Below, in pieces: positions 1-64,000 of a stretch of 64,000 nt of DNA (position 1 is its first letter; each line of letters begins with the position of its first letter). The DNA comes from Octopus vulgaris (taxonomy: Eukaryota), in assembly GCA_951406725.2 (NCBI GenBank), contig OX597815.1, forward strand, positions 99,758,001 through 99,822,000, in the 5' to 3' direction. A program made the translations under genes and the position numbers. The notes beneath the pieces are model-generated. The model was not told the DNA's origin. It made no database searches and worked only from the letters and a program-made list of their open reading frames with translations.

Positions 1-547
1 AAAAAAAAAGAACTGGCTATAATATCTCATGATTAATTCATTCAAAATTAATTCATAAAAACTAAATCAGAAACACAAAGCACGCTACAGATTAAACTTA
101 AACGTGTGTATATGTATATGAGATTATGTGTGGATGTGTGTATGTGTATGAGTGTGTGAGCCTCCTTTCCTTATTAAACAGAACTAATTTTTAAAAATGA
201 TCTCTCTAAGACACGAAACTTCTTCAACGATTTTTCAGGCAGAAAACTGTCATCACAATGAGCACTAAAAAGATTTCAGCATTTATAAACCAATTTTTCT
301 TTTTGTTTAGTTCAATTGAGTTTTGAATTCTTGTGATAATATCTTATACTGCTGGGCAGCCAGTGTCTCCAGCTATTTTCTTTAGGCTTTCCTTCATAGC
401 TTTCAGGAATTCGTGCATTTCACAAAACCATTCACAGATTTGCTCTTTTTATTTTGTTTTGTTATGCGTTTTAATACTATTGGAAACTTTTTAGTTACTC
501 TTTTTTCCTCCTTTTCGATTTCGGTACCCTGGTGACAAATAGAGAAG

Positions 548-571
548 TTGCTGTTGCTGCTACTGCTGCTG

Positions 572-624
<53 letters not shown>

Positions 625-640
625 GCTACTACTGCTGCTG

Positions 641-682
<42 letters not shown>

Positions 683-727
683 TTTGTTATTACTACTGCT
701 ACTATTGTGCATTGTTGTTGTTGTTGT
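548..727. repeat. Compound trinucleotide microsatellite (GCT/ACT)n followed by (GTT)n
   Basis: Directly visible; explains the poly-T/poly-L ORFs at 532-944. Confidence 0.95.
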
Positions 728-834
728 TATCATTATTAGCATTATTAATCTCTCAGTTGAAAAAACTATTATAAATGTATCTGAACCAAGAAATTGTACT
801 AAAGTCTTTGACCTTTCAAAGACATATACATACA

Positions 835-873
<39 letters not shown>

Positions 874-2051
874 CTCTCCACTCTGTCTCACTTTCCCCCT
901 TTCATTCAACGTTTGAATTTTTTCTCTATGATAATATGAATTGACTCACGATGGAACCCTCACAGGAACAGACGAAGGAAAAAAAATTAGAAGGAAAAAG
1001 AGGAATATCTCTACGTTGATAATCTATGTAAAGCGAAGTAAAAACAAATACTCGACCAGTAAGCAAATTACAAGAAGTAAGTAATGTTAAGAAGAAAAAA
1101 ATGTAAGTTATATATAAACGAAAAACAGAGAGTAAAATTAAATAGAAATTTCTATTTATTTCAAGCAGGCATTTCAGAAAGAATGTTATTAGATCTCACC
1201 CTAAGTCTTGTTTTTTTCTTCCCCTGTCTGAATCTCACAGTATACACACCTGAATACTGGTGTTCATGACAATTTTAGACTCCAAATTACGTTGCATTTT
1301 TCACCTCACCGTACGCGAACTGACTTTAACAAGATATCATCAAACTTTGGGCAAACTTCATTTCTTCTGCCGAAAACTTATATGTATTAGTAAATAGATT
1401 TATTAGCCAACAAGAGAATCTCTTCTTGCCGCTTCCACGTTATGCAGACTTTCTACAAGCTTTTGTAAAAATTTCAAAGTTGATTCCTTTGAACAGTATT
1501 CTTCATAGATAGTATCAGGCCATGGTGCATATTGATTGAATATTTCCTTTCATTCTGATCTTAAATGTAAAGAATTTAAGTCCTTCCTCAGAACAGGCTA
1601 TTTTTGCAATGATATTGTTTGTCTTCATCTTCCTGTATATAGTGTGTTGATAAGAAATAAAATTTTTGTTTTTCTTGTTTGGCCTAGTATTTATTTTTCA
1701 TAAGAAATTTTCAATCGCTGTCTCAAAGACACACCTTTAAATTTATTCATTTTTCTTCAAGACTGTAATTTGTATAATCTTCGTATATTTTTGTTCATAC
1801 TTCCTTAAGTTACAGTCAATATCTTTGAAATTATTATTCAATTTACATTTTATGATTCTGCAGAGCAGATTTTTCTTTTCTTTTTTTCTTTCCTTTTACG
1901 TTCAGTATCTGTCTAATTACTTATCTTAATATATTTGCATTACCGTGTGAACGGCATGTATTTCCAATAAATGATGGAAATTCTATAAGAACTAGCATTC
2001 AGTATCCAATGAGGTTTAAGACAAGAGTGTCTTGAATGTTTTTTATTGATA

Positions 2052-2270
2052 TTTTATTTCTTTATTGCCCACAGGGTGCTAAACATAGAGGGGACAAACA
2101 ACGACAGACAAGGGGATTAAGTCGATTTCATCGACCCCAGTGATTAACTGGCACTTATTTAATCGACTCCGAAAGCAAAGTCGACCTCGGTAGAATTTGA
2201 ACTCAGAACGTAACGGCAGACGAAATACCGCTAGGCATTTCGCCCGGCGTGCTAACATTTCTGCCAGTTC
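2052..2270 (-). mobile_element. tRNA-derived SINE, family B (GGCGAGCTGGCAGAA.. head), tail type A
   Basis: Reverse complement reads CTGGCAGAAATGTTAGCACGCCGGGCGAAATGC..GAGTTCAAATTC (B-box-like)..GAGGTCGACTTTGC; homologous to 22190-22416, 46427-46640, 51765-51922. Confidence 0.85.
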
Positions 2271-2959
2271 CGAAACTGAAAAAATTACTTTCAAACTTTG
2301 GTTATAGAATGTTCTTCAGCACATAATGACTTCCACGTTCATCCTTGTCGAATCAGGAATTATACGGACAGATATGATAGCTGCGTGTTGGTTAATTTTC
2401 TTTTTTATTATTCCTCTTACAGTTTTTGCAACATTTCGTCGTCGTCTGAAAATTGACAATTATAATAAGATCTCGAACAACATTGTACGATTTTCATTTT
2501 GAGGGGCAAAGAATAAAATTGATGTTATTTAGCCAATAAGTGGCTTACAGGTTTTCCACTTCAAACTCAACGTTATCAACCTCATTTTCGTCAATGTCAA
2601 CCTCAAATTCATCATCGCTAACCGAAATTTCGTATTCTTCTGTTTCGATTTTGTAGTCGTTTATCTCGATTTGGCTACCCTGAACATAAATGTCATTGCC
2701 GTAGAATGGAGTATTATTTTTATGAAAAGGAATTGATATCGATCATTACATGTCACAGAATTGTAAAATAATGCAAACGTTGAAAAATCACATTTTATGT
2801 TACCTAAATTCAGTACATTAGATATAAGCCTACATACTATACTATATATAGCACGACCAAGACAAAAATATATAACATCAGTTTAAACTCTCTTCACAAT
2901 TATCTTTGGTAATCAAATTCAGGCTAATGAGGAGAAACGTGTATACATACTTAAATATA

Positions 2960-3122
2960 GTCGTAGGAGTGGCTGTGTGGTAAGTAACTTGTTTACCAAC
3001 CACATAGTTCCGGGTTCAGTCCCACTGCGTGGCACCTTAGGCAAGTGTCTTCTATTATAGCCTCGGGCCAACCAAAACCTTGTGAGTGAATGTGGTAGAC
3101 GGAAAATGAAAGAAGCCCGTTA
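2960..3122 (+). mobile_element. tRNA-derived SINE family A, 5' half
   Basis: GGAGTGGCTGTGTGGTAAG (A-box-like)..GGTTCAGTCCCAC (B-box-like)..GGCAAGTGTCTT; near-identical to 3253-3415. Confidence 0.9.
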
Positions 3123-3136
3123 TATATATATGTATG

Positions 3137-3215
<79 letters not shown>

Positions 3216-3252
3216 GTATCTATGTATGTATGTATGTATGTATGTATGTATA

Positions 3253-3416
3253 GGCGCAGGAGTGGCTGTGTGGTAAGTAGCATCTTACCAACCACATGGT
3301 TCCGGGTTCAGTCCCACTGCGTGGCACCTTGGGCAAGTGTCTTCTACTATAGCCTCGGAACGACCAATGCCTTGTGAGTGGATTTGGTAGACAGAAACTG
3401 AAAGAAGCCTGTCGTA

Positions 3417-3459
<43 letters not shown>

Positions 3460-3680
3460 ATGTTTGTGTGTCTGTGTTTGTACTCTTAGCATTGCTTGAC
3501 AACCGATGCTGGTGTGTTTGCGTCCCCGTAACTTAGCGGTTCGGCAAAAGAGACCGATAGAATAAGTACTGGGCTTACAAAGAATAAGTCCCGGGGTCGA
3601 GTTGCTCGACTAAAGGCTGTGCTCCAGCATGGCCGCAGTCAAATGACTGAAACAAGTAAAGGAGTAAAAGAGTAAAAGAG
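3253..3680 (+). mobile_element. Full-length tRNA-derived SINE family A (octopus OR-like)
   Basis: tRNA-like head, internal (TA/TG)n, 3' body and tail GTGCTCCAGCATGGCCGCAGTCAAATGACTGAAACAAGTAAA; many copies in window. Confidence 0.92.
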
Positions 3681-3682
3681 TA

Positions 3683-3895
3683 TGTGTGTATATGTTTGTG
3701 TGTCGACGTTTGTTCCCCCAACATCGCTTGACAACCGATGCTGGTGTGTTTATCCCCGTAACCTAGCGGTTCGGCAAAAGAGACCGATAGAATAAGTACT
3801 AGGCTTACAAAGAATAAGTTCTGGGGTCGATTTGCTCGACTAAGGGCGGTGCGACAGCATGGTCACAGTCACATGACTGAAACAAGTAAAAAATT
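3683..3895 (+). mobile_element. Second copy of SINE family A 3' half, in tandem
   Basis: Repeats 3455-3665 directly downstream. Confidence 0.88.
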
Positions 3896-5550
3896 AAAAA
3901 AAAACGATATGCATTAATCAATATCGGGCTAATTTTGATTGACGGAGATGTTTGGGATAGAATTTTTTAGCAATATGTTAAGAGAGTTAAGAAATAGGGA
4001 TAATGAATAAAAACTTAAATTACAATTATTTATTTTTGTCTTTGCTATGTTGTATAGGAATAGGGTGTATGTAATTTTACATCGAATATACTAAGTATAT
4101 GTATATTTACAGTAATGTGAGGTGCGACAATTATTACAGTAGAACATTTCTAATCCTTTACAAAACTTTTAATGTTTACATACCATTACAAATTTGTGAC
4201 AAGTAATCATTGGTGTTAATATTTGTTAATAAAAATAATTCGCTTCATTCTTCAGAGACTGCATTTAAGTTAACGATAATAAGATCAAAATAAATGACAA
4301 CGTAATCGAGATTAAATATAATGAAATTGAGGCTGATGAGGACAAATTTGAGGAGTGGACCCGATAAGTTTTGGTGAGATACGTCCCAGTTATTCACATA
4401 TCATGTAGCTGATGGAGGGACCATTAGTTGCTTTTTAAGGCACCAGATTAATATATAAAAACAAATTGAATATAAAGAATATACGGCTGTCATGTATGAC
4501 AACTCAACGATATGGTGATACTGTTGGTTCTTATACTAACGTTGATGATGACACTGATGATGATGATGATGATGATATCATTGTTGATCGTATGAACGAA
4601 ATTGTGGATAATGAAAAGTACTCCTTACAATCCAGTTCAACAATCCAGTTCAATCCAGTTCAAACGCTAAGTTGGTGGGTAGGAACAGTTCTTCTTATAC
4701 GTAGGACAACAATAACGAACCATTTACTTGTCTAGGCTTGGGAAGGTCGGTATAAGTATAAAAATATTCATAACATATTCTAACTACTATGTCTGTTTGC
4801 AGACATCACCATATATATGTGTATGGTTGAATATTTGTGCATGGATCAATTTTATTTCCATGCATATGTGTTTATATGCATATATGTATGTATACATGTA
4901 TGCATGTCGCGTTGTTTGTGCGCACAAGACTTAAAAGCCGCCTGGTATGATAGTGTTGAAAGTGATCAGCTAAAACTACATAGACACTTGCTCTGCATTT
5001 TTTACTATCTCAAAAGGCACATTTGTTTTTCCTCCAGTAAGAGACAGACCTGGTTTCAATTTAGAGTGTAGAGATCTGCAAGGCATTCTACCTGACGTTC
5101 TAGAAATTCTGTCAATCATTATAGACATCTGTATGTGTATATATATGCATCCATTATATACATCTGTATACGTATATATGCGCATCTAAATATACGAGTA
5201 TGCATTAGATTGGAGTGAGTGAAAGAAATTTGCTACAATTGAAATACATATTTTTGTATTTATTTGCTCCATTCAGGCTTAAGCCCCACTACAAACACTA
5301 AAAATGTTCCAACGGAAGACTAATAACATACTGTCGACGTAAGATTTCGGCTGTTCTACCCGTCAGCTTTCTTTAATTAGAGTTTGAAAGCCGGATGATA
5401 AAGACATAATTTTTGTGTCTCGTGAAATCCAGTGTGTAGGTTAGCGCAGATTCCGGGTGACTCAATCAAACAATACACTCTGTTTTCGACACTGGGTAGT
5501 TATTCTTTCTCTAGCATCCAGTATCACATGGACAGATCTTTACATACATA

Positions 5551-5587
<37 letters not shown>

Positions 5588-5601
5588 GTGTATGTATGTA
5601 C

Positions 5602-5686
<85 letters not shown>

Positions 5687-7925
5687 TATATATATATATG
5701 CAAACCGTATTATAATTTACTACCTACCTCAATATATACTGCACATATGCATATATGTATCTATGTATGTATGTAAATATGTATAATGGATGCATGAATG
5801 TATTTGAGAGTTTAAAAGATATAGAGTTTGTATGAGTTTGAAAACTGTGTCTCTGTATGTCTTTTTTAATGATTTATTACGAGATGAGTGTATCTCAATA
5901 GAAATAGTTTATTTTCTCTTTTCTTATTTGATTTGTTTTGTTAATAATCTAGAGTTTAAATAGTTTTATCGATTGACTATCACAATTTTTTTCAGTAATA
6001 TATTGCAAAATAATATTTTAAAAGTCAGAAAATAAATATAAAATTTATAAAAATGCATCAAAATTCAATCGAAAACCTCTTTAATTTTTAAGCAATATTT
6101 TCTTGGTTGGCAAAATGTTATAAAGAATAAAGAATAAAGAATACGTCGACAATTTGTTTAAGTTAGATTTCGGGAAAAGAACATGGCTTCTTTTGGATAA
6201 ATATATCATAATTCACACATTGGCGCACAGAAACAGACCTTCGCATGTATACACTACTCACACAAATGTTCGTATAGATCCTTGTCTAGTATAAACATGT
6301 GCACAAAGGTAGACACTTAAAACTTCTACCCGCTCGTCTGTTTAAATCAATACTTGCGCCACAAACGTATATTGAAATAACTGATCAATTCTTAGCTGCT
6401 GCGTCAACTGACGGGACGCTTAATGTTTTCTCTCCTATATAGCTTCATTTTTATGTTTGGTCCTTGAAACATCTTCTGTACATTCAGCTTTCAATGCCAC
6501 TTCTATTTGTCATTCGACTTCAGATTTGGTTTGCTTTGAATTATTGATGAAAAATATAGATATTTACTTTTCAACAAAATATCCGACACAAAATTTATCT
6601 GTCATATTATTTGATAAATGTTTGTATTTATTTTGAAAGATGTTATCTTTTTTTTTAAATATTTTAGTTGTTAGTTATTTATTATATATTTGTATTATGT
6701 ATATATTTATTTAATTATTTAATTCATTTTGTTTATACAAATTTTTGTCACAGGAAAGATGTATTATAGGTTTCATCAGTACTTGATGAAAAACTTCTCA
6801 CAAGTGGTTTGTTCTGAAGGGCGTTTACATGACATAATCATCATGACAAGCCTCACTTGAATTTAAAATGATCCGGCTGAGTGGGACCAAAGATTATTGT
6901 CAAACGACGACAAATCCAAAAGTCTGCTTTAAAGAAATCTCTGCCAGTCAGATTAAAATGAAAAGCAATTTTATGTATTAAATTTGTATTTCTTTATAGA
7001 ATATATTTATTGTTAATATTTATAGAATCTGCCAAGTTCTGTTATTGTTGTTTAGTTGTTGCTATGTTTCCGTTTATATTTTCTCCAGTTAATACGAATG
7101 GATTTGTGAAAAGTACATGATCCGAGAATGAAAATGTTTTATTTAGTCATTCTCTTTAGAAATATTATATAAATCGTCATCAGCAACGACAACAATTATA
7201 AAAGCAAAAAAATATATGTGGAGAAAAAATAGAGAGAGAGAAGCATACATGCATGCAGACGTACAGAGGTGAAAAAGAAGGAACATAGAGAGGGAGGTTT
7301 AACGCATAAAGTAGGAAGACAGACACTTGTCGTAAATCAAACGAACAACTAAAACAACAAGTTGTCAACAGAGAAATGAAAGTAAGTAAAGAAAAATAAA
7401 CATGTATAATCCATACAAAGCAGACACTGTATTGAGGAGTAGGATAAAGAAGATAACAGAAACAGCAAATGAGAAAAAAATGAGAAAATTCTTTGGAAGA
7501 CAAACAGATTTACAACAAAATGTGTTTGCCACAACGGCAAAAAGTTGTTAAAAAAACATACCATGTGAAGATGGTGACAAAAACATCAAAAATATTGAGA
7601 GTTAACTTGACACATTCAAAAATTACTTTTGTTATATAGAGTATATTTCTAATGCTGAAAAGAGCAACTAAACAAATAGATTTAGAATTATAATGCTGAA
7701 TATATCTGCTCACAGAAATCTGTATTAAAAACAAATAAATGAAGGAGGAAACAGAGTGGGCGAGAGAAGCAGATTAGGAGGACGAAAGTGAAAGATAATG
7801 GAAAATATTGTTAGATTGACAGCCACAACCAGATGTGTGTTGAAAGTGTGCACATATACATACATATATATATATATATATATATGTCTATATAATGTTT
7901 GTGTATATATATATGCACATATGTG

Positions 7926-7956
<31 letters not shown>

Positions 7957-7991
7957 CATATAGTAAATATATACTTATGTGTGTATGTATG

Positions 7992-8110
<119 letters not shown>

Positions 8111-8339
8111 TATGATAGTGCGTAAGTATGTATATATGAATGTAGACATGTCTGCTTCGTAATCATGAGGTTCCAGATTCAATTCCAACTCCTTGACATA
8201 ATTGGTAATTATAATTATAATTGCATCGGATCAACTTAAAAATTTAAGTGGAATTGTGTTGATCGAAACTCTATGAACACAGACTTAATGGACTTATATA
8301 TATATGTATGTATGTATGTATGTATATATATATATGTGT

Positions 8340-8750
8340 CATTTATCTTTTACTGGTTTCAGCCCAGCGGTGAGGTCATGCTGGTGCACCACTTGTAGTT
8401 ACTCAGTGTTGCTTGCAGTATGGTTTTTGAAGTAGCGAGGTGGACGGAGCTACTCTTCTTTGTGTCTCCTGTCGCGATGTGGGTTCATCTGGTATCTCAA
8501 ATAGAAACCTGTCCAGACATTCCTTGAAAACCTCCTCATCAACACCATGTAGATGTTTAAGGTTGCCTGGCAGGATGTTGAATAATTGCGGGCCCTTGAA
8601 ACTCAGGCCTTATTTTAGATGGGGAAGTTGGTATATTTGGTATGATGCAGTGTTCGAGGATTGGTATAGGTATCAATTCCAAAATTAGGAGCTAAATCCT
8701 CCAAAATCTTCAAAATATATATCACCGCATATATCTCTTGTCTTCTCTCC
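8340..8750 (-). mobile_element. 3' end fragment of a CR1-group LINE (ORF2 C-terminus plus 3' tail)
   Basis: Minus-strand translation ERRQEIYAVIYILKILEDLAPNFG...GLSFKGPQLFNILPGNLKHLHGVDEEVFKECLDRFLFEIPDEP, typical of the CR1/L2-group ORF2 end; frameshifted. Confidence 0.8.
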
Positions 8751-8957
8751 GGGAAATATCTCCTCACCACTATCCACACTGCCCTTGCCAGGGCAAGATC
8801 TGTGGACCGTGCCTCTGCTCTTTCTCCTCGTACCCGCCCCACCAGTGCTCGTCTCCCATTTCCCCTCACCTATCATCCTCCACCCTGCTCCTCCGAGCCA
8901 TCTAGTGACTCCAGTCCAACCCTTCCACTTCACACATCGATCCCAACCTACCCCTAT
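8751..8957 (+). mobile_element. Penelope-like element fragment (region C-terminal to RT)
   Basis: Translation GKYLLTTIHTALARARSVDRASALSPRTRPTSARLPFPLTYHP resembles the PLE RGYP..I..AL.RA...R..AL....RIP..LTYHP motif. Confidence 0.65.
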
Positions 8958-9618
8958 ACGCATTGTAACTTGCGATGAAAAGCGGATTTTGTCCAATGAT
9001 AAAAAACGTTCTTCGCCGTAGTTGGACCAAAATGAAGCAGAGAGAACCTTCCCTAAACTCGAGCTCTTCAAAAAGAAGGTTATGATGACTGTTTGGTGGT
9101 GTACTACTGGACTCATCAACTATAACTTCTTAAAACCCGGCAAAATCATTACTGCAGAAACATATTGCCATGAAACTGGCAAAATGAACAAAAAACTGCC
9201 ACTCGTCTGTCCTAGATTGGTCAACAGAAGAGAGCCAATCATTCTTCATGACAACGCTCGACCACACGTTTCACTAATGACGCTCCAGAAGTTGAGGGAA
9301 CTTGGCTACGAAGCTCTTCCCCATCCAACTTATTCCCCCAGATCTTTCTCCTACTGACTGCCACTTTTTCAAGCACCTTGATGGTTTTCTGCGAGAGGAG
9401 TTCAAAAATCAAACCGATGCTGAAAGTGCGTTCAAAGAGCTCATCAGATCCAGAACTCCAGATTTTTATGTTTCCGGAAAAAACAAACCTGTAACTCGTT
9501 GGCAAACATGTTTTAATTGAAATGGTACTTACTTTGATAAATAAAATTTCCGCATTTTTGAAATATATTGTGATAAATTTAATGTTTCAAAACGTTGCTT
9601 ACTACTTATTCAGCCTGA
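8958..9618 (+). mobile_element. Mariner transposon, 3' half (DD34D transposase pseudogene)
   Basis: RIVTCDEK, KKVMMTVWW, ILHDNARPH, HPTYSP/PDLSPTD motifs with a stop and a frameshift; TIR-like end CAGCCTGA followed by TA. Confidence 0.92.
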
Positions 9619-9649
9619 TATATCTATATAGATATATATATATAATATG

Positions 9650-10093
<444 letters not shown>

Positions 10094-11838
10094 TTGGCAC
10101 TGTCACCTCTATCTGATATGCTAAATAGAACTGGATGCGGATATAAATGTTACGGCAAAACGATCAGCCACCTTTTATATATGGATGACCTAAAACTATA
10201 GGCTGCAAATGACAAACAGCTGGAAACACTATTAAAGACAGTTCATGGATTTACCAAAGAAATAGATATGAAATTTGGATTAGAAAAATGCGCCAAAGTA
10301 ACCATGAAAAGAGGAAAACTAGTTAAGAGTAACAACATCACACTAGATAAAACCAATGAAATAAAAGAATTAGACCAAAGCCAAACTTACAAATACTTAG
10401 GAATCCATGAACTAGATAAGACACAACACACACAAATGAAAGAGAAAATTAAAAAAAAGAATATTATAGACGAGTTAGATCAATACTAAAAACAGAGCTC
10501 AATGCTAAAAACAAGATAATAGGTATCAACACTTTAGCTGTCCCAGTTATAAGTTACAGCTACAATATCCTTAACTGGACACGAAATGAACTGTCCAAAA
10601 TAGATAGGAAAACAAGAAAAATACTGACAGGATCTAGGATGCATCACCCAAAATCTGACATAGAAAGACTATATATACAACGTATAGAAGGTGGTAGAGG
10701 CCTTATACAGCTGGAAAACTACTATAAAATAACTACCATAGGACTGCAAAAATACCTACTTCAGAAGGAAGGAAAACTGATCCAGATAGCAGCAAAACAC
10801 GAGCAAAACAAAAAACTGTTCTCAGTATTTAAGGAAGCTGACAAATACAAACAAAAAATCATACCACCTAATAAACACAAAGAAGAAGAAGAAGATGATG
10901 AAGAAACAACAAAAGCTATAAAACAAATGAAATCCAAACTAAAAATAGAACAGCAACGAGCCATGATAAAACGATGGCAAGAAAAGCCCCTTCATGGTAA
11001 ATACTGCACTAAACTAAACGCAAAAGAAATAGACAAAGAAAAATCCCAGCAATGGTTGAGAAGCTCAGGACTCAAAGCAGAAACAGAGGGATTTTTAATT
11101 GCAGCACAAGACCAAAGCCTCCCCACCAGAAATTACCAAAAACATGTAATGAAAAGAAATATTACAAGTAACTGCAGAATATGTGGAGATGGACAAGAAA
11201 CAATAAATCATATTATCTCTAGCTGCCCAGTCCTGGCTAAGAAGGAATATATTCACAGACATGACAGAGTTGGAACCTACATACATTGGAAGCTATGCCA
11301 ACATTATGGAATAACAACAGAAAAAAGATGGTATAGGCACACACCAGAAAAGGTCACAGAAAACGAGAAAGCAACCATACTCTGGGATATGCCGATACAC
11401 ACAGATAGAGAAATTAAGGCCAACAGACCAGATATAGTTGTCAGAGATCATGAAGAAAAAAATGCTTTCTAATTGATGTATCAATACCGGCAGATGACAA
11501 CGTGTCTCTAAAAGAAATGGAGAAACTCTCAAAATACAAAGACCTGGAAATAGAGATAACTAGAATGTGGAACCTGAAAACAGAAACAATTCCTATCATA
11601 GTAGGTGCATTAGGCATGATAAAAAAATATTCAGACAAATACATAACAAAAACACCAGGACTTACAAACACATATAACATACAGAAAATTGCACTACTAG
11701 GCACTGCACACATCCTACGCAGAACACTTTCCATACAATAACCATCAGAGCATCACAACAAATCACAGCACATACCCAAGGCACACAGAGCTGCGCTCGA
11801 TAGTGAAGTGAAACCACGCTATAAAAATAAAACTACTG
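10094..11838 (+). mobile_element. 5'-truncated Dong/R4-clade non-LTR retrotransposon (RT C-terminus, CCHC knuckle, REL endonuclease, 3' UTR)
   Basis: HLLYMDDLKL (RT), MKFGLEKCA, YKYLGI, RLYIQRIEGGRGL, CRICGDGQETINHIISSC, RHD, RPDIVV, K..KY; inserted in (TAA)n as known for Dong; one stop and two poly-A frameshifts. Confidence 0.93.
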
Positions 11839-11973
11839 AATAATAATAATAATATTGTTATATTTCGGAATGGTCATATTGCCAGTTTAGCTAATAAAAA
11901 CACACGCACTATATATTTGGTGTTATTTTGCTTCAGTGATATTTATTTTTTACATTAATCTTAATCTTATTTC

Positions 11974-12017
11974 GACCAGAGTTCTTTCGTCGCACTCCTG
12001 TGACCGCATCAGTGGTC
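11974..12017 (-). ncRNA. Minimal type-I hammerhead ribozyme-like motif (left arm)
   Basis: GACCA-CTGATGCG-GTCAC aggagt GCGAC-GAAA-GAAC-TC-TGGTC: stem I perfect, core CUGAUG(C), GAAA, CUC site. Confidence 0.7.
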
Positions 12018-12450
12018 CTTTGTTTTCTTCTCACTTATTTGTGTCTCTCCTTACTAACCGTCAGCCATTTTGTATTTCTATTGTATGTCTTCATTTGCGC
12101 ATGCTTATATCTCTATGTGCGTCTATGTTTATTTAGTGTGTGTGTGTGGGGATGCCTGTAATATTTGTATCTTCTGTTAATATACATTCATATAATTTGT
12201 ATTTTGTTTTTGTTGTTGTTGCTTTTGTTCTAATTTTGTTCATGTGTTTACATCCACCCATTATTATCATTACATATGCTTATATAATAGAAAATAAACC
12301 TAGCCTGAATAGAAAACTAGAATGGAGCAATAGCACACACCACAACATATGACGATAGAGGATCCCGAAAACATAATAAATACACAGATAAATAAACAAA
12401 TATAAATGAATAACTATATATATGTATATATATCTATTTATTTATATGTT

Positions 12451-12489
<39 letters not shown>

Positions 12490-12853
12490 GTGTATATATG
12501 TGTGTATATGTATATATATTTTTTTTTTCGATTTTTTTCGATTAGATTTATTATTATTATTACAAATATTGTTGTTATACATACATACAAGCATATGTAA
12601 TGATAATAATGGGTGGATGTAAACACATGAACAAAATTAGAACAAAAGCAACAACAACAAAAACAAAATACAAATTACATGAATGTATATAAACAGAAGA
12701 TACAAATATTACAGGCATCCCCCCCACACACACACTAAATAAACATAGACGCACATAGAGATATAAGCATGCGCAAATGAAGACATACAATAGAAATACA
12801 AAATGGCTGACGGTTAGTAAGGAGAGACACAAATAAGTGAGAAGAAAACAAAG

Positions 12854-12897
12854 GACCACTGATGCGGTCACAGGAGTGTGACGAAAGAACTCTGGCC
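12854..12897 (+). ncRNA. Minimal type-I hammerhead ribozyme-like motif (right arm)
   Basis: GACCA-CTGATGCG-GTCAC aggagt GTGAC-GAAA-GAAC-TC-TGGCC: stem II perfect 5 bp. Confidence 0.7.
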
Positions 12898-13271
12898 GAA
12901 ATAAGATTAAGATTAATGTAAAAAATAAATATCACTGAAGCAAAATGACACCAAATATATAGTGCGTGTGTTTTTATTAGCTAAACTGGCAATATGACCA
13001 TTCCGAAATATAACAATACCTGTTTCAACACACGACTTCACATAAAAAATCTTGCACAACAAATATTTAAACGTAATAATAATATTAATAATAATATATA
13101 AATATATGCATATATACATACATATATGTACAGACCTACATATATGTATATATATATATATATATATATGCATATATGGGTACAGGACATCAAAATAACG
13201 TTGAACATAATGAGAAACGAAAACAAAAACAAAAACATAGAAATTAACTTTTTTCAAACAACGAAATAAAC

Positions 13272-13375
13272 AGAGAGGAGAGGCCGGTATTTATGGGCGA
13301 CTGCTGGACTTGTGCCTGAGAGGATAACTTTCTAGGTGCAATCCCATGGTCAGTCATGACCGAAGGGAGTCTCAG
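13272..13375 (+). mobile_element. 3' tail fragment of SINE family C
   Basis: Reverse complement of 9650-9752, ending in (CA)n. Confidence 0.8.
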
Positions 13376-13437
13376 CACACACACATATATATATATATAT
13401 ATACACATATATATTATATGCATATACATACAAGAGC

Positions 13438-13535
13438 TACAGAAAGTTGTCTTTTTATACTCCCCGATCCTGGATCTTACAATTATATAATTGTAAGATC
13501 CAGGGATCGAGGAGAATAAAAAAACAATTTTTGTA
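13438..13535. repeat. Loop-less palindrome (~49-bp arms) centred at 13486/13487
   Basis: GATCCTGGATCTTACAATTAT|ATAATTGTAAGATCCAGGGATC with extended imperfect arms. Confidence 0.9.
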
Positions 13536-13727
13536 TGTATATACATATAAAATTTTAAATAGGTGTAAAGAAATGAACTTAGAAGTGGGTTTCATATTAA
13601 CCTAACTTATCAACTTTAATTCAAATGGTTTTGCAATTTCGTGACGTTGAAGATTAGAGTGAAATAGAGTGAGATCCAAGATTCTACGCTGCAAGTATTA
13701 CACTTCTGACCATTGTTTGAAAATGCG

Positions 13728-13775
<48 letters not shown>

Positions 13776-14821
13776 TGAGATACTACCATAATTTACCATT
13801 AATTAAGTTTGAGTTATTTGTCACAATATCAAACTTAGACTTGGGTTAGTTGTCCATTACTACTGCATATGATCTTAAGTTAATAGAAATAGATCTTTAG
13901 AAAAACGCATAATTTTGTTCCATGATCCGGGCATTCGTTGATGAACTGTTCATGGTATTTTGTGGTGGATAGAAATATTAGTAACTGCCGTAGAATTCCT
14001 AAGCCGTATTAATATACAAGGCCTGCTGGAATTGATTCAGGTTTAATGAATATATCAGAAGATTTGGTGAGGGCTATAATAAGCGTGGGTTTTATGTGGG
14101 AAGATAGGGAGAGGGGAGACAATACCTTCACTTACAAAGTCAGCTGATCTCCAGTGACCTTGTAAATGCAACGGAGACTCTTGAAATGTTCACAACATAG
14201 CTAAATTGTTAAGGATTTTCCTATGCAATTACGAGAAGACATTGCATGATCTGGTCTTGGTTTCATTAGCGAAAAATGAAATGAATTAGTCATGACTGAA
14301 ATACCGTTGTCATAGGAGAGTTCTACGCGAACACAACTTATTCGGAGTTAAATAAGAACAAATAATATCAGGCTTAATCAGATGTACATATTATCTACCG
14401 CTTCGGGACATCTTTAAAACGGGATGGATTTGAATGTAACTATCTTACTCACTTTGCATAAAGACACTCACAGTATATAAACACGCTCACTTTATATAAG
14501 CGATTATTAACTGCTCTCTAAATATCTAAATTACTTGAATGAACTAGTACTCAATGAACTAGTAATATAAATTGCTGTTGTAATAACTTATCTTGATATA
14601 AAAGTCACAGTCTTCCTGATTTGCATATAATATTGTTAGTGTAGGTAATTAAACAGTATGCATTTACAATAGACCACAGCGGAAATCAAAATGCTTGAAA
14701 CGTATATAAATGTAGATTAATAAGCAGTTATTTACTTGAAAGCTTAGCTGTGGGATGAAGATGAAAACATTCTACAATAAAAAAAAACTGTGTCCAACTG
14801 CTGCATCATTTTCTCTCGTAG

Positions 14822-14859
<38 letters not shown>

Positions 14860-14914
14860 GCAGATAGAAACGACTATTTCCTTGCATGTTGAAAACATAG
14901 ATGCTTTAATGAAA

Positions 14915-15170
14915 GAAAATAAATAAATGCACCCTTTTAAAGTCTAGCCAGGCTCATGGGTCCAGCTTCCCGGTTTCAATGGCGTATGTTCAGCTGGACG
15001 AGACGCCAGTCCATCGCAGCGTTGCTCATTTTTGCCAGCTGAAGGGACTGGAGCAACGTGAAATGAAGTGTTTTGCTCAAGAACACAACGCGTCGCCCGG
15101 TCCAGGAATTGAAACCACAATCTTACGATCATGATGTTGACACCCTAACCACCAAGCCACGCGCCTCCAC
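14915..15170 (-). mobile_element. tRNA-derived SINE (family C-related) with 16-bp TSD
   Basis: A/B-box-like head, TGTGTTCTTGAGCAAAACACTT core; TSD AGAT(G/A)CTTTAATGAAA at 14899-14914 and 15171-15186. Confidence 0.9.
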
Positions 15171-15339
15171 AGATACTTTAATGAAACATCTATAATTCAC
15201 CTTGATACAAAAAAAGCTGTCTGCAGGCCAGACGAACAGAATAATTTTTGTTTTTTATTTACTGGGAGTTAATTGTGTACCTTAGTTTTGGGTTTAACTT
15301 ACAAATTAAATAAATTAATTTTTTTTAAATAATTGTATT

Positions 15340-15485
15340 TAACTTTGTCAAGCACGACCTTCTTCAGCATTATCCCTCCATATTTACGAAGGAAATATGA
15401 ATAATTTAAAAGATACGAATAAGGTAATATTTTTTTTAATTATTCATATTTTCTTCGTAAATATGGAGGTCGTATTTGACAAATT
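15340..15485. repeat. Imperfect inverted repeat (hairpin)
   Basis: CCTCCATATTTACGAAGGAAATATGAATAATT versus AATTATTCATATTTTCTTCGTAAATATGGAGG, plus outer TTGTCAAGCACGACC / GGTCGTATTTGACAA. Confidence 0.85.
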
Positions 15486-16529
15486 TAAAATTGAAAGTGA
15501 GTCTCAATTCTTCTCTTGACAAAGAATAATAAATAATAAATTCCTATTCTTGATAAATAATAATAAATTCGTACGCCGCGTGCGCAGTGAGAGGTAGCAG
15601 TGACCTTCATGAGGTATTTTGCCGAGCGTCACCGCTGTGATTACTTCGAAAGTTGTGAAATTTGTGTTTTTGTGATCACGTGTATGCTGTAGTCTTGATA
15701 AATAATAAATTCATATTCTTGATAGTGAATAATAAATTCGTACGACGCGAATTAGAACACCACTCTCTGGTTTTGCAAGCGAACACGAAAAATATAATTC
15801 TTGGTGATTACGTGACTGTTTAAAGCGTAGGCGGTTTGATTTTGGTGCGTTTTTACATGTGTGGGCGAAATAGAAGGACTACTATTGCCCACGTGGTGAG
15901 TTAGTGCTAGAAGATGATGTGCGGCGGACGATGTGATGAAAGTCGACGTGAGCGGTATTTTAAGTAGTAGCCGGTGCCATGCGGTCGTTGTGTGAGATGG
16001 TGCTGGCAAAATTCATATGGAACAGTTGGTACAGTAGTTGGTGTCGAGTGTGAAGTTTGTTTCGCCGGTTAATGTGATCAGTGGAACGTTTTGTAATGGC
16101 TGCGAAAATAGTGAACTTCACAACGTTAAGAAGCCGGAATGGTACCGTAAATTCGGTAGTAACAAGAGTCCAGTCGAAAAAAAAAAGAGAAAAAAAGATA
16201 GAACATAAGTTATTAGACTGGTGAATAAAAGAAGTCTACAGAGGTAAATGAAAGAACTCTCGAAAAACTCTCAAAACAGCTGTTTATTTTTTCCATAAAT
16301 GTTTTTGGCCTCTTAATTAAAGTTCTTGTATTTTGGTTATATTCAACGGATTTGTTTGTTATTTTCAACTCTCCCGACTTCTTTGACTACTGCTTCTTCC
16401 GCTCTAAACAAGTTGGTTTGCTGAGCTCGCCTGCGCGGTCTTCTGAGCTATCGGACACAGACTGTTGTGTTGTAGTTGGTCTCTGGAAGCCGCGTGTGGC
16501 GTAACTATGTAAAACTATAAAAAAAATAC

Positions 16530-17057
16530 GGACCTTTTCGGTTTGAACGGCAGTTTTTAACATAATTTCGAGGTAACTAAAAAATTTTAAACTTCGTATA
16601 CTGGTAGAATGTGTTTATAAAACATCATTTTCTCTTGGCTTTCTTGAGAAAATTTTGTAGTTTGTAATATATTTCGTCTTTAATTACTTGCATTTCGACA
16701 ATTTTAACCAATCAATGACTGTCTATTGAGGTGAAAGCATTATGTGCCGTATGAATATGTCTCTCCTTTAAGAAACAGATCGGGTTTATTTACATTTGTG
16801 AAGAAAAAAAGATACCCCCCCAACCCTAACCCTAACATACGGCACAGAATGCTTTCACCTCACTAAACGGTCATTGATTGGTTAAAATTGCCGAAGTGCA
16901 AGAAATTAAAAATGAAATATGTTACAAACTACAGAACTTTCTCAAGAAAGCCAAGAGAAAGTGATGTTTTATAAACACATTCTACCAATATACGAAATTA
17001 AAAATTTTTTAGTTACCTAGAAATTGTTAAAAACTGCCGTTCAAACCGAAAAGATCC
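16530..17057. mobile_element. Fold-back MITE (long TIRs, 8-bp TSD; Merlin-like by termini)
   Basis: GGACCTTTTCGGTTTGAACGGCAGTTTT...AAAACTGCCGTTCAAACCGAAAAGATCC; arms pair for >200 bp; TSD AAAAATAC at 16522-16529 and 17058-17065; central AACCCTAACCCTAAC. Confidence 0.9.
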
Positions 17058-17324
17058 AAAAATACTGTTTAGTATAGTATATTAGTATACATTATGTAGA
17101 TGCAGCAATTTACGCTTTCTGTGGCAGTACCGTTATGCAAAACAGAGTTACTAGTTTAACTCAGTCCTATTTTTTATATAATGTAAATAGCTATAGGCGA
17201 CTAATCTATCTGTGGAAAGATGATGAGGAAATGAGTATGTCACATTCCCAACATCAATTTTCTTCCCTTAGCTGAAACAGAATTCTGCATGATATTTTCT
17301 GCATTTTCTTGTGGTATCAATAAA

Positions 17325-17465
<141 letters not shown>

Positions 17466-17680
17466 TACACAAACACAGACGCAAACGCATGCGCAGATAA
17501 GAATACATCATAGAAAGACAGAATAGACTAAACAGAACAGCACAATAGACTTGGGTGGAAGAATCGCTGAAGAGGTCAAATATGAGTGACAAACGATTTC
17601 CAGACAATGGACATAAGATAAAATAATAACTATATAAAACGAAAAATAACCATCCCAAATAATAACAATATATATATATA

Positions 17681-17733
<53 letters not shown>

Positions 17734-17925
17734 GTGTTTGGGTGCGTGTATACTTCATTAACTAGTCATCATATAATATGAAATGCACTTCAGTAAAATT
17801 CATTTAGCATTTACGCATACACATGCTCATGCAACCGCGTAAAAATATGAGCGTGTGTGTGTTTGTGGCATTATGCATGTGTATGAACATACAATATATA
17901 TATACACATATGAGCATATATATAC

Positions 17926-18310
17926 AGGCGCAGGCGTGTCTGTGTGGTAAGAAGCTTGCTTCCCAACGACATGGTTCTGGGTTCAGTTCCACTGCGTGGC
18001 ACCTTGGGTAAGTGTCTTCTACTATAGCCTCGAGTCGACCAAAGCCTTGCGAGTGGATTTGACAGACGGAAACTGAAAGAAGCACGTCTTATAATGTGTG
18101 TGTGTGTGTGCGTGTTCCCCCACCATCACTTCACAACCGATGTTGGTGTGCTTAGGTCCACCCGTAAATTAGCAGCTCAGGATAGGAGACTGATAGAATA
18201 AGTACTACGCTAACAAAGAATAAGTCCTGCAATGGATACGTTCGTCTAAAGAAACCTCAAAGGTGGTGCTCCAGTATGGCCGCAATCAAATGACTGAAAC
18301 AAGTAAAAGA
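17926..18310 (+). mobile_element. SINE family A, full length, diverged
   Basis: Colinear with 3253-3680. Confidence 0.9.
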
Positions 18311-18509
18311 ACAAATATATATATAAAACCATAACGACAGAGGGAGAGATACAGACAAATTGTGTACTAAAACGAATATAAAATAATTGTACACTAATCT
18401 CACTACATAATTTATTCTTATCTAATTTTCTATATACATACATATATAAGTATATGTTTAACGCCTTGTGTTAATATCTCGACTACCCCAGTCACTTCTC
18501 TCTAGCTCT

Positions 18510-18553
<44 letters not shown>

Positions 18554-18781
18554 ACACTCCCTTTCCCTTATCCACCCACCCCTGTTACTCTTTCCTCCAT
18601 GACTGTCCCGCTTTCTATAGTATATCACCCTGTATTATAACAGTCTTTATCTCTTTTGCTGCTCAGATATTGAGTAGATTTGCTTCAGGCGAAAATGCAC
18701 GACAGTAAAATATCTCGCGGCGATATTATGCGAATATATTTTCCACAGTGAATGTATGTGCGTGTATGTGTGTGTGCGTGC

Positions 18782-18820
<39 letters not shown>

Positions 18821-19023
18821 GTGAGTTTGCGCGAACGTGCATGTGTGTGTGTAAGTCGGTAAGCCTGTTTGCGGGGAAATTCTTTTTTTATAATCTTGTA
18901 TGGATATTATAATTTTGTATTATATTATATGAGTATACATACATATATATATACACACACATACATATATATGTATAAATAAATATATATATATTTATTT
19001 ATACATATATATACATATTTATA

Positions 19024-19085
<62 letters not shown>

Positions 19086-20075
19086 GGTCTATGGAAGCAT
19101 GATAGTGTGTGTGTGTGTGTGTGTATGTGTGAGTGTGCGTGTATGTTTGCTTCAATGCATGCATCAATGTAACTTAGTTTAAGGGAATGTATGTTGGCGG
19201 TCCGGTTATTTTAAAAGAGAGACCCAATTGAATTAATCAAGCCCCTTTCATAAGTATCACAGCAAGAATGAAATATGTTAAGCGAATCTTCTGTACAAGA
19301 TGGGACCACACCCGACCGCAGGAGATTTCCATTGATAGGGAAAGACACTTGAGAAAGAAGAGAAGATTGGAAAGTAAAACAGCAGCTATGCCTGTATATG
19401 TGTATGTGTGCATATACATAGAGGAAAGTGAGGATAGGTTGTTAAAAACAGTCATAGAAAGTGAGTGTGAGTGAAGCAGGATTAATTATGGTGAGTGGTT
19501 TCAAGGATGTAGGAGGGAGAGATAAGCAGTCCTATTAATATGAAGCGGTTAGTTGTGATTAGTAGCTGTACATAAAACCATATTTACATAAACACAAATA
19601 ATATGCATAATTGTAGAGGAATTTAAATACATATATACACACACGCTAATGTACGTATAAGTGCCGCTAGTCTTTGCTAATTTTATACACAACTTTAAGC
19701 ATATTGCATACGCAAACACATACACACCTCCAGGCACAAATACACATGTATATATATATATGCGTGCGTGTGTGTGCATGCGTTTGTGCGTGTATGAATG
19801 TGCTTTAAGAAAATGTAGAAATAGAAATTCGTCAAATCTAGGGAATTACTCCTTGAGAATGATGCACATGCATCTTGAAAATTGTTGTGTATACGACCAA
19901 TGTCTTTTTAATAAACTATTTGAACTTATGGAGTATTTATTACATACGTGTGTGTAGTTGGATGTACGTGTGCTCGCGCGTGTGTGTGTGTGTGTTTGTG
20001 GTCGTGTACAGCACATGAGTATAAGTGTATGTGTGTGTATATATATAATTTTATATATTTGTATTTGTACTTGTA

Positions 20076-20714
20076 CGAAGGGAAGTCAAAGTCTATCCGC
20101 ACTTTCGCCATAATACATCTTTATTATTATCATACTGTCTTCAACGAATGCGTCCTTACAGTGGTACTATTGTGATCACATGGTCGTGGTTTGAGCCTGA
20201 TCGCGCCATTTTTCTTCCTAGCTTTACAGTGTAAGCATGGCCGCTCCACTAGCGATGTGCACCAAACAACAAAGATAAGTAATGCGATTTCTCTGGGAAA
20301 GTGCAAGATACAGTGCTTTGCTGGCCAACAAACTGAAACCAGTAACTTGCACCAAACGCCAAAGCCTATTGTTAAAAACAGTTTCGTTGCTGCATGACAA
20401 TGCACGCCCACACACGGTCGCCCGGGCCGTTCAAACCATTAACCAATTGGGTTTCGAGGTACTGGAACAGCCTTCTTACAGCTCAGATCTCGCCCCTTAC
20501 GACTGTCATATTTTGGACGCTCAAAGATGATTTACGAGGTCGTCGATTTCCTATGGATGAAGATGCAAAGGAAATGGCGCATAGATGGTTCTGCTTGACC
20601 AAGTGCACTGAGAAAAAAAGGAGACTATATAGAAAAATGACGTACTTGTTTATCCCCTGCTTTTGTGCAAACATTGAAAACACAAGACTGCGGATAATTT
20701 TACTCTTTCTCTCT

Positions 20715-20716
<2 letters not shown>
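20076..20716 (+). mobile_element. Internally deleted mariner element
   Basis: LLHDNARPHT..GFEVLEQPSYSSDLAPYD; degenerate TIRs CGAAGGGAAGTCAAAGTCTATCCGCA / TGCGGATAATTTTACTCTTTCTCTCTCG; 5' TA. Confidence 0.88.
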
Positions 20717-20756
<40 letters not shown>

Positions 20757-22010
20757 CACAGTTTAAATACACACACATATACACATACATGCATACATAC
20801 ATGCATACATACATACATACATACATACATACATACATACATACATACATACATACGTACATACATACATACATACATACATACGTACGTACATACATAT
20901 TTGTTGCCGAAGCTGTGAGATTTTGACAGGTAAGCAAATGACTGCAGTAAGGACCTTCGATGACCGAAGAGCTAGTCAGGTGAGTCCAGAAGATGAATCT
21001 AACAATTCGAAACCTGGCCAAGTTAATCCTCCATTTTTCTCTGTTACCCGAAACAGTAACAAAACTCATTTGTTTACATTTGTCCAAATCTCTCAATTTT
21101 AGGTAAGAAGACATTTACTACGCCCTAATACACAATCTTATTGATCCATACACGCTGTTTAACGCTTATAACAATTAATATATATTTTAAAACTTATGTA
21201 TAAGAATATATTGTCTATATGTATATATGTATGAGAGTGTGTACTTTCATCGCTGTTGCTGTTGTTGCTGTCAGTATTGTTATTGCATGTCGCATAATGT
21301 CAAATATTGATTCTTAATAGTGCTGCTATACGTGATTAGATGTAACCTTCCGGTAGGTGGAGATTGTGCTCATGTTTCGATTTCCGGTTGATAATGGTTT
21401 ACATCATTAACTTGGCAATAAATACACACACATATCCACACACGCACACACATACGTACATAATAAATATATTTTATATACGTGTGTGTGTCTGTGTCTG
21501 TGTCTGTGTTTATGTACATTTTATGCTCACTTTATTTACTGTCCACAAAGAGGTGAAAATTGCGTAATTATTGTAAACGATTTACCTTATATCTTTCAAA
21601 TTAATCAGACGCATTGTGCATTGCACTATGGATTAACTATTTAATCTACATGTCAGCATATTTACCCTTATAAAAATTCCTTCAATCAGTCCTAGTTTAT
21701 ATACAGTCCAAATAGAGATTAAAGTCTATGTTCTTTCCCTGATGACCTTTCCTAAGACTAGAAACTTGTGAGACCTATTTCTTGGTGAGCAAGTATATGT
21801 CGTGTAACCAGAAGTTTTCTGCCCATGGTGGTATATGACGTGTAACTTCTTAGTATGAAAGAAATTGTTTATTTAAAAAAAAAAACATTTAATTTATATT
21901 AAGTTTCAAATATGAAACACAATATTTAGAACACCATGAATAAAATAATTTTTTACGTGGCCTCGCTTCCTTTGTGTAGGTAATAGTTTCTCCAAGAGCT
22001 CTAATATATT

Positions 22011-22416
22011 TTTTTTACTCTAGGCACAAGGCCCGAAATTTTGGAGGAAGGGGCCAGTCGATTAGATCGATCCCAGTACACAACTGGTACTTAATTTATC
22101 GACCCCGAAAGGATGAAAGGCAAAGTCGACCTCAGCGGAATTTGAACCGCTAAGCATTTCGCCCGGCGTGCAAACGTTTCTTATTTTTAATTGCCCACAA
22201 GGGGTTACACGCAGACGGGACAAACAAGAACACACAAACGGATTAAGTCGATTATATCGACCCCAGTGTGTAACTGGTACTTATTTAATCGACTCCGAAA
22301 GGATGAAAGGCAAAGTCGACCTCGGCGGAATTTAAACTCAAAACGTAGTAGCGACAGACGAAATTCCGCTAAGCATTTCGTCTAGCGTGCTAACACTTCT
22401 GCCAGCTCGCCGCCTT
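22011..22416 (-). mobile_element. Dimeric/nested SINE family B with a single 16-bp TSD
   Basis: Two body units (22011-22180, 22190-22416); TSD AGAGCTCTAATATATT at 21995-22010 and 22417-22432. Confidence 0.92.
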
Positions 22417-22524
22417 AGAGCTCTAATATATTGATCTTCCTGCAGACAAGAGATGATTATTCTTTCCTTGTTGGATATCAGACAACGAAAAATATAATCA
22501 GATTGATCTCATCGGTTTGCTAGA

Positions 22525-22865
<341 letters not shown>

Positions 22866-24804
22866 ATTGTGATGTCATTAATTCAGCATTTAAAACGAAG
22901 CAATTCCCCACTCTACACGCATGCACGTACACACTTGTACGTGTGTGTACTGTCTATATAATAATTATTCTATTGGCATTACCTTCTACACGTCTACAGC
23001 TTCACCATCATGTTGGCAAGTCAAATTAAGATCCATGTTTTAAGTGGACTGTAGTTAATGATCAAAATAGATTTAGAGACTACACACGTAGCTCGTCTTC
23101 TGTCGGAAAATTATAACAGCCTTCCCTTTCTGAAAAGTGTAGCCTCTCTCGTGATTTATCGGTTCATTCAAATTTTGCTTAACTCGCTTGTTATCATGTG
23201 ATTGACCAAATCTAGAAGGATAGTAGTCAGTCACTACAAAAATGCATACAGTCTTGCAAACAGACTGTATCTACAGTATTTATGTATTTTATAACAGCCC
23301 TCCAATTCCTTTCCAGCATACGTTTTATTTTATTTCTGTTACGATTGACTGTCATATGGTGTAGTAGTACTGCGATGGCAATGGATACAGCCATTTTCAA
23401 TAGACTAAATGAACGGAAAAAATATTTATGCATGGATCGCAACTGTTTTCGGTATTTCAATGGTTTTGTATGCAACAATATACCCCATGTAGTAGGCGTC
23501 CGATCCTTGAATTGAAATAAGCGAAAATGACCCAGGATACCTCAATAGAGTCACTTAGTTCAGGGCTCCAGAACAGACCTATTGACTAAATACTTCCTGT
23601 CCAGATGAAGGCTACATCATAAAACTGTACCGCTTGACGGAACGGCAAATCATCCGTTACATATGCTAGGTTAGCGTCACATCTAGGTATAAAAATAGAC
23701 ATTGAGTAGGGTCTCGCATCCGTTTCACTTTCGGCTATTGGATGTGCTTATACACTTACAAAGTTGTCACATTCGTGCCAGCCACTCCCCTCTTTATGTC
23801 ATAGGGTAACGTTTGAGTGAGCAATGATTAACATCAACCTGACTTGCCGGTTGTCAATTAACTTTATTTTGGCTTCACCAATCCTGAGTTGGGATAGCTA
23901 TCATATATCAAGTATACACAAAACACCTATCCAAGGTGTCAATAAGGGAACCTCTTGGTGGTTTATTAACGTCTACAAATTGCAACCATTGTTATTTCGA
24001 ACCATACAACCTTAGAAAAAAAAAAGACAAATTCACAATACGTAATATACTTTGAAGAAAAGATTGGATTGTCATATATGGAATGCTACGATTAGAGTTG
24101 CTCTGTATCTAAAATGCAAAAAAAAATTGATTGCACTACCGAACCGTTTATAATTACCTTGTTATCTCTGCTGTAATTTCGAGAATACATGTATGTTGAT
24201 AGCTATATTGCATGTTTAACCTTGTCAGATTGACAAACGAGTTGGAGCGTATTGTGCGTAACGGCTTTTAAAGTAATCATATTATGGGAAAAAAATCACA
24301 TTTACTTCTGGTAGTAGTTATAAAAAAGCCGTTGCCAAACCTTGTATAATATTTATATATGCAGTGCATATATGCGTGAGCGCATCCTTGGTTCATCTGT
24401 AGTCATGTGAGTTTATGCGTTTTATACATACACACATATGCACACACATACATATATCTAGATGTAATTGTATATATGCATATATGGATATACACGCATA
24501 TATATATACCCAATGAGCATACATATGGATATATGTACGTACATAGAATAAGAGAATAGATATGCAAGTAAGAGAGTGAAATATTAAAATGTACACGTAT
24601 GTATCAATGTTTGTATGCGTGCATATATATATGGATGCATGTGCGAATAGATGTATGCATGGATGTATGTACGTATTATGTGCGAGTGAATATGTATGTG
24701 TATATTTATATGCGTTTAAATAAGCAAAGGGGAAAATAACATTGAGGAAGAACAATCTAGGAAGAAAAAGAAAAATGCTGAACGTTATCAATGTATCTGT
24801 GTCT

Positions 24805-24877
<73 letters not shown>

Positions 24878-24886
24878 TGTGTTTAT

Positions 24887-24945
<59 letters not shown>

Positions 24946-26534
24946 TGTGCGTGCGTGTGTTTATGCATATTGCATAAAACGTACACGTGTAACATATAAA
25001 ATAACATGTACAAATATTTCCACCTTATTTTTCTTAAGCTAAAACGAAAAAAATAAAGTGAAAACAAAACTTCCAACGAGCAACAAATGCACTGCAGCAG
25101 AAATATTGTAAATGAACCATACAGTTGCAGCAAACTGTAGTGAAACTGTATAAACCATAAAACTTGTGTTATTTAATATATAAATAAGTGTGTGGCAAGG
25201 AAACTGTACAGAATATCACTTCGAATGACAGATTGATTTGTGTGAGTCTTAAGCCAAGCGCGAAATAAACTGCGAGAAATATAAGACGTTTGTGTTTTCC
25301 ACACAACCAATCAGTGCCTATGTTTGAAAGATTGCACAAAGAGAGAGGAAATACGACATTGTTCCTATACATCTCTTATAAACGAGATGAGAAGTGAAAT
25401 AAAACACACGCTGAAACACAAAAATCGTTGAAATGTTTTGTGTAGTAGTTCTTCAAAAAATTTTCTTTTTAAAGTTTTTTTTTTCTCATTTTAATATTAT
25501 TATTAGTAGTATTTGCAATGTTATTATTTTCCAGCAGGTTTCTCTTTATTGCCTGCTTTCACTGTACAGCTTAGCGCAGCTCTGTGTGCCTTGCGTACGT
25601 GTAATGCTTGGGTTTGAATTTATATATTCTATTGGAATAAAAATACTCTACCTTATACATGTGCGCAGTACATAGTTCGTTCTGCATATGTTTAAACAGA
25701 CAGCTTTGTCTACGTATTTATCTGTCTTACCAGTATCTCTTCTTTCAGACATTATATTTGAATAATGTTTTCTTGGGGATATATTATATTCTATTTGGAC
25801 TCCGATGAAGTGTCGTTTCATTTATTAAAGGTCCTTGAAAATACCATATTACTTGTTAGCTTTGTTCCCTCTACGTGTATTGGCACATTCCAGTATCTGC
25901 TAGCTTTATCATTCGCTGAAACCTTTCCTAGTGTGTAGGCTTATGTCACCTCTTTCCCGTTAATATTTCATAATGTGAGCAGATTTTGAAGGCACCATAT
26001 CTAACATACTTATGTGTGTATTCTCTCTTGGCTATGACATAACAACCAGAGAATACGGGATTAACTGTTTCTTCCTTGACTCCTTACATTCGGCAATCAC
26101 ATAAGGTGTCTTGTTTCTTTACAAGTTTTATTGTAGTTTCTGTCTGGAAAGATTTGAGCTTATTCTGAAAACAATAGTCGTAAAATCTCAGTTTTTAATA
26201 CTAGTCATTTTTATCAGTGATTGAGCATGCAGGGTATTTCCTAGTCATCGTTTTCGCGTAGAATTCTGGGACTAATTTTTTGGTCAATCTTAATTTTTTT
26301 TACAATTCTTGTGATTATCTCTCGTTCCCTATCCCTGAAGATGTTTATCACTTTAGCCTCAGGTTTGTATTTGTCAACATCCTCGAAGACAATAAACACT
26401 TTTTATTTTTGTTCGTGTTTTGTACCACTTTGTATTTATCAATATTCTACACTTCATTTATACGTAGTTCTACAGGGGACATGTTATGATAGTTTTTCAA
26501 GTTCATATCGCTATAGTTGTGGGAAATAGTATTT

Positions 26535-27009
26535 TCTTTACTCTTTTACTTGTTTCAGTCATTTGACTGCGGCCATGCTGGAGAACCGCCTTTAGTCGAG
26601 CAAATCGACCCCAAGACTTATTCTCTGTAAGACGAGTACTTATTCTATCGATCTCTTTTGCCGAACCGCTAAGTTACGGGGACGTAAACACACCAGCATC
26701 GGATGTCAAGCGATGTTGGGGGGACAAATACAGACATACAAACACACATACACATATATACACATATACATATATACGGCGGGTTTCTTTCACCAAATCC
26801 ACTCACAAGGCTTTGGTCGGCCCCAGGCTATAGTAGAAGACACTTGCCTAAGGTGCCACGCTGTGGGACTGAACCCGGAACCATGTGGCTTGACAACGAG
26901 TATTGATGTATTTACCTAGCAACTGAAATACGATGTTAGAAGGACGTTCTACACCACCATCAATCCTTATAATAGCAAGCTACTTACCACACAGCCACTC
27001 CTGCGCCTA
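26535..27009 (-). mobile_element. SINE family A, full length, interrupted by a templated insertion (26887-26972)
   Basis: Reverse complement of 3253-3680 with a foreign ~85-bp insert in the head. Confidence 0.9.
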
Positions 27010-27483
27010 TGCTAAAAGTTTGTATCCTGTGTGTGCTAATTTTTTTATTAATTTTTTTGCTTTTTGTTATTCAGAACATTTAAAATCCATTTGAAAATAT
27101 AACTATATTTTGTCACTGTTTCCTGTGAAACAAATACTGAATATATTTTTTCTCCTTACTTCCCCTCTCTGCCATTTAGATTATGTTTATTCCCCAACCT
27201 TATCAAAAATAAACAATAACACGGAGGTTAACTTCGCCTTTTATCCTTTTGGGTAATTTGACGGTCTTTCTTTGGTTAGCATGGAGCGTAAATCTGCATG
27301 AGTAATTGATGGTGTTCCTCAAAGAAATGTTGTCCATGTACATACACACATGTATACATGTATGGTCTCCTATTTAGTGTTTATTATACAAAGGTACGAC
27401 GAGATAAAGGAAATGTAATACATCAAACATGATGAGGGGGAGAATCTACAAAACGAATCTACAAATTAGTGCCTCATATACTC

Positions 27484-27830
27484 AGGCGTGGCTGTGTGGT
27501 AAGAAGCTTGCTTCCTAACCACATAGTTCTGGATTCAGGCCAACTGCGTGGCACCTTGGGCAAGTGTCCTGTACTATAGTCTCGGGTCAACTAAAGCCTT
27601 GTGAGTAGATTTGGTAGACGGAAACTGAAAAAAAACCGTCTTTGTGTGTATTTGTGTGTATATTCGGCTTGACAACGAGTGTTGATACATTTACCTAGCG
27701 GTTCAGCAAAAGAGATTGATAGAATAAGTAATAGGCTTAGCAAAAAATTTAAGTACTGGGGTCGATACATTCGAGGAAAAATTCTTGAAGGTGGTGCCAC
27801 AGCATGGCCTCAGTCTAAAGACAAACAAAG
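27484..27830 (+). mobile_element. SINE family A, diverged
   Basis: GGCGTGGCTGTGTGGTAAGAAGCTTGC head; tail GGTGCCACAGCATGGCC. Confidence 0.88.
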
Positions 27831-29099
27831 CGAAATGACGAGAACATCCACTTGAGTTCTTAACGTTTGTAAAACAACTGAAATACGATGTTAGAAGGAC
27901 GTTCTACAACACCGTCAATCATTATAAAAAATTATTTAGATTTAGAAATTCTAAAGTATTGCTAAGAGTTCTCTGTAGAAGATTTCTACAGAATAGAATA
28001 AACGTAGAGATTTCTCAACACAAATCTCGTTTTACACAATATAGTTTTCGAATATAGATATTGGTCCATCAGCTTTTATGAGCTGGTATTCTGGAGTATT
28101 CTGGAGTCTTTAAGCGTGTTGGATAAATTGTTTACGCTAATAGTTCTGTTTGACTATCCTCTGAGTTCGAATCCCGCTTACGTCCGCTTTGCTTTCCATT
28201 CTTTCGGAGTCGGTAAACGAGTCTTGTACTCGTCGATTTTTCTCTTACTCTCGCCTTCTCTCTCTCTCTCTCCTTCTCTCTCTCTCCCTCTATCTATCTA
28301 TCTATCTATCTTTTCCTTTTCCTTTCTGCGTTTATATTATTTCTACAAAAAACAAATCAGCTGTAGTCAGACCTGCAGATGGATGGTCTCCGTTAGGTCT
28401 GAAAATGCCTAAAGTATGATGTATATCATGACTCCATCAATGAAATTAGGTTCCAAAGAAACAGAATATTCTATAATAATGAGTCTAGTACTTTAATTGT
28501 ACTTTGTTTTATCGCATAATAATGACGGATCAAGTCGAATCCAATTGAATTGGAACTCTGAACATCAAGAACCAGAAACATATGACCCAAAGCATTTTAT
28601 TCTGCTTCTTCAGCAAATTTTCCATTCTATAAGCTCACTTACTAGATTTGTTTCTCTTCTCAGACTCAGACTGATGCTTATAATCACTAATATCTGTTTC
28701 CCTGGAAATGTTTCCTTAAATTCTTTGAGTTAATCAAACGGTATTTGATTCTGGCAACATATATACATAATTTTCTTTCACTTATTGAAAAATGTTATTT
28801 TTCATTTTATAAACAGGAAGCTCTACATGTACATACGAAAATTTAGTTTGTTTACCAACAACCACTCCTCAGACTCTATCATCAAATAATCCACTAAAAA
28901 CACAGATTACCTCTTGGCACAAAATCACTAACTACATCTTCGTTAGTCTCGAACTACAGTGTTTGTTCTTCAGTTGATATAGAAACGAAATCAATAGGTA
29001 TCTTCTGTTATGTCTTTGTTTTTGTTTTTTATTGATCTTAACTTGTATATATTTATATGCCTTGTTTTGTAATGTATCAATTTCCCACTGCTTGATTTT

Positions 29100-29978
29100 A
29101 TGTATCTCCGCCTCTTCATCGTATTCGTCTTCCACATTTTCTTATCTTTTTTCCCATTTGCTTGTTCTGCTCATTCGTCTGTTTTGTTTTCTTCTTCGTA
29201 ATTTATTTCAAGTTTTCTTTTGTTCTTATTCTTCTTCTACTTCTTGTTCTTCATCATCATCATCATCACTATCACCATCATCATCATCTTCTTCTTCCTC
29301 CTCCTCCTCCTCCTCCTCTTCTGCCTTTTCCTCTTGTCTATACTTTCTGGTTCTTCAACAGCGACGTCTTCTTTTCCATCTTCCGGACGAATCCCCCGCT
29401 CTCTCTCTGCGTTGCTTCCCTTCTCCCCTTCTTTCACTCTATCCCTCTCCTCTCTTTCTATTCTCACCCCCTCTATCTCTCTCTCTCTTTCTCTCTCTCC
29501 CTCACCCTTCTCTCCGTCTCTGTCTGTCTCTCTTCTCATATTTCTCTTTGAATGATTTCTGTGTTTGTTTACAATCATCCCCGACATTTTGTTTTTATAT
29601 CTTTCTAGATTGCCTCTTCACTCTACATAACTATCCACTCAAACTCTTCTTTACTTTTATTACTTTCACTTTAGTTTCAGCTCATTTCCTCTGAAATACT
29701 GCGCTGTTTATTTATTCACTTATTTATTTGTTTCAATACTTAATTTACTCTCAAGCACATTCTCTTCACAAATAATACTTTTACCTTTATTTCAACACTA
29801 CACACGTAGCTTCTGTTTATTTTCTTTTTTTCTTTCTTTCTTTTTCTTTTCGCTATCATCCCTATCATTTTTTCATCTCATCTACCCTCATTCCCACATG
29901 CCCTGACATTCGTCTTACAACTTTTCCTCTCCTCACATCTCTGTTTATCGCCTATATATACATGCATACATACCTACA

Positions 29979-30027
<49 letters not shown>

Positions 30028-30095
30028 GTATGTAAGTATATATACTTATACACACATGCATACACACAAACACAAGCACACACACAAACTCACAT

Positions 30096-30129
<34 letters not shown>

Positions 30130-30694
30130 TTGTCAAAACCCTCTCCTACTTTTATCAGTCTCAAGGACCTGTCTCTTTACCACTCTCTCTGTCTCTCTCT
30201 CCCTCTTTCCCGCTTTCCCTCTCACCTCTCTCACTTTCTCCCTCTCTCGCTTTCTCTACCCCCTCCCCTTCTCGCTCTCATAACCAACGCCCTCTTTCAT
30301 GTCATTATCCTCCTTCTGACTTCACTCGCTCAGATTTTATTTTCATTTTCAAATGTCTTCTTGAAATGTAATTTAACATTGTATCTGTCAATACACGCAT
30401 GTATGTCGGTTCAATAGTTGGTGTCGTTGATTTTTTTCCCCTCTTATTCTAGGGATCAATTTACGTGGATTTTGTTTCGTCTCCCTTATTCTCGTTGTTT
30501 TTGTTTTGTTTGGGGTTTTTTGGGGGGTTTTTTTGCTTTTATTTTTCTATCGTAAATCAATGTTGTCTCTTCACAGTCATGTACTTATTTTATTATTATC
30601 ATGCTTTCCAATACAATCTTCCTTCCTGACTTTTACCCCATTTTAACTATCTACTTTCTATCGCTGTTTGCACACTCACACACAAACACTCGCT

Positions 30695-30749
<55 letters not shown>

Positions 30750-32005
30750 ACACATATATGTATGTATGTATGTATGTACATTGATACGCAGAGTTATGTA
30801 CCTACATATGTACATACATATATAATGGCATCATCAACGATATGCCATTATGGATATATATATATGTGTATGTGTGTGTGTGTGTGTGTATCTATCTCCC
30901 CATCTATCCATCTATCAATTTACACACACACACGTATATATATATATATATGCCAGTCTATCCATCTATTACTATCATTCCCTTCCCCTCTCTCTCTTAC
31001 TCTCTCTCTCTCTCTCTCTCTCCACTAATAATCTATAATCATTGGGGTTTTTTCTTCTTTAAAACTAATAAATATCTGAATATTTGTTTTACTCCCATTA
31101 CAGCAATTGTTTCTTCATTTCTCTCCTCATCTTTCTCCTCTTAATTTCACTTCTCCTCTCTCTCACTCTCTCTCTCTCTCTCACTCCCTCTCTCACTCTC
31201 ATTCTCTCATCGTCTCCCTCTCTTTTCCCCTGTATACCTATATTCCACTAATCTTTATTTTTATGTCCTTCTTCTTCCTGTTCCTCTGTTTCTGTATCAT
31301 CCCATCCCATCCTTACCTCATACACAGTTCACGATTTGTCCTTCATCCTCATCATCACTCCACCATTACAGTAAGTTAATGACATAACTTACCCTCTCTC
31401 TCCCCTTCTCTCTCTCGTCAATATCTTCGCATCACTCCTACCGTCACCCAAATTACTTCCGCACGTCATTCCACTCTCCGCCACCACCATTCTCACCAAT
31501 CGACATCTTAACTACAGTACCACCACCACCATCACCACTCATCATTCACCACAAATCATCCATCACCACTCACCCTCCACTACAACTCATCATCCACCTC
31601 CACCCATCATCTACCACCACCTACATCCCCATCGATACCTCTACACTACCATCCACATCACCAAAATTCTCCCCTCACCTCCACACCATTGTCCACAACA
31701 CCACATCCTCACAGACGCCGTTATAAAACCCTCCCGAACACAACACACTCCCCCTGCAAAACTACGCCGCCAATTCCTATCACCTCTCTCTCTTTCTGTC
31801 TCTGTGTCTCTCTGTTCCTCTTTCCGTCTCTCTGTCTCACATCCTCTCTCTTTCACTTTTCCCTCTCACACTTTGACTCTCTCTCTCTTTCTTTCTATCT
31901 CTCATTCTCTCTCTCTCTCTCTCAGTCTTTCTATCTCTAATTCTCTCTCTCTCTCAGTCTTTCTATCTCTCATCTCTCTCTCTCTCTCTCTCTCTCTTTC
32001 TATCT

Positions 32006-32069
<64 letters not shown>

Positions 32070-32150
32070 TCGCTCTCTGATTCTCTTTCCCCCTACCACC
32101 ACCACCATCATTCACATCAGTCTCTTTTTACTAAACCAACAGATCTAACC
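29100..32150. repeat. Pyrimidine-rich low-complexity domain: (CT)n, (CAT)n, (CCT)n, (CAC)n arrays
   Basis: Strong C/T bias on the + strand over ~3 kb. Confidence 0.85.
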
Positions 32151-33875
32151 CCCGAAAATAACATCACAAAAAAAAACAAATAAAAGCAAATATCTCCTAA
32201 TTTCTTCCCCAAGATCAGCGGAACCATCCTTGGTTTTTACATTTTCTTTTAATATTTTCTTTCGTTTTCCTTTCGTCATTATTATCTTTCTTTAACCCCC
32301 TCCCCTCGAAACCGATCCCACCTACCTAATCTTCACCTCCGCCCATGCCATTTTTCTTTTTCCCTATTTTTTATCGCTTCCAATTCGACTTGATAATATT
32401 TGCCACAACACAAATAAATAACAACAAAAACAACAGCAACAACTACACCAACAACACCATCAGTAACAACAACAGAAACAAATAAATGCTACGTCCTTGC
32501 ACACAGGCATCGCAGCTAAGGTCATGTGATCAACAACCGGAAGCGCCAGCAATGCCCATTAAACCGTTGCAATACATTGTATAATATTGGCACTTTACTT
32601 TCTTAAACGACATTTAACAATCTTCAGTATGGCAGTGTGCTGCTGTTGTTGTTGATGATGATATTGTTATTGTTGTTATTGTTTATTCTTGTTTTCTATT
32701 GTTGTTGTGTTGTTGGATTTACTTTTACTTTCACTTTAGGTTCTGTTTATTCATGAAATAGAACATATATTTTTTTTCGGTTCTAAATTATCTTCCCGCC
32801 CTTTTTCGTTTGTACTAATTTGTTTTTCATTTCTTTGCTATCTTGTATCTGTTTATCTCATTTCATATATTTGTGTTTGTGTATGTATTTATGTATGTAT
32901 ACATGCATGTATGTATGTATGTATGTATGTATGTATCTATGTATGTATGTATGTATGTATGTATGTATGTATGTATGTATGTATGTATGTATGTATGTAT
33001 GTATGTATGTATGCATGCATATTTGTGTCGATGTATGCCTGTATATAAACGTATTTATATAAATATATGTATGTATATACATACATTTAATATTAAGTTT
33101 TTATGTTTATCTATAATTCTTTTTATACAATACATATATATATATATATTTATATGTATGTATGTATGTATGTAAGTATATATATACATATATATTGTAG
33201 ATATAGTTGTGTGTGCATAATTCTATGTATATATATAAATATATATATATATATTACGCGCGCGCACACAGAGAAAAAGGAGCGAGGGAGAGGAGCGAGA
33301 TAAACTGATGCATTTATTTATTATTTCATGTTATCCGATAACGGGGACATTCTCTATCCCAACAACTTTATTTGGTGTAATTTTTAAGGGATGCTCTCAT
33401 ATTATTTTCATGTTAAGCCTGAGTTTATCTTTCCTCTTCATTTGCTTTCCCTTTTAATTTTCTTCCTCGCACTGGTGCTTTGCTTTTTTTCTATTTTGTT
33501 TGTTTGTTTATTGTTTATTTGTGTACCTCCTGCTTTTTTTTTGTTATTTATGTTAGTTTTATAAATTTGGAAATTACGGAAAGAAATAATTTTGGAAAGA
33601 CAAGATTTAGTAGGGAGGGAAAAAATCAATGACTTTCGGCGAAAGGAAATCGCATACTTCAGAAGCATAGGCAATCTGTTATTAATCACTCGTTTTGGAG
33701 TTTGATGTAATATCGAGTAGATGATGAATATCCGAGGTAAAAAGCATAGTTCAACAATGTATAATGGATGGCATAGGAAAAAGAGGAAGCTGATTTGCCA
33801 AGTGAATTACACGAAATGAAATTTTGAAAATCTTTCTCTTAATGTTCATACCGAGATAATCTGAACGTCTTGCGC

Positions 33876-34019
33876 TTCTTCTTCTTCTTCTTCTTCTTCT
33901 TCTTCTTCTTCTTCTTCTTCTTCTTCTTCTTCTTCTTCTTCTTCTTCTTCTTCTTCTTCTTCATTCTTCTTCTTCTTCTTCTTCTTCTTCTCCTCCTCCT
34001 CCTTCTTCTTCTTCTTCTT
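33876..34019. repeat. (CTT)n/(GAA)n microsatellite
   Basis: Directly visible; source of the poly-F/L ORF. Confidence 0.95.
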
Positions 34020-34415
34020 TCTGTTTATCCTAAGTCGACTCTATTCCAGTACACATATCAGCAAAGCCATTCTGGTCGTGACCATCTCTTCTCTGTTGGG
34101 AAGTCTAGGCCGACAATGGATATTTCTCAAAATGCGACCAGAGTTTACGAACGCATTTGTATCATACATGCAGATTTATCATATACACGATATAAAATTT
34201 AGAGTGTAAATATTTAAACAATAAGAAACAAATTGCTATTTCATAATATATGCATTAATGTGCGTGGACTTTCCTCTATCTCCTGTTTCAGAAGAAGAAC
34301 TTTACTTAAAACGTAAAACCACCTTTCTTTCCTTCCCTGAGCGTATGCTAATACTTTACATGTACCACGTCTTCGCGTAATTTGCTTTTTGTATTTGTTC
34401 GTTTTGGGGTATTTG

Positions 34416-34484
<69 letters not shown>

Positions 34485-34491
<7 letters not shown>

Positions 34492-35114
34492 TGAGGGAGA
34501 TAAATTAATATTAATTTTAAAATCAATTTAAAACCAGTACTCTAGCATACAAAAAATCTGAGAAGTCAGAGAAGTTTCTAATATATGTGTATATTGGCAG
34601 GGCTTGACTGCCAGGAAGTCGGCCGTATGCTAGAAACAGATCATCAACGATCAAACTACAAAGGAATTCTCTAGAGGAAAAATTCAGCGAACACCAGAAC
34701 CAAATTTGGCGGGCAGGACAGATGAAAATTTATATAAAAAACAGAATAAAATGCATACCTCGGTTTCGGCCTTTAACAAAAGAATTACTTACATAATTCA
34801 AATGTCCGTGCTTCTTCAGTGCATTCGTTCATTGTAAATGTAAACTGAAAAAACTAACCCCAGCCTTCCGTGCCAAGACAGACACGTGCTTAGTTTTACC
34901 GATTACATTAGGGATAAAATTTCAAATGTCTTGACTCTGGCGCGCTAAGAAATTCCTGAAGCGAAGAGCTGCAGTAAATAATTCACTGCGGTTAGTGCTT
35001 ACTACTAGAGAACGTATTTATTTCAATATTTAAATAATGCGGGAGATAAATTAATATTAATTTTAAGTTTGATCGTTGATGATCTGTTTCTAGCATACGG
35101 CCGACTTCCTGCCA

Positions 35115-35118
<4 letters not shown>
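34485..35118 (-). mobile_element. Penelope-like pLTR-type mini-element within (TA)n, with direct and inverted sub-repeats
   Basis: Direct repeat 34485-34520/35031-35066; inverted repeat 34612-34657/35066-35111; internal hammerhead; TA runs on both sides. Confidence 0.65.
34750..34825 (-). ncRNA. Type-I hammerhead ribozyme with intact catalytic core
   Basis: AATGCA-CTGAAGA-AG..(GAATTA/TAATTC hairpin)..C-GAAA-CC-GA-GG-TA-TGCATT: perfect 6-bp stem I, CUGANGA, GAAA, GUA cleavage triplet, short stem III. Confidence 0.78.
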
Positions 35119-35145
<27 letters not shown>

Positions 35146-35165
35146 GACATATATGTATATATATA

Positions 35166-35226
<61 letters not shown>

Positions 35227-35273
35227 GAAATATGTTGCAAGAACAAAATATAAAATACACGTGGAAATGTAAC

Positions 35274-35671
35274 GGTAAAATGGGAATAATCAATGAAAAT
35301 GCATATTGCAAATAAAAAAAGGCTATTTATGACAGGTAACGATAAATATATACATTTAGATGGACTGAGGTAGTAATAAGAATCATAAAGTCATTATTAT
35401 CAGATGATTATCAGATGATAATAAAGTAAGAGAACAAAGCGAACCATGGTTTCGGCAAAAATCTATTCATCGCGATGAATAGCTTTTTGCCGAAACCATG
35501 GTTCGCTTTGTTCTCTTACTTTATTATCATCTGATAATCATCTGATAATAATGACTTTTATGATTCTTATTACTACCTCAGTCCATCTAAATGTATATAT
35601 TTGTCGTTACCTGTCATAAATAGCCTTTTTTTATTTGTAATATGCATTTTCGTTGATTTTTCATATTTTAC

Positions 35672-35672
<1 letters not shown>
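35274..35672. repeat. ~400-bp loop-less palindrome centred at 35472/35473, flanked by (TA)n
   Basis: ..CTATTCATCG|CGATGAATAG..; ~199-bp arms with only a handful of mismatches and one indel. Confidence 0.97.
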
Positions 35673-35726
<54 letters not shown>

Positions 35727-35760
35727 GTATGTATGTATGTATATATTATTTATGTATATA

Positions 35761-35792
<32 letters not shown>

Positions 35793-35797
35793 CATAA

Positions 35798-35942
<145 letters not shown>

Positions 35943-35957
35943 AATATATATATACAA

Positions 35958-35999
<42 letters not shown>

Positions 36000-36488
36000 A
36001 CAGAAACTTTGTATATTTGAAGTGGGGGAGAGTATTCGAAAGAATCGGCTATTAATGCATTTTATCGATATCAGAGTGGGGCGAAAGGTAACGTGAATCT
36101 ACAGGATTTCATATCGAAAGAGTGACAACTGAATTTAGTAAGCAAATAACTAAAATTGAATAGTATATAACATTAACATCATTACTCTATCATCTCTCTT
36201 TCTTCACAACAGCAATAAAGAGATTAACATTTACAGTAGAGATAGTATAGTAAATTAACGTCCAGTATATTACTGTTATGTAATCTAAAGAAAATAATCC
36301 TAGATAGCATCTGACAGGCTTTTTAACCAAACTCAAGAAATACTGGAAAATACTTTACCTAGCTTTCATTTTTGTATGGCTAATAAATAAAAAAATAAGT
36401 AATGCCCATCATTTTGTATTTTTTGCTGCTATTTTTCAGTTTATATTTTGTACTTTTATTTATTTATTTTGTTATATTTTCGACACAG

Positions 36489-36593
36489 GTGGTGGAAAAT
36501 TGAGGAAGAATCCACGGCTCATGGACTACAGCCCCATACTCTTCAGACTACAGCCATAGGCCGAATTCTTGCTGTAGAGAGAACTTTGTAAAC
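36489..36593 (+). other. Candidate internal exon
   Basis: Long T-rich tract then CACAG|G acceptor; donors TTT|GTAAAC (36587) or AAC|GTAAGC (36593); non-repetitive, higher-GC body. Confidence 0.4.
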
Positions 36594-37933
36594 GTAAGCA
36601 GTAGGTGATGTTGTCATTGTTGGTAGTAGTGTTTGTGGTGGGGTGGTGGCTTTTTTGTTGGTGGTGGTGGGGGGTTAGTTGTCGGTGAGATGTGGTCCAC
36701 TAAATCTATAAACAAACGCATAATTCCTGTGACCATCCCTTCTTTTCAGACATACTTTATCTCAGACTACCTTATTCAATATGTATCTCCCAGTTTAAGA
36801 CAGTTGAAAGTGATCTGTGGGAGATTTGGCTGTTATTTCTAGCCGTTCAAAAAAACACACATAAAAGCCCTTACATTGGCTCTTTACTAATCGGTGTAAT
36901 TAGATTATTGAGGGTCAAATCTACCACTATGAGAGGTGCAGGACCCTTGATAACCTTCGTTTCAGTTTTCGCCTGCTAAATTTCACTGAAAGAGCTTTGG
37001 TCTACCTGAAGATATGGTCGAAGACACCCATTAAAATGGAGCTCAGTGGCACCGGACCTCAACTACATCATTGCGAAATAACCTTCTTTAATATGTCTTC
37101 CTTCATCCTAAAATCTGCAGATTCTCTTCGGCCACTAGTTTGAGAATGTGACTTATATCAATGAGTGTTTACCTATTAAAGGTAAATTATATGAAAATTA
37201 ACTCGCTGTCCAAATGAGTCACTACAATACATTTATAATGAAAGCTTTTATACGGTCATTCGATCTTCAAAATTGGCAAGAAATATTCATCAGATTACAT
37301 AACCACCCTCCTGGTGCACGAACAAAAGCAATAACAGTCACTAGTTCCAACACCACCAACAGCATACTATAACTAGCAATAGGATGTGCGGTATGTGTGT
37401 GAGTAAAAGGAGAAAGTTTGGATCTAGATTTGTAAAATGTCCGCGGCTGTTTTAGAAGGGAAGGAAGAGCTGGTGAGGGAATTTTGATTTGGTGAGTGGC
37501 AGATAGGCTTTATAGGGAGCGCTGAGAATGATGGCGCTAAATCTTAAATACTTAAGGTAAAAATATAATCAGATGGTCATGATAGCACATTTTTGATAGT
37601 ACGTATCCCTGTTTGATTACTTTATTTGTCTCAATAAGTATTACAGTATTCAAGAACTACGATTCAATAATGCACATACGCTGTAGTCCGTATTATTGAG
37701 TACTTATTGCCCTGTTTGCACACACAAGTCTTCAGCAATCCATACACACGCACATACACAAACACACACACACACACGCATATACACAACACACATACAG
37801 CACACAATACACACAACACATTCACACACACAAAACAGACACAGCAGATACACATACACAAATTGTAAGTATATATGCGTATGTGTGCGTTTACATATAC
37901 ATATATAATATATATATATAAATTATTATTATG

Positions 37934-38020
<87 letters not shown>

Positions 38021-38078
38021 TATGTATATGTTCATATACACATGTATTATATATGCCTATATATAAAATGTATGCGTG

Positions 38079-38115
<37 letters not shown>

Positions 38116-38206
38116 GTATGTATATATATTATACATACATTCATACATGCATATATACATACACACCTATATATATATAATATATATATATATATATACG
38201 ATACAT

Positions 38207-38248
<42 letters not shown>

Positions 38249-39137
38249 TAGCCTATACATACATACAAGCATATATATATATATTAATATTGGTACATAT
38301 ATGTATATACACGCGTGGATATGCACATGTTCGAACATACCATCAACGTTAATATATGTATCACTCCAGAAAAACAGTATTACTTGCGGGAAATAGATTC
38401 TTGTGTTCCATAAATTGATAATATAAACCACCAGAGAAAAAGATATTATTGGTAAAAACGGCGTTGAAAACACGAAATGGAGAACAACTCGAAAAATGAT
38501 GTAAACACAAAAGATTATGTAAAAAAAATATGCGCATCCCCAAATGAAGTGATGTTGATTTGAGAATAAGAGGATAACAGATATTATTAAAGAATACTAG
38601 TTATCATTAATGTCTGTTTGTTGGGTAGATATAATCTACACAGTCAGTATTGTATTCTACACTCTTTTTTCCCCCACACAAATCACTCAAAAGCGTGTGA
38701 GTGAATACGTGAGAATTAATAAACGATGTAGATCTATATAGCAATTCCTAAACAAATCGTATAAATGTAGATATGGATGTGATACTGTATACACACACAT
38801 TCATATATATATATACACAGACACACATACATACACATGAAGTATACGAGTACGCATGACGAAAATAATTTGTACAAGTGCGCTTGTGTGAGGACTTCTG
38901 TATATGTTCACAGATGTCTATGTGTTTGTTCCTGTTGATGCGTGCACACCTCACTACGTATGTGTGAACACATGTAAGAAACGCAGGTATAAACACTCGC
39001 GCACACATACACGTACATTCCGAACATATTGGGACACTTTACGAATTGTCAATAAATGATTTATTTCTTAAAGTATGTATATATGGGGAGGGTTGTGTGT
39101 GTATGTGTGCGTGCATACATATATTCATACATATATA

Positions 39138-40195
39138 CAGAGTGTCCCCAAAATTGTATATATAATTTAACAATCCGTTTCTTTTTAGATTTAATCCGTA
39201 TTATTGAATGGAGACAGACTAAGGTTTTGAACAAATGAAATTGTAATCTGTCAAAAGTGAAAGGCTGTTTAGGAAGGAGCTTCGAAAAGAACCACCTTAC
39301 CGTCCCACCATTATTCGAATTAGTGCTAAGTTTGAAGCGGATTGAACTGTTCAAAAGGTCCTCAAGAAACATTCTGGAAAGTTGTAGACAATGACAAGTC
39401 CCACAAAGCTGGAAAGTGGAGAAGGTATTACCAGACTTCAAGAAAATATTTGCGGCAATCGAACAGCGAGACAAAAATTTCAAAATCAAGCGTCCAATTC
39501 TGAAGCACTGTCATTGGCTATGTTAAATTTAAATAATAGTCTATGCTCTTAATAAAGACGATGCGGACCAAAGAGTAGAGTTTTGCCAGTAGTCCTTGGT
39601 AAAATATGTAGATGATACATACTATCCAACAACTATTTTTCGAAATGACAAGGTTACATTGAAATGACTCGATTAACCTCCACAGTTGCAGCTACTGAGG
39701 GCCTGAGAATCAGTATATTACTGGGAACAACATGAATTACAGTTATTCAACATGAATTACAATCAAATACCAGGATTACAATCATTAGAAGGATTAATTG
39801 GACACCATTTTTCAACGGCACTGTTACTGATCCTATTTACTTGAACTTACTGTGACAATTTGCCATGCCAAATATTCAGAATATGGATTTTAAAATATGT
39901 AGTGTTATTTCCAGTACTATTGGCAACTACACGCTACAATAGGAATATAAGTGCCTACCTTGATGAGATTTGCCAAATTAGGCTTACTTTTATGGACTTA
40001 AAAGTTAAAGTTTGCAGTACAAAACCACCAACAGTCGGCGAATTGAGATCAGTCATCAAACGGGGAAGCATACAATCATTGAACGAAATGTTTCACAATG
40101 TTTGCGATTTCAATGCTTCGTGTTATCAACAGAGCTTGAACCCTTAATTTAATGAGTTTGAAAACAAGATTTCGTAACAAATTGAATTCTGTCTG
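39138..40195 (+). mobile_element. Highly decayed Tc1/mariner-superfamily element
   Basis: TA-CAGAGTGTCCC start, CTG-TA end; relics of GPIFFNGTVT and FQ(Q)DGA..HY..V..YLDE, and KVKV..TKPPTV.ELR motifs. Confidence 0.7.
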
Positions 40196-40349
40196 TAGTT
40201 ATTTGTTCCTCTGCTTCAATTGTAAGAGTGGGACTAGTAGCTGTAGTGGAATCAATAGAGGTTCTAGGGATTCTAACAACAGCAGCAGCAGTAGAAGTCA
40301 TAGTATTAGTGGCTGCTGTGGTTACCAAAAATCCAGGCTTACGACATGA

Positions 40350-40860
40350 TGTTTCAAAACATCGACACTGAAAAAGGATCCCAGGCTGAACTAAATCCAT
40401 CAAAGATCATTATAAAAAGCAAAACATCGTAAATCAATGAAAAAGACTTCACACAATAACAACAGGAACAACTATATACAAAAATACAGAAGATCCAACT
40501 GTGATATATATTTGAACCAAACAGAAGGGTTGGAAATCCATTTTAAATAAGGACAACTCTTCACAATAAAAAAAAAACAAATTACTTCGCCTGTGCATCT
40601 CAAAACTAATTATGAAATGACATGCTCAGTCTGTGGTGAGAAATACACGGAGCAAACCAGGATGTCTTTAAGAAAACATATGACTCTGCAAATTAAAATA
40701 TTGGAATATAGACAAATAGAACTCAATGAACATGTAGAAACATGTTCCGATAAGAAACACCAAATTTTTCTTTCTTCCCCTTAAATGAATTTGCCAACTG
40801 CACGTGAACAAAAGAAAGAACTTTCATAACTAAATACTGACCACTTCCAAACCACAGTGG
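40350..40860 (+). mobile_element. Decayed Penelope-like element, GIY-YIG endonuclease region
   Basis: F(A)CASQN..YEMTCSVCGEKYTEQTRMSLRKHMTL..EYRQIELNEHVETC resembles the PLE GIY-YIG domain; hammerhead relic downstream (GAAACCGGTA at 41334). Confidence 0.75.
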
Positions 40861-42349
40861 GAGAAAAAGGACAACGGCAAATATTGAAACCACTAATACT
40901 GCTGATGCTGATGCTGCTACAACTAAAACTTGTACTACTTCTGCTAATACCGGTACTACTAATATTACAAGTTACTCCCAATATGACCACAGATTCTAGC
41001 ACTTCTATCATTTCTACTAGAACAGCTACTGCCTAAGCTGCTACAGCTGTTTCTACTAATGAGACTAATACATCCACTACTACTACCATGGCCATTACAC
41101 CGGTGCTGCTGCTACAACAAAACACTCCTTGATACGAACATTGCTAATAAGGAACAAAAGAAAAACTGCCACTGATAAAATTGTTACTATAAATACTACC
41201 CAGCAGCCATCAGAATGAAACCAATAAGCAGCACCATGTAGATATGAAATGATATCCGGAAAGATTGATGCATTTTATTTCAATTTATTTTCTCTTCTAT
41301 CAGTGTGTAAATAAAATCAATTTGAAAACGATTGAAACCGGTAGCACATTTTCATGAAATACAACCATTTTCTTCCGTTTCTTCATGATAAAGTTCTGAG
41401 AGCTTTTTACTTCGTTTTATAAGATGCATACAGACATACATATATTCCTCTCTACATACATGCACATTTGCATACATACTTTCGTCCATATATACAGATT
41501 ACGTATATAAAGTGTTTATATATGTATTTGCATAGTTACATGTATTCATGCATATGTATAAAAATCATTTCTGAACATTAAATATACTATACACATACAT
41601 ATGTACATACATCCATTCATAAATAATTGCTTTCATACATGCATACATATACATTATTTGTGAACACAAAACATCTTTTATGAAGCGATTATACTAAATA
41701 ACAACATTAATGATATTTCCCTCTATATAATACTGCACTATGCCGTCTGAGTTGCCCTTTCTTTCTCTTTGCACTCAATTTTATTTTCTCGGCAATTTCG
41801 ATTTTAATCGTTTACATATCACACTGTGATTTTGTTGTATACCAGTAAAAACATTTTATTCGGCATGATTGTCGTATTTAGATTTCAATAACAATAATCC
41901 GCACATAGTTTGTCTTCATACTGTATAAGGGGCCATTCTCTGAAACGTTTGGCAATCTTCCTCGTGCCCAGCTTGTATGCTTGCATACGAATTAATGATG
42001 GGTGGTCGTTTGTGTTTCTGTTGAACAGACCAACTTTATTTGTTATAAGGCCACTAATTCAGTGTTATTGTCAATTTCTCTCAATTTTAGCCCCATACTC
42101 GGCTTGAAAAATATTAATAAAAGACACGGGGAGAGTATGGCGTGCTTAATAAAGCTAACAACAAGTTCAACGTGAAGAATGTTCTGGCAGATAGCCGCCA
42201 TTGCGGCCGGCCACGCGCTCCCAGCTAACTTTGTTACGGCAATGTTGGAACATCAATTTTGCTCTACGCTTGCCAATGACAAGATGTATTCTAGAGCTAT
42301 TATACACTCATTACGCTAATCCACAACAAAAGCAAATGGCTTCTTTTCA

Positions 42350-42811
42350 AATATTTAAGATGTTTCTCACTCTTTCATTCTTTTCTTGGCTAACCTTTTT
42401 GTTCTTTCTGTATGTCAACCCCACTCTATTCTCTCTTTGGCTCTCAGTATATTTTCCTATGTCTCTCTCTTTTTTCTGTCTTCTATCTCCAGCTTAGCCA
42501 TTCCCTTCTTTAATTATCTGCACTGCTCTTTTTCTTTCTCCCCCTGTCGCTTTCTCTTTCCTTATAAGTTAATAACTCCTGCTGTATCTAACTAATATGA
42601 ATAGGTTTCTTCAGTTTCTAACTTTTCCCTTCCCACTTTTTCTCTCCGTTTTCTTGTTATTAAATCTTTTTCTTTCTCTCTTCTACTTCTTTCACATTCT
42701 TCTTCTTTCACATTCTTCTTCTCATTCTTTTTTGTCTCTATTGTTAATTTACTCTTTTGATTATTTTATTTTTGATTATTACCCTTTCCTAAACATTCTC
42801 TTTCACTTTTT

Positions 42812-42863
<52 letters not shown>

Positions 42864-43300
42864 CTTCCTCTCTTTCTCTCTTGCTACTTTTCACTTTATT
42901 CTGGCTTCCATTTTTCTTTCTCTAACAGTTCGTTTATCTTAATATAACTTTCTCTCCCATTCCTTTTGCTCCCCTTTCTCGTTGTCACTATTTCTCTTTC
43001 ATTTTCCCTATAGCTATCATTTTTTCTTTCTCCTTTACTTTCTCTTTCTATCTCTCTTTCCCATGCCTCACACTCACTTGTTTTATCAGTCTCTCTGAAT
43101 CCCTCTCTCTTTCTCTCTCTCTCTCTCTCACAAACACACTCTATCTTTTTCTCTTTCTTTCAGTCTCCTTCTATCACATACTTCGGTCTCTCCCTTTACT
43201 ATCGCCTCCATCTGTCTCACTATTTCTATGGTTAACTTAAACTTTCTCTTTCAGCGTCACGGCTTTCACCGATTACTCTGTTCTTCCTTCTCTTATCACA

Positions 43301-43355
<55 letters not shown>

Positions 43356-43669
43356 TCTTCTCTCTCACTTCCTTTCTATGCCACTCTTTCTGTTTCCCCT
43401 ATTTTGCTTATATTCACACACACATTAACACCATTACACCAATCACCTTCTCCGCTGTCGTCTGTTATCAGAAGTTTATTTTCTCTCTCAACAAGATGGC
43501 CAGTTTAAAACGTCTGCCAAATATACTTCCATGGCTAAATCTGTTTCATTTATTCTTTGTCTTACTCTATCGTCCTTAATTTTTTTATTGCTTTTATATT
43601 TCTTCCTTTTATCGAATTGTACACTATTTATTCAGTCTCTCTCTCTGTCTTTATCTCTCCTCCACTTCG

Positions 43670-43728
<59 letters not shown>

Positions 43729-44300
43729 ACACACACACACACATACACACACACTTTCTCTTTCTGTTTTTCTAAGTTCTCTATCTCATCCATGCATATA
43801 CAGATACGCACACACACACACGTACGTATGTATGTATGTGTGTATGTATATGTATATATGTATGTGCGTATGTGTATATATGTATATATGTATGTATGTA
43901 TGCATGTATATATGTATGTACGTACGTATGTATATGTATGTGTAGATTTTATGTATATATACGTATTTATATATATTTTGTTTCTGTCTCTCACTTTCTT
44001 CCTCTCTCGCCCTCTCTCTCACCCTACCGTTCTTGCTCTCTCTCTAGCTCTCTTTATGTCTATCCGTCTGTCTCTGTCTCTCTCTCTCTGTCTCTTTCTC
44101 TCTCTCACCTACTCTCTCAATCACTTTGACTTTCCGACTTTTATTTCATTCTGCTCTTTCATAATGAACACAATATACCGTCGATTCCCAATTGTCATAT
44201 TCTCAATATACGATCTAACATCAATCTAACTAATACCTCTTCCATTTGCCGTTCTCCACTCCTCCTTCCTATACTTCTTTAGATTGTCTTCGTTTCCTTG
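42350..44300. repeat. Second pyrimidine-rich low-complexity domain with (CT)n arrays
   Basis: Strong C/T bias on the + strand. Confidence 0.85.
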
Positions 44301-44519
44301 GATTATTTGGTCAGATTTACCATAACAGTTCTTTGTTTCATTATTTGTTTTTGGATGTGACATAGGCCGTCGTCTTCATAAACGGAAGGACAGCAACTTT
44401 TCGTATTCCAAATCAGAAATGACTTGATTGATTTAGCGAAACACATCTGTGGATAAATTATATATTTTCTATAAATCGTCTCAATTTTGAATATTTTTCA
44501 ATATAGCGTCCACATATAT

Positions 44520-44535
44520 AAGTATGTATGTATGC

Positions 44536-44568
<33 letters not shown>

Positions 44569-44708
44569 TGTATGTATGTATGTATTATCTACGTATGTAT
44601 GTATGTATGTATGTATGTATGTATGTATGTATGTATGTATGTATGTATGTATGCATGCATGTATTATGTAGTATGTCTGCTTATATTTATACGCATATGT
44701 ACTCAGAC

Positions 44709-44771
<63 letters not shown>

Positions 44772-44815
44772 TATAGATAGATAGACAGATAGATAGATTG
44801 ATTGATCGATAGGTG

Positions 44816-44879
<64 letters not shown>

Positions 44880-44880
44880 T

Positions 44881-44970
<90 letters not shown>
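44520..44970. repeat. (TATG)n followed by long (GATA)n tetranucleotide arrays
   Basis: Directly visible. Confidence 0.95.
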
Positions 44971-44971
<1 letters not shown>

Positions 44972-45289
44972 TCAGTTGAAACTATATATGCTAGTATTCT
45001 ATATAATAAATTATATATCGTCTGCCAAATTACTTTATTTTTTTTAAGGCAACTCATTGAAAGAATTTAAATAATAAATATTGATATATCACTTAGATTT
45101 TGGTACCGAATCAGTGAATGGAATCAACACAGTATTTGACTGGTATTTTTGCTGGTTTCCGCGGATTTATAAATAGTCAATGTTGAAAGATTTTCACATC
45201 CAACAGGATCTAGCTGTAAAAGTTTGCTTAAGCGTATTAATAACCCTTGGACGCATAACTGAAACTTCGTGCTTTTATATAATGGATTA

Positions 45290-45720
45290 CGACGAGGATG
45301 GTCCCAGTCGAATACCACGACGAGGGTTCCAGTATATTCTGTCAACGGAACATCCTCCTGCTCGAGAAATTAACATACATGTGGCTGAGCACTCCACAGA
45401 TATACGTACTCTTAATGTAGTTCTCGGAGAGACTCGGCGTGATACACAGTTTCATGCTTTTATATGATGGATTTACATCATTAGCGGAGGTGTATTAGTT
45501 AGTGGTTTGGTTGTTAAACTCATGATCGTATGGTTGTGGTTTCGATTCCCTGGACCGGGCAAGGCGTTGTGTTTTGGTGCAAAACACTTTATTCCATACT
45601 GCTTAAGTCCGTTCAGTTGGCAGAAATGAATAATCATGTGAGTGACCGGCGTCCCGTCCAGCTGGGGGAATATATGGTGGAGCGGGATTTTATACGTCAC
45701 AGAAACCAGGAATCTGACCT
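45290..45720. mobile_element. Two SINE relics: tail fragment (45290-45450, -) and family C-like copy (45480-45720, +)
   Basis: 45290-45450 is homologous to 46088-46230; 45480-45720 has a GGTTTCGATTCCC B box and homology to the reverse complement of 14915-15170. Confidence 0.75.
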
Positions 45721-46087
45721 TTTCAGTAATATAAGTTCGAGAATGAGTTTTATATTTTTCTTTTTTTTTATATATACCTCATTATAATGGTGACCTATAA
45801 CTGCCGGGTATTGTGGGCCATTTAAATATTGGTAGGTAATTTAAACCTTGGTGTATTTGAACTCATATGTAAAGAATCATAGCTAAACGACACCAAAACT
45901 ACTCTAACTACCAACATAACGTAGACGAGCACCGCCAGATTATTTTACTTTCTAATCTATTCATTCTTTAATAAACATGGCCCAAAAAACACAGCTTAAT
46001 ATATTTAGGTATGTATTTGGTACGGAATTCTACTATATATATCTACTGCCATTCTACCATATTAAAATATGATAGTAATATTCCTTG

Positions 46088-46400
46088 AAACCCCGTCGGT
46101 TACGACGACGAGGGTTCCAGTCTATCCTGTCAACAGAACAGCCTGCTCGTGAAATTAACATGCATATGGCTGAGCACTCCGCTGATATACCCTTAATGTA
46201 GTTCCTGTGGAGACTCAGCGTGATACAGAGTGTGACAAGGTTGACTCTTTGAAATACAGGTACTAGTCATTTTTGCCAACTATATGGACTGGAGCAACGG
46301 GAAAATAAAGTGTATTGCTCAAGGACACAACCCGTCACCGGGAATTGAACTCACGACCGTGAGCTGAATACCCTAACCATTAAACTGCACGCTTTCACTG
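46088..46400 (-). mobile_element. SINE family C-related, full length
   Basis: Reverse complement: GAGTTCAATTCCCGG B box, TGTGTCCTTGAGCAATACACTT core. Confidence 0.82.
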
Positions 46401-46426
46401 ATCGTAAAATTATCGGATTCTTTAAG

Positions 46427-46640
46427 GAGGCGAGCTGGAAGAATCGTTAGCACACCGAGCAAAATGCTTTGCGTCATTTTGTCCCTCTTTATTTTCGAAG
46501 TTCAAATTTCGCCGACGTCGACCTTGCCTTTCATCCTTTCGGAATCGATCAAATATGTACCAGTTGAGTATTGAGGTCATAGTAATTGACGTATCCCCTC
46601 TCCCTCAATTGTTGACCTTGTGCCAAAATTTGAAACCAAT
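46427..46640 (+). mobile_element. SINE family B, tail type B
   Basis: GGAGGCGAGCTGGAAGAATCGTTAGCAC..GTCGACCTTGCCTTTCATCCTTTCGG..CCTTGTGCC. Confidence 0.85.
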
Positions 46641-47044
46641 ATTATCTGATATTTGCACCACAGTTTGCAATTATAAAGTAAAATTGTATTGTAACATGCA
46701 AATGTGTTTTCGCTTTTCAGATAATATCTGAGGTAATCGTATGTTTCTTTTCCTCGTTAATGTTTCCAAAAAAATATTTCATATGTAAATGTTTGCTTGG
46801 GAGTTCGAGCTTCGTTTAGAACTTTATATAATTATGATTCAGGATAAATCGTTAGGCGAATACAGAGTGTAATATAAATTAAATGAATGGCATGGAAGCA
46901 GGAATTATGCTGTTAATTTCATTCGCATTCAGATGTTTCTCCCCTAAGATGACGCACAGTGACTCAGATTTGGGTGCAGTGCATCTTGTAGAAAAAACAT
47001 ATGTATGCTAATGAAGTTGATAACGTAATACGTGTTGCCTTGTC

Positions 47045-47945
47045 AGAAAGGCAGGCTGAAAGGCTACGCATACCAAAGGGGAGGATGCCAAGAATATATA
47101 TCAATTTCTCTTCATCTTATTCAGCGTGGAGAGCAAAATACTTTTTCGCCATTGTGTACAAGAAACTTACTAACTTTCCACTGCACTTTAGCTACATCGA
47201 CGCGTTGATACGGAAGCGAGGTATGCCAGGTTAAATCGGCTACTTTTAAGACACAGGAGCGGTGACCCAGCTCATCAAAGATCAACGGCAGGTCAGACGA
47301 AATCACACCTGCTCAATGCCTGTGCCTCGATACCACACAAGCGGTTTGAAGTTGCACTAGAGTGGCACCATGTACCCCAGAAAGTGAAATACCCCATCAA
47401 GGATTACGACAGCAAGTTCAAGTTGAGGGTTTTCTGTGGCCAGCTGATATGAGACTGGCATCAACAAGATCTGGGGATGAGTACAGGATTCACCATCTCG
47501 GTGATTCTCTTTCCGTTAACAATGAACATGCTCATGTCAGTAGAAAAGGAATGCAGTAATCTCCACGACACAAGAGCGAGGTAACTATCCAACAGAACCT
47601 TCTTGGATGATCTCACGGAAACAATACCAACAGTGCAGAAGGATAGGTGCAATTTCTGGGAAATAGAAAGCTTGTAGTTTGGACAAAGTTGTAGTTCAAA
47701 CCTGCAAAGTCCTGGCACATGTGTTTAAAGGAAGGAAAACTCAACAACAACCCCCGCTTCAAGGTAGGGGACACTAGATTCCGTCTATCACAGTGAAACC
47801 AATGATAAAACTTGAGTTTTTCAGCTGTAGTCTGAAAAACACTGACTCCATCAAGATGACCAGTGTAAACTTCGAAAACTGGTTGAAAGCTGTAGATATA
47901 TTTGCATTACCTGAAAGATACAAGACCTAGGTTAACCATGACAGC
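47045..47945 (+). mobile_element. Decayed RT fragment of a HERO-like (REL-type) non-LTR retrotransposon
   Basis: IPKGEDAKNIYQF..SVESKI.FAIV.KKLTNF..YID...GMPG; HTGAVTQLI; TGFTISVILF..TMNML; RTFLDDLT; FKPAKS; ITVKP; WLKAVD...LP. Confidence 0.8.
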
Positions 47946-49495
47946 AGATATCATAATAACTGAAAATAGTTAAGTACCTTATTAATTTACAATTCCGACT
48001 TCAGTTACCCTTATACGCCTGAAGAATGTAAGATCAGATTCCAGTGAAATTTTTACCTAAAATAATCAAGATAATTTTAATTTATCAGTGGCGTCAGTAA
48101 CCGACAATGTTAAGCCTATAAAGAAATTTATGATCATACATGTCAATTAAAATTTTCATGACATCAATACAATTAATCAAACATTTTACAATTCAAAATA
48201 TGAAAAGCCATCAACAGTTATTCTTGATTATGATAAATAAAATATTATCAGGGAGAAGAAAAGGAATATGTAACGTTTATTTCTCCAATAGAATGTCTGA
48301 TCTAAATGAAATGAAAAGTCAATCCACGATTTAAAATGTGCAGTGATTGAAATTTTCCGGGAATTACTTAATTTTAGAGTTATCAGCTTTATTTTTCACT
48401 AATTAATAAGGTGCAGTATTCTAAATGATGGAGAGATGAGAATTATAACGTTCTTTTCCTCTTTCCGAAACATGTTCGTGCAGTAAAATGTTTTCAACCT
48501 GAAATTGAAATTGCACATAGTTTCCGTATATTGTCTATATTTTCTTTCTAATACTTTGGTCGAGTGAAGAAAGGCAGAACTGGTGAATCTTTTCAGAACT
48601 TCTGAGACTAATGAGAGGAAGAGAGGAAGGAGAAAAATATGAGGTCGAGGATAACTAGAACGAAAAGTTTGCCACGGCAAAGACTCCAGTAAAAGCTCAA
48701 AGAGCTGGTGTTGTTATATTAGTTGAATGATTAAGGCTACTGCACATTAGGGGGAATGGTCTCTCAAATGTCTTCTAAACACCTTCTAATAAATTTCAAT
48801 CTCAGAGTTTTGGTTAACCCTAGGCTCGTGTAAAAAAAACACTGTCCTAAGTGCTTCGTAGAGGGATCGAATTCTGAATCATATTTTGCAAAGTTAACTT
48901 CTTGATCACACAAACATGGTTGCGTGATCACAGCTTCTATATGGCTTATGACTGGAATAAACAATGTATTGGTCTATTTGTCTATAACCATGATTGATCT
49001 TACGAGGGAAGATGAATAGACTATCTCAATGGATTATATTTCCTAGACCCGAAGTAGGCCAAATTGAAGTTGATTGGGAATTTTAGGTACAAATTTAAAT
49101 GTAATTTATTATATCTTAAATGCTCTCGGAGTTCATAAAATATTCATTGTTTACGTTACCTCCTGAGAAAGAAATACATTTGGTTAGGTTAATGTATTCA
49201 GTAAACATTTGTCTACATTCATATATATATATAGTGTTTATAATGTTTGTTGCCGCTACATTTTAACCCCAGGGAAACATTTTTTCCATCTGGTTTACGA
49301 CGACACACAACCTGCGACTGTTATATTGCTAGTAAGCGAATGGACCACTCCCTTTCCAGCAGCTGGAATAGATGTTTTCCGGGGGTTAAAATGTTCTAAA
49401 ATTTTTCTGCATGGAATAGCCATGTAAAAGTGGCAACAAACATTACTGTTTAGTACTGTTACTAAATCAATTTCTTTCAGAGATTTTAAAACTAA

Positions 49496-49557
<62 letters not shown>

Positions 49558-50184
49558 ACATACACACATACATGTATGTGTGTGTGTGTATTCATGTATT
49601 TTTGTAAGATTCCTGAAAGACAAAAATGGAATAGAACAGAAAGTGGTTGAAGAGAGCACGGGATGTTTGGCGAAAGATCTTTGACACACAAATAAACTAA
49701 AAATAGTAATAATAAAATTAAAGTGAAGATCAAATAAAAAGTGCATGTATTATGTTGGTGTGTGCGCGCATCTATGTATATATTATGTATGTATGTATGT
49801 ATGTATGTATGTATGCGTTGATTTTTCAGAAGTTGCATGTTACAGGGCTAAGTACAAGTGTAGAGTATTCTTTAATACCCTATAATTGAAAGGATCCCAT
49901 TTACAATACTGTAAGTTAGTCGTTTCCAATGTTCAACTGGTAAACTAAGCTTGCTTTCACTGTTTTTTAATATTTTCTTTTAAATATGACAGTTTGAAGA
50001 AAACTCGTGTGTGCGCGCACGCGCACACGCGCGTGTGTGTGTGTGTGTGTGTGTGTGTGCGTACATGTGTCCGTGTGTGTGTGTTTATATGCCTGCGTGT
50101 GTTTTAGTGTCTGCGCGTGCGTTTCAGTTTGTGTGTGTGTATGTATGTATATTATATGTATATATGCATATGTAAATATAAAAT

Positions 50185-50277
<93 letters not shown>

Positions 50278-51764
50278 TATATATTAATATATGTTTTTAT
50301 ATACGTACATACATACATATAAAACTCTCTTCTGAATGGATAAGTTAAAGGAAAGTTTTAAATAGAAAGTACCAGAATAAAATACACAATATACAATCCA
50401 GTTATGCTAAAATATTGAAGAAACAAATATATTTGATATAGCGAAGAAAAATTTCGAAATGAACAGTATGAGTTCAAATTTGTATTCTTGTTCGACATAA
50501 TAAGTACAATAAAGCTATTTGAAATTGTTAAGTTTTAAAAAAATCTATAATCGATATTTCAGTTACATTCCTTGATACATAATAAACTTATTTGATGTGT
50601 TGCCGTATTTTGAACAAAGACAATTTTGAACTGTACAAAGCCTTGATGTCTCTTGTTCTTTCTCTGTAAAATTCTTCATAACTCACTTAAAGATATACAT
50701 ATCTCATAAAGCGGCATTTTTCAAATTGAAACAACAGAAAAAGGAGCAAATTTTAACCGATGTGGTATTTACCTAAATGCCTTCCAGCGAATCGAAGAGA
50801 AAATTTACCGTCGAAAACGCTACAGAAAATTCTATGCCCTCAGTAACGCAGTGAATAACGAATTTAAAGCTTTTCTTTATTCGTTTGCTTTATCGAAATC
50901 CTGGAGGTTTTTCCTTGTCTTTAAAATGTCCGTTTCTTCGTAGATTTTCGTAATCTGTAAAGAATATTTCAGACTGACTGTAAAACCAGCAATGTTCTTT
51001 TGCTCATGGCAGACAATGAGTCATTTGAAAACCGTTGAGAGAGAATTGAAATAAGAAAATATAAAGAGGTGAAAGACTATATCGTATTAATGATGAAATA
51101 ATTCTTAGATTCCATTTCATACGTTTTAATAATTGATTGCTCCAGGCTTAACATGGAAATAATCTTTGAAATCAAATATATTTCTTTGACCGGATCAAGC
51201 AATTCCTTATCCCAAACAAAGCAAAAAGAAGGAAAAAATGAAAAAGAATAAATGTAAGAAAGATCGAGCTAATAGTCTAACGCACTCTAAACCTTGTGGG
51301 TGTAGTGTGTGGCTTAGTCGCTAGCTCTTTGCAAACAAATAACACATAATATTTAGTTAAGTTCTGCGATCAAATCACACTGGAGTCATTTTAACTTAGG
51401 TTTCTTCGGAGAAAGATAAAACTTTGGAGAGTAGACACTCAACATGCTAGAAATAACGGTCAAATATATCTCATATCACTCTATCGTCTTAAGAAGAGGG
51501 TACGCTAAATAATTTAGTCTAACTTAATCTCATTAAGACGCCTTTGACTCTACGATTCCTCGTTTTGCCACGGATGAGCTGAGCAAACGGCAGTAACTGT
51601 ATTATTGAAGATTCAATTAAAAAGGTTAGACATATCCCCTAAAGTTATGAAGTATAGTTGAGTATAGAACTATCAGAGACGTTTTCTGTCTTGTTATAAT
51701 GGTTTATGCCATAAACTATATATTTTATGGTATACCTCGATAATAAAATGTTATACAATATTCT

Positions 51765-51922
51765 TTTCTACTCTAGGCACACGACTCGAAATTTTGGTGG
51801 AGGAGGACAGTCGATTAGATCGACACCAGTACGCAACTGGCACTTCATTTATCGACCCCGAAAGAATGAAAGGCAAAGTCGACCTCGGCGGAATTTGAAC
51901 TCAGAACGTTAAGACAGACGAG
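51765..51922 (-). mobile_element. SINE family B, 5'-truncated, tail type B
   Basis: Homologous to 22011-22150. Confidence 0.85.
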
Positions 51923-52034
51923 ATATGATACAATATTGTAGGGATAATATTTAGATATAGTATCGCTCGATCTACACAATATCTATGATGTAGTTGTATA
52001 TACAACATTTACAGGTAAATATATATCTATACAC

Positions 52035-52132
<98 letters not shown>

Positions 52133-52260
52133 TTTTACTTATTTCAGTCATTTGACTGCAGCTACGCTGGAGCACCACATGTAGTCGAACAAATCGACCC
52201 CAGGATTTATTCTTTGTAAGCCTAAGTACTTATTCTTACCACACAGCCACTCCTGCGCCT
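52133..52260 (-). mobile_element. SINE family A with large internal deletion (head fused to tail)
   Basis: Tail sequence joins CTTACCACACAGCCACTCCTGCGCCT directly at ~52235. Confidence 0.85.
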
Positions 52261-52299
52261 TGTGACCGCGTGTGTACCGTTGGCGATTTTTTTCCCTCT

Positions 52300-52460
52300 G
52301 ACTTCCCTTCTCTGGATCTTTCCTTCTCCTATGTTTCCGACGAAGAGCTCCGCTCGAAACATTAACCCTCCTTCTTTCCTGAGCGTCCAATAATACTATA
52401 TTTGTTCCACGTCCTCGCGTTGTTGTGTTTTTTTGTGCTTTCTTGTTTGGATTAACTTTA
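52300..52460 (+). mobile_element. Short hammerhead-bearing repeat (PLE terminal-like); diverged paralog at 34260-34415
   Basis: GTTT-CCGACGA-AGAGC-TCC-GCTC-GAAAC; shared downstream CCTGAGCGT..TAATACT..CCACGTC(C/T)TCGCGT with the 34260 copy. Confidence 0.65.
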
Positions 52461-52780
52461 AATTAATAATTATATATATATAATTATATAAATGTATAAA
52501 TATCTGTGATTATGTTTCTTAGGATATTGTGGTAAGGATGGGAAATAAGCTATTTTTACTGCATTAATCTCGAAATTGGACCCAATACACAATTTACTGT
52601 GGAGTTTTATTTTGTACTTTTCATTTGCTCGCTCACAAACCGCCTTTTTGTAGGAGTTATCACAGTGGCATTTTAGCGCTTGTGGTGTCTTCTTTCAGCA
52701 TGTTGGAGAAGGTTATTTCCCGATCCCTTTAATATAATTATATAATTATATAAATATAGATATATATCCCGTTTGGATTA

Positions 52781-52822
<42 letters not shown>

Positions 52823-52918
52823 TTAATTTTATTATACAATTTACCTACAAGTTTTTATCTCATGCTGGCCACACGATAAAATCAATAAAATGGTTTTATC
52901 CTGATTTCTATTAAGTAT

Positions 52919-52986
<68 letters not shown>

Positions 52987-53169
52987 CGGGTGTTAAATAT
53001 GTATGTGTGGAAAGAGGTTGTTCTTTCCTAAGGATATTTATCTAAATGTACACCGGTTTAGCTCTATATTAATTAACGATACTGGAAATTCCACATGTGC
53101 ATAAGTACTAGTGTTTATCGTTGGTTTTTCTTCGATATTAGTACCTTACACTTATGAAATTTCAGTTTT

Positions 53170-53450
53170 GGGATTTGGTTTGCAAGATTCTTCATGTGAG
53201 TTCGTGTATTGAAGCATATTCTGTTGTGTCTGAGGAAAGTCGTTCTCTTTTAGTGCCTTATAATTTAACACACTCACCGGTAAAATTTCCACATTTTTCT
53301 TTTTTAATTTTCTAAGATTTTCGTTGCACCTTGCAACCTTTTCAACAGTCGTTGACTCTCATATTTTATTAATAACATGGTCTGGACAGAGTCAACGACT
53401 AATTAAAAGGTTGCAACTACTATTGAAAAGGTTATAAGACGCAATGAAAA
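53170..53450 (-). mobile_element. Diverged relative of the 11853-13060 element, with local inverted repeat
   Basis: TGCAAGATTCTTCATGTGAGTTCGTGTATTGAAGCA aligns to the reverse complement of 13020-13056; IR 53318-53359/53388-53450. Confidence 0.55.
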
Positions 53451-53594
53451 TACATATCGGAAATAGCGCTAAATGATTAAATTAAAAACTGTATAAAAGA
53501 TGTATAAAAACGGGTATATGGAAACAATGAAACAATGACTACCTGTGCCTTATATGAAAATAAATAAGAGAATAATATAATTTTTCTCTCTTGT

Positions 53595-53791
53595 CTTTTA
53601 CTTATTTCAGGCATAAGATTGTGGCCATGCGGGAGCACCGTCTTCAGGGATTTTAGTCGAAGAAATCGACCTCAGTAATTATTAAGTTTTAAGCCCGGTA
53701 CTTATTCTCTCGGTCTACATTTTCGAACCGCTATCGTACAGGGACTTTAAACTCATCAACACTGGTTGCCAAGCGGTGGGGAGGAGACAAA

Positions 53792-53825
<34 letters not shown>
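53595..53825 (-). mobile_element. SINE family A 3' half, diverged
   Basis: TTTTACTTATTTCAGGCAT..GGCCATGCGGGAGCACC tail in reverse. Confidence 0.78.
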
Positions 53826-53826
<1 letters not shown>

Positions 53827-55028
53827 GCACATAATCCATATAACTGGTCATCTGTACCAATTTTATTTTCGATGCCATCTCATTCAAAATTTCCGTGTGA
53901 AAATTTACGTTGTATTTGCGGTTTGATATATTATAGTGACATGTGTTTAAACCTGTATCAAAGGTGTGCTCTTACATCGTGTTCATTGTGCACGTCCACA
54001 TGTGCGTATATTGTATAATATTCTTTATACCGAAGTATTTGTATTAATTTATATCATTAAAAGCTAAGCTAATATTCTCAATTGCATTGTTGCAAATAAT
54101 TGTGAGAAGTGATAAAGCTTGTAATCAATAAGAAACTTCGTCATTAAACATATAATTCACTATTGATAAGTTGTTCTCTAAACAAAAGGATTAAAGTCTA
54201 TTCAAATCGGTGGTTAAATGTATGTGGAATCAACATAATAGTAGAGTAGATATCAATCATGAATAAATCAACGCCTTTCTCTGGTAAAATAGTGAGAGGA
54301 TTTTCCTCTAAAACAGTGATTCTCAACTGAAGTCCACCAAAGATCTTGTTAAAATTTATGTAAATATATTGCTTATACTTATGCAATACAGAAAATGTTT
54401 AATTTTTTTAATACAATTCCTAACAAAATTTAATCATAAAAATACAGTAGGATTTTTGTTATACACAATGAATCGCTAGGCAAAAAATGGCTTAGAATCA
54501 CAGCTCGGGAAGAAAGAATTTGTTTTGTGTCTTTCTTCAATATACATGTAGTTGACTATACATATGCATATGTTGTCGAGAAATAAAATCTCTTTTTTAT
54601 TCAACAACAAAAAAATTCAGGTCCTTTGTGAAATGCATGCTAAGACAAAATGACACTGATGAACATGCACAACAACACAATAAAAGCAAACACACACTCC
54701 TAAAATTCATGCATACATATATATGTGTGTGTGTGTGTGTATATATAGAAATACAAGAAACGGACCAGACGGAGAATGCACACATAGAATGCCACTATAT
54801 CCTCATCAGTTGTCCAAAGGATCATAACAATTTAACGCCTTTGTTTGTATGTATGTATATATATATATATATATATATATTGGTCGAGTTGGCATCTTGC
54901 TACTCTGAGTTTTACCTGTAGACACGCAAAATCTTCAGGCCAGTCGTCAAACTTCGAAGAAAATGAAATATCATTAATTTTGACCATGCAAATAAGGAAT
55001 CTTTTTTATCAGACAGTTAATACTATTC

Positions 55029-55077
<49 letters not shown>

Positions 55078-56480
55078 CATGTGTGTGTGTGTTTATGTAT
55101 ACATGTGTGTAAAGATGTACACCTACACATATAATATAGTAGTTAAAGGTTAAATGCTATACGTGTACGCCTGTAGGATTTTCTCAAGTATACATATTAA
55201 AGATTTCCTAAGGAAAAATCAAGTGTACCAGGGAAGCATTTAACCTTTATACCAAATTATGTATATGTAAGTGTATGTATGTGAGAGAGAGAAAGAGAGA
55301 AAGTGTGCGCATGTGTGTTAGAGAGAGAGAGAGAGAGAATGTGCGTGTGTGTGTGTGTAAGAATACAAGTGGAGTTCAATAATTCACAACGGCTGTTTCA
55401 GCTGCATATTTTATTGAGGAATACTTCGATTACTTCGATTGCATCATGGGAATAATCTGCTATCGTCAAGTAATTTTAAGCAGATAACCATTTAGATATA
55501 TAGAGAGAATTTGAGTTGACCAGTTTGCTAAGAGTTTAGCGAGGTGAGTGAATTTGCTAATAGCACACTTGAATTGAAAGGTATAGAGATCAGAAACTCT
55601 AAAATTTCAAAGATCTTTATCACAATTATTTATGGATGCAGTAGGGACAACAGTTAGACATTCTGTTAAATAATGAAAAGGAAAGACGGAAAGAAAGAAG
55701 TGTGACGAAGAATTGTCTTCCCAAACCTACCCTAGATAACCGAAGTTTGTACTTGCGTCATATATCCTGCATCTGTTTAAATGCTTTACTATAAATAATA
55801 CGTACATTACACAAACACACACACGTACGTACGTACGCACATTCACACATACACATACACAAACCTGTTTAACAATGAATTGACTTATATATGCACATGC
55901 AAAAAATACATTTAAAAATTACCTATATACATACTCGTGTACTTGTATACCCCTGCATATGCAAACACGCACACACACAAATACACATAGTCACGCATAT
56001 ATATACTTATACATATATACATATACATAGACACACATACATATACATATACACATATACAACTTTCTGCAGGTACTCACACATATATAGATTTGGTTTA
56101 TATGTATGTACATATAAACGTATGTATTTCCCAATAATACATTCCTTATTCTAAGTACTATTCACAAATATCCACATACATATATACATACATAACTACA
56201 CATGCATTCATACAAACACACATATGCATATATATATATACACATATATATAATACATTTATATATACATATCACACACCCCACCGTATATATATATATG
56301 AATATACATACATATATATATATATAGTGAGAAGTTGAGGTTATAAGAAATAATGGTGTCATTGAGACCCAAAGGTGTCAAGTAATGCTGAATAAGTGCT
56401 ATAGACAGACCATAGTTAAGTTCCAGATTCGGTAATTTTGTGAATAAAGGATTCAACGTTGGTTCTATGACAGCGTGTAT

Positions 56481-56622
56481 ATATAAGAATTTTTTGCGTA
56501 ATGAGATAAAAAAAAAAAACAAGGCTGTGTAGACATTAGAACATTTATAGATAGTTCTATAGATGTTCTAATGTCTACACAGCCTTGGTTTTTTTATCTC
56601 ATTTCGCAAAACGTTCTTATAT
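56481..56622. repeat. Hairpin: ~65-70-bp arms, 6-nt loop (56551-56556)
   Basis: CAAGGCTGTGTAGACATTAGAACATTTATAG atagtt CTATAGATGTTCTAATGTCTACACAGCCTTG. Confidence 0.93.
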
Positions 56623-58222
56623 GTATATATATCCTATGTACTCACGTATATCGCGCTCGCATATATAATGTATGTATAACAAAATAACATAAAACTTATA
56701 AAGCATGTAGCACATAGGAGATAAACCAAACGGTTACTTATAAAAATAAATTATAAAATATATAATATGAAATATAAAATCAGGATTAGTGGGTGTTGTA
56801 TGAAAAAGACAAAAGACAAACTTTACCAGTGAAGTCATGTGCTTTAGTATGTAATCAACGACTAATAAGATGAAGATTTAAAGAAATACTAAGAATCGCA
56901 AAATATAGGAGAATATGACAAATTATTGAACAGGCTTGAAGGTAGCAAATGTACGATAGATGTTATGTAAACACCCTAGCCGTAGTTCTCGCGTTTCATT
57001 AAACAGGTTACTTGGATATTTAAAGATCTCATTTAATGCCGTCCAACAATGGGTATGCCCATATCTTTCACTTAAGTATGGCGATGCCTTTCCAGTTAAT
57101 ATCGAAGTGAATTTTCCTTTAATTTTCCTTTAATTTTCACAATCCTCTGAGAGGAGTCTGTGGATTACTGACGCTAGTAAAGGGTTTGGTTACCTACGGT
57201 ATGTTTGTAAAGATAAGTCTTCATCTCAGTTCCTCTTGCTTTTTCTGCTTCTTTTCCATGTTATTATAGAATGTCTACTATGGTCCCCACTAGACACATA
57301 AATAATTATGATAACGATCTGTGAAATTTGATAGTTTCTAATCTCTGACCCGAAAGTGTTAACGACACCCCATTAAATTCATATTTTCTACAAGCAAGTT
57401 CAATTTCTTGTTGCACACTTAGCAAGCTGGTTAATTCAAATTCTCTACATATTATCTATATGATAATTTGCTTAAAATCACTTGATGGTGGAAGAATATT
57501 TTCATGATGTAGTAGAAGAAATCGAAGTATTCATCAATAAAGAAAATGCTGATAAAACAGATAGGAAATTTTAAACTCCTCTTCTGTTCCTCTTTTACAC
57601 AAACGCCATTCCTGGAACCCCGAGGCTAGATCTTCAACTTACATCAGATAGGGTAGCTATGTGTATATATATATATATATATATTATATACGCGCGTACA
57701 TATGAATGTGTGTGTGTGTGAGTGTATGAGTGCGTGAGTATGTATGTAAGTGTAAGGTTCGATATATATATAATCAAGGTATCTTTGATTATATATATAT
57801 ATTTACAGTCGCTTGGATATTTACCACTTCTGAGTTTCCGGTCGCTATGAGACATATGTAGCCCGTATCCTATCTATTCCATTCCTTAACTCTTGTATTC
57901 TTAGTCGCACACCCAGCAACGCTGTTTGCCTGCCGTGAAATATGAAAAAAAAAAACTTTTTTCAGTTCCTCGTAATTCGATAAAACAAAATATCCACAAG
58001 TTTTCGTCTCAATAAACCACTATTGCCCATGAAAATTGTTTTTTTTTCATTTACTACGGTTTAATTTACTAACTTTCTTCCCAAACCTCGATCCTTGGTC
58101 CTTGGATGTTATATATATATATATACTTAATCATATCAAAGGGAAATGGAATTAATTAAAATGTTCATTTCCAGTGGCCTAACGTGTAGCAATTTAGTGC
58201 AAAGACTATGTATTAGTCATAA

Positions 58223-58437
58223 AATACAGTGTACATTTAAACACATGAGAAATCTACTCGTGAGATTCAATACGCTAAAAAGAATAGCTAGGTTCATAAC
58301 CACATATTTAGGGATAAAATTCGACAGGAAAGAAATGAAAAAATAAAAACATTTTAACATCTAGTTTCCTAGCCGTTCTTTCAAGCGTGTTGAATCCCAC
58401 GAGTAGATTCCTCATGTGTTTAAATGTACACTGTATT
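58223..58437. repeat. Inverted repeat, 70-bp arms (58223-58292 / 58368-58437), next to (TA)n
   Basis: AATACAGTGTACATTTAAACACATGAG.. versus ..CTCATGTGTTTAAATGTACACTGTATT. Confidence 0.92.
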
Positions 58438-58466
58438 ATATATATATATATATATATATATAAGTA

Positions 58467-59732
58467 TTGGGTTGGCAACTAAGTTCCCGCCGTTTTTTGA
58501 AATTTTGGAATTTATTGCGTTTTTAAATTTTGGAATCTATTTTTTTAGAGAATTCTGTTTTTGAATCATTTTGGAATCTATTTTGGTTGGGGGTTTTTTT
58601 TCTAGTTAATTTTAGTTAATTTTTTATATTTTCACGCATTTTCGGTACCTCCTTCTTTTTACTTTCAATCAAGGCTCTAAGGCCGCAAAAGCTGCTCACA
58701 ATATTTGTGCTATGTATGGAGAGGGTGCCATAGCAGAAAAAAACGCTTGTGATTGGTATGTCAAGATCAAAACTGGAAATTTTGACCTGAAAAACGCATA
58801 TCGTTCTGGCCGTCCAGTTGAGTTCGATGAAGAGCGATTAAAACAAATTTTGCACGAAAATTCTCGTCAAACGACAAGGGAACTGGCAGAGAAAATGGAA
58901 TGCTACCACACTGCTATAGAGAAGCATCCTCACTCGATGGGAAAGATTCAGAAGTATGGAGAATGGGTTCCGCATGCTTTAAGTGACAACAACAAAAGCC
59001 AACGAGTCACAAACCCCGCTGGTTTGCATACACGTTACCGCTCAACTCATGGACACAAGCAACGATTTTTTTACCGAATCGTTACTGGTGACGGAAAATG
59101 GTGCATGTACATCAATATGAAGCAGTGTAAGGAATGGCTAAGCCCCAATAAACAAGCAACTTTGCCCGTGAAACAAGATCTTCATCCGCGTAAAACGACT
59201 TTGTGCGTATAGTAGGACTAGAAAGAGATTATCCATTACGAATTGCTTGAACGGAACCAAACGGTCAACGCAGAACTCTATGTTTAACAGATGGAACGAC
59301 TTCACACGGCTATTCAAGAGTAAGGATCTAATCGGCAGCATGGGGTTCTTCTGCTGCACAACACCGCCTGACCTCAAATCGCCAATATGACAAAGGAAGC
59401 CATTCATAAGCATGGGTGGGAAGTGCTACTACACCCGCCGTACTCTCCTTGTTTGGCACCAACGGATTTCCACCTCTTTCGATCTCGTTCAAATGCTAAG
59501 TGACGAGTTTCGTTCAATACTGATGCAGAATTAAGCGCTTGGTTGGATCAATTTTTCGAGTCGAAATCGGATGATTGATAGCAACGAGGTATTGAAAATC
59601 TTGTTGAACGTTGGACAGATGTGGTTAGCAACAAGGGTGAGAGCATTATTGATTAATTAGTTGTTATTTTCTATTAAACTTTTAAAAAAATTTAAATTTA
59701 GAAAAGCGGTGGAAACTTAGTTGCCAAACCAA
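58467..59732 (+). mobile_element. Full-length (1266 bp) mariner, mellifera-like TIRs, inactivated transposase
   Basis: TIRs TTGGGTTGGCAACTAAGTT / AACTTAGTTGCCAAACCAA with TA on both sides; RSGRP, WVPHAL, RIVTGDGKW, HPPYSPCLAPTD motifs; several stops. Confidence 0.95.
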
Positions 59733-59734
59733 TA

Positions 59735-59918
59735 TATATAAGTATATATATGTATTTATAAGTATACATTTATTCAAGTATATATATACATATATATGTA
59801 TATACATGTATATATATATATCAATATATATATGTATATATACATATATATAAGTATATATATATGTTTGTTTGAAGCTAACGTTCTTCCCATACCTCGA
59901 TACTTGGCACTTGGATGT

Positions 59919-59974
<56 letters not shown>

Positions 59975-60189
59975 GTATATATAAAAGTATATATAAGTAT
60001 ATATATGTATATATATATAACTATATCGATGTATATATACTTATAGATATATGTATATATATATAAGTATATATATATATATATATGCATATATATAATT
60101 GTATATATAAGTATACGTATATATAACTATATATAGGCATATATATATATGTATTTATATATAAGTATATATATATATGTATATATATT

Positions 60190-60221
<32 letters not shown>

Positions 60222-60254
60222 GAAGTATATATATGCATATACATATAAGTAAAC

Positions 60255-60305
<51 letters not shown>

Positions 60306-60393
60306 CATGAGTATATATATATATATAAGTGTATTTGATAGAGATAGTAAGACAACAAAAATATATATAAATATATATACATATATATATGTA

Positions 60394-60430
<37 letters not shown>

Positions 60431-60805
60431 GTATATATTATATATATATATGTATACTATATATATATATACATATCTATATTATATATATGTATATATA
60501 GGTATACTTATATATATAAGAATATATATGTATATATATGTATATATAAGTATATATTATATGTATTTATATATGTATATGTATAAATATGTATATATAT
60601 ATATATGTAACTATATATAAGTATATATATATACTTATATATATATATGTATATATAAGTATACATATATATAAGAATATATATGTATATATAAGTATAT
60701 ATATATGTATTTATATATGTATATGTATAAATATGTATATATATATATATATAACTATATATGTATATATGTATATATACATATATATATAAGTATATAT
60801 ACGTA
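59735..60805. repeat. Degenerate (TA)n-derived cryptic minisatellite (TATAAGTATATATATG-like units)
   Basis: About 1 kb almost entirely A/T; the same unit recurs at 61585-61900. Confidence 0.9.
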
Positions 60806-60807
60806 TA

Positions 60808-61555
60808 TACGAGCAAAACGCCCCCTTCCAATGGACGGTGCTAAGTTCTCAAATATTTAAATCAAATTTTCTCAAAGCAATTTGTCCGACCGTCCCTTAG
60901 GCCTCCCCTTTGAGAAACACTGATTTAACCTAAATGTGAGACACCAGCAAAAGAAGAAATAAAGATAGACTTTTATTTTATATTGCAAAGAAAAAACGAT
61001 TTTATTCACAGAAATATGCAACCAAAGAGTTTATAGTACCAGTAATGATAAGGCTTTTGACTGGAAGAACAGTTCTTTTCATTAAAAATTAATTAAGCAT
61101 GCTTTTATTTCAATTAAATTTTTGCTTTTGTTAAACGAAGCTAAGGCAAAAAAGAAAACTTCTTGAGAAAGCAGACAGTCTTTCCTTCCTTCATGCCAAG
61201 TTTGAAGAAAATATCTCTTTTGCATCTTACTTTTTTGGTCTCTTAAATATACTGCATTTTGTGGCATTATTTCAAGCCAGCCGGCTTTTTTGGCGCAAAC
61301 TGCACATGCATTTTTCTCGCGTACGCGTAGTATCGATCGCAACAGCTGATGTACTTGCGCGTACAAATGCACGTTCCCACAGCTTTATCGATCGCATTCT
61401 TACCTGGAACCGATTCTTGTAATTTTTTCAAGACTTATACACGCCCTGATACCGTCGGTATCTACATATCAAATTTGAGCGCAATCGGATGGAGGATGCC
61501 CGAGATCCTCGAAGACACGCACACAGACAGACAGAACGGATTTTATATAATAGAT
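60808..61555 (+). mobile_element. Non-autonomous Helitron/Helentron-type (HINE/DINE-1-like) relic
   Basis: 3' core CAAATTTGAGCGCAATCGG, then (ACAG)n and terminal TTTTATATAATAGAT, an architecture typical of DINE-1/Lep1-like elements; sits in a TA-rich array. Confidence 0.55.
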
Positions 61556-64000
61556 ATATGAGTTTTGTATAATGAGTTTGTATTAATTTATATATACATA
61601 TATATATAAGTATATATATGTATATATATACATAAGTATATGTATTTATGTATACATAAATATAAGTATATATATGTATATATATAAGTATATATATGTA
61701 TATATGTACATATAAGTATATATATATATATATATGTATATATATGTATAAGTATATATATGTATATAAGTATATATGTGCATATATATATGTATATATA
61801 TATATATGTGTATATATGCATGTATATATGAGTATATATATGTGTATATATATATGTATATATATATGCATATATATAAGTATATATATATATATGCGTA
61901 TGTTTCTCTGCATGTACTCAAATACCTTGAACCTACTACGCGACTGTAGGTATTCGTATGTCAATATATTACATAATCATTAGACACAGTAAATATGGCG
62001 TTTGGATTTTAGTCATGAGTCCAGATTTACTCTTCCCTTAATTAAATATTCTTCCCTTAATGAAGACCACTCTTGTCTCATATCGATTTAAAAGCTCTGT
62101 TCTTACCTGATTATCATCTCTTCTGATGTATGAATATGGGGATCGCTGTCGACGGAAAAGTTTATGATAAAACTATGTTTTTTTCACAAATTACCATCTG
62201 TACATCGGAGAGCCTCAATAAAAGTCTATTGCGTAATTGTAAATTCTCAAGTCAAATAAATAGGAAAATGAAACACGGAAACTAAGATTGGTGAGTAGGA
62301 TAAGAACATATTCATGAATGATCGATTGTCGTTCGCGCTAAAGCACTGGACTCTGCTTAATGAAATTGTCCCGGGTTTTGGCGTTCTGAATTCAAATCCC
62401 GCCGAGATCAATTTGCTTCAAATCTTCTCAGATTGACAATTAACAAAATAAGATATCAATGAAGTAAGGGGCCGACCTTACTTTTTGTTCCTCTCTCTTC
62501 CCTTTTCTATCTAAACATACGCGTTACTATAAGAAGCAGCGAGCGTGCAAGTCAAAGTTTTCCTTTCCACCAAGACATTTATTTTCATTCTGAAAAAAGT
62601 TTGCCATAAAGATTGTTGCAGAACATAACATGTAGTGATTATGATGGTGAACGTAATACAACTTGTGCCAAAAATTCGTCATACTTTGGATGAAAATATC
62701 GCCACATTATATTCACTTTCAAAAAAAAAATAGCAATATTATCTTTTACTCTTTCACGTCATTAGTCGACGTAAACGCTTTGGTATATATATATATATTA
62801 AATTTACACTTTGTTGCAGCCTCCTCAATGCCAGGAAAGGGAAATGAGTTGCTTGTCAATCATCATCTTCATCATCATCATTATCTCCACCAGCACCAGC
62901 ACCAGCATCACCAACACTAAAAACAACACCATAAACGCCACCAACATCAACACTGTACTACTCTACTTTCAACTGTTTCATATGAGTCTCTACAGCAGCA
63001 ACGGGTGGCCCTCTTACCTCTGATGTCTATGCAGTATCGGCTCTTAACTGTGTAGAATTTTAAAATTGTAGTTATTAAAATACTTATTTTTCACAGAGAT
63101 GAAGAGAAGGGTGATCTTACTGAGGAGTATAATGGCCCCAGTATATGACTGATATTTTATTTTCTAGAATCCACTGTCGGATAAAATATTTTTAAAAATT
63201 TATAATATAAACAACATAAATAAATTTCGCAAGACATTCTATTCACCACTTCCAGCTTCGAGCATTCACAGGGAATAATAAAAGCGACCAAATATTTTGA
63301 AAGTACTCAGTTTTGTTAATTCTATTCTTTCTATTTGGATAATAAATGTTCATTGGTTGTATCATATATTGCATTACGACAACGATACTCGTTTATTTCA
63401 TTTGCAGTGTTAATATTTAAACTTTAGTCGATTTATATTAATATTTGAAGTATTATGCTATAAATGACTCAATTGAAAAATTTAATTAAATTTGGTCAAA
63501 ATGACATTCAGTTAATTAAACCCAAATGAATTTCATTGGACCAGAATCCCTTTAATTAAACTGATATATTATATATTTGTGTTAAGCTAATTATTATACA
63601 ACAGATTATAACATTCCAGTGATATTATTGTTAAAATTAATTCGCATTTGAGAGAAATTAATTTCGTCGTCATCATCAAGATGCTTCTAAGATGTTACTC
63701 TTTCTGTCTCTCTCACTTGAATGCTCTTAAATCTAAATTGTATGTCCTCAGAGAGAATTTATACATCAATTTGGTTTCCTTCCCAATCAGAGCCCATCAA
63801 GCCTTTTTCGAAAATCCGTATATTCTCAGAGGAGTAATTATATAATTATGTGTTAAAACATGTTCATAATGTCTGTCAAAAATATGTGGAGAGATAGAAA
63901 CCATATAAGCGACTTCTTTACATAATGAGAGAATGTTTCCATGAGTTTTCTCATATTTGTTTACTAAGTTTATTCATTGGATTGTCACCTTCATGCTCGA

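What the first reader, a model, noticed from the sequence alone, without database searches (positions are those of the whole stretch)
35274..35672. 400-bp loop-less palindrome whose axis cuts through a hammerhead core
Seen: the arms are ~199 bp with no spacer. Reading outward from the axis gives GATGA-ATAGCTTTTTGCC-GAAA-CCATGG-TT, i.e. a hammerhead lacking the leading CT of CUGAUGA and the 5' strand of stem I, with a palindromic stem III (AACCATGGTT). The arms differ at several positions, which argues against an assembly artefact. Inference: cDNA folded back and self-primed where RT stopped at the ribozyme end, leaving a molecular fossil of second-strand priming. Long perfect palindromes are normally unstable.
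Basis: partly seen in the sequence, partly recalled or inferred. Interest (0 to 1): 0.75.

Follow-up and report, generated by a model that had tools for sequence, protein, structure and literature searches.

The report
Head-to-head Penelope ends with variant hammerhead
This 400-base mirror-image sequence is two truncated end pieces of a common Penelope-type jumping gene joined head to head in a TA repeat, a known layout that here likely arose from two separate reverse-transcription starts rather than a fold-back, and each half carries a hammerhead-shaped RNA motif whose usual C-G core pair is predicted to be replaced by A-U.

Summary
The spacerless palindrome is confirmed (axis 35472/35473, 8 differences in 200 columns), and the left arm runs 50 bp further. 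Both arms are the pLTR of an RT + GIY-YIG Penelope-like element (at least 544 copies) inserted in (TA)n. Inverted insertions of this kind are published, and the scan found them before elsewhere in this genome. Other copies have no CTGATGA. Stem I is CAAAGCG:CGCTTTG, and the seven core bases are AUGAAUA, a predicted A3-U8 variant with one extra base beside G12. The axis cuts stem I, 31 nt from the predicted cleavage site, so a ribozyme end does not explain it. It does lie in the family's 5'-end hot spot. Thirteen other family palindromes have axes within about 20 nt, none identical. Ten of 13 inverted pairs in an unbiased sample join one 'short' and one 'tail' 3' end, and five are not nested, which favours two primings over fold-back. 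Shared rare alleles suggest later arm-to-arm homogenisation, but replication was weak. Self-cleavage is untested, and no long reads were available.

The parts
35222..35472 (-). Left arm: 5'-truncated pLTR copy of a Penelope-like element, q1-q251 (q = position counted from the axis), ending at the family's 'tail' 3' end
   Evidence: 44 of 70 sampled copies end at this site
35222..35272 (-). About 50-bp 'tail', present on the left arm only; in tandem copies it lies just upstream of the ORF start
   Evidence: L198, L202, L211 run from the tail to an ATG 38 nt after the anchor
35473..35673 (+). Right arm: 5'-truncated pLTR copy q1-q201, ending at the family's 'short' 3' end
   Evidence: 19 of 70 sampled copies end at this site
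35472..35473 (.). Axis: 2-base GC overlap that belongs to the natural sequence of both arms (microhomology join); it lies inside the 5' strand of hammerhead stem I
   Evidence: natural upstream sequence compared with the window
35475..35481 (+). Predicted hammerhead core positions 3-9, AUGAAUA (A3-U8 in place of C3-G8); mirror copy at 35464-35470 on the minus strand
   Evidence: positions 3-8 invariant in 41 of 41 sampled arms
35482..35492 (+). Predicted 2-bp stem II with U5 loop, one extra C, then G12; the left-arm copy has C-to-A at 35462, which breaks one stem II pair
35493..35510 (+). A13-A15.1, palindromic stem III (ACCATGGT), H17 at 35503 (predicted cut after it) and 3' strand of stem I (35504-35510); only 3 bp of stem I remain possible at this locus
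35113..35221 (.). Interrupted (TA)n tract, left target flank
35674..35996 (.). Interrupted (TA)n tract, right target flank

Best explanation
The palindrome is two 5'-truncated pLTR copies of a Penelope-like retrotransposon joined head to head inside a (TA)n tract, likely made in one insertion by two target-primed reverse transcriptions, one from each side of the cut. One cDNA likely started at the family's 'tail' site (q252) and the other at its 'short' site (about q203). Both likely ended in the family's 5'-end hot spot and were likely joined through the 2-base GC overlap, which leaves no spacer. The arms were probably partly homogenised afterwards near the axis. Each arm carries a predicted minimal type I hammerhead variant (A3-U8 core, extra base beside G12, palindromic stem III). 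The local copies are predicted inactive because stem I is cut to 3 bp and a read-through RNA would fold into the long hairpin. Shown: element identity, the two end classes, the hot spot, junction geometry, motif anatomy. Inferred: dual priming, microhomology join, conversion, any ribozyme activity.
For: Longer copies continue upstream into an ORF with RT and C-terminal GIY-YIG (Pfam GIY-YIG E 1.4e-05, above cut-off; RVT_1 E 7.8e-05, below cut-off), and 3 of 20 loci show pLTR-tail-ORF order. In 70 copies chosen only by a 3' 29-mer, 19 end at the short site and 44 at the tail site; short ends also occur with no inverted partner, so the site does not depend on a second arm. Thirteen of the 70 have an adjacent inverted partner; 10 of 13 are short+tail, none tail+tail or short+short. 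Among 11 further palindromes, 7 are short+tail and 1 tail+tail. In 5 of the 10 pairs the short-ended arm reaches further 5' than the tail arm, so neither arm can be a copy of the other. L231's arms differ at four common family polymorphisms. The 5'-end rate is 0.031 per nt in q-40..+2 against 0.0025 in q3..170. In vitro, a Penelope protein cuts and extends both strands and starts at two sites that bound the tail (PMC11167929, parts 1-2 read). Hammerhead register: stem I covaries, GCG/CGCT 40 and ACG/CGTT 17 of 81 rows with family upstream sequence; H17 is U, C or A in 41 of 41 arms; 45 of 50 rows keep a G at or beside position 12; 274 pattern matches against 0 in the control.
Against: At this locus the right arm is nested in the left and both share three rare alleles (q61 G, q72 G, q92 T), the double-G haplotype occurring only in these two arms genome-wide; this is what a fold-back would also give. 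Non-nested pairs could come from later asymmetric central deletions. The homogenisation gradient was strong in the first set (7/678 near, 45/689 far) but absent in the second (29/623 against 37/726, p 0.80; 14/540 against 30/640, p 0.065, without the tail+tail locus L232). Stem I covariation is one pair and probably one event (17 of 500 shuffles reach the paired share), on rows pre-selected by the motif. Rfam gave no hammerhead match for the window or for an intact copy. One of three copies folded (L129) prefers another minimum-energy structure.
Confidence: 0.68

Rival explanations
1. Fold-back self-priming: one cDNA started at the tail site, stopped in the 5' hot spot, snapped back and primed its own second strand, which was then resolved at the tail boundary; the loop was lost later or during repair.
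For: Arms nested here and sharing rare alleles. Several pairs have both 5' ends within about 10 nt of each other, also outside the hot spot (L104, L126, L154, L170, L172). Some second arms end at neither start site (q12, q60, q128, q194). Self-priming is proposed in PMC3846280 (passages read), and endonuclease resolution of the tail in PMC8557442 (passages read).
Against: Only a 2-base overlap at the axis, and a cDNA ending there has no paired 3' end at the axis; the hairpin it can form is stem I, which would leave the hammerhead as a loop. Five of 10 short+tail pairs are not nested, some pairs have arms from different subfamilies (L231, L232), and short ends occur without partners. The arms differ at q11, a site polymorphic in the family (16 A of 111).
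Confidence: 0.2
2. Secondary palindrome: the insertion first had a spacer or longer arms, and central deletion plus arm-to-arm repair later produced the loopless axis, so the axis records repair and not reverse transcription.
For: Arms identical from q12 to q130 except one homopolymer indel, with three shared rare alleles there; L235 shares nine rare alleles in its near half; near/far gradient.
Against: The axis lies in the hot spot where solo copies also end; the q11 mismatch survives close to the axis; the gradient replicated weakly.
Confidence: 0.09
3. Assembly or sequencing artefact (fold-back chimera).
For: No independent read evidence across the axis was obtained.
Against: Eight arm differences, a tail on one arm only, different flanks, and both outer ends on recurrent family end sites; the same layout with varied axes at 13 other loci.
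Confidence: 0.03

Closest known systems
Inverted 5'-truncated pLTR insertions of endonuclease-bearing Penelope-like elements (PMC8557442 Fig. 2 legend and passages; PMC3846280 passages)
   Same: Head-to-head inverted copy, tail at one end only, palindrome at the inverted junction, (TA)n target, pLTR next to the ORF start
   Different: No internal sequence at all, zero spacer over 200 bp, tail about 50 bp rather than 30-40; family data favour two primings where PMC3846280 proposes self-priming
Neptune/Nematis-type PLEs (motifs as defined in PMC8557442 passages)
   Same: C-terminal GIY-YIG, CX4CxxC linker, CCHH-like residues, DKG motif, microsatellite targeting
   Different: No phylogeny was run, so Neptune and Nematis are not separated
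Anolis Poseidon element PAc (PMC11167929, parts 1-2 of 4 read)
   Same: Two 3' end classes bounding the tail, near the ORF start; hammerhead in the pLTR
   Different: Different clade; canonical C3-G8 core in PAc; here both end sites lie upstream of the first ATG; dual priming into one inverted product was not shown there
Minimal type I hammerheads of metazoan PLEs (PMC4209133, parts 1-2 of 4 read) and natural core variants (PMC3088659, passages and section 3 part 2 read)
   Same: Palindromic stem III suited to dimers, G10.1-C11.1, NUH site, a Watson-Crick 3:8 pair; U3-A8 and a U13a insertion are described
   Different: A3-U8 rather than U3-A8; no extra base between 9 and 10.1 but one beside G12; stem II only 2-3 bp; activity untested

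Membership tests
EN+ Penelope-like element | ORF with RT and GIY-YIG endonuclease | tested here: met
   GIY-YIG above cut-off, RVT_1 E 7.8e-05 below cut-off, in one 510-aa frame of L034; similar in L032
EN+ Penelope-like element | pLTR at both ends of the ORF in partial tandems | tested here: met
   3' pLTR after GIY-YIG; 5' pLTR plus tail before the ORF in 3 of 20 loci
EN+ Penelope-like element | Optional tail and inverted 5'-truncated copy | tested here: met
EN+ Penelope-like element | RT groups with PLE RTs in a phylogeny | not tested
   No reference PLE set was gathered; DKG motif seen
Neptune/Nematis clades | CX2-5CxxC linker before a C-terminal GIY-YIG with CCHH | tested here: met
   Read by eye in translations of L031, L032, L034 against PMC8557442 passages
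Neptune/Nematis clades | Clade placement by tree | not tested
   No tree built
Hammerhead ribozyme, type I minimal | Three helices around the core | tested here: met
   95.8% of 309 cells paired, one pair with two-sided change; weak against shuffles; at this locus stem I is cut to 3 bp
Hammerhead ribozyme, type I minimal | Canonical core C3 U4 G5 A6 N7 G8 A9 | tested here: not met
   Family has A3 and U8; U4, G5, A6 41 of 41 and A9 40 of 41; CTGATGA form in 2 family loci only, both at 5' junctions
Hammerhead ribozyme, type I minimal | Watson-Crick pair between positions 3 and 8 | tested here: inconclusive
   A-U is complementary in 41 of 41 arms but does not covary within the family
Hammerhead ribozyme, type I minimal | G12 A13 A14 A15.1 directly after stem II | tested here: not met
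   One extra base before or after the G; a G is kept in 45 of 50 rows
Hammerhead ribozyme, type I minimal | U16.1 and H17 (not G) | tested here: met
   U in 41 of 41; H17 U 26, C 13, A 2
Hammerhead ribozyme, type I minimal | Rfam hammerhead model match | tested here: not met
Hammerhead ribozyme, type I minimal | Self-cleavage | not testable with these tools
   2 of 70 5' ends map at q32, both ambiguous on inspection
MITE / foldback DNA transposon | Palindromic unit with fixed termini that moves as such | tested here: not met
   57 of 70 copies have no adjacent inverted partner; axes vary; the arm continues into an RT ORF

The most novel reading that the evidence does not exclude
This Penelope family spread to well over a thousand copies with a working hammerhead of a core type not found in the papers searched (A3-U8 plus an extra base beside G12), and its inverted insertions are direct records of a dimeric enzyme priming from both sides of one cut at two fixed RNA sites, sometimes on RNAs from different parents, followed by hairpin-driven homogenisation of the arms.
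Probability: 0.25. Interest if true: 0.6.

Novelty: new variant of a known kind. Interest (0 to 1): 0.36.

Why it matters
The locus itself is ordinary retrotransposon debris. Its family is useful in two ways. First, how Penelope elements form inverted insertions is unresolved (PMC8557442 names it as open), and the end rule, non-nested pairs and mixed-parent arms give testable predictions that separate dual priming from self-priming. Second, the A3-U8 motif with an extra base beside G12 would be missed by standard CUGANGA/GAAA descriptors and by Rfam, so some elements scored as lacking hammerheads may carry one. It is a cheap in vitro test.

Tried and rejected
Independent read support: contigs of four runs (X1, X2, X3, X5) were laid on the junction twice. 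No listed piece bridged the axis (17 of 22 pieces shown; one crossed by 5 nt and then left the stretch). These are short unitigs in a high-copy repeat, so this says nothing either way; their loose ends did show the family's natural upstream sequence. No RNA holder was listed. An intact CTGATGA subfamily: not found (1 match; 16 against 22 control, 3 of them family; 5 against 3 control). My own first reading, a 3-nt core deletion, was dropped after one search showed exactly seven bases between stems I and II. A splice acceptor at the axis: rejected because the AG is absent in the commoner subfamily (q0 is G in 8 of 41 arms). Cleavage-site 5' ends: 2 of 70 at q32, one an internal deletion and one a diverged copy. 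Linkage of the q11 allele to other markers: inconclusive in 17 copies. The near-axis homogenisation gradient replicated weakly or not at all (one search included loop II indels and an alignment offset in L225). Papers not held: Lunse et al. 2017 and Przybilski and Hammann 2007, both likely to bear on A3-U8; figures and supplements of PMC4209133 and PMC3088659 were not seen. Literature searches for A3-U8 and Penelope twin priming found nothing relevant.

Full report
Observation. Positions are given as q, counted outward from the axis (q1 = 35473 on the right arm, 35472 on the left; q0 and below are natural upstream sequence). The palindrome has no spacer and 8 differences in 200 aligned columns. 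The left arm continues to 35222 and the right arm stops at 35673; both abut (TA)n. Rfam finds nothing in the window.

What the arms are. One arm draws 1,515 first-look candidates in G000 (40 scored), and a 29-mer from its 3' part has 544 exact matches against 0 in the control. [quoted passage not shown] By the definitions in PMC8557442 (passages) this is a Neptune/Nematis-type Penelope-like element; no tree was built. In 3 of 20 loci the same sequence, tail included, stands directly before the ORF start, so it is the pLTR.

None of 28 other copies has CT before GATGA. Genome-wide there is 1 CTGATGA-type match against 65 GCGATGA-type, two of which are this locus. A looser pattern gave 16 matches against 22 in the control; three are family arms at two loci, both at 5' junctions. 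Short-read contigs show the same natural upstream sequence as loose ends. The prediction of 'stem I + CTGATGA' fails.

The motif re-registered. The natural upstream CAAAGCG (q-4..q2) is complementary to CGCTTTG (q32..38), and this stem covaries between subfamilies: GCG/CGCT in 40 and ACG/CGTT in 17 of 81 rows with family upstream sequence. Exactly seven bases, AUGAAUA, lie between it and a GC-closed stem II. They match core positions 3-9 if C3-G8 is replaced by A3-U8. The chance of such a heptamer at a fixed place is about 0.002, though I chose the register after seeing the data. In 41 arms aligned without requiring the motif, positions 3-8 are invariant and A9 is kept in 40; U16.1 is invariant and H17 is U, C or A. 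Loop II and loop III vary between subfamilies while closures persist. One extra base lies before or after G12, with a G kept in 45 of 50 rows. The pattern has 274 matches against 0. Against: pair statistics are weak (one two-sided pair; 17 of 500 shuffles; 32 pre-selected rows), Rfam sees no hammerhead in an intact copy, and one of three copies folds otherwise. Natural U3-A8 and a U13a insertion are described (PMC4209133 parts 1-2; PMC3088659 passages and section 3 part 2; C3-G8 pairing in PMC3884650 passages). I found no A3-U8 report, but two relevant papers were not held. An earlier scan note reports A3-U8 in another genome's Penelope family (e1-9564841; not checked). The axis therefore cuts stem I, each arm keeps the whole core, and the predicted cut lies after q31. 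A cleaved RNA would give a cDNA ending at q32, not at the axis.

Why the axis is here. I took all C1 and C2 loci of the 29-mer except this one, 70 loci of 544 matches. Thirty-two have 5' ends in q-40..+2, a rate of 0.031 per nt against 0.0025 in q3..170 and 0.0019 in q-300..-41. The cause may be transcript starts in the pLTR or the hairpin at about q-37..-10; this is inference, and TA microhomology shifts some ends. A genome search for head-to-head cores with 0-24 nt between them gave 31 loci against 12 in the control. Of 24 examined, 14 are family members, this one included. Axes scatter over about 20 nt. L225 and L148 are also spacerless, 1-2 nt away; L238 has one extra base; none has this exact junction. 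L170 is spacerless at q-20. This locus, L225 and L170 each have a 2-base self-complementary overlap of natural sequence at the axis.

How it formed. The 70 copies have two 3' end classes: 19 at about q203 and 44 at q252. Thirteen have an adjacent inverted partner; 10 pair a short with a tail end, three have one arm ending elsewhere, none has two like ends. Among 11 new palindromes, 7 are short+tail, 1 tail+tail and 3 other. In 5 of the 10 unbiased short+tail pairs the short arm reaches further 5' than the tail arm, so neither can be copied from the other unless later deletion reshaped them. L231's arms differ at four common polymorphisms. A cDNA ending at the axis has no paired 3' end there; the hairpin it can form further on is stem I, which would leave the motif as a loop. 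PAc in vitro cuts and extends both strands and starts at two sites bounding the tail (PMC11167929 parts 1-2). I put dual priming at 0.68. Fold-back stays at 0.2: this locus is nested, PMC3846280 (passages) reads such palindromes as self-priming, and some second arms end at neither start site.

Shared alleles. The arms share three rare alleles (random pairs share three or more in 0.14% of 5,000 draws), and the double-G haplotype occurs only here. They are identical from q12 to q130 but for one homopolymer indel. In ten tight pairs, differences were 7/678 in the half near the axis and 45/689 in the far half; four wide pairs gave 13/250 and 12/249, random pairs 6.3 and 6.4. Nine further palindromes gave 29/623 and 37/726 (p 0.80), or 14/540 and 30/640 (p 0.065) without L232. 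Arm-to-arm homogenisation is thus plausible for some loci (this one, L235) but not established as a rule. A shared source copy explains shared alleles as well.

Reality of the structure. Arm differences, the one-sided tail and recurrence at other loci argue against an artefact. Direct read support was not obtained.

Novelty. PMC6765202 (passages) and bioRxiv 10.64898/2026.07.22.740005 (passages) added background only. What is new here is modest: a predicted A3-U8 hammerhead variant across a large family, and counts that bear on how inverted insertions form. Interest 0.36.

Noticed in passing
window 34481-35114: Adjacent element of another family between (TA)n tracts: a 40-bp direct repeat (about 34481-34520 and 35027-35066) followed by a 49-bp inverted copy (34609-34657 and 35066-35114); resembles a Penelope-type direct/inverted layout. 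A similar end sequence flanks L069.
   Followed up: no
window about 56485-56625: Second palindrome with arms of roughly 65-70 bp around a few unpaired bases, flanked by TA-rich sequence.
   Followed up: no
window about 13455-13515: Short spacerless palindrome with an 18-bp perfect core and imperfect extension.
   Followed up: no
L038 (G000:C5:37569606-37569656): Palindrome of a different repeat with the same stem III-like word and its axis inside a hairpin with T/A runs; a candidate for true fold-back at a stem II.
   Followed up: partly
L148 (G000:C2:106896683-106896704): Spacerless family palindrome whose junction happens to spell the canonical CTGATGA on both strands; one arm has an internal deletion.
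   Followed up: partly
L235 (G000:C15:35689318): Family palindrome whose arms share nine rare alleles and no difference in the half near the axis; the clearest case for arm-to-arm conversion.
   Followed up: partly
L205, L206, L208, L212-L215: A different repeat shares about 290 bp with the 5' part of this element's ORF but has its own upstream and downstream sequence; possible chimera or non-autonomous derivative.
   Followed up: no
L032 (G000:C17:939000-948999), minus-strand frame of 563 aa: A second RT-like ORF on the opposite strand close to the family copy; looks like another Penelope-type element by eye, not scanned.
   Followed up: no
window 10453-11472 (+) and 58616-59212 (+): Fragments of a non-LTR retrotransposon (zf-RVT, E 9.2e-06) and of a mariner transposase (HTH_48, E 8.7e-15).
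   Followed up: partly
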